A stretch of 32,000 bases of DNA. Origin: Corynebacterium amycolatum (GTDB lineage: Bacteria > Actinomycetota > Actinomycetes > Mycobacteriales > Mycobacteriaceae). Position 1 is the stretch's first letter; each line of letters begins with the position of its first letter. The stretch lies in NCBI RefSeq assembly GCF_049243625.1, contig NZ_CP046975.1. One strand, given 5' to 3'. Position numbers and translations under genes: made by a program. The notes below the pieces were generated by a model. That model made no database searches. It had not been told where the DNA came from and saw only the letters and a list, made by a program, of their open reading frames with translations. Below, in pieces: positions 1 through 32,000 of the stretch.

Positions 1-429
1 TGCCTTGGTCGCCCGTGGCTATTCGCGCAGTTGTCCGCCGAGCTGCGTGGCAAAGAAGTGCCGCCGGCACCAACATTTGGTGAGGTCGCGGGGATTATCC
101 GTCGTCACGCGGAACTACTCGTGGAGCACGAGGGCGAGCGTAAGGGTTGCCGCGACCTGCGCAAGCACATCGCCTGGTACCTGCGGGGATACCCGGCAGG
201 CGGCGAGGTGCGCAAGTCTCTCGCACGCGTCGATTCGCTGGCAACGCTCGACGAGATTCTCACGCCGCTTTACGACGGCCCCAGCGCCCACGCCCGCCCG
301 GAGGACGCCGACGGCGCCCGCGGCCGACAGGGATCCCCTGCAAAGGTGGTCTTGCCGGAGGGCTGGCTGGACGACCCGGAGGACGACACCGTGCCTGAAG
401 GCGCGGAGATTATGCACTCCGGTGGCTAA
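1..429 (+). CDS. dus: tRNA-dihydrouridine synthase, C-terminal fragment (5' end lies outside the window)
   Basis: Frame 1 is open from base 1 (CLGRPWLFAQLSAEL...) and continues into the 31..429 ORF. The GRPWLF motif and the ...RKHIAWYLRGYP... helical C-terminal domain are typical of Dus family proteins. Stop codon at 427-429. Confidence 0.8.
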   Translation, partial: CLGRPWLFAQLSAELRGKEVPPAPTFGEVAGIIRRHAELLVEHEGERKGCRDLRKHIAWYLRGYPAGGEVRKSLARVDSLATLDEILTPLYDGPSAHARPEDADGARGRQGSPAKVVLPEGWLDDPEDDTVPEGAEIMHSGG

Positions 430-519
430 GCTTCGGTTCTGAGCGAGTGTTTACATAACTTTACGAGGGGTAATTGGGGGCTCCCCACTAACGCGCGACC
501 TTGTTGAGGATTGCCTACT

Positions 520-1257
520 ATGGAACGCATGCGCACTGTCTACCGAGAACAAATGGACAACTTGGCCCACAGTCTGATTGTGATGTGTGACCGAGTTGGA
601 TCCATGCACAAGCTTGCGAACAAGGCCCTCTTTGAGGCTGATTTAGTCTCGGCTGAAACCGTTCTTTCCCAGATTGATTCTCTCGAGGACCTGCGCCAGG
701 ATGCGGAGCAGCGAGCCTTTGAACTGTTGGCACGCGAAGCTCCTGTAGCTGGTGACCTCCGGCAGATTGTCAGTGGTCTCTACATTGTCGAAGACATCTC
801 CCGCATGGGCGCGTTGAGTGTGCATATTGCCAACGTTGCCCGGCGTCGCCACCCGAACAAGGCACTGCCGGAGCCCGTGGAGGGATTCTTCCGCGAGATG
901 GCCGCGGTATCTGAGCAGATGACGCACGAAACCCGTCAGGTACTCATCGACTACAACGTTGACCAGGCATTGGCCTTAGATAAGACCGATGACAGCATCG
1001 ACGACATCCATCAGCACCTGTTTACGCTGACCAACGACGATAATTGGCCACACACCCCCGCGCAGACGGTGGATGTCACCCTGCTGAGTCGCTTCTACGA
1101 GCGCTACGCGGATCACGCCGTCGAGGTTGCGGCCCGGATTGTTTACCTGGCCACCGGTTACAAGCGCGATGTCTACCTGGACAAGCTTGAGGACGAGCGC
1201 GACCAGCGCAGCTTTAACCAACGCCTGCAGGCCTTGGAGCGTCACCTGCGGATGTAG
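520..1257 (+). CDS. phoU: phosphate signaling/transport regulator PhoU
   Basis: Two-repeat PhoU architecture (..EADLVSAETVL..D..ID..; ..RFYERYADHAVEVAARIVYLATG). ATG at 520 lies 9 nt downstream of GAGGA (506-510). The track ORF begins at TTG 511. Convergent with pstSCAB, which I recall as the usual arrangement in Corynebacterium/Mycobacterium. Confidence 0.93.
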   Translation: MERMRTVYREQMDNLAHSLIVMCDRVGSMHKLANKALFEADLVSAETVLSQIDSLEDLRQDAEQRAFELLAREAPVAGDLRQIVSGLYIVEDISRMGALSVHIANVARRRHPNKALPEPVEGFFREMAAVSEQMTHETRQVLIDYNVDQALALDKTDDSIDDIHQHLFTLTNDDNWPHTPAQTVDVTLLSRFYERYADHAVEVAARIVYLATGYKRDVYLDKLEDERDQRSFNQRLQALERHLRM

Positions 1258-1277
1258 GTTCGTGAAGTTGCAGGCTG

Positions 1278-1421
1278 CTGGGGTGAGTGTTGGGTTGCTC
1301 AGGAGGGCTGGGTGTTGTGCTGCTGAGCTGGGTGTTGGACTGCTCGGCGGGTTTCAGGCCGGAGTGGAGCCGTTTTTAAGTCACACCAGGCTAAACACCG
1401 CCCCAGCCAAACACCGCCCCA
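1278..1421. repeat. array of degenerate G/T-rich motifs with inverted C/A-rich copies
   Basis: Forward copies are CTGGGGTGAGTGTTGG (1278-1293), CTGGGTGTTG (1308-1317) and CTGGGTGTTGG (1328-1338). Inverted copies are AAACACCGCCCCAG (1393-1406) and CCAAACACCGCCCCA (1407-1421). The region can form a long imperfect stem. It is non-coding, between phoU and pstB. Confidence 0.6.
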
Positions 1422-1430
1422 CCCCGAGAA

Positions 1431-1498
1431 AGTGACTAGGTTTATGACACTTTACTGCGAGTAAACGTTATTCATCTGACATAAACCTAGTCAGTAAC
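1431..1498. repeat. about 68-bp inverted-repeat (hairpin/MITE-like) element, copy A
   Basis: Perfect 13-bp arms GACTAGGTTTATG (1434-1446) and CATAAACCTAGTC (1480-1492). An inner palindrome TTTACTgcgAGTAAA lies between them. The element is AT-rich relative to its flanks. Its termini match those of the element at 11661-11735. Confidence 0.65.
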
Positions 1499-1610
1499 TG
1501 TTTGATCCCGCCACAAAAACTGTGTGCCCCGGCACAAAACACCTCCGCGGTTAGACAATCGGGTGGCAAAACATGTGCTCGACATAGCAATCTCATAAAC
1601 CGCAACAACA

Positions 1611-1666
1611 AAAAGAGCCCCGTACCTCACGCGTGTGCACGCGAGGTACGGGGCTCTTGCTTTTTG
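1611..1666. terminator. bidirectional intrinsic terminator (pstB 3' end; possibly also phoU)
   Basis: GC-rich stem GAGCCCCGTACCTC (1615-1628) pairs with GAGGTACGGGGCTC (1643-1656). It is flanked by an A-run (ACAACAAAAA) on the left and TTGCTTTTTG on the right. It lies 35-85 nt downstream of the pstB stop. Confidence 0.8.
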
Positions 1667-1699
1667 ATTATTTTGGCTATTAAGGCATACGCAAAGCGT

Positions 1700-2476
1700 T
1701 TAGCCGAAGCGACCGGAGATGTAGTCCTCGGTTTCCTTCTTGTCCGGATTCTCGAAGATCTTCTTGGTCGGGCCAACCTCGACCAGGCGACCCGGCTTAC
1801 CGGTTGCCTCGAGGGAGAAGAATGCGGTCTGATCGGACACACGAGCTGCCTGCTGCATGTTGTGGGTCACGATGACGATGGTGAATTCTTCCTTCAGCTC
1901 GTGAATCAGGTCCTCGATTGCCAGGGTGGAAATCGGGTCCAGTGCGGAACACGGCTCGTCCATCAGCAGAACTTCCGGCTCAACTGCAATTGCGCGTGCG
2001 ATGCACAGACGCTGCTGCTGACCACCGGAGAGGCCGCCGCCCGGCTTGTCCAGGCGGTCCTTGACCTCATCCCAGAGGTTGGCGCCGCGCAGGGACTTCT
2101 CGGCAACCTCCTGGAGATGAGCCTTGTTCTTAACACCGGCCAACTTCAGACCAGCCACGACATTGTCCTCGATGGACATGGTCGGGAACGGGTTCGGACG
2201 CTGGAACACCATACCGATGGTGTTACGAACGGAGACCGGGTCGATCTTCGGGCCATAGATGTTTTCGCCGTCGAGAAGCACCTCGCCAGTGACGTAGGCA
2301 CCCGGGATGACCTCGTGCATACGGTTCAGCGAACGGAGCACGGTGGACTTACCACAGCCGGACGGGCCAATGAATGCGGTAACGGAACGCGGCGGGACGT
2401 GCAGGTCGACGTTCTGCACAGCGTGGAAATCGCCGTAGTAGATGTTGACATCGTTAAGGTCTAGGCGCTTAGCCAT
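1700..2476 (-). CDS. pstB: phosphate ABC transporter ATP-binding protein PstB
   Basis: Walker [13 protein letters not shown] signature LSGGQQQRL, Walker [12 protein letters not shown]. It has the PstB-typical N-terminus (..[11 protein letters not shown]) and C-terminus (..DYISGRFG). Confidence 0.97.
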
Positions 2477-2524
2477 GGTCTTTCAAAAACCTTCCTTGAA
2501 ATAGCGGACGTTAGGCGCCCAGCA

Positions 2525-3463
2525 TTAACTGCTCTTGACGGAGAACTTGGCGGATACGACGCGCGCCAGGATATTGATGAGGGCAATGATGAGAACCAGC
2601 GTGAGCGCTGCGCCCCACATCTTGTCGAATGCCGCACCGGTATTACCGGCCTTGTACATGTCCAGCATGAACAGTGGCAGCGAGGACTGCGACTGGCCGA
2701 ACGGGTTGTAGGTAATGATTCGCGAGGTTGCAACCAGAATCAGCATCGGTGCGGACTCACCCATAACGCGGGCGACGGCCAGCATGATGCCGGTGACGAT
2801 GCCCGACAGTGCGGTCGGGAGCACAATCTTCAAAATGGTCTTCCACTTCGGAACACCCAGAGCGTAAGAGGCTTCACGCAACTCGTGCGGAACGATGCGC
2901 AACATTTCCTCGGTGTTGCGGACCACGATCGGCAGCATCAGCAGAACCAGTGCCAGCGACACGGCGAAGCCGGAGCGGCTCATGCCGAACATGACCACCC
3001 ACATCGAGTAGATGAACAGCGACGCAACGATCGACGGCACACCGGAGAGGATGTCGACCATGAAGGTGGTGACCTTGCCCAAGCGGGAGTTACCTGCGTA
3101 CTCGACCAAGTAGATGGCGACGAAGATACCGAACGGCACGGTCATGAGAGTTGTGACCAGAGCCTGAACCAAGGTACCGACGATTGCGTGAGCAACACCG
3201 CCGGCAGACGCACCAACGGTGACACCGCGCTGGGAAGCAGTCCACCACTCACCACTCAGCAGTGACGGGGTACCTCGGACGACAAGCTCAAAGAGAACCC
3301 ACACCAGCGGGATTAGGGCAAGAGCCATGCAGCAGTAAATGAGGACCGTGGAGACGTTGTCCGCTACCTTGCGGGAACCCTTAATCTGGGTGAATGCCGA
3401 CTCCGTGGTGGGGACCATGTCTGCGGGGCCGTGAGGCGAAGAATCAGTAGTTGAACTAGTCAT
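2525..3463 (-). CDS. pstA: phosphate ABC transporter permease PstA
   Basis: Multi-pass membrane protein carrying the ABC permease EAA-type loop (..EASYALGVPKWKTILKIVLP..). It sits between pstC and pstB. Confidence 0.93.
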   Translation of the reverse strand: MTSSTTDSSPHGPADMVPTTESAFTQIKGSRKVADNVSTVLIYCCMALALIPLVWVLFELVVRGTPSLLSGEWWTASQRGVTVGASAGGVAHAIVGTLVQALVTTLMTVPFGIFVAIYLVEYAGNSRLGKVTTFMVDILSGVPSIVASLFIYSMWVVMFGMSRSGFAVSLALVLLMLPIVVRNTEEMLRIVPHELREASYALGVPKWKTILKIVLPTALSGIVTGIMLAVARVMGESAPMLILVATSRIITYNPFGQSQSSLPLFMLDMYKAGNTGAAFDKMWGAALTLVLIIALINILARVVSAKFSVKSS

Positions 3464-3495
3464 TGTTACTTCTCGTTTCTTTTCCTACGACCTTG

Positions 3496-4539
3496 CTACT
3501 TCTTCGCAATCATTCGGGCTGCGGAGTTGACCACGAAGGTCAGCAAGAACAGCACCAAACCTGCGGACATGTAAGCGCCGGCCTTGAGGTTGTCATTGAA
3601 CTCCGGTGCCGCATTAGCAATTGCGGTTGCGAAGGTGGTACCACCGTCGAAAAGCGAGCCACGGAATGCCGAGGACGGGGAGATTACGAGGTACAGAGCC
3701 ATCGTCTCACCGAGGGCGCGTCCCAGACCCAGCATCGAGCCGGAGATAAAGCCAGAACGACCGAATGGCAGAATGGCCAGCTTGACCATCTCCCAACGGG
3801 TCGCACCGAGAGCCAGCGATGCCTCAATGTGACCACGCGGGGTCTGAACAAAGACCTCACGGGTGGTAGCCGCGATAACCGGCAGAATCATAATTGCTAG
3901 CACAATGCCACCGGTGAAGAGGTTTCGACCGGTCTCGAAGGCCGGTGAGTTTGGGTACAGGGCAAACATCGGGATAAAGCCCAGTGTCTTAGCCAACCAC
4001 CCGTACAGACCAGCCAATGCCGGACCGAGAGCCATAAAGCCCCACAGACCGTAAACAATCGACGGCACTGCGGCCAGCAAATCCACGAGGTATCCCAGCG
4101 GCTTAACCATCTTCTTTGGAGCATAGGCAGTCAGGAAGATGGCAATACCCAGCGCAACCGGCATCGCCAGAATCAGCGCCAGGATGGAAACCGCGACGGT
4201 CACCAGAAACATGTTCGGAATACCGAAGTACATGGCGGAGGTATCCGCCAGGTTCCATCGTTCGGTGTAGGTGAAAAAGTTCGCTTCGTTACGGGACATT
4301 GCCGGAACTGCGCGCAGGAGTAGGAACACTGCAATTGCGATGATGGCAGCAGTCACCAATGCGGAAGATCCTACCGCCAGAATCTTGAAGATTCGGTCAC
4401 CAGGACGAACAACGCCGGACTGAATGGCTTGCTCTTCCGAGCTCTCGTCGCCGGAGGAATCCACCTGCGGTGCTGAGGACTGCAACAGACTGCTGTCTAC
4501 AGCCTCCTGCTTCCCTTCAATGGGAGTCGAGGAACTCAT
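3496..4539 (-). CDS. pstC: phosphate ABC transporter permease PstC
   Basis: Multi-pass permease with the loop ..EASLALGATRWEMVKLAILP... It follows pstS, in the canonical pstSCAB order. Confidence 0.93.
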   Translation of the reverse strand: MSSSTPIEGKQEAVDSSLLQSSAPQVDSSGDESSEEQAIQSGVVRPGDRIFKILAVGSSALVTAAIIAIAVFLLLRAVPAMSRNEANFFTYTERWNLADTSAMYFGIPNMFLVTVAVSILALILAMPVALGIAIFLTAYAPKKMVKPLGYLVDLLAAVPSIVYGLWGFMALGPALAGLYGWLAKTLGFIPMFALYPNSPAFETGRNLFTGGIVLAIMILPVIAATTREVFVQTPRGHIEASLALGATRWEMVKLAILPFGRSGFISGSMLGLGRALGETMALYLVISPSSAFRGSLFDGGTTFATAIANAAPEFNDNLKAGAYMSAGLVLFLLTFVVNSAARMIAKK

Positions 4540-4716
4540 GATCTCATTTCCTAAGTAGAAGTGATTTGTGCTTCAACGCACATGAAGACCGATTGGCCTC
4601 AATACCCCTCTACGAGCGGTACCCAATCAACTGAGGTGTCGATGTATAAAGCCAACCGGTCTACGTCAGGTTTTCGGCCTACAGCTCAAATCTGCGTGGC
4701 CGGCTGAAGTAATCCT

Positions 4717-4772
4717 CGCGCCAACCGGGTAACAACAGAGCCAACTCTGCTTTCACCCGCGTTGCGCGCAAC
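4717..4772 (-). promoter_or_regulatory. structured RNA element in the pstS-pstC spacer (candidate partial terminator or mRNA stabiliser)
   Basis: A perfect 12-bp palindrome GTTGCGCGCAAC (4761-4772) starts 4 nt after the pstS stop. The outer imperfect stem pairs ACCCGCGTTGCGCG (4755-4768) with CGCGCCAACCGGGT (4717-4730). It encloses an inner hairpin CAGAGccaaCTCTG (4736-4749). No U-tract follows. The spacer is 236 bp. Confidence 0.45.
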
Positions 4773-4775
4773 GAA

Positions 4776-5873
4776 TTACTTGATAGCGTCAACCGCTGCG
4801 GACAACTTGTCCTTGAACTCACCCTGAACCGGGATGTAACCCAGCTCTTCGAGCTCTGGGCCCTGGCCCTCTTCCAGAACAACCTTCAGGAAGTTCTTAA
4901 CCAAGTCACGAGTCTCCTCGTCGTAACCAGCGGAGCAGACGATTTCGTAGGTGGTCAGAACCAGCGGGTAAGCGCCTTCCTCATCCATTGCGAACAGAGC
5001 GTCGGTGTCAACAACCATGTCGTGACCCTCAGTCTTGAACGTGACGGAATCCAGAGCCTTACCGACGGTGTCGTTGTTCAGCTCAACCGGGCCATGGCCG
5101 AAGTCCATCTTGGCGATGCCCAGACCCTTGTCCTCCGCGAAGCCAGACTCAACGTAGGTGATAGCACCGTCGATATTGGAAACCTCGTTGACAACACCAG
5201 CCGAGCCGTTAGCGCCCTGACCAGTAGCAGTAGGGAAGGACTTGGAAGCCTCGTGCTTCCACTGCTCCGGAGCAGCAGCGCTCAGGAACTTCATGAAGTT
5301 ATCAGTAGTACCGGACTCCTCAGAGCGGTAGACAACCTTGATGTCCTTCTCCGGCAGCTTCGCGTCCTTGTTGACCTCAGCAATCTTCGGGTCGTTCCAC
5401 TTGGTGATCTTGCCGTCGAAGATTTCAGCAACCAGTGCCGGGGTCAGAGTGACATCAACGCCCTCGAGGTTGTAGGCAACGGCAACCGGACCGATAACCA
5501 TCGGCAGGTGCCATGCATCGTTACCATCGCAGCGCTTCTTAGCCTCTGCAACCTGGTCCTTGCCGTCCTTCTCCTTCAGCGGAGAGTCGGAGCCAGCGAA
5601 AGCAACGGTGCCAGCAATGAACTGAGTCTGACCGGAACCAGAGCCAGATGCGTTGTACGACAGAGTCGAGCCGGTCTCTTCAAACTTGGTGGCAAATAGG
5701 TCCATAGCGCGCTGCTGCGAGGTAGCGCCCTCACCCTGCAGCTCACCAGTGACGTCAGCCAAACCCTCAACGTTAGAAGCGCCTTCGCCGCCCTCTTCAG
5801 AGCAAGCGGCCAGGGTGAGACTTGCAATAGCGGCCAGACCAATGACGGATGCCGCACGATTCTTCTTCAGCAC
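4776..5873 (-). CDS. pstS: phosphate-binding lipoprotein PstS
   Basis: PBP-fold PstS sequence (..SGSGSGQTQF..AFAGSDSPL..). GTG at 5873 lies 7 nt downstream of GGAGGA. The signal peptide ends in the lipobox LTLAAC. The track ORF start at 6008 adds 45 non-signal residues and is unlikely. Confidence 0.93.
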   Translation of the reverse strand: MLKKNRAASVIGLAAIASLTLAACSEEGGEGASNVEGLADVTGELQGEGATSQQRAMDLFATKFEETGSTLSYNASGSGSGQTQFIAGTVAFAGSDSPLKEKDGKDQVAEAKKRCDGNDAWHLPMVIGPVAVAYNLEGVDVTLTPALVAEIFDGKITKWNDPKIAEVNKDAKLPEKDIKVVYRSEESGTTDNFMKFLSAAAPEQWKHEASKSFPTATGQGANGSAGVVNEVSNIDGAITYVESGFAEDKGLGIAKMDFGHGPVELNNDTVGKALDSVTFKTEGHDMVVDTDALFAMDEEGAYPLVLTTYEIVCSAGYDEETRDLVKNFLKVVLEEGQGPELEELGYIPVQGEFKDKLSAAVDAIK

Positions 5874-6221
5874 AGTAAATCCTCCGGGTTTACACAATGA
5901 GTGAAACAGTTCTCGTGGAACCGCCACACTCCGGTCCACTGCGCTGAACCTATCTACCGATAGTAACCGGAACCTGTTCAAAACATTAACAATCGGTGAA
6001 CGGCGCAAGTAATTCTTTATTTATCCTCATTTTCCCTGTAAGAAGCCCTAAAATGCGCCCCTGAAACACTGAGGATTGGACAACATCTCCCCAAAATCAC
6101 AAGTATCATTGCCCCCGCCACAGAGGAAAACCACCTAAAACTGAGACAAACCTAAGCTCGCCCTCTCCAATAACTCAGCCCTTCCCCAACAACTCGCCTC
6201 CAATAAACCGAACCGTCACAT

Positions 6222-7130
6222 TTACGCGCCGTACATCACATCACGGCGAGCCACTTCAAAGCCGACCGCACGGTAAGTGCGCACTGCCGGAGCATTGTCG
6301 CCTTCGACATAGAGAATTACCTTTTCCGCTCCCCGGCTCCGGAGATGGGAAAGCCCAACATTGGTCAACCATCGCCCCAGACCGCGTCCGCGCGCCTTCG
6401 AGCTCAGTCCAATCACATAGACCTCACCAGTTGGCACAGACTCCTCAGCGTGCCACTTCGTCCAGTGGAAACCACAAATCTCCTCCGCACTGTCGCGCGC
6501 CCCGGCCACATCCGCAGCAAAGAACACGCCCTCCGGGTCGAACCACTGCACATCCCGAGCGCGATCGAGTTGTGGCTGTGACCAACCCCCCTGCTCCGGA
6601 TGCCAATCAAACGCCTCGTTATTCACTGCCAACCACGCTCGATCTACCGCTGCCGCGCCCCACTTCGCACGTGCCGCAGTCAGGGTCAAGGCTTCAACAT
6701 CATCACGCTTATCGACGTCCCCCGCCGCCTTCTCCAACGCTGAGCCCGAAACGGACATCTGCAACAGCTCGCGGACAACCTTGCGTCCCGTCAACTCTGC
6801 CAAGCGGCTGGCACCGGCGACATCACCGTGAGCCCAGATAGGCAGACGCTCACCGACTTCAGCATCGATGTGCGCAAGCAGCTTCGCTCCCACGCCTTGC
6901 CTGCGAAACTCCGGATCAACAACCATCTCCATAGCATCTGGCGCAACGGCTGCCAGGCCCAAATAACGGTCGTTCTCGATAATCGCAAAGTGTCGATGCC
7001 CGAAAGAGTCGTCGTCAAGCCCTCGGACGAAAGCCTCGCCGAACGCCTCCACGCCGTCGGTGGAGTGGGCGCGCTGCAGTAGCGTACTGGCGGCGGTGGT
7101 GTCTACGTCAAGCAGTTCGGTTACGTTCAT
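6222..7130 (-). CDS. mshD: mycothiol synthase (mycothiol acetyltransferase), tandem GNAT
   Basis: Two GNAT repeats (..VDPEFRRQGVGAKLL.. and ..LSSKARGRGLGRWL..) in a protein of about 302 aa starting at ATG 7130 (MNVTELLDVD..). The longer 540-aa track ORF overlaps the divergent gene and has no homology-like features. Confidence 0.85.
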   Translation of the reverse strand: MNVTELLDVDTTAASTLLQRAHSTDGVEAFGEAFVRGLDDDSFGHRHFAIIENDRYLGLAAVAPDAMEMVVDPEFRRQGVGAKLLAHIDAEVGERLPIWAHGDVAGASRLAELTGRKVVRELLQMSVSGSALEKAAGDVDKRDDVEALTLTAARAKWGAAAVDRAWLAVNNEAFDWHPEQGGWSQPQLDRARDVQWFDPEGVFFAADVAGARDSAEEICGFHWTKWHAEESVPTGEVYVIGLSSKARGRGLGRWLTNVGLSHLRSRGAEKVILYVEGDNAPAVRTYRAVGFEVARRDVMYGA

Positions 7131-7211
7131 ACGCCCCACCCTATACACAGCCGCGGATTCAACACTTCCCCGATGTCCGCTGGGCCAAAAGCGATGGGGT
7201 ACTAATAGAGT

Positions 7212-8069
7212 GTGTCCATTTCCCGACGACAGAAGAAAATCGGTGGCTCCATCCTCGCCGTTGCCGCGCTGGTGATCGCCACCGACATGGGCTTCGCCAG
7301 CCATGCGGAGTACAAGCTCTCCGAGCATATTCAAGAGACTGCACAACTGGAGATGACCCCATACGTCGCCATCGGTGGCAAGGCCTACTTGTCCTCTTTT
7401 GTTACGGGTAAGTGGAGCTCCGTAACTTCGCGCATCCGCGATGTGGAGGTACCCGACTTCGGCTTGGTATCTCTGGAGTACGGAGCGTCCAACGTTAAGG
7501 TCCCAGCATCGGCAGTGCTCAGCGGAGATTTCCCAGAGTCGCCGACGAAGCAGTACTTCACCAAGCTCTCGCTCGACGGCGTCTCTCTGGGCAACAAGCT
7601 GGGGCTGACGGACTTGAGCATCCAGAGTCTGAAGGACTCCTCCCCCACCGGCGGCTGGGAGACCGAGGCAATTTTCGAGGCCACACCAGCCGGATGGCAG
7701 GGAAAAACTCAGGTCACGGCGAAGTTGCGCATTGTCAGCCGCGACGTGGTCATTACGCCGATGGAGATTATTTCTGCGCCCTCGTCCCCAACGGATTCTA
7801 AGAGCCACGTCAAACCTGAGCTGTCTGAGGCTGATACGCAGCACATCATGAACACCTTCGCTCTGACACTGCGAGATTCGGATATACCGATGGGCATGCC
7901 GGCGACTCGCGTATACGTGTCGGGCGGTTCTATCACCATCGAAGGCGAACAGATTCTGTGCACCGTGTCGCCAACGAACTTCATGCCGCCGACATCACAA
8001 CAGGATGCCGAGGCGTCAGCACAATCCACGGAGAAGCTGCCGGAGAAGAACTGTCGGGTGCGTCGCTAA
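7212..8069 (+). CDS. DUF2993 / LmeA-like membrane-anchored lipid-binding protein
   Basis: GTG start. N-terminal TM segment (IGGSILAVAALVIATDMGF) followed by the AEYKLSEHIQ.. opening typical of DUF2993. As I recall, the mycobacterial LmeA homolog lies near mshD. Confidence 0.6.
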   Translation: MSISRRQKKIGGSILAVAALVIATDMGFASHAEYKLSEHIQETAQLEMTPYVAIGGKAYLSSFVTGKWSSVTSRIRDVEVPDFGLVSLEYGASNVKVPASAVLSGDFPESPTKQYFTKLSLDGVSLGNKLGLTDLSIQSLKDSSPTGGWETEAIFEATPAGWQGKTQVTAKLRIVSRDVVITPMEIISAPSSPTDSKSHVKPELSEADTQHIMNTFALTLRDSDIPMGMPATRVYVSGGSITIEGEQILCTVSPTNFMPPTSQQDAEASAQSTEKLPEKNCRVRR

Positions 8070-8170
8070 GGCCGTCGTCAAGCATCGCCGTTAAACGTCG
8101 TTGCAGCGTTGGCACCATGCGCCAACAGCCCATACATGGCCACAAGAGCTTCAGCGGTAGAGTGTGAAGC

Positions 8171-8851
8171 ATGACCGAGAACAATGGCAGCAACCAGACA
8201 GACGCCGCTGCACAGGAGCCTGCAGCTGCGGCAGCCCCTCGCCTCGACGGCAACGAGGCCATTAACCGCGCGGCCGAGCAGGCCAAGAGCACCGCTACGC
8301 GCAACATCACTGAGCTTGAGGGGCTCCCGATCCCTGACGAGACCGCTAACCTGCGCTTCGGCCCGAATATTCACGACGGCCTGCTGGCACTACTGCCGCT
8401 GGTCGGCGTGTGGCGCGGTGAGGGGCAGGCAAACACCGTCGTCGACGGTGAGTACAACTTCGGCCAGCAGGTTATCTTCAGCCACGATGGCGAGAACTAC
8501 CTGAAGTATGAGTCGCGCATCTGGAAGCTGGATGAAGAAGGCAAACCAACCGGCCCTGACCAGCGCGAAACGGGATTTTGGCGCATCAACAACGATGACG
8601 AGATTGAGTTCATCTGCGTCCACTCCACCGGCGTCACTGAGATTTACTACGGCAAGCCGGTCTCCGAGCGCGCATGGGAGCTGCAGGCAGCCTCCACAAT
8701 GGTCACTGCTACCGGTCCAGCATCACTTGGCCCGGGCAAGCGCCTCTACGGCCTGATGCCGAACAACGATCTCGGCTGGGTGGACGAACGCCTGCGGGAT
8801 GAGGAATTCACTCCCCGTATGTCCGCGCAGCTCAAGCGTTACGCAGGCTAG
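8171..8851 (+). CDS. nitrobindin-type heme-binding beta-barrel (FABP family / DUF1794; peroxynitrite isomerase family)
   Basis: C-terminal roughly 165 aa show the nitrobindin pattern (LLPLVGVWRGEG..Y.F.Q...FSHDG.NYL.YES..W......TGFWR..). The N-terminal roughly 60 aa are a low-complexity extension. Confidence 0.72.
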   Translation: MTENNGSNQTDAAAQEPAAAAAPRLDGNEAINRAAEQAKSTATRNITELEGLPIPDETANLRFGPNIHDGLLALLPLVGVWRGEGQANTVVDGEYNFGQQVIFSHDGENYLKYESRIWKLDEEGKPTGPDQRETGFWRINNDDEIEFICVHSTGVTEIYYGKPVSERAWELQAASTMVTATGPASLGPGKRLYGLMPNNDLGWVDERLRDEEFTPRMSAQLKRYAG

Positions 8852-8945
8852 GTTCTCCCCCGCTTTACGACGGGCGCTGTGTGGCCTGGCTGCGGGGCCC
8901 TATTACTTTGCGCACTACGGCTTTGGCACCCTACTGCGACAAGCC

Positions 8946-9833
8946 CTACTGCGTCGCCAGCGCCTCGTCACACAGGTCACGGAATTCCTTTTCCGCAGCT
9001 ACATCCGGCTGCGGAATGGGCTCACCATCGATGGACTTAACCACGACCGCGATGCGCACCGAGGACACTAGCCACACCGCATCAGCGGTGAATAGGTCCC
9101 TTGGTACCAGAACCGTCGGAGTGACTTTCCAGCCGCAGTTGGCAGCTGTTTCAAACAGCGCTGCCTGAGTCGTGCCCGGCAGCACTCCTTCACCGGGGTT
9201 GGGGGTCAGCAGCTCATTGCCGCGCTGGACGATGATGGTCGATGTCGGGCCTTCCAGGAGCTTTCCCTCTGCGGAGGTGAAGATGACATCGTCAAAACCC
9301 TTGGACTTGGCATAGCGTAATGCGGCCATATTAGCCGCGTATGACAACGTTTTCGCGCCGATGAGCGCCCACGGTGCACGGGAGCCAAGGTCGAGCGAGA
9401 AACCACGCTCTGCAAGCATGACTGATACCGGCTTCAGGCGATTTTCCGCCACCTTTTTCGCGGAGCTTGCCAAAACGTAGCCAGTCGGCCTTCCAGTGGA
9501 CTCGCGACCACGCGAGTAAACCCACCGCAACGTCGCATCCCCCTCAATTGACCTATCGCGCAACTCCCGTAGTGCAACCTCGGTAGCCGCCCGCCATTGC
9601 TCCAGGTCCGGGGTTGGCAAATCCAGCATTAGCGCTGACGATGCGAACCGCTTCTCGTGCCGGTCAGTATTGCAGGTATGACCACCCCTGACCAGTAGTG
9701 TTTCAAAAACTCCGTCGCCGCGAATAGCTCCGAGATCGTCCGCGTAGAGGAACGGCTGTCCTGCCTCGACAGCAATCGGGCCACCGTCTGCGAAGACGTC
9801 GATAAGCACTAGAGAAGAAAGCGAATCCGTCAT
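8946..9833 (-). CDS. class IV (fold type IV) PLP aminotransferase, aminodeoxychorismate lyase-like
   Basis: Motifs FETLLVRGG, the catalytic-Lys context IGAKTLSYAANMAA, and LPGTTQ. ATG at 9833 is preferred over GTG at 9839. Confidence 0.75.
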   Translation of the reverse strand: MTDSLSSLVLIDVFADGGPIAVEAGQPFLYADDLGAIRGDGVFETLLVRGGHTCNTDRHEKRFASSALMLDLPTPDLEQWRAATEVALRELRDRSIEGDATLRWVYSRGRESTGRPTGYVLASSAKKVAENRLKPVSVMLAERGFSLDLGSRAPWALIGAKTLSYAANMAALRYAKSKGFDDVIFTSAEGKLLEGPTSTIIVQRGNELLTPNPGEGVLPGTTQAALFETAANCGWKVTPTVLVPRDLFTADAVWLVSSVRIAVVVKSIDGEPIPQPDVAAEKEFRDLCDEALATQ

Positions 9834-9886
9834 ACACACAAGCTTAATCCATGCTTAATTTGGGGATTTCTGGTTAACATGAGGGA

Positions 9887-11068
9887 GTGAGTGTTGAGTA
9901 TGTAAGTCCTTTGATGTCTCACGTGGCTGGTGCCGCTGCCCTCGAATTGGGCGGACAGACGGTAGGTTTAGAGAAGGCCTCAGAGAACGCCCCAGACGGA
10001 ACCTCAGCGAAAAACGTCGAGCAAACCACAGGGCAAGCTAGCGTGGCATGGCACTACGGCCGTCCACTGGTAGAGCAACGTCATCTACAAGAGGACTGCG
10101 GAGTAGTAGATCGCTCGTACTACCGCGTTATTGAGGTTACTGGCGAGGATCGCCTGACCTACCTCAACACACTTTTTTCACAGAAGGTCGACGATGCCAC
10201 CCCCGGCACTGTCACTGAAGCCCTGAACCTGGATGCCAACGGTCACGTTCTCCACCACATGACGCTGACTGTTTTGGACGATTCTGTGCTTATCGACGTG
10301 CCCCCTGTTGGCTTCGACTCCCTGCTGAAGTACCTGAACATGATGGTGTTCTGGTCCAAGGTGGAAATTGCTGAGATAGAACGGGCGGTTATTTCCGTCA
10401 TGGGGCCGGATGCCCCTGAGGTACTGGTGTCCGCCGGCCTCGCATTCCCGCAGGTGGGCAAGGCTACGACGGTGGGGCATTCCTATGTCCGACACCTGCC
10501 TTGGCCACGCGGCGGACGTGTGGATGTGCTCGTGCGCCGACAGGATTTAGTCGGTGCTTGGGACGCGCTGATGGCCGCTGGCGCCTCCCCAGTTGGACTG
10601 ATGGGATGGGAGGCCGAACGCGTAGTCTCCTTGCGGCCGGAGCTGGGAATCGATGTAGATGAGAAGATGATTCCGCATGAGGCTCCGCGCTGGATTGCCT
10701 CTGAATTCGACACGGCTGCCGTGCACTTGGACAAGGGCTGCTATCGCGGCCAAGAGACTGTGTCTCGAGTCCACAATGTTGGTCGCTCCCCACGAGTTTT
10801 GGTGATGCTGCAGCTCGACGGCTCAGCTACTCTGCCGGAAACCGGCGATCCAGTGATGATGGGCAAGCGCGCCGTGGGCCGCGTAGGCACCGTCGTGCAA
10901 CATGCCGATTACGGCCCGATTGCATTGGCTCTGCTTAAGCGCTCGGCGCAGGAACGCGAGGGCCTTGTGGTGGGTGACTGCGCCGTGGCCGTCGACCCTT
11001 CCTCCATCGACCGCGTCGAGCAGCTGCCACCGGGTCGTGTGGCCATCAACCGCCTGCGTGGGAAATAA
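9887..11068 (+). CDS. ygfZ: folate-binding Fe-S cluster assembly/repair protein YgfZ (GcvT-like)
   Basis: GcvT-fold sequence with the YgfZ signature KGCYRGQETVSR. The start is uncertain: GTG 9887 abuts GAGGGA, and an alternative ATG lies at 9914. Confidence 0.78.
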   Translation: MSVEYVSPLMSHVAGAAALELGGQTVGLEKASENAPDGTSAKNVEQTTGQASVAWHYGRPLVEQRHLQEDCGVVDRSYYRVIEVTGEDRLTYLNTLFSQKVDDATPGTVTEALNLDANGHVLHHMTLTVLDDSVLIDVPPVGFDSLLKYLNMMVFWSKVEIAEIERAVISVMGPDAPEVLVSAGLAFPQVGKATTVGHSYVRHLPWPRGGRVDVLVRRQDLVGAWDALMAAGASPVGLMGWEAERVVSLRPELGIDVDEKMIPHEAPRWIASEFDTAAVHLDKGCYRGQETVSRVHNVGRSPRVLVMLQLDGSATLPETGDPVMMGKRAVGRVGTVVQHADYGPIALALLKRSAQEREGLVVGDCAVAVDPSSIDRVEQLPPGRVAINRLRGK

Positions 11069-11327
11069 GTAACGGGAAATAGGTAAAGCCACCAGACAGA
11101 GTGGTGAAAAAATAACTTTTTCCATTTTTTTCAGAAAGGTTATTCCCCCAGTTCACAGTACATATTGAGTTGCCTGAGCGCGAGGACACAACCCACTATG
11201 GGCCTCCCCGCGTAACCCCTTCGTCTAAAAATCAGCTATGGTGTCTTACAGGAATTAACGCAATAAGACATAAGTGGGTCGGCCGTATCCCCGTGCCGTC
11301 CCACGGATTACACAAGGGGGTCAGGCC

Positions 11328-11510
11328 ATGGGTCGCGGCCGTGCGAAAGCAAAGCAGGCGAAGGTTGCCCGTCAGCTCAAGTACGATTCACCAGAAATGG
11401 ACTTGGAGCGTCTGCAGCGGGAACTCGTCGGCAAGTCGAACGAGTCCGATCGAGACGACTATTACTCTGACTGGGAGGAATGGGCCTCAGGCGCTGGTCG
11501 CGACAGCTAG
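11328..11510 (+). CDS. DUF3073 small conserved actinobacterial protein
   Basis: MGRGRAKAKQAKVARQLKY.. basic N-terminus and acidic Trp-containing tail (DDYYSDWEEW). ATG 11328 lies downstream of AAGGGGG. As I recall, it occupies the Rv0810c-equivalent position next to purM. Confidence 0.75.
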   Translation: MGRGRAKAKQAKVARQLKYDSPEMDLERLQRELVGKSNESDRDDYYSDWEEWASGAGRDS

Positions 11511-11560
11511 CGTAAGCTAACCGCTGTCGTATTTTCCGCAAAGCGTTTCTATTTCAATAA

Positions 11561-11604
11561 AACAAGCACCCGCCAACGATTCCGTTGGTGGGTGCTTGTT
11601 TTTG
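11561..11604. terminator. intrinsic terminator after the DUF3073 gene (bidirectional shape)
   Basis: 18-bp stem AACAAGCACCCGCCAACG (11561-11578) pairs with CGTTGGTGGGTGCTTGTT (11583-11600), with one G:T pair. The loop is ATTC. TTTGC follows the stem and AATAAAA precedes it. Confidence 0.85.
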
Positions 11605-11607
11605 CTT

Positions 11608-11735
11608 AGTGACCGCGTTTATGCTCGGCCGATTATGCTCGGCCGTGGCGGATCGATCCGAGTTACTGACTGCGTTTATGACAAAAATAGCCCGAAAAAC
11701 GGCTCGGAAGTGCCATAAACTCGCACAGTTTCACA
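11608..11735. repeat. cluster of repeats including an inverted-repeat element of about 75 bp (copy B) related to 1431-1498
   Basis: AGTGACCGCGTTTATG (11608-11623). Tandem 13-mers TTATGCTCGGCCG at 11619-11631 and 11633-11645. Palindrome CGGATCGATCCG (11649-11660). AGTTACTGACTGCGTTTATGACA (11661-11683) faces its inverted partner CCATAAACTCGCACAGT (11713-11729). Confidence 0.65.
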
Positions 11736-11853
11736 TATGCAGCCCGTGGTTTTGGGGATCTCAGCTACTCAACCCGGATGTAGGCGGCTCAGCAGTCGGC
11801 CACCCTCCACAGTAGACCAGCCGCCCCAGTCCCGACCAGCCGAAGGCCAAAGC

Positions 11854-12918
11854 TTAGAAGCGCGGGTGGCTGCCGCGTAAAACAGCCCTATCCTCGCCGG
11901 CCTCGCTCTTGCGGACAGTACCCAGCTCCCAAGCGTTGATGTGGCGGGCAGTCAGCAGAGCCAGTGCACGATCGCGATCCTCTGCAGAAACAATCGCAAC
12001 CATACCAACACCCATGTTGAAGGTCTTCTCCATCTCCTCGCGGGAGACGTTGCCGAGCTCAGCAATGGTCTTGAAGATCGGGCCCGGGGTCCATGTTGCG
12101 CGGCTCATGTCAGCGGTCAGGCCTTCCGGCATGATGCGAACCATGTTGCCAGCCAATCCGCCACCGGTGACGTGGCAGAAAGTGCGGACCTCTGCCTCGT
12201 TCATGAGAGCCAGGCAGTCCTTCGCATAGATCTTGGTTGGCTCCAGCAGCTCCTCACCGAGGGTACGTCCGAAGTCTTCGACGTAACCGTCGAGCTCCAG
12301 ACCGGCCTTCTCCAGGAGAACGTAGCGAGCCAGCGAGTAGCCATTGGAGTGAAGTCCAGAGGACTCCATGGCGATAATGACATCGCCCTCACGCACGCGG
12401 TCCGGGCCGAGAAGCTTGTCCCCTTCCACGACACCGACGCCGGTAGCGGAGACATCGTACTCGCCTGGTTCCATCACACCCGGGTGCTCTGCAGTCTCGC
12501 CGCCCAGGAGGGCGCAACCCGCCTGGACGCATCCCTCGGCGATGCCGGAAACGATCTCGGCGACGTGCTCCGGCACGACCTTGCCAATTGCGATGTAGTC
12601 CTGCAGGAACAGCGGCTCGGCGCCGCACACGACCAGGTCATCGACGACCATGGCGACCAGGTCCAGGCCGATGGTGTCGTGCTTGCCGACGGCCTGCGCC
12701 ACGGCCAACTTGGTCCCCACACCATCGGAGGATGCGGCCAGCAGCGGCTTTTCGTAGTTGCCCAGTGCAAACAGGCCGGCAAAACCGCCGAGCCCGCCAC
12801 GGACCTCTGGGCGAGTGGCCTTCTTGGCAATCGGGGCGAATAGTTCAACGGCGCGGTCGCCGGCTTCGATGTCGACGCCGGCTGCAGCGTAGGAAGCACC
12901 AGAAACGTTCTCGGTCAT
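11854..12918 (-). CDS. purM: phosphoribosylformylglycinamidine cyclo-ligase (AIR synthetase)
   Basis: MTENVSGASYAAAGVDIEAGD.. and the DGVGTK motif. ATG at 12918. The track ORF start at 13014 adds 32 unlikely residues. Confidence 0.95.
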   Translation of the reverse strand: MTENVSGASYAAAGVDIEAGDRAVELFAPIAKKATRPEVRGGLGGFAGLFALGNYEKPLLAASSDGVGTKLAVAQAVGKHDTIGLDLVAMVVDDLVVCGAEPLFLQDYIAIGKVVPEHVAEIVSGIAEGCVQAGCALLGGETAEHPGVMEPGEYDVSATGVGVVEGDKLLGPDRVREGDVIIAMESSGLHSNGYSLARYVLLEKAGLELDGYVEDFGRTLGEELLEPTKIYAKDCLALMNEAEVRTFCHVTGGGLAGNMVRIMPEGLTADMSRATWTPGPIFKTIAELGNVSREEMEKTFNMGVGMVAIVSAEDRDRALALLTARHINAWELGTVRKSEAGEDRAVLRGSHPRF

Positions 12919-13076
12919 TAGAGGCTCTCGCTTTAAACTTTCTCCCCCGGGCGGCGTTACTGCCGTATCCGGGAGTATTGGCGGACCGGGAACAAAGCAA
13001 CGGCTGCAATCCACAGCACCGCTTACGCCTTGTTCTCGGTTCAGTTCTCGTAGTTCATTCTAAGGAGGTTTCGAGG

Positions 13077-14645
13077 CTAATTGCTCGTTGCGGCTTTGGC
13101 AGCCTGGGCTGCCTGCATCCTCTCCACAGCTGCCGCATTCGGATTGCCCTCCGGCAGACCCAGCGGGTACTTGCCATCGAAGCAGGCACAACAGACTTCG
13201 GTCTTTGCCTGCTCGGAAGCGGCGACCATGCCATCGATGGAGACAAATCCCAGGCTGTCGGCACCAATCGCGGTTGCGATACCGGCGACAATGTCATTTT
13301 CATCCACGCCGTTGGCCAACAGCTCGCCCGGAGAGGCGAAGTCAATGCCGTAGAAGCACGGCCATTTCACCGGCGGCGCGGCGATGCGCACGTGCACTTC
13401 CTTCGCACCGGCCTCACGCAGCATGCGAATCAGGGCACGCTGAGTGTTGCCGCGGACGATGGAGTCATCGACCACGACCAAGCGCTTACCGGCGATAACT
13501 TCCTTCAGCGGGTTCAGCTTCAGTCGGATGCCCAGCTGACGAATCGTCTGCGAAGGCTGAATGAAGGTACGGCCCACGTAACCGTTTTTGGTCAGCCCCT
13601 GACCAAACGGAATGCCCGATTCCTGGGCATAGCCAACCGCCGCCGGGGTTCCGGATTCCGGCACCGGCATTACTAGGTCACCGTCAGCCGGGAACTCACG
13701 CGCCAACTGGCGACCTAGCTCAAGGCGCACGGCATTGACAGAGCGACCACGGATGTTGGAGTCCGGGCGCGCCAGGTAGACGTACTCGAAAATGCATCCT
13801 GCGTGGGTAGTTTCGGCGAAACGCTGCGAACGGACACCGGAGGCATCAATGGCCACCATCTCGCCCGGCTCGATCTCGCGGACGAATGATGCACCGACGA
13901 TATCCAGCGCACAGGTCTCAGACGCAACTACCCAGCCACCGGACAGGCGGCCCAAGCACAACGGACGCACACCGTGTGGGTCACGCGCAGCGTACAGCGT
14001 TTCGCCATCGGTGAAAGTAAGGCAGAAGGCCCCCTTCAGGCGCGGCAGAAGCGTCAGCGCAGCCGCTTCCACGTTGGTGCTACAGCCGTGGTCTTCTGGG
14101 TGATCAACCTTGCCGGTTTCGTCGGCAAGCAGTGCGGTCATAATTGCGGAGTCGCTAGGCAGCTCTCCCTGATCGCGCATCAGCCCCTTATCCACTGCCT
14201 CACGGAACAGCGTGAGGTGGTTGGTCAGGTTGCCGTTGTGCCCCAGCGCGATGTCCGTGCCGTCGGAAGCCATCTGGAACATCGGCTGTGCATTCTCCCA
14301 CGCAGGAGCTCCAGCGGTGGTGTAGCGCGTGTGCCCTACGGCTACGTGCCCCTTCAGAGCGTCGAGCGTCTGCTCATCAAAAACCTGGGAAACAAGCCCG
14401 AGATCCTTGAATACGAGAATTTGGTCGCCGTCGCCGACTGCGATACCGGCGGCTTCCTGGCCGCGATGTTGCAGGGCAAACAAGCCATAGTAGGTGAGTT
14501 TGGACACGTCTTCGCCAGGTGCCCAAACGCCAAAGACGCCACATTCTTCACGCGGGGATGTCTCCCCCAGATCGTCGTAAGGCGAAATTGGCAAAAGTTT
14601 GGTCTTTGGTGCACCTGAAATGTTGGTATCGGCCACGACATTCAC
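13077..14645 (-). CDS. purF: amidophosphoribosyltransferase (Fe-S type, with propeptide)
   Basis: Ntn-glutaminase start ..EECGVFGVW, PRPP loop VVVDDSIVRGNT, and cluster cysteines (WPCFYGID, CCACFDGKYP). GTG start at 14645; the exact start is uncertain. Confidence 0.95.
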   Translation of the reverse strand: MNVVADTNISGAPKTKLLPISPYDDLGETSPREECGVFGVWAPGEDVSKLTYYGLFALQHRGQEAAGIAVGDGDQILVFKDLGLVSQVFDEQTLDALKGHVAVGHTRYTTAGAPAWENAQPMFQMASDGTDIALGHNGNLTNHLTLFREAVDKGLMRDQGELPSDSAIMTALLADETGKVDHPEDHGCSTNVEAAALTLLPRLKGAFCLTFTDGETLYAARDPHGVRPLCLGRLSGGWVVASETCALDIVGASFVREIEPGEMVAIDASGVRSQRFAETTHAGCIFEYVYLARPDSNIRGRSVNAVRLELGRQLAREFPADGDLVMPVPESGTPAAVGYAQESGIPFGQGLTKNGYVGRTFIQPSQTIRQLGIRLKLNPLKEVIAGKRLVVVDDSIVRGNTQRALIRMLREAGAKEVHVRIAAPPVKWPCFYGIDFASPGELLANGVDENDIVAGIATAIGADSLGFVSIDGMVAASEQAKTEVCCACFDGKYPLGLPEGNPNAAAVERMQAAQAAKAATSN

Positions 14646-14698
14646 ACTAATAGCCCCACCCGCCCGGGCACCAATTCAGCATCCCCCCCCAACGGGTT

Positions 14699-15139
14699 TT
14701 AAGAAATGCGCGCCACCGGCAGATGATTCCCGATTTCCGCCGCACGCGTGCCCGACATATCGATGTGCGCCTGCACCTGCTCTAACGTGATCATTCCGCA
14801 CGCGAGTCCCAGCCAAATCTCCGGCGACATCTCCACGACATTGGGCGGCGTACCGCGTGTGTGCCTGGGCCCCTCAATGCACTGGACCGCGACGAAGGGC
14901 GGCACGCGCACCTCGACGCTATGCCCCGGCGCCTCTTGGGCGAGCATCCGCACGGACAGACGCACCGCTTTGGCGAGGCTCGCACGGCTTAACGACGGCC
15001 CCTGCGCCCCATCTGCCCCGGCGAAGGAGGCAGCCTTTTGGTCAGATAGCAATTCGCGGCCGAGAAGACGTTGCGCCGCCCAGGGTGCGGCGGTGGAAAG
15101 AGCGCTGCGAACGTCGAAAGGCGAGATTTTGGATACCAT
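14699..15139 (-). CDS. conserved hypothetical protein (Rv0807-like; sterol-carrier-family annotation in some genomes)
   Basis: 146-aa ORF with ATG 15139 and an AGGATGAGG ribosome-binding site. It sits immediately downstream of purF on the same strand, which I recall as the mycobacterial Rv0807 position. No catalytic motif recognised. Confidence 0.5.
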   Translation of the reverse strand: MVSKISPFDVRSALSTAAPWAAQRLLGRELLSDQKAASFAGADGAQGPSLSRASLAKAVRLSVRMLAQEAPGHSVEVRVPPFVAVQCIEGPRHTRGTPPNVVEMSPEIWLGLACGMITLEQVQAHIDMSGTRAAEIGNHLPVARIS

Positions 15140-15156
15140 AACCTCATCCTAGAGTT

Positions 15157-16176
15157 ATGCTTTCATATATGGATACGCAGTCAACTGAAAAAGCTGAACA
15201 GGTGCACGCTCCAGCGTCACCATCTCTTGTACTCCGTTTTATGGCGTCGCCGACCGATGTCATTATGGCCGGAACCAATTCCGTCCACGGCGGCCGTGTG
15301 TTGCAGTGGATTGACAAGGCCGCTTACGCCTGTGCGACCGGCTGGTCGGGACGCTACTGCGTGACTGCGTACTTCGGTCACATTCACTTCACTCGCCCGA
15401 TTCCCAGCGGCCACATTGTTGAGGTGCGCTCCAAGATTGCGCATACCGGTCGCAGTTCTATGCACATCGTCAACGAGGTGCTCTCAGCTGATCCGCGCGA
15501 GGGCAAGTTCACCCGCGCAGCTGACTGCCTAGTGATCTTCGTGGCCATGGATGAAAATGGTAAGTCGACACCGGTTCCGAAGTGGGTGCCGCAAACGGAG
15601 GAAGAAGAGCGTGTTGAAAAGGCCGCTCTTTCCCGTTTTGAGCTCCGCCGCGACATCGAAGCCAGCATGCGCGCGCAAACGTACTCCGCGGATTCCTCTG
15701 CACCCGAGCTGACCACACGTTTCCTGGCAAAGCCGACCGATGTTAACTGGGGCGGAAACGTCCACGGCGGTACCGCCATGGAGTGGATTGATGAGGCTGC
15801 GACGGCAGTTACCACCAACTGGGCGGGACGCCAGACTATTTCCGTGTACGCAGGTGGTATTCGCTTCTACAACCCAATCCACATTGGCGACCTAGTTGAG
15901 GTGCGCGCACGCATCCTGCGCACCGGCACGACCTCGATGCACCTGTCGGTGCAGGTCTACTGCTGTGAGCCCCGCAAGGGTGTCGGCGGGCTGCGCAAGG
16001 CTCTGCACTCGACCATGACTTATGTCGCAATTGACGACGATTTCAACCCACAGCCGGTACCGCACTTCCAGCCGACGACGGATGAGGACAAGCGCCTGCA
16101 CGCTCACGATCTGTCGCTGAAGGCGCTGCGTGACAAGTACAGCCCGCTACCGCTGATTGAGCGCGAACAGGATTAA
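15157..16176 (+). CDS. acyl-CoA thioesterase, tandem hotdog (4HBT/BFIT type)
   Basis: Internal duplication: RFMASPTDV..VHGGRVLQWIDKAAY..GHIVEVRSKIAHTGRSSMHI and RFLAKPTDV..VHGGTAMEWIDEAAT..GDLVEVRARILRTGTTSMHL. Start is ATG 15157 or 15169. Confidence 0.85.
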   Translation: MLSYMDTQSTEKAEQVHAPASPSLVLRFMASPTDVIMAGTNSVHGGRVLQWIDKAAYACATGWSGRYCVTAYFGHIHFTRPIPSGHIVEVRSKIAHTGRSSMHIVNEVLSADPREGKFTRAADCLVIFVAMDENGKSTPVPKWVPQTEEEERVEKAALSRFELRRDIEASMRAQTYSADSSAPELTTRFLAKPTDVNWGGNVHGGTAMEWIDEAATAVTTNWAGRQTISVYAGGIRFYNPIHIGDLVEVRARILRTGTTSMHLSVQVYCCEPRKGVGGLRKALHSTMTYVAIDDDFNPQPVPHFQPTTDEDKRLHAHDLSLKALRDKYSPLPLIEREQD

Positions 16177-16880
16177 GCCGCCTGGCCGCCCGGCTTCCTG
16201 TTTTTCCACCAGATGGATAGGAACATCCAGCCAATCAGCGCGAAGGTGATGTAGGTGACGTACCGGTCAATCGTCTGCAGGGAGCCCTGGATACTTGGGC
16301 CAAACTTCAGGCCCAAGTACAGGTAGAAGCACTTGAGCATTGCGGCACAGAGGAAGAGGTACACACCTACTACCCAGCCGCGCACCTTCGCAATACCACC
16401 GATGGCCACGACGATCGTGGCCGGAATCGGCGAGAATGGCACAAACGATGCCAGCACACTCAGCCCGATGCGTTCATAGATGAAGTTCTCCATCTTCTTA
16501 AACCATCGCGGTGGATGGCCGCCGAAACTCATCGTGATGAATTCCGTGCCCCACTTCTTGCCCATCCAGTAGAAGAACGGCATGAACTTAATTGTCGACA
16601 GCGCCGCAATCACCACAACAGCGAAGAGGAAGAGCGGCCTATCCTCGTTTTCCGACGCGAGAATCAGCACCGAGAGATTCGAGCCCGTCAGCCACGTATG
16701 TAAAAAGGTATACTTGAGCAGCAAAACCGCGCGGAACGGGATAATTGCAAAGCCGTACACGGCAACCAGCATCAGCGATGCATAGAGAAGCTTGTCTATT
16801 TTGTCCGGCTCACGCAGGAAGCTCGGCAGATCCTCACGAGGGTCGTGCTCGGCCTCGTTACGCATGTCGGGTGAAGTCAT
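16173..16880 (-). CDS. integral membrane protein, possibly VTT/DedA-TVP38-like
   Basis: About 5-6 predicted TM segments, a WMGKKWG segment, and a ..FVPFSPIPATIVVAIGGIAKV.. re-entrant-like motif. The family assignment is tentative. Confidence 0.45.
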   Translation of the reverse strand: MTSPDMRNEAEHDPREDLPSFLREPDKIDKLLYASLMLVAVYGFAIIPFRAVLLLKYTFLHTWLTGSNLSVLILASENEDRPLFLFAVVVIAALSTIKFMPFFYWMGKKWGTEFITMSFGGHPPRWFKKMENFIYERIGLSVLASFVPFSPIPATIVVAIGGIAKVRGWVVGVYLFLCAAMLKCFYLYLGLKFGPSIQGSLQTIDRYVTYITFALIGWMFLSIWWKNRKPGGQAA

Positions 16881-16999
16881 GAACCACAGTCTAACTGCAC
16901 GACTCCTTCCGCAGCAGGAGCCGCAGACTATGCCATTACGTACGGCTCAGACGCACTCGCCAAGGACGACCGCAGTGCCGCCTACTATCCTGGGAAGAT

Positions 17000-18013
17000 A
17001 TGACCACCGATTCACCCGCGCCTGTGCCCGCACAGCAGCCTCACGCACCACGGTCTGAGTCTTCCTCACCATCGCTTGACGACGGCCAGGAGAACGCATC
17101 CTCACCGAGCATGCTGCAACGTGTTCGCGCCGCTATCCCGCCTGTGTCCATCCTGGTACTGACGGCGGTATTCCTCTTCGCCGGGTGGTTCACGCTCTTC
17201 GGGCCTATCAATGTTCTGGCTTGGCGTGGTGGCACGTTCCCCCGCACCGAGGCAGACCGCCCCTACTATCAGCAGGCTCTGAAGGATGTTGCGCGCTATC
17301 AGTACGAGGAGCAGCCATCCCCTGAGGTTTACTTCGGCCTGGCGTGTGGCGCTACTGATGCCGACATCCGCAGCGTTATCCCCAAGGTCGGCGAGCACCC
17401 GAATTCAGACGCAGACCCAACCGCTGATGAAGATGCCGTCGCCGCCGCTGCTGCCACCAGGCCGGGTTCTGCACCTGCGGCTACGAACCAGACATCGAAG
17501 CTGAATCCAAACCTTGACGCATTCGGAGACACGGTCGACTGCTCCGGTTCCTGGACTGCGCCATTCTTGTCATTCCTGCTCGCATCCGCGGGTGTTCCGG
17601 TCTTTGATACGCCCGAGAATTCGGCTGCCAATAGTGCCACCGACAACAACAGCACAGAGCAGTACAACACTGCGCAGAACAGAACAGCGCAGAACAGCAC
17701 TGCCACAACCGAGAACCCATGGCTGGTTGCGGATGTCGAACAGCTCATGGATGCCTACAAGGCACATGATGCTTTCGTCACCGACAAGGACTTCTCTCCT
17801 CAGGTGGGTGACATCATTTTCTACCGCTACCCCGCAGGCCTTGGGGTGCACGCCAACATGGTTGTCGCGGTTCAGGGTGACTGGGTCACCATCGGTGGCG
17901 ATGAGCTTGGCAAGGTCGGTCTAGCTAGCATGACCTTGCGAAACCGAGGTGGCATCGTGGGCTACGGCGCCACGGGCTACTTCGAGCAAGCACCGCTGGA
18001 CGCCAGCAAATAG
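17000..18013 (+). CDS. membrane-anchored papain-fold cysteine peptidase-like protein (NlpC/P60- or CHAP-like)
   Basis: N-terminal TM (VSILVLTAVFLFAGWFTLF). DCSG nucleophile motif. Then ..VGDIIFY..GVHANMVVAV..DWVTIGGDELG, a GD-x-hydrophobic / His / T-I-G-G-D pattern. An Asn/Thr/Gln-rich insert lies between the Cys and His regions. Confidence 0.5.
   Translation: MTTDSPAPVPAQQPHAPRSESSSPSLDDGQENASSPSMLQRVRAAIPPVSILVLTAVFLFAGWFTLFGPINVLAWRGGTFPRTEADRPYYQQALKDVARYQYEEQPSPEVYFGLACGATDADIRSVIPKVGEHPNSDADPTADEDAVAAAAATRPGSAPAATNQTSKLNPNLDAFGDTVDCSGSWTAPFLSFLLASAGVPVFDTPENSAANSATDNNSTEQYNTAQNRTAQNSTATTENPWLVADVEQLMDAYKAHDAFVTDKDFSPQVGDIIFYRYPAGLGVHANMVVAVQGDWVTIGGDELGKVGLASMTLRNRGGIVGYGATGYFEQAPLDASK
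17672..17697 (+). repeat. 15-bp tandem repeat inside the CDS (GCGCAGAACAG core, two copies)
   Basis: GCGCAGAACAG occurs at 17672-17682 and 17687-17697. The copies encode AQNRT/AQNST within the low-complexity insert. Confidence 0.7.
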
Positions 18014-18019
18014 CCAAGT

Positions 18020-18511
18020 TTAAATAGGAAGATTTTCCTCGATGAGGTCGCGCAGAGCGTCGTCGTCAGGCGAAACCTTGGACCGGAAACGGCCGATGAC
18101 CTCCCCCTCGGGCGAGATAACAAACTTTTCGAAGTTCCACTTCACGTCCCCAGCCTCGCCGTCGGCGTCCGGGGTTTCCTTCAGCAGCTTGTAGAGTGGG
18201 TGAGCGCTGTCGCCGTTGACCTCCGTCTTTTGGAAGAGCGGGAAGGTAACGCCGAATTCGCGCTGGCAGAACTGCTTGATTTCCTCGGCACTGCCGGGCT
18301 CTTGCCCGCCGAACTGGTTGCAGGGGAAGCCGAGGACGAAGAAGCCTCGGGGTGCGAGTTCGTCGAAAAGTCCTTGCAGATCGTCGTACTGATCCGTGAA
18401 ACCGCACTCCGAGGCAGTGTTGACGATAAGCAGAACGTGGCCTGCCCAGTCGCTCATCGTTACTTCGTTGCCGTCGATGGTGGTCACTGGGATGTCGAAG
18501 AGATTGCTCAT
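18020..18511 (-). CDS. gpx: glutathione peroxidase family protein (Cys-type)
   Basis: VNTASECGFT active site (Cys, not Sec), LGFPCNQFGGQEPG, and WNFEKF. ATG 18511 is preferred over GTG 18520. Confidence 0.9.
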   Translation of the reverse strand: MSNLFDIPVTTIDGNEVTMSDWAGHVLLIVNTASECGFTDQYDDLQGLFDELAPRGFFVLGFPCNQFGGQEPGSAEEIKQFCQREFGVTFPLFQKTEVNGDSAHPLYKLLKETPDADGEAGDVKWNFEKFVISPEGEVIGRFRSKVSPDDDALRDLIEENLPI

Positions 18512-18557
18512 AAACCCCACACTAGGGCAGTCCCACGATAGCCGTCAGAGGTGACGA

Positions 18558-19367
18558 CTAGCCGACCTGCTCCATGCCTTCAAAGAACTCGCGGCCCAGC
18601 GGCACCGAAGAGTGGTTGACCGGCTGCGCACCCCCATCGACCGCCTGGTCAATGATGCCGACAACATCCTGGCGCAGCTTGTGCTCCCGCAGTTTCGAAG
18701 CGTTAACGGAGATACGCACCGCGCGGCCCTTCTCCAGCGAGCGCTGCACTGAGGAGCGCACCGCGCGGCGCCACCAACCGGCGCCGCCGAAGCCCTCGCC
18801 GATAGCCAGCACGCGAGTTGGATCAACAGCACCAGTGATCAGGTCGCGGACCCCATTTCGGTCCGCTGCAACACGGAAGCCCAGCTCCGGCAACACGTTC
18901 ATGGTCTCTGGCGACATGGTCCACTTCGGCGGTGCAAAGACATCCGTCTCAAAACCCATCGCACGCATCTGGCGCGTTGCGGCAATCAGGCGCAAGCGCG
19001 CTTCATGTTCGCTCAACGACGCAAATTCCGCGCCTCGGCCTCGAACCGACTGATCGAACCCCGCGAGAACAATCTCGATGCCGTCATCGCTACGACGGCG
19101 GAGCCAATCCAGCACCGCCGGAGCTTCCCGCAACGACCAGTTCTTACCCGCATGCGGCGCTACCAGCAGAGACGGCGTAATGCCGCGCTGTTCCATCGCT
19201 GCCACGAAACGAGCGACATCGAGCAATGTGCCGTCGCGCAAACCCGACACCGACACCAAAAGCGGCGAACCGACCACACCACCGTCAACAGTTACGAGCT
19301 CTTTGCCCGCTGGACGAACGACCTGGTCTGTCGTCCGAATCTGTTCTTGCACCCCACTGCCTGCCAT
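18558..19367 (-). CDS. DUF2334-like (polysaccharide deacetylase-like) protein
   Basis: 269-aa ORF with the overall DUF2334 pattern (LLVSVSGL.., ..LVAPH.., ..HG(F)..FAPP.W.MS..). The assignment comes from sequence resemblance only. Confidence 0.45.
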   Translation of the reverse strand: MAGSGVQEQIRTTDQVVRPAGKELVTVDGGVVGSPLLVSVSGLRDGTLLDVARFVAAMEQRGITPSLLVAPHAGKNWSLREAPAVLDWLRRRSDDGIEIVLAGFDQSVRGRGAEFASLSEHEARLRLIAATRQMRAMGFETDVFAPPKWTMSPETMNVLPELGFRVAADRNGVRDLITGAVDPTRVLAIGEGFGGAGWWRRAVRSSVQRSLEKGRAVRISVNASKLREHKLRQDVVGIIDQAVDGGAQPVNHSSVPLGREFFEGMEQVG

Positions 19368-19459
19368 GGATTCAACAAAAACAGGCGTATGTAAATTTTT
19401 GGTAACGGAGAGGACAAAGCTTGGAGAATACTCAGAGGCCTTTCAAGTAAGAGTTCAGA

Positions 19460-20131
19460 TTATCCCCAGTGCACAACCTCATCGAGCGCCAAACCCTTGC
19501 GCCAACCAAACTTCTCCAAGTCACGCTCCGCGGCCAGGTGCGTTACCGGACCAATGCACAGCCAGGCCACCGGCCGCACGGGCGCCTCGACACCGACAAA
19601 GTTGGCCAGGAAATCCTCATGGTAGAAACTGACCCAACCGACGCCGAGCCCCTCTGCCGTAGCAGCCAGCCACAGATTCTGAATAGCCAGCGCGACTGAC
19701 ATTAACCCGGTGTCATCGACGGTGTCGCGGCCGAGAATGTTCTTGCCGCCACGGGTCGGGTCATAAGTGACGACGATGCCCGTTCTCGAGTCCACAATTC
19801 CTTCAATCTGAATCGGATTGAAAGTCTCGCGCCGCTCGCCTTCGAGTTTGGCTGCGAATTCAGCGCGGCGTCCGGCTACATGGTCGGCAAACTGCTGCAG
19901 GCGAGCCGAATCCTGAATGATGTGAAAGTCCCATGGTTGGGACAGCCCCACCGAAGGAGCGGCGTGAGCGGCCGCCAACACGCGCATCAATCGCTCCCTG
20001 TCCAACTTTTCTCCGGCGAATTCGCGGCGGACATCCCGCCGCCGAAAAAGCGTGTGGTAGACGGCCAACTGATCGTCGGAAAGCGAATCGGTGTCAAAAC
20101 CCTGCGCGGACAGCAGCGTGCGCATATCCAT
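19460..20131 (-). CDS. bluB: 5,6-dimethylbenzimidazole synthase (BluB-type flavin destructase, nitroreductase fold)
   Basis: Block-wise match to BluB as I remember it from S. meliloti: RRDVRREF, AAHAAPSVGLSQPWDF, IEGI, TRGGKNILGR, AIQNLWLAATAEGLGVGWVS, VAWLCIGP, FGWR. ATG 20131 has GGAG 8 nt upstream and lies 4 nt after the ptrB stop. Confidence 0.82.
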   Translation of the reverse strand: MDMRTLLSAQGFDTDSLSDDQLAVYHTLFRRRDVRREFAGEKLDRERLMRVLAAAHAAPSVGLSQPWDFHIIQDSARLQQFADHVAGRRAEFAAKLEGERRETFNPIQIEGIVDSRTGIVVTYDPTRGGKNILGRDTVDDTGLMSVALAIQNLWLAATAEGLGVGWVSFYHEDFLANFVGVEAPVRPVAWLCIGPVTHLAAERDLEKFGWRKGLALDEVVHWG

Positions 20132-20135
20132 GCCG

Positions 20136-22364
20136 TTACTCCACCGCACCAGCAGTGTGGACAATCCAGGCATACTCGAAGGCAGTCTGACGCCAGCGTT
20201 CGTAACGGCCGGAAACACCACCGTGACCAGCGGACATCTCGGTCTTGAGCAGGAACTGGCCCGGCTCGCCGCCGACAACTTCGCGCAGCTTGGCGATCCA
20301 CTTTGCCGGCTCCACGTAGAGCACGCGAGTGTCGTTCAAACTAGTAATCGCGAGAATCTTCGGGTACTTCACATCGGCCGAGATGTTCTCGTACGGCGCG
20401 TAGGAGGCCATGTAGTCGTAGACCTCCGGGTCGTGGTACGGATCGCCCCACTCATCCCACTCCACCACGGTCAGCGGCAGCTCTGGCATCAGCATGGACG
20501 TCAGGCAGTCGACAAACGGGACCACGGCCTGAATGCCCGCGAACCTATCGCCAGCAATGTTTGCGACCACACCCATCAGCATGCCGCCCGCTGAACCGCC
20601 GAGCGCTGCCAACTGCTGGCGCGTGGTCCAACCAGAATCCAGCAGGTAGTCAGCGACGGCGACGAAGTCAGTGAATGTGTTCTTCTTCGTGGTTGCGCGA
20701 CCGTTCTCCCACCAGCCACGACCCATCTCGCCGCCACCGCGGACGTGTGCAATGACAAAGATCATCCCACGATCCAGCAGCGACAGCCGGGCGATGGAAA
20801 AGCCCGGATCCATCGAGGATTCGTAGGAACCGTAGCCGTAGAGCAGCATCGGATTCGGCGCATCCAAATCCAAATCCGCGCGGTGAATAATCGACACCGG
20901 AATCTGGGCACCATCGCTTGCACTCACCCATTCACGCTTGGCGACGTAATCACCGCGATTAAACTCCCCGCGAATCTTCTGCTCCTTGAGCAGCACCCGC
21001 TTGCCCGAGGCAATATCAATCTGCCAGAGCTGCGACGGCGTGGTGAAGGAGCCGTAGGCGTAGCGCAACACCGGGGTGTCCCATTCAGCGTTGCCGGTAG
21101 TGCCTGCGGAGTAGAGCTCTTCGTCGAATTCGAGCTCGACGAAGTTCACAGCGGACGCTGGCACTGGGTCGGCAGCATCGCCCGTCTCAGCGGAGCCAGC
21201 ACCATCCTCGTCCTGCGCCAATACCGCCAGCGCCACACGACCAATACCGCCGCGACGGTACCCAAACGCGATGTGCCCAGCGAAGCAGTCAACGCCCTCA
21301 ACACGGACGTCATCGCGGTGAGCAACCAGCTCAGTGAGATCCAAAATACTGTCGAAAGACCCCACCGGCACCATGGCCAGTGCGAAGTTCGAGCCAGTTA
21401 TATTGTGTGTAATCAGCCACATATCCTGGCCGCTAATGACGGCGTGATCGATGTCGTATTCAACACCGGACTCGCGCGGGCGCACGCAGGTGAACTCACT
21501 GGCCGGGTCACTGGCGTCCAGGTACCAGACCTCAGAGGTAATCTTCGAGGAGCTCTCAATAATCAGGTACTTTTCGCTGCGTACCGTACCGACTCCGACC
21601 CAGTAGGCCTCATCGGGCTCATGGAAGACACAGACGTCGTCCTCGGTAGAGGTGCCTACGCGGTGACGCCACACGGAATCCGGCCGCCAGGCTTCGTCGA
21701 CCTTCTGATAGAAGATCCATTCCGAGCCAACCCAGGTAGCACCTGCGGCGATGCCCGCAATTTCGTCGTCAAGCAGTTCGCCCGTGCGCAAATCCTTTAC
21801 GCGCAGCGTGTAGCGCTCGTCGCCTGTGACGTCGGTGGAGTAGGCCAGCAGATTGCCGTCCGCGGAGACGCTCGCTGCGCCGAGGGCGAAGAAGTCGTGG
21901 CCTTCGGCCAGCTCGTTGGCATCCAGGATGACCTGTTCTCCTGGCGCCGGAGAGTCGTCCGCAATGGTCGGCGGAGTCCACGCGGCAAGACCGTCACCGG
22001 CCTCCGCACGCACGCGACAGCTCATCCCGTAAGACTTGCCCTCCTGCGTGCGTGAGTAGTACCACCAGCCATTAAGGCGAGTTGGGACCGACATGTCGGT
22101 CTCCTGCACGCGCGACTTGATTTCCTTAAAAATCGCGTCCGCGGTGCCATCAAGATCGGAGGTAAAAGCCTCCGTATAGGCATTTTCAGCCTCTAGGTAT
22201 TCGATAACCTCGGGGTTTTCCTTATCGCGGAGCCACTCGAAGTTATCGGTGAAGTCCCTTCCGTGGAAGGACCGAGTCACCGGCTTCCGTTGTGCACGGG
22301 GTGCGGGCAAATCCTTTTTTGCAGGCCTGCCGACGGATGCCGAGTCCAAGGTCACTTCGCTCAC
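20136..22364 (-). CDS. ptrB: oligopeptidase B (S9A prolyl oligopeptidase family)
   Basis: N-terminal beta-propeller region plus a C-terminal alpha/beta hydrolase domain. Nucleophile elbow GGSAGGML and catalytic His context MSAGHGG. The GTG start overlaps the purC TGA (GTGA). Confidence 0.9.
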
Positions 22365-23254
22365 GCAGGTTCTCCAATCCAGTCCGAGAAGCGGCGGCCT
22401 GACAGTCGTTCGTAGGCCTCGACGTACCGCTCGCGAGTTGCTTCCACAACACTACCTGGCAGCGCCGGCGGCGGAGTGCCCTCGTCCTTCTTCCAGCCGG
22501 ACTTGGAGCAGGTCAGCCAGTTTCGGACGTACTGCTTGTCGAAGCTCGGGTTAACCGAACCCTCCTGGTAGGAGTCGGCTGGCCAGTAGCGGGAGGAGTC
22601 CGGGGTGAGAACCTCGTCGGCCAGCACCAGGTTGCCGTCGGAGTCGAGACCGAACTCGAACTTGGTGTCGGCCAGGATGATGCCGCGCTTAGCAGCCAGC
22701 TCAGCAGCCTGGGTGTAGATACGCAGGGTGGCATCGCGCAGTTCTTCGGCACGCTTCTGCCCCAGGGACTCCACAACGGCGTCGAAGGAGACATTCTCGT
22801 CGTGCTCGCCCAGTTCGGCCTTGGTGGCCGGGGTGAAAATCGGTTCTGGCAGCTTGGAGCCCTCGACGAGGCCCTCTGGCAGCTCAATGCCACAGACAGT
22901 GCCGTTTTCCTTGTACTCGACGAGACCCGAGCCGGTCAGGTAGCCACGTGCGACACACTCGAATGGCAGCATGTCCAGCTTCTTGCACACCAGCGCACGG
23001 CCGAGGCACTCTTCCGGAATGCGCTCATCGTCAGCCGGGCCAGCCATATGGTTCGGAAAGTCGATCTCGTCGAAGAAGAACACGCTCATCGCGGTGAGCA
23101 CTCGACCCTTGTCAGGAATCGGGGTCTCCAGAATGTGGTCGAAGGCAGAAATACGGTCACTGACCACAAGCAGCAGAGTCTCAGGGTCAATCTCGTAGAT
23201 TTCCCGGACCTTGCCCGCGGAAAGATGGTTATACGAGGAAAGTTCAGGTCGCAT
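22361..23254 (-). CDS. purC: phosphoribosylaminoimidazole-succinocarboxamide synthase
   Basis: Long-form SAICAR synthetase: ..GKVREIY.., ..SDRISAFD.., ..LADTKFEFG... Confidence 0.95.
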
Positions 23255-23498
23255 GGCGATAAAGTCTAAACCCCTATACGCCTTTGCACTCTATTGATAC
23301 CTCCGGCCGCCACCCCAACTAGTGGGGATTGACGCAATTACCGTCGTCAAGCGGGAAAAATTTTGAGATTCCGGACTGCTGCCCATCGAATTTTTCACAG
23401 GTGGACGACGGTGTTTACCCCTCACCTCCCCCGCTCGGTAGATGACCGGGCAAAAATATTTCTAAAAACGTGACAGAAAACACCGATACCAGTATTGT

Positions 23499-23508
23499 CT
23501 AAATTTAG
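23499..23508. promoter_or_regulatory. AT-rich perfect palindrome CTAAATTTAG upstream of the thiolase operon (candidate operator)
   Basis: 10-bp perfect palindrome 43 bp upstream of ATG 23551, in the 296-bp divergent purC/fadA2-like spacer. Confidence 0.3.
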
Positions 23509-23550
23509 TAATTCACGTCACACTTCAAGGATTTTGAAGGGAACAATCAC

Positions 23551-24873
23551 ATGGCAGCTCAGGCCAACAATAACTCTCTGCGCCGCGCGGTCGTCGTCGG
23601 CGGTAACCGCATTCCGTTCGCTCGTTCTAATAAGGAATACGCTAACGAGTCGAACCAGGACATGCTGACCGCTGCAATCGACGGTCTCGTCGCCCGCTTC
23701 GGTATCGGCGGCGAACGCCTCGGTGCAGTCTCCGCCGGCGCTGTGCTGAAGCACTCCCGTGACTTTAACCTCACCCGTGAGTGTGTCCTCGGCTCCGCAC
23801 TGGCGCCGGACACCCCGGCTTTCGACATTCAGATGGCATGTGCCACCGGCATGGAGGCCCTCAACTCTGTCTCCAACATGATTAAGCTGGGCCAGATTGA
23901 CTCCGCTATCGCCGGCGGTGTGGACACCACCTCCGACGCTCCGATTGCTGTCAACGACCGTCTGCGCAAGATCCTGCTGGAGGCCAGCCGCCAGAAGTCC
24001 ACTCTGGACATGGCAAAGGTCTTCCTGAAGACCCGTCCGTCCGACCTGGCTCCGGATACTCCGTCGACCGGCGAGCCCCGCACTGGCCTGTCCATGGGTG
24101 AACACCAGGCCATCACCACCGCCAAGTGGGGCGTTACCCGAGCTGAGCAGGATGAGCTCGCCGCCGCTTCCCACCAAAACATGGCAAACGCTTACGACGA
24201 GGGCTTCTTCACTGACCTCGTCACCCCGTACAAGGGCGTTTCCCGTGACACCAACATGCGCCCGGACTCCACCCCGGAGAAGCTGGCCAAGCTCAAGCCG
24301 GTCTTCGGCCGCGGCCTGGAAGCAGAGCCGACCATGACCGCCGGTAACTCCACTCCGCTTACCGACGGCGCCTCTGCCGTCCTCGTCTCCACCCCGGAGT
24401 GGGCCGCTGAGCGCGGTCTGCCGGTGCTTGCCGACGTCGTCGATTCCGAGGCAGCCGCAGTTGACTTTGTCCACGGCGACGAGGGTCTGCTGATGGCTCC
24501 GGCTTACGCCACCCCGCGCCTGCTGGCCCGCAACGGCTGGACCTTCGACGACTTCGACTTCTTCGAGATCCACGAGGCTTTCGCCGGCACCGTCCTGTCC
24601 ACCATGAAGGCATGGGAGGACGAGGAGTTCTGCCGCACCAAGCTTGGACTGGAAGGCCCGCTGGGCTCCATCCCGCGCGAGAAGCTCAACGTCAAGGGCT
24701 CTTCCCTGGCAGCCGGCCACCCATTCGCCGCTACCGGCGGCCGCATTGTGGCAGCCCTCGCCAAGATGCTGCGCCAGAAGGCAGACGAGACCGGCAAGAC
24801 CACTCGCGGCCTGATCTCCGTCTGTGCCGCGGGCGGCCAGGGTGTTGTCGCAGTTCTCGAGGCTCGCGTCTAA
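23551..24873 (+). CDS. acetyl-CoA C-acyltransferase (thiolase), FadA2-like
   Basis: Thiolase motifs: active-site Cys context QMACATGMEA, NSTPLTDGASA, GHPFAATGGR, and C-terminal CAAGGQG. 440 aa. Ribosome-binding site GAAGGGA. Confidence 0.9.
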   Translation: MAAQANNNSLRRAVVVGGNRIPFARSNKEYANESNQDMLTAAIDGLVARFGIGGERLGAVSAGAVLKHSRDFNLTRECVLGSALAPDTPAFDIQMACATGMEALNSVSNMIKLGQIDSAIAGGVDTTSDAPIAVNDRLRKILLEASRQKSTLDMAKVFLKTRPSDLAPDTPSTGEPRTGLSMGEHQAITTAKWGVTRAEQDELAAASHQNMANAYDEGFFTDLVTPYKGVSRDTNMRPDSTPEKLAKLKPVFGRGLEAEPTMTAGNSTPLTDGASAVLVSTPEWAAERGLPVLADVVDSEAAAVDFVHGDEGLLMAPAYATPRLLARNGWTFDDFDFFEIHEAFAGTVLSTMKAWEDEEFCRTKLGLEGPLGSIPREKLNVKGSSLAAGHPFAATGGRIVAALAKMLRQKADETGKTTRGLISVCAAGGQGVVAVLEARV

Positions 24874-24920
24874 AAGCGCACCACCGATAAAGACACTTTT
24901 ACTTTCAAGGAGAATTTTCC

Positions 24921-26279
24921 ATGACCGATAAGTACCAGGAACTCGTCAACGGTGGTCCGCTCACTGGACTGGCTAAAGCAGCTGGCCTGCCACAGCCACC
25001 GTTCCTGCGCCGCCACAAGCCGGGCGGTCCGCTGCTGAACAACGACAAGGTGCTCGTCACCGGCGAGGGTGCAGATGCAGACGCAGTTGCAGCTCAGCTG
25101 ACAGAGTGGGGCCTGCAAGTTCGTCGTGGCAACGCCGCTGACGACAAGATTGGTGCCATTGTCCTCGTCGCCACCGAGGCTAAGCGCCCGTCAGAGCTGC
25201 AGGGCCCAGTGCTCGCTGCTGCAAAGCACATGCGCAAGCTGGACAAGGGTGGCCGCATCGTCACCGTCTCCCGCGCCAAGGATGCTCACCACAACGCAAC
25301 TCCGGCCGAGATTGCTGAGAACGCTGTCGCCGGTGGTATCGAGGGCCTGATTCGCTCCCTCGGCCACGAGGTTCGTGGCGGCTCCACCGCTAACGGCATC
25401 CTCGTTGCTCCGGGTGTCTCGGTCACCGCCCCGTCCGTGATTTCCTCCCTGCACTTCTTCCTCTCCGGCCGCTCGGCCTTCATCGACGGCCAGTTCCTCC
25501 GCGTCTCCTCCGACGCTGGTGAGATCCCAGCTGACTGGGATAAGCCGCTGGCTGGCAAGGTTGCCGCTGTCACCGGTTCCGCCCGTGGTATCGGTGCCGC
25601 TATCGCTCGTCAGCTCAAGGCTGACGGCGCAGAGGTCATCGTCATCGACGTTCCGCAGGCTGGCGAGGCGCTGTCCAAGGTTGCCAACGAGCTCGGTGGC
25701 CTGGCTCTGCAGCAGGACATCACTGCCGACGACGCCGGCAACGCCATTGCCGATGCTGCTGTGGCCCGCTACGGCCGCCTGGACATCGTCATCCACAACG
25801 CAGGTATCACCCGCGACAAGATGTTCGCCAACATGGACGACGCCAAGTGGGGCTCGGTCATCGCCGTCAACATCGAGGCTCAGCTGAAGATGAACGAGCA
25901 GCTGCTGAACCACAAGGCCTTCGAGAAGGCTCCGCGTATTGCCACCATGGCTTCCACCTCCGGTATCGCAGGTAACCGCGGTCAGACCAACTACGCCACC
26001 TCCAAGGCCGGTGTTATCGCAATGGTCGAGGCTTACGCTGAGGAGTTCGCTAAGCGCGGCGGCAACATCAACGCTGTTGCTCCGGGCTTCATCGAGACCG
26101 ACATGACCGCTGCTATTCCGTTCGTCAACCGCCAGGTTGCTCGACGCGTGAACTCGCTGCAGCAGGGCGGCCAGCCGGGCGATGTCGCCCAGGCAATCGC
26201 CTTCCTGGTCTCCGACCGCGCGCTCGGTGTCAATGGCCACGTCCTGCGCGTCTGTGGTCAGAACATCGTCGGCGCCTAA
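24921..26279 (+). CDS. high-molecular-weight 3-oxoacyl-thioester reductase, FabG4-like (N-terminal non-catalytic domain plus SDR)
   Basis: The C-terminal SDR carries TGSARGIGAAIA, NAGIT and the S...YATSKAG catalytic set. About 200 extra N-terminal residues, as in FabG4. Ribosome-binding site AAGGAG. Confidence 0.85.
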   Translation: MTDKYQELVNGGPLTGLAKAAGLPQPPFLRRHKPGGPLLNNDKVLVTGEGADADAVAAQLTEWGLQVRRGNAADDKIGAIVLVATEAKRPSELQGPVLAAAKHMRKLDKGGRIVTVSRAKDAHHNATPAEIAENAVAGGIEGLIRSLGHEVRGGSTANGILVAPGVSVTAPSVISSLHFFLSGRSAFIDGQFLRVSSDAGEIPADWDKPLAGKVAAVTGSARGIGAAIARQLKADGAEVIVIDVPQAGEALSKVANELGGLALQQDITADDAGNAIADAAVARYGRLDIVIHNAGITRDKMFANMDDAKWGSVIAVNIEAQLKMNEQLLNHKAFEKAPRIATMASTSGIAGNRGQTNYATSKAGVIAMVEAYAEEFAKRGGNINAVAPGFIETDMTAAIPFVNRQVARRVNSLQQGGQPGDVAQAIAFLVSDRALGVNGHVLRVCGQNIVGA

Positions 26280-26332
26280 GCGAAGTCGTGACTTCCGCAT
26301 AGGCTCCCGATAAGGAGGAAAGAGGAAAACTT

Positions 26333-27295
26333 ATGGCTAAGACCCTGGACGCCATTCCCAATCTGGTTCCGCTCTACGCCAAGGCAGCTGCTGGTTCGGC
26401 AAAGAAGCGCCCGAACTCCACCGAAATCAAGGTCGATGAACTAGTGGTCAAGGGTGTCACTGTCGATGCCGACCGCGACCAGGACTTCCGCGACGTCGTT
26501 GGCGCCCCGAAGTCTGAGCAAGCGTTCTTCGGCCACATCCACGCCCTAATCATGCCCATTCAGATGGAGCTGATGGCTGGGGACGATTTCCCGCTGCCGA
26601 TGATGGGCCTGGTCCACACCGAGAACACCTACCGCGAAATCTCGCCTGTCACACTCGGCGGCAAGGTTGATATCGCGGTGAAGGTTGCCGCATTCCGCGC
26701 TCACCGCTCGGGCACTGAGGTTGTTCTGGAGTCGACTGTTGCATCGTCCACATCCGGCGCCACCTTGGTCGAGGAGCAATCGGTGTACCTGGCCAAGGGC
26801 GTTCGCCTGAAGGACGCCGAGGGCTTCGAAGAGGTCCAGGCACAGCGTGAGGCCATCAAGTCCGGCGCCGAGACCATCAAGCGTGAGCAGTTTAAGGTCC
26901 CCTTCCCCACCGCTCAGTGGAAGCTGGCTGGCAACACCGGCCGCAAGTGGGCCAAGGTTTCCGGTGACTGGAACCCGATTCACATCACCTCTGTCTCCGC
27001 GAAGGCTCTGGGCATGCCAGCAGCGATTGCACACGGCATGTACACCGCCTCCCGCGCGCTGGCTGAGGCACAGGTTCTGCCGGGTCAGTCGTACGAGTTC
27101 CAGATTTCCTTCGGTGCGCCGGTCGTTCTGCCGACCACCATCAATGTCGCACTCACCCACACCGGTGACGGTGCAGGTGCTGCTCACAACCTGACTGAGG
27201 GCAGCTCCAACATCGGCCGTGCAGTCAACATTGTCGCGTGGGATCGCAAGAAGAAGCGTCCGCACTTCACCGGAAGTGTTCGTCCGCTGAAGTAG
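26333..27295 (+). CDS. MaoC-like (R)-specific hydratase/dehydratase, double hotdog, HtdX-like
   Basis: Hydratase-2 motif VSGDWNPIHITSVSAKALG in the C-terminal hotdog, plus a degenerate N-terminal hotdog. Ribosome-binding site AAGGAGGA. Confidence 0.8.
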   Translation: MAKTLDAIPNLVPLYAKAAAGSAKKRPNSTEIKVDELVVKGVTVDADRDQDFRDVVGAPKSEQAFFGHIHALIMPIQMELMAGDDFPLPMMGLVHTENTYREISPVTLGGKVDIAVKVAAFRAHRSGTEVVLESTVASSTSGATLVEEQSVYLAKGVRLKDAEGFEEVQAQREAIKSGAETIKREQFKVPFPTAQWKLAGNTGRKWAKVSGDWNPIHITSVSAKALGMPAAIAHGMYTASRALAEAQVLPGQSYEFQISFGAPVVLPTTINVALTHTGDGAGAAHNLTEGSSNIGRAVNIVAWDRKKKRPHFTGSVRPLK

Positions 27296-27313
27296 TTGAT
27301 GCGAAAGCGCTGA

Positions 27314-27385
27314 AAAACCGCCGCGCTTTGGAAAACCAGTCTCCTCATCGACTGGGCCTTTCCAAAGCGCGGCGGTTTTGTTTCC
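27314..27385. terminator. strong intrinsic terminator after the htdX-like gene
   Basis: Perfect 21-bp stem AAAACCGCCGCGCTTTGGAAA (27314-27334) pairs with TTTCCAAAGCGCGGCGGTTTT (27359-27379). The stem encloses an inner CCAGT/ACTGG hairpin. A T-rich tail GTTT follows. Confidence 0.88.
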
Positions 27386-27590
27386 CTGTTGTGCTTTTGC
27401 CCAGGGCACGACTGGAGCCCCCTCCGAGAGACACCGCCTCCTCCCTCTCTCCCCCCCCCGGCCGGCAACCCCGCCACTTTCCCGCCTTGAAGATCAGCTG
27501 CTGGGTTTTTCCGCCGTTAATGCAGAGTCGCGGCTTTACTTCGCAATTGCGTGACTAAGCACTTTTCAACCGCATGTAGGCAACGCCTTG

Positions 27591-27637
27591 TTGACACCCC
27601 ATTCACTCCTCTATTTTATGTTCAATCCATTGAACAT
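27591..27637 (+). promoter_or_regulatory. candidate nrdI-nrdF promoter with overlapping palindromic operator
   Basis: Perfect TTGACA (27591-27596). TATTTT, which fits TAnnnT (27612-17), follows after a 15-nt spacer. Then a perfect 9-2-9 palindrome ATGTTCAATccATTGAACAT (27618-27637) directly abuts the AGGAGG ribosome-binding site (27638-43). Confidence 0.5.
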
Positions 27638-27650
27638 AGGAGGTAATCGA

Positions 27651-28115
27651 GTGTCTTCATCATCGAAGACGCCGCTGACTTTCACGGAACTCCCACCGGA
27701 GGAGTCACCCCGAATCGTGTACTTCTCCAGTGCTTCTGAAAACACTCACCGGTTCGTCCAAAAGCTGGCTCAACCAGCAGCACGCATCCCGTTACATCCG
27801 CGAAAAGACGGAATGATTCGCGTTTGCAGCCCATTTGTCCTGATCACACCGACTTATGGTGGCGGATGTCGGCGCCGCGCGGTACCTAAGCAAGTCATCG
27901 CTTTTCTCAACGACGAAACCAACAGGAGTTTCATCCGCGGTGTCATCACCTCGGGCAACACAAATTTCGGCACCGACTTTTGCATAGCCGGAGCCATCAT
28001 TTCTGCAAAATGCCAGGTTCCGGAGCTATACCACTACGAGCTACTGGGGACAGACCACGATGTGGAAAACGTCAAAGAGGGCCTGGAAAAATTCTGGAGG
28101 AGCGCTACTTCTTGA
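27651..28115 (+). CDS. nrdI: flavodoxin-like ribonucleotide reductase activase NrdI
   Basis: [18 protein letters not shown].., ..LITPTYGGG.., ..[11 protein letters not shown]... GTG 27651 lies 7 nt after AGGAGG. The track start at 27588 is the TTG of the -35 region and is rejected. Confidence 0.9.
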
Positions 28116-29116
28116 ACATCTACAGCTATTCAACTACGCCACCGTCTTTTCGAAAGGACCCAGCTGCCCGCCTTCGGCCGATCAACTGGAACCGAGTGCA
28201 AGATGACAAAGATCTCGAAGTGTGGAATCGCCTAACAGCAAATTTTTGGCTGCCCGAAAAAGTTCCGCTGTCCAATGACCTTGCAGACTGGCGACGTCTC
28301 ACCGATCTAGAACGCGAGCTGACCATGAAGGTCTTCACCGGACTGACCATGCTCGACACAGTCCAGGCGTCTGTCGGGGAGATTTCCCAAATTCAAGATG
28401 CCCGCACCGAACATGAAGAGGCCGTCTACACGAATATCGCTTTCATGCAAGCAGTGCATGCAAAGTCTTATTCTTCAGTATTTTCTACGCTATCCAATAC
28501 CCCTGACATCGACGCTGCCTACCAATGGGCAGTCGCCAATGACATCCTGCAGGCTCGGTCAAAAGCTGTGCTCAAACACTATTACGGCGACGTTCCACTC
28601 AAGCGAAAGGCGGCAGCAACGCTTCTTTCGTCCTTCTCGCTCTACGCCGGCTTCTACCTCCCGCTGCACTTCGCATCACGTGGCATCCTGACCAATACCG
28701 CCGACATGGTGCGCCTGATTCTGCGTGACAAAGCTGTTCACGGCTATTACTCCGGCTACAAATTCCAGCGAGGCGTAGAAACCTACGACACCGCCACGCA
28801 AACGCAGATGAAGGCTTTCGTCTTCGAACTTCTCGATGATCTATACCAGCTCGAACTGAGGTACTCCGAAGCCCTATACCAACCACTCGGGCTCTACGAC
28901 GACGTTGCCAACTTCATTCGATACAACGCCAACAAAGCGCTCATGAACTTGGGATACCCGCAGCGGTTTAACCATGAAGAGACCGCCTTCAAGCCCGAAA
29001 TTCTCGCCGCCCTCACCCCGGGGTCAGATGAAAACCACGACTTTTTCTCCGGTTCCGGCTCCGCATATGTCATCGGAAAAGCCGAAGACACCGCAGATGA
29101 AGACTGGGATTTCTAA
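28112..29116 (+). CDS. nrdF: class I ribonucleotide reductase beta subunit NrdF with the Gln/Ser/Lys (QSK) metal-site substitutions (class Ie-type)
   Basis: Full-length NrdF homology ([34 protein letters not shown] ... [14 protein letters not shown] ... DEDWDF). The TTG start overlaps the nrdI TGA (TTGA), and GGAGGAG lies about 10 nt upstream. Metal-site positions are D82, Q113 (CAA 28448-50), H116, Y120, S173 (TCG 28628-30), K207 (AAA 28730-32) and H210. Confidence 0.88.
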
Positions 29117-29158
29117 ATCCACGTCTTTCCCCATACATCCTAAGAAAGGAACATTCGC

Positions 29159-29734
29159 ATGACTGCACAGATTTCTATCCTGGTAGGAAGCTTGCGTCGA
29201 GCCTCCTATGCACGAAAGATTGCACTCAAGGCAGCCACGTACTTCCCCGATGACTTCAAAGTCGACATCGTCGAGATTCGTGACCTCCCTCTCTACAACT
29301 TCGACTACGACGACCCCGCAGTGTCCGATATTGCGACTCCCGCGGAATACACCAGTTTCCGGGAAACCATTAAAGCCAGCGATGGCATCCTATTTGTCAC
29401 CCCAGAAAACAACCGCACAATTCCTGCAGCTCTGAAGAATGCCGTTGACATCGGATCTAAGCCCAACGGTGATGTGGCATGGAAGAACCTGCCCGCGGGA
29501 ATTATCAGCCACTCCGTCGGCCGTATGGGAGGTTATAGCTCTCAGAAGAACTTGCGACTCGCGCTGTCGTACTTCGACATGCCGATGCTCGGTCAGCCAG
29601 AGGTCTTCCTGGGACAATCGCCAACACTCATTGACGAACAAGGAGAATTCACGTCGTCAAGCACTGAGGACTTTGTTCGCGACTACATCAACAGATTTGC
29701 AGACCTAGTTCGAGAGCAGAGCCCACGCCACTAA
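29159..29734 (+). CDS. NAD(P)H-dependent FMN reductase (flavodoxin-like fold, YieF/ChrR/SsuE family)
   Basis: ISILVGSLRRASYARK.. phosphate-binding loop, GILFVTPENNRTIPAALKNAVD, and ..GIISHSVGRMGG... ATG follows AAAGGA. It starts 42 nt downstream of nrdF on the same strand. Confidence 0.8.
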   Translation: MTAQISILVGSLRRASYARKIALKAATYFPDDFKVDIVEIRDLPLYNFDYDDPAVSDIATPAEYTSFRETIKASDGILFVTPENNRTIPAALKNAVDIGSKPNGDVAWKNLPAGIISHSVGRMGGYSSQKNLRLALSYFDMPMLGQPEVFLGQSPTLIDEQGEFTSSSTEDFVRDYINRFADLVREQSPRH

Positions 29735-29854
29735 CTGAAATCCCCTAATCAGCGCAGCGTTACTGGGGATATCGCCGTATGAAGATTCTTCACTGACTAG
29801 GATCAAACGCTGCGTTCTCTGCACGGCTAAGCGCTCGTCGTTAGGCTCATTTTC

Positions 29855-30550
29855 ATGACTGTTTCTATCTCGGCCGTGATCGCGCTTAACGACGACCCCC
29901 GCGCCGCTGCGCGGTTTTACGCCGAAGGTTTTCACTCCAACATCAAGCCCAACTCCACCACGCTCACCATCGGCGGGATGGACTTCGAACTCATTGAGAA
30001 CGGGAACCGCCGATTAACCCCCGCTGTGTCTTTTATGGTGCGATTTGCCCCTGGTCAGGAAAACCAGCTACGCAGCCTGTGGGAGCATCTGATGGCGGGT
30101 GATGAAACCATCAGCGGTGGTGCTGCACTCATGCCCCTGACCAGCTACGATTTCTCGCCGCTCTTTGGCTGGTTGGTCGACGGCAATGGGGTCAACTGGC
30201 AACTGATGATTAATTCCTTAACCAGCGGGGCTGCAAGCACGGACTCTGCCGCAAAGACAGCGAATCCCGCCGTTATTCCCTACTTCATGTGGACAGGCGA
30301 CGAACCACAGGCTGCCGCCGCCACCGAGGTATACAACCAACTTTTCGGGTCAGAGAATTTCATGACGCTCGACTCGCCGGGCATGCACAATTTCACCTTC
30401 GGCGACGGTGTGGCGATGCGTCTCTCCAGCGATTCTGCCGAAGAGGTCGAAAGCGCCTGCCAAGCGCTTGGCCTTACAGGCGCTGAGGTTGCCGAGGGCA
30501 CGGAAGCCGTCGTCAAGCCTGACCGATTCGGCGTGTACTGGACGCTCTAG
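29855..30550 (+). CDS. VOC/glyoxalase-superfamily protein, tandem PhnB-like (3-demethylubiquinone methyltransferase-like) halves
   Basis: ..AARFYAEGF.. and ..LFGWLVDGNGVNWQL.. in the first half. ..ATEVYNQLFG.. and ..KPDRFGVYWTL in the second half. This resembles the PhnB-type F-Y...F / GW..D.FG..WQ pattern. Confidence 0.55.
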   Translation: MTVSISAVIALNDDPRAAARFYAEGFHSNIKPNSTTLTIGGMDFELIENGNRRLTPAVSFMVRFAPGQENQLRSLWEHLMAGDETISGGAALMPLTSYDFSPLFGWLVDGNGVNWQLMINSLTSGAASTDSAAKTANPAVIPYFMWTGDEPQAAAATEVYNQLFGSENFMTLDSPGMHNFTFGDGVAMRLSSDSAEEVESACQALGLTGAEVAEGTEAVVKPDRFGVYWTL

Positions 30551-30552
30551 CG

Positions 30553-32000
30553 TTACTTACGGGTCAACGCGATTGTCGCGCCGATGACCAAGACTAGAAG
30601 CACTGTCCCCATAGAGAACCACATCATCTTCGAGGAGCCGTCATCCTCGTTTTCTTCGGTGGTCTTCGGATTCTGCTGGCTACTAGTCGGGGTTTCGCTA
30701 CTTGGCGACTTGTGCGCGACCTGTTCAAAAGCTGGGCCCGGGATCTTCTCGCCGACCAACTCCGTGGTCAGCTGGTAAGTCACCGGGACGTTTTGAACAT
30801 CCGCGACATCGTGGGATTTACCGGCGCCCCAACTGTTGTTGAAGAAGACAACGATGTACTGGTCACCATCCAGCCACGCTCTTTCAGCCTCGTAATCGCC
30901 CGACTTTTCGCCATCTTCGCCGATCCGATTGCGGTAGTTAATCCGGGCCGAGTTACCAAATGTTGTCTCTTCGCCAATCTGGTGTTCATTTACCGGACGG
31001 CTTTCCTCGCTACCGGCGAGCTGGCGTGCCGAATTCAGCGTCTTGATATCCAGGCCGGAGATTTGTGCAAGCTTGTCCGCTTCTGGGGCGTCAATGAGTT
31101 TGACGGCGCCGCGGAGCTGCTGCCCATACTCGGACTTGATCTTGTACACGTGCGTCTCACCAGGAACAATGTCGGCCGTGACGCTGCTGATGTTGTCGGC
31201 AGTAAGTTCCGTGGCGTCATCGAACCACGAACCTGGGGTGACCTTCTTAGCCTGATCTGCTTCCGGCGTCGCGGGCGGAGGGTTCAAGCTCTCCTTGTCG
31301 GACGGGAACGCCTCCGGCACATCAGTCAGGTTTTCGTTGGCGAAACGCTTGATGATCACTTCTGCAGGAATGTCCTGACCTTCGAAGGGGCCTCCTTTTC
31401 GGGCCACGGAGAACACCATATTGCCCGACTTACAGTCCCCCTCCGCTCCTCCGGGCTGCTTGGTTGTTATCGATGCGAAAAAGGGGCCATTGGAGTCGAT
31501 GATGCCATTGCCGAAATCATTGGCAAGGAAGCAACTGCTGTCGTCCAAATGCATAGTGAGCGCGAAGTTGCGGATATCTAGGTCCATCAAAGTCGCGCCT
31601 GACGACGCTCCCGGCAACGTGGCCGCACTAATTGCAAGCCGCTCTCCCTCAGCGACCGGGACGGAGAAGTACTCAGCACCGTCGCCTTCCTGATTACTGA
31701 TGCTGCGCTCGGACTCAGGAGTCTTTTCCCGCAGCTTGGTCGAGAACGTTTCCACGTCGGCAGGCACCTGGGTAGCGCTCGTAGGAGCGTCGCCGCCCTG
31801 TATCTCTTGCGCGCTGGACTGCGCGGTGCGTGCGGTGCGGGTCGCCAGCGTCTTCATGGACTCAGCCAGCGAATCGGAGTCCTGGGCGTCTAGGTACTCG
31901 CCGCCTGTGGCCTCAGCAATGCACTCAAGTTCAGCACGTGCGCCCGCATCAACGAGGAAACCAACTGTGTTGATGACCAGATCAATGCCCTGCTGCTTGA
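30553..32000 (-). CDS. VWA-domain protein with C-terminal TM anchor (N-terminus outside the window)
   Basis: The reading frame stays open upstream of the track Met to the window edge. It reads ..KQQGIDLVINTVGFLVDAGARAELECIAEATGGEYLDAQDSDSLAESMKT.., typical of the end of a von Willebrand A domain. The C-terminus has an S/T/P-rich linker and the TM segment MMWFSMGTVLLVLVIGATIAL. Confidence 0.6.
   Translation of the reverse strand, partial: KQQGIDLVINTVGFLVDAGARAELECIAEATGGEYLDAQDSDSLAESMKTLATRTARTAQSSAQEIQGGDAPTSATQVPADVETFSTKLREKTPESERSISNQEGDGAEYFSVPVAEGERLAISAATLPGASSGATLMDLDIRNFALTMHLDDSSCFLANDFGNGIIDSNGPFFASITTKQPGGAEGDCKSGNMVFSVARKGGPFEGQDIPAEVIIKRFANENLTDVPEAFPSDKESLNPPPATPEADQAKKVTPGSWFDDATELTADNISSVTADIVPGETHVYKIKSEYGQQLRGAVKLIDAPEADKLAQISGLDIKTLNSARQLAGSEESRPVNEHQIGEETTFGNSARINYRNRIGEDGEKSGDYEAERAWLDGDQYIVVFFNNSWGAGKSHDVADVQNVPVTYQLTTELVGEKIPGPAFEQVAHKSPSSETPTSSQQNPKTTEENEDDGSSKMMWFSMGTVLLVLVIGATIALTRK

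Follow-up and report, generated by a model that had tools for sequence, protein, structure and literature searches.

A conserved but apparently unreported neighbor of QSK-type nrdF genes in many actinobacteria appears to be a gene for an FMN reductase, and the 32-kb stretch of Corynebacterium amycolatum DNA analyzed here (hereafter, the window) contains this gene immediately behind an nrdI-nrdF pair. Under the explanation that we favor, with a probability that we put at roughly 45%, the three genes form a horizontally acquired, manganese-regulated operon that encodes the radical half of a metal-independent backup RNR, with the reductase as the candidate for recharging NrdI. In this model, the QSK NrdF would be metal-free and use a DOPA radical; NrdI, with its FMN fully reduced, would make the oxidant from O2; and NrdE, the catalytic subunit, would come from the housekeeping nrdHIE operon at another genomic locus. 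A co-transcribed third gene would specify a ChrR/YieF-type NAD(P)H:FMN oxidoreductase, a conserved accessory of actinobacterial QSK-type RNR operons, the likeliest role of which would be to channel NAD(P)H electrons to NrdI, either via its own flavin or via released reduced flavin. The reductase would thus hold NrdI as the hydroquinone that is needed for forming and re-forming the DOPA radical. Finally, a Mn-responsive repressor of the DtxR/MntR family, acting on a palindrome in the promoter, would turn the operon on when the class Ib NrdF is short of manganese. The sequence itself shows what the genes are, the QSK type of NrdF, the operon-like arrangement, the conserved linkage specific to QSK loci, and the operator-like palindrome, whereas we infer the co-transcription, which regulator is involved, and the supply of electrons to NrdI by the reductase.

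All three genes are located on the forward strand. The first, nrdI (27651-28115; 154 aa), encodes a flavodoxin-like activase that matches PF07972 (E = 2.8e-45; 153.8 bits against a cut-off of 27) and TIGR00333 (153.1 bits against 74.65), and has a GTG start preceded by the ribosome-binding site AGGAGG (27638-27643). This gene directly precedes nrdF (28112-29116; 334 aa), so that the beta subunit is encoded alongside its partner NrdI. The initial annotation described these two genes as translationally coupled and placed a reductase gene 42 nt behind nrdF on the same strand, and both features are confirmed: the TTG start of nrdF and the TGA stop of nrdI share the TTGA at 28112-28115 (a 4-nt overlap), and the reductase gene (29159-29734; 191 aa) follows after a 42-nt spacer (29117-29158). 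Within the spacer, the ribosome-binding site GAAAGGAA is found at 29144-29151, 7-8 nt upstream of the reductase ATG, and no intrinsic terminator or significant structure (z = -1.0) was detected on the forward strand. The sole strong terminator lies upstream of the cassette. There, a terminator-like hairpin with a U-rich tract (27314-27380, forward strand), running AAAACCGCCGCGCTTTGG...CCAAAGCGCGGCGGTTTTGTTTCC, has a fold energy of -59.7 kcal/mol (z = -9.15) and outperforms all shuffled sequences (0 of 200 fold as well); it probably serves as the intrinsic terminator of the MaoC-like gene that lies upstream, shielding the nrdI promoter from transcription arriving from that side. An Rfam search with this hairpin yielded nothing but sub-threshold miRNA noise. 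The G+C content of the trio is 0.51-0.55, below the 0.61-0.66 of the upstream DNA, and on this basis we propose that the three genes were probably acquired horizontally as a single cassette. Given the short, terminator-free spacer with its ribosome-binding site, the common low G+C content, and the position of the only strong terminator, the layout is operon-like and the three genes are likely to be co-transcribed; the earlier claim of a single transcription unit that includes the reductase is upheld at the level of sequence layout. The public gene calls of six further assemblies contain the same trio, with products of 154, 334, and 191 aa.

The window contains neither nrdE nor nrdH, in agreement with the initial annotation: Pfam scans of its 27 ORFs detected no RNR large-subunit or glutaredoxin domain, the best tblastn hit in the window for the NrdE of a related locus had an E-value of 1.2, and the NrdH motif C[VMI]QC is absent from every frame of the 32 kb. 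The accompanying suggestion that this orphan pair borrows its NrdE turns out to be correct. The supplementary table of PMC11846895 gives "F, HIE, IF" as the RNR inventory of C. amycolatum, which places nrdE in an nrdHIE operon elsewhere in the full genome, so that NrdE would be supplied from there. The orphan nrdIF arrangement itself is not new, having already been published: among 275 QSK nrdF genes, 104 belong to nrdIF, 106 to nrdIEF, and 17 to nrdHIEF stretches, and where the stretch lacks nrdE, the genome carries it elsewhere (PMC11846895).

As judged by its sequence, the window NrdF is a metal-free beta subunit of the class Ie "QSK" type. It matches PF00268 (E = 1.5e-81; 274 bits) and also exceeds the cut-offs of the NCBIfam class-1b beta models. 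In the alignment with the R2F proteins of C. ammoniagenes and mycobacteria, however, the E/E/E ligands are replaced by Q113, S174, and K207; the window protein reads RDKAVHG where canonical R2F reads RDEAVHG, and the Glu ligand in the canonical segment LLESFLFYSGF is replaced as well. By contrast, D82, H116, and H210 are retained in this alignment, as is the radical-site Tyr, Y120 in HAKSY. Among the 120 best homologs of this NrdF, S and K occupy the expected positions in all 120, and Q is found at the expected position wherever the search pattern matched (69 of 120). The closest solved structures, 8RAG and 8RAH, are both of the R2e-QSK of Bifidobacterium (Gardnerella) vaginale (E = 1.3e-147). 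The C-terminal tail aligns with the canonical ...DDDWDF tail, so that the alpha-subunit docking motif noted earlier is indeed retained.

The product of 29159-29734 is, by family assignment, an NAD(P)H-dependent FMN reductase akin to ChrR, YieF, FerB, and PA1204. The match to PF03358 scores 102.2 bits (cut-off 24) and covers profile positions 3-150 of 152, the N-terminal motif GSLRRASYARK is present, and the relatives in the PDB are 1rtt, 3u7r, 3svl, and 3s2y, with E-values from 1e-18 to 1e-23. The protein reads PENN where YieF-type enzymes presumably have PEYN. An identity as ArsH was rejected, with TIGR02690 scoring only 22.8 bits against a cut-off of 292. The orthogroup is tight within actinobacteria, with 70-80% identity across orders. 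The relatives with solved structures (PA1204, the FerB-like 3u7r, YieF, and ChrR) reduce quinones, chromate, or ferric iron, and none of them is known to reduce a flavodoxin-like protein.

A functional association is indicated by gene neighborhoods. Following a suggestion in the initial annotation, we surveyed the surroundings of QSK nrdF for PF03358 reductases in 77 QSK loci, taken at the species level, and in 64 canonical class Ib loci. A reductase ortholog with 64-77% identity lies at most 500 nt downstream of nrdF, on the same strand, in 32 of the 77 QSK loci as opposed to 0 of the 64 canonical loci (Fisher p about 1e-10, for loci that are not phylogenetically independent), a difference that rules out chance adjacency of the two genes. 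The linked loci span at least 9 genera and several families, with variable neighboring genes, and come from Corynebacterium, Brevibacterium, Leucobacter, Gulosibacter, Agrococcus, Brachybacterium, Winkia, Specibacter, and one Actinomycetaceae MAG; an ortholog is also found downstream of nrdIEF in Auritidibacter, Microbacterium, and Pseudarthrobacter. The spacers between nrdF and the reductase gene in linked loci are often just 2-50 nt, and in many loci the reductase gene is preceded by orfX, a small uncharacterized gene (~100 aa) that is translationally coupled to nrdF and is absent from the window. In the RNR literature that we searched, we found no earlier mention of this linkage and no publication pairing NrdI with an "FMN reductase"; the papers in which nrdF and "FMN reductase" occur together are unrelated. 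Such conserved, QSK-specific linkage supports a functional association of the reductase with this type of RNR. A lack of conserved linkage had been named in the initial annotation as grounds for discarding the NrdI reductase idea, and the survey found the opposite.

This association does not seem to be obligate. Linkage is absent from 45 of the 77 QSK loci, including all those of Streptomyces and Kitasatospora and 18 of the 22 nrdIF-type loci, and when eight orthologs were sampled from the side of the reductase, four were located away from any nrd gene and one at a distance of 4 kb. Moreover, in C. amycolatum SK46 and in a second assembly, the reductase gene is cleanly deleted, with the spacer kept as far as the position of the start codon, and the NrdI and NrdF of these strains are still 99-100% identical to the window proteins. 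The unlinked loci, the SK46 deletion, and the unlinked orthologs all argue against an obligate role for the reductase. Alternatively, the reductase gene could have no functional relation to RNR and be a passenger of an ancestral mobile cassette, inherited or co-transferred since: the SK46 lineage lost it with no visible effect on nrdIF, most nrdIF-type loci do without it, and many of the positive loci belong to close kin (13 Corynebacterium and 6 Brevibacterium species). However, we consider a mere passenger quite improbable, given that the order nrdF-(orfX)-reductase is kept in at least 9-12 genera of several families despite differing surroundings, that the reductase equals NrdI in its degree of conservation (0.78 and 0.77 mean pairwise identity, respectively), that canonical loci never carry it, and that even an unlinked ortholog has the common operator-like palindrome described below. 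The pairwise identities of the reductase and NrdF are also correlated (rho = 0.72), but this adds little because both proteins follow the species tree.

The region upstream of nrdI suggests how the cassette might be regulated. Promoter-like elements can be read by eye at 27591-27619 (forward strand), namely, TTGACA at 27591-27596 and a -10-like TATTTT at 27612-27617 (15-nt spacer) that overlaps TTTTAT at 27614-27619 (17-nt spacer); we infer that these belong to the nrdI promoter, and the consensus promoter scanner made no call at this site because of its spacing and position-2 rules. A perfect 20-bp palindrome without strand assignment, ATGTTCAATCCATTGAACAT (27618-27637), is located between the -10 element and the ribosome-binding site. 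Its 7-4-7 core, TGTTCAA-N4-TTGAACA, has a single match in the window, compared to 0.05 expected by chance, and across nine loci of the C. amycolatum complex, the half-sites are invariant whereas the spacer is TCCA, TTCA, TCGA, TCCC, or CCCA. The palindrome presumably resembles the MntR box of C. glutamicum. A related palindrome, AAGT(T/A)CG-N6-CG(A/T)ACTT, precedes nrdI in 53 of 73 QSK loci but in 0 of 42 canonical loci, as counted by means of a position matrix combined with a test of position; a loose regular expression, which matched equally often in control and QSK loci, was abandoned in favor of the matrix. Compared to the sites of other genera, the C. amycolatum palindrome has CAA/TTG in place of CGG/CCG and falls below the matrix threshold. 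Control by NrdR found no support: no NrdR-box-like site was detected upstream of the window nrdI, where the best candidate matches 11 of 16 positions, compared to 14-15 of 16 in Micrococcales loci.

We consider the palindrome at 27618-27637 to be a putative operator, the likeliest regulator of which is probably a Mn-responsive protein of the DtxR/MntR family. No mntR gene was found within the window; in other genera, mntR-like and mntABC-type transporter genes adjoin QSK operons. These neighbors, the related palindrome, and the repression of the C. diphtheriae nrdI-nrdF2 operon by MntR and manganese together point to the cassette being a backup RNR for manganese starvation. The initial annotation had noticed neither this probable metal-responsive operator nor the connection to a manganese regulon.

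If the cassette belongs to a manganese regulon, the reductase might be only a co-regulated member of it, a general NAD(P)H quinone/flavin reductase without activity on NrdI that protects against oxidative damage, or else reduces chelated metals, upon failure of Mn-dependent defenses such as MnSOD, and the shared operator alone would explain its position next to nrdI(E)F. The nearest solved relatives, with their quinone, chromate, and ferric substrates, are compatible with such a function, and QSK loci do sit among mntR-like and mntABC-type genes. Furthermore, the reductase orthogroup is frequently unlinked to nrd genes; the promoter region of a Pseudonocardia ortholog away from nrd genes contains the same palindrome, AAGTTCGGCACACCGAACTT; and the MntR regulon of C. 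diphtheriae includes an unlinked "oxidoreductase", DIP2262, that is regulated as strongly as nrdI-nrdF2. Nevertheless, we view simple co-regulation as rather unlikely. The linked reductase almost always comes straight after nrdF (2-50 nt) or after orfX, and not beside transporter or regulator genes; it probably moved into C. amycolatum together with nrdIF as a single low-GC cassette; and it is never found beside canonical class Ib operons, although these may have other regulators.

The favored explanation, namely that the reductase serves NrdI, assigns to it a plausible candidate activity. The only established NrdI reductase is FNR2 of Bacillus cereus, a TrxR-like enzyme with FAD; the group that described it held that the search for NrdI reductases should go on in other bacteria, and the free-flavin or TrxR-type background of NrdI reduction in B. 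cereus is a few per minute. The window reductase was excluded from the FNR2 family because it is a 191-aa single-domain flavodoxin-like PF03358 protein without the TrxR-like FAD/NADPH two-domain fold, so that it could only work alike. In the QSK study, the authors had no means of replenishing reduced NrdI and suspected this as the limit to activity (PMC11846895). Two observations on the QSK system of B. vaginale count against this role: it showed activity in vitro once its NrdI had been reduced chemically, and it formed DOPA in E. coli, in neither case with a reductase of its own being supplied.

The DOPA cofactor, rather than NrdI, could in principle be the target of the reductase (along with orfX where present), which would then deliver reduced flavin for the hydroxylation of Tyr or re-reduce a cofactor that has been over-oxidized (quinone) or otherwise damaged. 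Such a role in making or repairing the cofactor would fit the observations that in vitro formation of DOPA has yet to be reproduced and that its yield depends on co-expressed operon proteins; it would also fit the QSK specificity of the linkage, considering that class Ib enzymes need reduced NrdI too, and the presence of an uncharacterized nrdF-coupled ORF between nrdF and the reductase gene in many loci. The nearest relatives of the reductase are two-electron quinone reductases, and PF03358 includes the reductase components of two-component flavin monooxygenases, which counts in the same direction. The DOPA site is, however, buried inside the beta subunit, so that it is difficult to see how a separate enzyme would reach it directly; orfX is missing from the window; and the B. 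vaginale beta subunit gains DOPA in E. coli in the absence of both the reductase and orfX. We therefore assign this possibility a low probability. A broader proposition, that a dedicated but overlooked operon-encoded module of actinobacterial class Ie (QSK) RNRs, consisting of the PF03358 reductase and in many genera orfX, keeps NrdI reduced and/or maintains the DOPA cofactor, with the whole set being part of an MntR-controlled response to manganese starvation, is put forward tentatively, as less probable than not; if it is true, this module would be the missing component behind the weak in vitro activity of the QSK system and its dependence on chemically reduced NrdI.

The favored explanation bears on two gaps. 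The reductant of NrdI appears to be known for B. cereus alone, and QSK class Ie RNR is weakly active in vitro in the hands of authors who could not keep NrdI reduced (PMC11846895). Because it is encoded behind QSK nrdF in about 40% of the loci and never in the canonical class Ib controls, the reductase is a concrete and cheap-to-test candidate for filling both. The hosts of these operons include skin and mucosal corynebacteria, Brevibacterium, Actinomycetaceae, and relatives, which face manganese starvation imposed by the host; a metal-free RNR that has an electron supply of its own and an MntR-type switch would be part of how these bacteria sustain DNA synthesis under nutritional immunity. 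Even if the reductase is merely a co-regulated antioxidant, the results define a conserved gene set for manganese limitation that consists of the mntR-like regulator, the mntABC-type transporter, nrdI(E)F-QSK, orfX, and the reductase.

Among the known systems, the class Ie nrdHIEF of B. vaginale (PMC11846895; 8RAG/8RAH) shares with the window the Q/S/K replacements, the DOPA-forming Tyr, and the requirement for NrdI. The window differs in carrying nrdI and nrdF alone, with NrdE coming from elsewhere, in the PF03358 reductase downstream of nrdF (the neighborhood analysis in PMC11846895 covers RNR genes only, and the paper mentions no reductase), and in having a metal-regulator-like palindrome but no NrdR boxes. 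Metal-free RNR induced at low manganese by a DtxR-family regulator is described for nrdFEI.2 of Streptococcus pyogenes, under MtsR (PMC6698748); that system is a VPK variant from a Firmicute, has the gene order nrdFIE with its own nrdE, and is not reported to have an associated flavin reductase. The nrdI-nrdF2 operon of C. diphtheriae (DIP1923-DIP1924), from the same genus and with the same "F, HIE, IF" inventory including one QSK nrdF, has been described as a two-gene unit that lacks a reductase.

The ChrR, YieF, FerB, and PA1204 enzymes are members of the same Pfam family as the window reductase and its best solved relatives, but it is the actinobacterial orthogroup of the latter that is specifically linked to QSK nrdF. 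A flavin reductase precedent for generating or regenerating the radical of an RNR beta subunit is Fre of E. coli, an NAD(P)H:flavin oxidoreductase that was reportedly identified by Fontecave and co-workers in the late 1980s in the radical-introducing system of class Ia R2. Fre belongs to another family, uses free reduced flavin to act at a di-iron site, and is not linked to an nrd operon. The functional precedent for the proposed role is the FNR2-NrdI-NrdF system of B. cereus, in which a dedicated NADPH-dependent flavoenzyme reduces NrdI and raises the radical yield; unlike the window reductase, FNR2 is a TrxR-like FAD enzyme, unrelated to PF03358 in fold and family, and serves a Mn-dependent class Ib beta subunit.

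The cassette occupies 27651-29734 and consists of three genes on one strand (+). Translation of nrdI (27651-28115, +; 154 aa) starts at GTG, with an AGGAGG element 7 nt upstream, and its product scores above the TIGR00333 cut-off of NCBIfam. The TTG start of nrdF (28112-29116, +; 334 aa, above the NCBIfam cut-offs for class 1b beta subunits) overlaps the TGA stop of nrdI, and the third gene (29159-29734, +; 191 aa, PF03358) encodes an "NADPH-dependent FMN reductase". The initial annotation of an nrdI-nrdF pair without nrdE or nrdH, followed by a same-strand FMN reductase, was confirmed in every detail by Pfam, NCBIfam, tblastn and motif checks. Neither an RNR large subunit, nor a glutaredoxin-like NrdH, nor a gene for a DtxR-family regulator was found in the window by Pfam searches of the large ORFs, tblastn and motif checks; by Pfam, the other large ORFs represent pstSCAB-phoU, purM, purF, purC, a prolyl oligopeptidase, a thiolase/SDR/MaoC cluster and others. 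Gene calls recover the three-gene set in six public assemblies with an identical NrdF, and NrdF of C. amycolatum strain SK46 is 99% identical to that of the window.

Several features of the layout bear on the origin and expression of these genes. At 27314-27380, a very stable hairpin (-59.7 kcal/mol, z = -9.2) ends in a U-rich tract; this probable and possibly bidirectional intrinsic terminator is located 3' of the MaoC-like gene and 5' of the nrdI promoter region. The 42-nt spacer between nrdF and the reductase contains a ribosome-binding site and no T-run, its predicted structure is insignificant (z = -1.0), and a terminator scan of the + strand found none between the two genes. The G+C content is 0.51-0.55 over exactly nrdI, nrdF and the reductase (27600-29700), compared to 0.61-0.66 upstream and about 0.58 downstream, a pattern compatible with their joint arrival by horizontal transfer. 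The nearest relatives of NrdF beyond the C. amycolatum complex, at about 78% identity, come from other genera, and other corynebacterial QSK proteins are 72-75% identical to it. Taken together, the terminator position, the spacer, the base composition and the NrdF relatives suggest that the cassette was acquired and is expressed as a single unit, from which we infer co-transcription.

As for the surroundings, Rfam gave only sub-threshold plant miRNA matches for the hairpin, and the 350-nt non-coding stretch between it and the nrdI promoter includes a C-rich/pyrimidine-rich tract, CCTCCTCCCTCTCTCCCCCCCCCGGCCGGCAACCCCGCC, at 27425-27470. Directly upstream of the cassette (23551-27295, +), the genes for a thiolase, a 452-aa short-chain dehydrogenase with an N-terminal extension of about 210 aa, and a MaoC-like hydratase resemble a module of the fatty-acid or beta-oxidation type, with no relation to the RNR genes. 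A 434-aa ORF at 30553-31857 (-) has no Pfam match; the corresponding gene of other C. amycolatum assemblies is annotated with 659 aa and a VWA_2 domain, so that the ORF is probably just the 3' part of that gene, the 5' part with the VWA domain probably extending past the window end.

Judged by its sequence, NrdF is a class Ie "QSK" beta subunit. In an alignment with the R2F proteins of C. ammoniagenes and mycobacteria, Gln113, Ser174 and Lys207 replace the three metal-ligand Glu residues, and the Asp, both His, the radical-site Tyr and the C-terminal ...DEDWDF tail are retained. The best matches among solved structures are 8RAG and 8RAH (E = 1.3e-147), the tyrosine and DOPA forms of Bifidobacterium (Gardnerella) vaginale R2e-QSK. 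Ser and Lys occupy the respective positions in all 120 best database homologs, and Gln is present in 69 of the 69 that the search pattern for that position matched (69/120). A 2025 survey of GTDB species genomes reported 275 QSK nrdF genes, arranged as nrdIEF (106), nrdIF (104) or nrdHIEF (17); genomes lacking nrdE in the QSK stretch have it elsewhere, and the authors concluded that the QSK beta subunit can share its R1 with an ordinary Mn-dependent beta subunit (PMC11846895). In the supplementary table of that survey, C. amycolatum and the species of SK46 are both listed with the RNR gene inventory "F, HIE, IF" (PMC11846895). Given this inventory and the occurrence of nrdE elsewhere, the window NrdF presumably pairs with NrdE of the nrdHIE operon. 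The earlier proposal that an orphan nrdIF borrows an NrdE encoded elsewhere is thus correct, but the published counts and inventory already contain it.

The linkage of the reductase to nrdF was assessed in 80 species-representative loci with a QSK nrdF, in each of which homologs of NrdI, NrdE, NrdF and the reductase were located. A downstream stretch of 900 nt or more was available behind nrdF in 77 loci, and 32 of these carry a reductase ortholog (64-77% identity) downstream on the same strand within 500 nt; the control, 80 actinobacterial class Ib nrdF loci of the canonical, Glu-bearing type drawn from metagenomes, yielded no downstream ortholog in the 64 evaluable loci, and only two showed distant family members (39-41% identity), several kb away. 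A Fisher test of this difference gives p ~1e-10, with the caveats that the loci are phylogenetically non-independent and that the control differs in taxonomy. Conserved linkage of the reductase with nrdI and nrdF, the absence of which would have counted against the initial proposal, is present across genomes. Linkage-positive loci span at least 9 genera, with Auritidibacter, Microbacterium and Pseudarthrobacter as three further genera. The spacer between nrdF and the reductase is 2-50 nt in the C. amycolatum group, Brevibacterium, Agrococcus, Brachybacterium, Winkia, Specibacter and an Actinomycetaceae MAG, and about 300 nt in Leucobacter, Gulosibacter and 13 Corynebacterium species (minutissimum, tuberculostearicum, aurimucosum and others); in four more loci (Helcobacillus, Pseudoglutamicibacter, B. 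ravenspurgense and Actinotignum), the gene is upstream or nearby. It is more common behind complete nrdIEF (27/50) than behind nrdIF pairs (4/22), and absent from all Streptomyces and Kitasatospora QSK loci in the survey.

The distribution of the reductase orthogroup, which is tight (70-80% identity across actinobacterial orders), is wider than its linkage to nrdF. When eight orthologs were sampled from the reductase side, three were directly behind nrdIEF, that of C. otitidis was 4 kb from nrdIF, and four, from Cutibacterium equinum, Actinobaculum massiliense, Pseudonocardia and Rothia, were located elsewhere. Within the C. amycolatum complex, occurrence of the gene in the more divergent loci L008 and L009 marks it as ancestral. 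It is cleanly deleted in SK46 and GCA_001837775.1 (loci L004, 11005-11080, and L007; approximately window 29160-29835), the spacer behind nrdF and its ribosome-binding site being kept and joined to a point about 20 nt before the following, PF06983-like gene. Despite this deletion, NrdI and NrdF of both genomes are 99-100% identical to the window proteins, which implies that the reductase is not indispensable in cis.

A small gene, orfX, absent from the window, occurs at many QSK loci. This conserved ORF of about 85-100 aa, annotated everywhere as "hypothetical protein" and without a Pfam match, carries the motif WLE(T/A)IALF(E/Q)A(I/V)REGNQPAA..RLL ... HRAGPPPAFG. In 13 Corynebacterium species, Leucobacter, Gulosibacter, Micrococcus and Pseudarthrobacter, it overlaps the nrdF 3' end, between nrdF and the reductase; in Brevibacterium and Agrococcus, it is divergent from nrdI, and in Pseudonocardia, from the unlinked reductase (examples from surveyed loci: L064, 10911-11255, +; L175, 6001-6309, +; L014, 10920-11273, +; L053, 6882-7094, -; L090, the Pseudonocardia locus, 4619-4858, -). 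It may be an additional accessory of the QSK system.

The best-supported reading is that the cassette would provide a backup for radical generation under manganese starvation, in which metal-free NrdF-QSK would be activated by NrdI and O2 and would dock onto the housekeeping NrdE. The NAD(P)H:FMN oxidoreductase would be an accessory, co-transcribed with nrdI-nrdF, that most likely maintains NrdI in the reduced state. In vitro, the QSK enzyme was active only with NrdI that had been chemically reduced and that the authors had no means to replenish (PMC11846895); in B. cereus, addition of a reductase raised the radical yield threefold, and the discoverers of FNR2 noted that NrdI reductases of other bacteria were still to be found. 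The B. cereus FNR2 turns over at about 100 per minute, compared to about 3 per minute for a non-specific TrxR. The need for an NrdI-reducing activity is thus explicit in the literature. Against this assignment, characterised members of the family are quinone, chromate or ferric reductases, the known NrdI reductase, FNR2, differs in fold from the window protein, and the linkage to QSK nrdF is partial; the main rival explanation makes the enzyme an antioxidant or quinone reductase that is co-regulated within the manganese regulon. A bolder variant, a role in synthesis or repair of the DOPA cofactor, would account for the restriction of the linkage to QSK loci, to the exclusion of class Ib. Maintenance of reduced NrdI, the preferred role, is a directly testable hypothesis on how NrdI is recharged. 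Earlier publications already describe the QSK class, the nrdIF arrangement and the control of nrdI-nrdF2 by Mn/MntR. In the literature consulted, we found no mention of a PF03358 reductase with a conserved position specific to QSK loci or of the small orfX protein that often accompanies it, and no paper in which NrdI appears together with "FMN reductase"; papers combining nrdF with that term were unrelated, and the 2025 neighbourhood analysis was restricted to RNR genes (PMC11846895).

A perfect 20-bp palindrome, ATGTTCAATCCATTGAACAT, at 27618-27637, lies between a -10-like element, TATTTTAT, and the ribosome-binding site, a position that would suit a repressor. It occurs once in the window (0.05 expected by chance), and across nine related loci the 7-nt half-sites are invariant and the central 4 nt variable. 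The C. amycolatum form, TGTTCAA-N4-TTGAACA, shares only the GTTC/GAAC core with that found upstream of nrdI in other genera, AAGT(T/A)CG-N6-CG(A/T)ACTT, and falls below the threshold of a matrix that was built from 20 sites of the latter form, with the threshold set by the canonical control loci. This partly circular test placed 53 of 73 QSK loci, versus 0 of 42 canonical ones, above the threshold. The C. glutamicum MntR box, which we take to be TGTTCAATGCGTTGAACA, would have the same half-sites as the window palindrome. Putative operators of this family are sometimes tandem (sites in surveyed loci: L053, ~7140-7180; L064, ~7135-7180; L090, 4908-4927; L020, ~2616-2637), and in L020 the palindrome precedes a DtxR-family gene. 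NrdR boxes are present at Micrococcales loci and absent upstream of the window nrdI.

Genes neighbouring QSK operons support a link to manganese. A DtxR-family gene, with best scores against MntR models, albeit below the cut-offs, is directly upstream of nrdIEF in 13 Corynebacterium species, and in Brevibacterium and Brachybacterium nrdI(E)F diverges from an mntR-like gene and from a transporter of the ZnuA/ABC-3 type (mntABC-like) (such genes in surveyed loci: L064, 6412-7092; L053, 2846-3532, 3551-4234 and 4198-6757; L083, 6682-9295). Regulators of the mntR-like type, sometimes two paralogs, adjoin QSK nrdI(E)F in many actinobacteria, and the metal transporter beside QSK operons is often transcribed divergently from nrdI; the window contains neither kind of gene. 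In Pseudonocardia (L090), where the reductase is unlinked to nrd genes, the palindrome AAGTTCGGCACACCGAACTT in its promoter region suggests membership in the same regulon.

C. diphtheriae has the same "F, HIE, IF" inventory as C. amycolatum, with one QSK gene, and in this species manganese repression of nrdI-nrdF2 via MntR is experimental, according to Table 3 of PMC13001254 (citing Peng et al. 2021). The same table lists DIP2262, an unlinked "oxidoreductase" adjoining sodA, as MntR/Mn-regulated as strongly as nrdI-nrdF2; if it is the PF03358 ortholog, it would tie the reductase experimentally to the nrdI-nrdF2 regulon. Likewise, the VPK class Ie operon of S. pyogenes is induced under manganese limitation, by MtsR.

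Follow-up and report, generated by a model that had tools for sequence, protein, structure and literature searches.

A probable manganese-repressed operon for a QSK-type (class Ie) ribonucleotide reductase subunit in Corynebacterium amycolatum

We examined a 32,000-nt stretch of DNA from Corynebacterium amycolatum (hereafter, the window) and found an nrdF gene of the QSK type, preceded by nrdI and followed by a gene for an FMN reductase (Table 1). It is quite likely, in our view, that these three genes form an operon that provides a metal-free beta subunit of ribonucleotide reductase (RNR) with a radical on DOPA, and that the operon is repressed by manganese.

Table 1. Features of the nrdI-nrdF-FMN reductase locus, by position in the window
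Feature	Position	Strand	Description and basis
Hairpin	27314-27379	+	Perfect 21-nt arms; just 3' of the stop of a MaoC-like gene (27295); repeat search
Promoter-like hexamers	27591-27617	+	TTGACA (27591-27596) and TATTTT (27612-27617), 15-nt spacer; inferred, read from sequence
Operator-like palindrome	27617-27638		Perfect, 10+10 nt: TATGTTCAAT-cc-ATTGAACATA; 0 matches expected by chance
Ribosome-binding site of nrdI	27638-27643	+	AGGAGG; read from sequence
nrdI	27651-28115	+	154 aa, GTG start; flavodoxin-like activator of NrdF; PF07972 (E = 2.8e-45), TIGR00333 (NCBIfam)
nrdF, QSK variant (class Ie R2)	28112-29116	+	334 aa, ends in stop; translated ORF
NrdF D82	28355-57	+	Codon GAC; read from sequence
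NrdF Q113	28448-50	+	Codon CAA; read from sequence
NrdF H116	28457-59	+	Codon CAT; read from sequence
NrdF Y120	28469-71	+	Codon TAT; read from sequence; expected DOPA site
NrdF S173	28628-30	+	Codon TCG; read from sequence
NrdF K207	28730-32	+	Codon AAA; read from sequence
NrdF H210	28739-41	+	Codon CAC; read from sequence
FMN reductase, NAD(P)H dependent	29159-29734	+	191 aa; ChrR/YieF/PA1204-like; PF03358 (E = 2.6e-29)

Much of the core of this finding is already known. The QSK variant was characterized in Gardnerella vaginalis by John et al. (2025; PMC11846895), who found it in 266 GTDB genomes, including 105 from Mycobacteriales and many from Corynebacterium, and who reported the nrdIF gene order 104 times. 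Among the QSK-encoding species that they name are C. amycolatum and C. amycolatum_A; in their Supplementary Data 1, the entry for C. amycolatum has the gene stretches F, HIE, and IF, with one QSK gene. Thus, the QSK class Ie R2, its abundance in Corynebacterium, the nrdIF order, and the case of C. amycolatum are all known, and the QSK finding has little weight as a discovery. NCBI still calls these proteins "class 1b" (this NrdF is named "class 1b ribonucleoside-diphosphate reductase subunit beta"), so re-annotation would be useful but routine. More weight attaches to the surroundings of the gene. A conserved operator and a neighborhood of manganese homeostasis genes would, in many Actinomycetota, connect QSK RNRs with a shortage of manganese; this link has so far been documented for C. 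diphtheriae and, for another type of class Ie enzyme (VPK), in Streptococcus pyogenes. It bears on the corynebacteria of skin and mucosa, which are exposed to the host's calprotectin. Also, a recurrently linked and co-regulated FMN reductase is a testable candidate for the physiological reductant of NrdI in the QSK subclass and could enable proper kinetics of these enzymes.

The product of nrdF belongs to the ferritin-like R2/NrdF family, in the class Ib lineage (PF00268, E = 1.5e-81), and passes the cutoffs of NCBIfam's class 1b models. Translation and codon reading bore out the key residues that a sequence-only reading had given: aspartate and both histidines of the metal site are retained, as is the radical-site tyrosine, and Gln, Ser, and Lys stand in place of the three glutamate ligands. 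That reading had also matched the ligand spacing to Salmonella D67/E98/E158/E192, and this holds. In the PDB search, the protein aligned to the NrdF of E. coli and of Salmonella as a single stretch of equal length (residues 19-334 of the query to 4-319 of the chain), so the residue offset is 15; we take D82, Q113, H116, Y120, S173, K207, and H210 to be D67, E98, H101, Y105, E158, E192, and H195 in the E. coli/Salmonella numbering. Because three carboxylate ligands are replaced, no dimanganese or diiron cofactor is expected.

Could this be an ordinary manganese-dependent class Ib NrdF whose three substitutions arose through errors in assembly or sequencing? The NCBI name and the class 1b models would fit, but public assemblies contain the identical protein in 703 indexed blocks, with hundreds of independent assemblies among them, and D-Q-H-Y-S-K-H occupies the key columns in 120 of the 120 best database homologs. 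All 80 related genome loci are likewise QSK. Furthermore, the protein lies in a clade apart from canonical NrdF: in a neighbor-joining tree of QSK and canonical class Ib sequences, built with no VPK sequence and no outgroup, the two groups were split with bootstrap support of 100/100, and the G. vaginalis protein (8RAG) was on the QSK side. We therefore reject the explanation by errors as virtually impossible. The sequence-only reading, which had proposed a class Ie-type NrdF with its own NrdI in a Corynebacterium, is thus upheld by the PDB scores, the homologs, and the tree.

The best match in the PDB was R2e-QSK from G. vaginalis (Bifidobacterium vaginale; 8RAG and 8RAH), at 494 bits and 64% identity; canonical class Ib proteins all scored 446 bits or less, and the VPK enzymes scored about 392-399 bits. 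Identity to QSK proteins from other genera was 72-86%, versus 58-59% to canonical Corynebacterium NrdF. The canonical proteins of C. ammoniagenes (1KGN) and Mycobacterium tuberculosis (NrdF2, 8J4X; 58-62% identity across the two) have the same fold, length, radical-site tyrosine, and residues for proton-coupled electron transfer (PCET) as the QSK protein, and the NrdE-binding C terminus (...DDDWDF) is common to all three; a comparison with C. ammoniagenes R2F likewise showed a canonical tail on the QSK protein. However, 1KGN and 8J4X have glutamate at all three ligand positions, use a dimanganese-tyrosyl cofactor, and fall on the other side of the split.

The VPK enzymes of Mesoplasma florum, Aerococcus urinae, and S. 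pyogenes have lost the same three ligands and also have lysine at the third position, use a DOPA radical, and require NrdI (PMC11846895). They differ in having Val and Pro where QSK has Gln and Ser, in the gene order nrdFIE with a dedicated NrdE, and in their hosts, which are Bacillota. The sequence-only reading had the Mesoplasma enzyme right as V/P/K, but it attributed the QSK combination to Aerococcus and Streptococcus, and the enzymes of A. urinae and S. pyogenes are VPK (PMC11846895).

What the protein does can be extrapolated from the G. vaginalis enzyme, which has the same Q/S/K, retains the aspartate, two histidines, tyrosine, and C-terminal tail, and belongs to the same clade. That enzyme does not bind Mn or Fe, forms DOPA, depends on NrdI, and is active in vitro (PMC11846895). 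By analogy, the C. amycolatum NrdF would be metal free and would use DOPA chemistry. The genomic settings differ: in G. vaginalis, a single nrdHIEF operon encodes the only class I beta subunit, while C. amycolatum has nrdI-nrdF without nrdE or nrdH but with the FMN reductase gene, and has a second, non-QSK nrdF elsewhere (published table).

A second nrdF raises another explanation, namely a beta-like QSK protein without catalytic activity that pairs with the canonical NrdF or chaperones it instead of forming a radical of its own. Yeast Rnr4, which would be the precedent, lacks three metal ligands, as the QSK protein does. It would also fit that the G. vaginalis enzyme showed low activity in vitro and no radical after purification; but QSK is the sole class I beta subunit in G. 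vaginalis, and its DOPA form supports turnover (PMC11846895). The sequences also argue against an inert subunit: the tyrosine, the aspartate, the two histidines, and the lysine do not vary across 121 of 121 sequences, QSK nrdF is in every case linked to an nrdI of its own, and nrdF is under purifying selection, with a dN/dS of 0.04-0.05. We consider an inert subunit very unlikely and continue with a catalytic, metal-free beta subunit.

nrdI, which is called identically in public assemblies and has a dN/dS of 0.06-0.12, adjoins nrdF and overlaps its start. The two genes are translationally coupled: the TTG start of nrdF shares bases with the TGA stop of nrdI (TTGA) and has a ribosome-binding site, GGAGGAG, about 10 nt to its 5' side. 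We found no nrdE in the window or within 10 kb on either side. According to the published genome table, C. amycolatum has an HIE stretch and a second, non-QSK nrdF (PMC11846895), which makes a metal-sparing alternative beta subunit a sensible reading. The n_rnrs column of that table allows no consistent interpretation and was left out of account in judging whether QSK is the sole RNR. The metal-sparing reading is the part of the sequence-only reading's "metal-independent backup route" that stands. Most likely, the QSK NrdF and the ordinary NrdF both work with one housekeeping NrdE, that of the nrdHIE operon. A search with C. ammoniagenes R2F returned no C. amycolatum protein among the matches listed (at least 120, each at least 86% identical). 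In C. marquesiae, the canonical nrdH-nrdI-nrdE / nrdF locus has neither the operator described below nor the FMN reductase gene.

Upstream of nrdI, the hairpin is probably the terminator of the MaoC-like gene and would separate nrdI from upstream transcription. A consensus scan for promoters and terminators called neither the nrdI promoter nor this hairpin, which it missed because the loop is 24 nt. The palindrome adjoins the -10-like hexamer on one side and reaches the ribosome-binding site of nrdI on the other. It is retained across the C. amycolatum complex, with changes chiefly in the spacer. A scan of 27200-29900 against Rfam showed neither a riboswitch nor any other RNA family.

Similar sites are conserved in front of other QSK operons. 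In C. atypicum and C. auriscanis, nrdI is preceded by sites of the form GTTCAA-N4-TTGAAC, and in 13 of 81 loci the 500 nt before nrdI contain GTTC-N8-GAAC, versus about 1.5 expected. A position weight matrix for the motif family placed sites in front of the QSK nrd operon at 31 loci out of about 81; of its 39 hits, 32 were upstream of a QSK nrdI or nrdF, including 17 loci outside the set used to build the matrix. The motif also occurs beside genes for metal homeostasis in genera other than that of C. amycolatum: it lies 15 nt before the gene for a DtxR-family regulator at one locus, and at another it occurs twice between nrdF and an operon for a ZnuA/ABC-3 importer. Genes for a DtxR-family regulator or for such a transporter are nearby in 21 of 80 loci.

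The exact C. amycolatum palindrome was absent upstream of nrdI in the group of C. propinquum and C. pseudodiphtheriticum, in Logan contigs with 86% identity, in C. flavescens, and in Streptomyces. The operator is widespread and not universal, and it is missing from the closest other QSK loci in Corynebacterium.

We propose that the palindrome is a candidate binding site for a DtxR-family manganese sensor (MntR) and that MntR probably represses the operon there. If the MntR box of C. glutamicum is TGTTCAATGCGTTGAACA, it would match the palindrome at 15 of 16 arm positions (8+8 nt); text searches of the literature returned nothing relevant for this motif. The reading fits with what is reported for C. 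diphtheriae, where nrdI-nrdF2 (DIP1923-DIP1924) is repressed by MntR and Mn and where DtxR does not bind the nrdI promoter (PMC13001254). That pair has the same two-gene nrdIF arrangement, and the QSK gene of C. diphtheriae lies in an IF stretch in the table of John et al. (PMC11846895). An FMN reductase is not reported for its operon; a separate "oxidoreductase" (DIP2262) is in the MntR regulon (PMC13001254). In S. pyogenes, the class Ie genes nrdFIE.2 are controlled by MtsR and Mn, so that a DtxR-family sensor derepresses them when Mn is limited (PMC6698748); this enzyme belongs to the VPK type and has a separate NrdE, and the regulator and operator differ from those of C. amycolatum.

Alternatively, the palindrome might bind another regulator (NrdR, the iron-sensing DtxR/IdeR, or an unknown factor), and expression would not be controlled by Mn. 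Some of our data leave room for this: by their Pfam domains, the neighboring regulators at other loci could be either MntR or IdeR, and some QSK operons in Corynebacterium have different upstream repeats, namely ACTACG-N6-CGTAGT at two loci and, in the C. propinquum group, two copies of CCATCTATATA. But NrdR sites are typically a tandem pair and this palindrome is single, its sequence is unlike the iron box of DtxR/IdeR, and the placement of the same motif before an Mn/Zn-type ABC importer and before a DtxR-family gene argues against a regulator other than MntR, as do the C. diphtheriae data. On sequence and context we rejected the NrdR box and the DtxR iron box, and we consider control by a regulator other than MntR unlikely.

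If NrdF acts as its G. vaginalis homolog does, then reduced NrdI and O2 would convert Tyr120 to DOPA and would also generate the DOPA-based radical, which would drive nucleotide reduction in NrdE. As the operon has no nrdE and this beta subunit keeps the canonical C-terminal tail, the housekeeping NrdE would be shared with the ordinary NrdF. When manganese is available, MntR would repress the operon at the palindrome, over the region where transcription starts; scarcity of manganese would switch the operon on, so that dNTPs could be made by a metal-sparing route. A possible task of the downstream FMN reductase is to hold NrdI in the reduced state with NAD(P)H.

A gap of 43 nt, in which the consensus scan called no terminator-like site, separates the FMN reductase gene from nrdF, and the gene is a probable member of the operon. 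Its linkage to QSK nrdF recurs: orthologs are directly 3' of QSK nrdF in 20 of 80 species loci, in four of four further Corynebacterium species, and in four metagenome clusters. Stand-alone copies of the gene are preceded by related palindromes and carry the same operator. In the PDB, the protein matched 1RTT (E = 1.6e-23), and 1RTT, 3U7R, 3SVL, and 4HS4 together ranged from 1e-19 to 1e-23; the ChrR/YieF/PA1204 reductases (1RTT, 3SVL, and 3S2Y; E = 1e-18 to 1e-23) are of the same family. No ChrR/YieF/PA1204 reductase is known to act on NrdI or to be linked to nrd genes, and the known reductants of NrdI are ferredoxin/flavodoxin-NADP+ reductases, in Bacillus cereus.

The protein may nevertheless be a reductant of NrdI. 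In its strongest form, which we offer tentatively and consider somewhat doubtful, this proposal is that QSK class Ie RNRs have in it a dedicated NAD(P)H:NrdI reductase, which belongs to the same Mn-limitation (MntR-type) regulon across Actinomycetota and, by continuous regeneration of reduced NrdI, sustains the short-lived DOPA radical. If so, it would be the component that John et al. called missing for quantitative assays in vitro (PMC11846895). On the other hand, it could be a general quinone or flavin reductase that is co-regulated with nrdIF and protects against oxidative stress when manganese is scarce, without a direct role for NrdI or RNR; we lean neither toward nor away from this. Its closest solved relatives (ChrR, YieF, and PA1204) are quinone and chromate reductases, many orthologs stand alone in unrelated contexts, about three-quarters of QSK loci lack the gene, and in the C. 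amycolatum_A lineage it is deleted while nrdIF is retained. Against a merely general reductase, the replenishment of reduced NrdI limits QSK activity in vitro (John et al., PMC11846895).

The distribution of orthologs led us to reject an obligatory linkage to nrd genes, as most metagenomic orthologs are not next to them: of 23 metagenomic clusters, no more than about 7 have an nrd gene at a distance of 5 kb or less, and the largest cluster is unlinked to nrd and lacks the operator. In one of those with nrd genes nearby (L101-L103), a PEPCK gene on the opposite strand intervenes between the ortholog and nrdI-nrdE, so that link is probably not real. Wherever an ortholog adjoins nrdF, though, that nrdF is QSK, even in searches that were seeded from the reductase. 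Also, the gap between nrdF and the reductase gene is just 0-59 nt in many lineages, which indicates units of co-translation and, again, argues against a merely general reductase.

Translation and the individual codons (listed in the table) bear out the sequence-only reading that NrdF has Gln, Ser, and Lys (QSK) at three metal-ligand sites that are Glu in canonical class Ib proteins. The TTG start of nrdF overlaps the TGA stop of nrdI (TTGA) and has a GGAGGAG ribosome-binding site about 10 nt upstream, and the same 334-amino-acid product is called in public annotations of identical DNA. (A longer open reading frame from 27980 was rejected as the start: it lies within nrdI in a different frame and is unneeded.) The NrdF proteins of E. 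coli and Salmonella, found by searching PDB sequences, align in a single stretch without gaps, at an offset of 15, so the proposed mapping to Salmonella D67/E98/H101/Y105/E158/E192/H195 holds. The substitutions are genuine rather than sequence errors: the protein is indexed in 703 blocks from public assemblies, and therefore resequencing would not bring back the Glu codons.

Both Pfam and NCBIfam place the protein in the R2/NrdF family. Among all PDB sequences, its top match is 8RAG/8RAH (494 bits), with FMQSIH, LLSSLLLYAGF, and ILRDKAIHG at the three sites. Canonical class Ib proteins scored lower (446 bits for M. tuberculosis NrdF2 and 439 bits for C. ammoniagenes R2F), and the M. florum and A. 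urinae class Ie proteins, both VPK (Val/Pro/Lys), scored about 392-399 bits. D-Q-H-Y-S-K-H was present in all of the best 120 NrdF matches from 5.8 billion proteins, and the 80 related loci of species-representative genomes were QSK without exception. Identity is 72-86% to QSK proteins of other genera and 58-59% to canonical Corynebacterium NrdF. Phylogenetic placement had been named beforehand as a check: in a neighbor-joining tree of 25 QSK proteins (including this one and 8RAG) and 9 canonical NrdFs, without VPK proteins or an outgroup, the split between QSK and canonical proteins was the only bipartition testable with the sample, and it appeared in 100 of 100 bootstraps, with the window protein and 8RAG both on the QSK side. 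Both nrdF and nrdI are working genes under purifying selection (dN/dS of 0.04-0.05 and 0.06-0.12, respectively). In class I ribonucleotide reductases (RNRs), the C-terminal tail of the small subunit is the binding site for the large subunit. The tail of this NrdF is nearly identical to the C terminus of C. ammoniagenes R2F (...GKAEDTTDDDWDF), and such a sequence would fit partnering with an ordinary NrdE.

8RAG/8RAH is the R2e-QSK of Gardnerella vaginalis, which binds neither Mn nor Fe; upon co-expression with NrdI, its Tyr is converted to DOPA, the only form with which turnover is supported (John et al. 2025, PMC11846895). The sequence-only interpretation was right in substance, but it attributed QSK to Aerococcus and Streptococcus, whose enzymes are VPK, and the finding is not novel (PMC11846895). 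In that study, 266 GTDB genomes carry QSK. Every one belongs to Actinomycetota, and Mycobacteriales account for 105, including many Corynebacterium; the gene order nrdIF was seen 104 times. Because its Supplementary Data 1 names both C. amycolatum (GCF_016889425) and C. amycolatum_A (GCF_000173655, strain SK46), QSK in C. amycolatum was already published. Each is listed with one QSK gene, the stretches F, HIE, and IF, and nrdR, and the suggested "backup" role of QSK NrdF rests on this table. The proteins of our locus are 99% identical to those of SK46, and NCBI and UniRef label the members of the NrdF cluster as C. amycolatum and as "class 1b" throughout. In the same table, C. amycolatum and C. 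diphtheriae have identical stretches (F, HIE, IF) and unequal n_rnrs (1 and 2). If n_rnrs = 1 defines the count of "QSK as sole RNR," that count may include species in which a non-QSK nrdF also stands alone (C. amycolatum, C. jeikeium, and C. kroppenstedtii, for example).

Features of the nrdI-nrdF region, in window coordinates
Feature	Position	Strand	Codon	Details
Perfect hairpin, 21-nt arms	27314-27379	+		Repeat search; 3' of MaoC-like gene
Promoter-like hexamers TTGACA / TATTTT	27591-96 / 27612-17	+		Read by eye from the sequence
Perfect palindrome TATGTTCAAT-cc-ATTGAACATA	27617-27638	.		Right after hexamers, up to ribosome-binding site
nrdI	27651-28115	+	GTG (start)	AGGAGG ribosome-binding site; PF07972
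nrdF (QSK)	28112-29116	+		334 aa
NrdF D82	28355-57	+	GAC	
NrdF Q113	28448-50	+	CAA	
NrdF H116	28457-59	+	CAT	
NrdF Y120	28469-71	+	TAT	
NrdF S173	28628-30	+	TCG	
NrdF K207	28730-32	+	AAA	
NrdF H210	28739-41	+	CAC	
FMN_red gene	29159-29734	+		191 aa; PF03358; closest to PA1204, YieF, ChrR
231-aa ORF	29855-30550	+		Weak PhnB/3-demethylubiquinone-9 3-methyltransferase-like (PF06983) match

A consensus scan did not call the nrdI promoter hexamers, and no RNA family matched the nrdI leader. The palindrome that follows the hexamers, for which the chance expectation in the window is zero, is kept throughout the C. amycolatum complex, varying mainly in the spacer or by single-position changes in an arm. 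Across 1.43 Mb of related loci, GTTC-N8-GAAC occurs 54 times; 13 occurrences are within 500 nt upstream of nrdI, versus about 1.5 expected, and these share AT-rich flanks. A position weight matrix for this putative operator, built from 14 sites, gave 39 matches of at least 14 bits. Most of them (32 of 39) lie at most about 260 nt upstream of a QSK nrdI or nrdF, in 31 loci, 17 of which are outside the training set. Two of the 32 lie between nrdF and a divergent ZnuA/ABC ATPase/ABC-3 importer operon in a Dermabacteraceae genome (L080), and one more match is 15 nt upstream of a gene with a DtxR-family domain in Leucobacter (L034). Genes for DtxR-family-type regulators or ZnuA/ABC-3-type transporters are within 10 kb in 21 of 80 loci. 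GTTCAA-N4-TTGAAC sites precede nrdI-nrdF(QSK) in C. atypicum and C. auriscanis. We did not find the operator at the canonical nrdH-nrdI-nrdE / nrdF locus of C. marquesiae, and, upstream of several QSK operons in Corynebacterium, the repeats are of other kinds or the GTTC-N8-GAAC type is missing.

In C. diphtheriae, the QSK gene is in the IF stretch (PMC11846895), and nrdI-nrdF2 (DIP1923-24) is listed with the MntR-regulated genes and is not bound by DtxR (PMC13001254). Mn limitation derepresses the VPK class Ie operon of S. pyogenes via MtsR (PMC6698748). From these precedents and the conservation of the operator at nrd, DtxR-family, and importer genes, we infer Mn-dependent repression of the nrdI-nrdF operon by a regulator that would be of the MntR type. 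A survey of genes and domains in window 1-23300 found no metal transporter, mntR, or nrdE; this region holds ordinary corynebacterial housekeeping genes (phoU, purC, a purM-like gene, a phosphate ABC transporter of the pst type, a thiolase/FabG-like/MaoC trio, and genes for a prolyl oligopeptidase and a nitroreductase).

Other upstream elements were seen as well. The QSK operons of the C. propinquum/C. pseudodiphtheriticum group (L005 and L012-L015) are without the GTTC-N8-GAAC operator and have two tandem copies of the direct repeat CCATCTATATA(G/A) about 40 nt upstream of nrdI, right before the ribosome-binding site. Repeated AACTACG-N6-CGTAGTT palindromes precede nrdI in C. sp. MSK218 (L175, ~840-900) and C. 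hindlerae (L177, ~3440-3500), where a DtxR-family gene adjoins, and a hybrid form, GTTCG...CGTAG, is seen at several Micrococcales sites. This may represent an operator variant for a paralogous regulator. In Micrococcoides hystricis (L038), a strong match (21.7 bits) at 4769 is about 800 nt past the ABC-3 and ZnuA genes of its metal ABC transporter cluster and may be upstream of the corresponding operon.

The FMN reductase gene begins 43 nt after nrdF, and a consensus scan found no terminator-like site between them. Orthologs (64-80% identity) are downstream of QSK nrdF, on the same strand and 0-404 nt away, in 20 of 80 species loci, from Microbacteriaceae, Brevibacteriaceae, Dermabacteraceae, Actinomycetaceae, and the C. 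amycolatum complex. The arrangement is also kept in 86%-identical Logan contigs with a different chromosomal context. When we searched Corynebacterium with the reductase, all four further orthologs checked (C. sp. MSK218, C. atypicum, C. hindlerae, and C. auriscanis) were directly downstream of QSK nrdF, in four different genomic contexts, two with a DtxR-family gene just upstream. Among metagenomes (80 loci in 23 clusters at 90% identity), the reductase is directly downstream of QSK nrdF in four clusters. Three more clusters have nrd genes within 5 kb; for L101-L103, the link is probably not genuine, because a PEPCK gene on the opposite strand intervenes. The remaining clusters, including the largest, are unlinked to nrd. 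Every nrdF found adjoining an ortholog is QSK. The operator is also found 50-150 nt upstream of stand-alone orthologs (L096, L118, and L105/L114/L117) in otherwise unrelated contexts.

Replenishment of reduced NrdI was limiting in QSK assays (John et al., PMC11846895), and it is a reasonable if doubtful hypothesis that the reductase serves as the reductant for NrdI. Alternatively, it could be a general quinone or flavin reductase for Mn stress. The most likely mechanism overall is that Mn limitation would induce QSK NrdF as a predicted metal-free subunit, which would be activated by its own NrdI through DOPA chemistry and would share the housekeeping NrdE, with electrons possibly supplied by the linked reductase.

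The reductase is dispensable, since C. amycolatum_A strains (SK46, HMSC) have a clean deletion of ~665 bp (window 29117-29854 versus ~11006-11080 of L004 and L009), which is bordered by GCA/TGCA microhomology and leaves a remnant of the reductase ribosome-binding site. The first terminator-like site downstream of nrdF (30631-30649) is beyond the 231-amino-acid open reading frame, which could be cotranscribed with the nrd operon; in other genera, it was not found beside nrd genes.

Relative to two species-level lineages (L010/L011, 11048-11620), the reductase gene has a dS of 0.007, and the adjoining nrdI and nrdF have a dS of 0.21-0.23, which suggests that the reductase segment was recently recombined or transferred within the C. 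amycolatum complex. Finally, a C-rich tract, CCTCCTCCCTCTCTCCCCCCCCCGGCCGG, at window 27430-27470, about 130 nt upstream of the nrdI promoter, differs in length and composition among near-identical strains (L001-L004), which could be homopolymer assembly noise or a variable tract.
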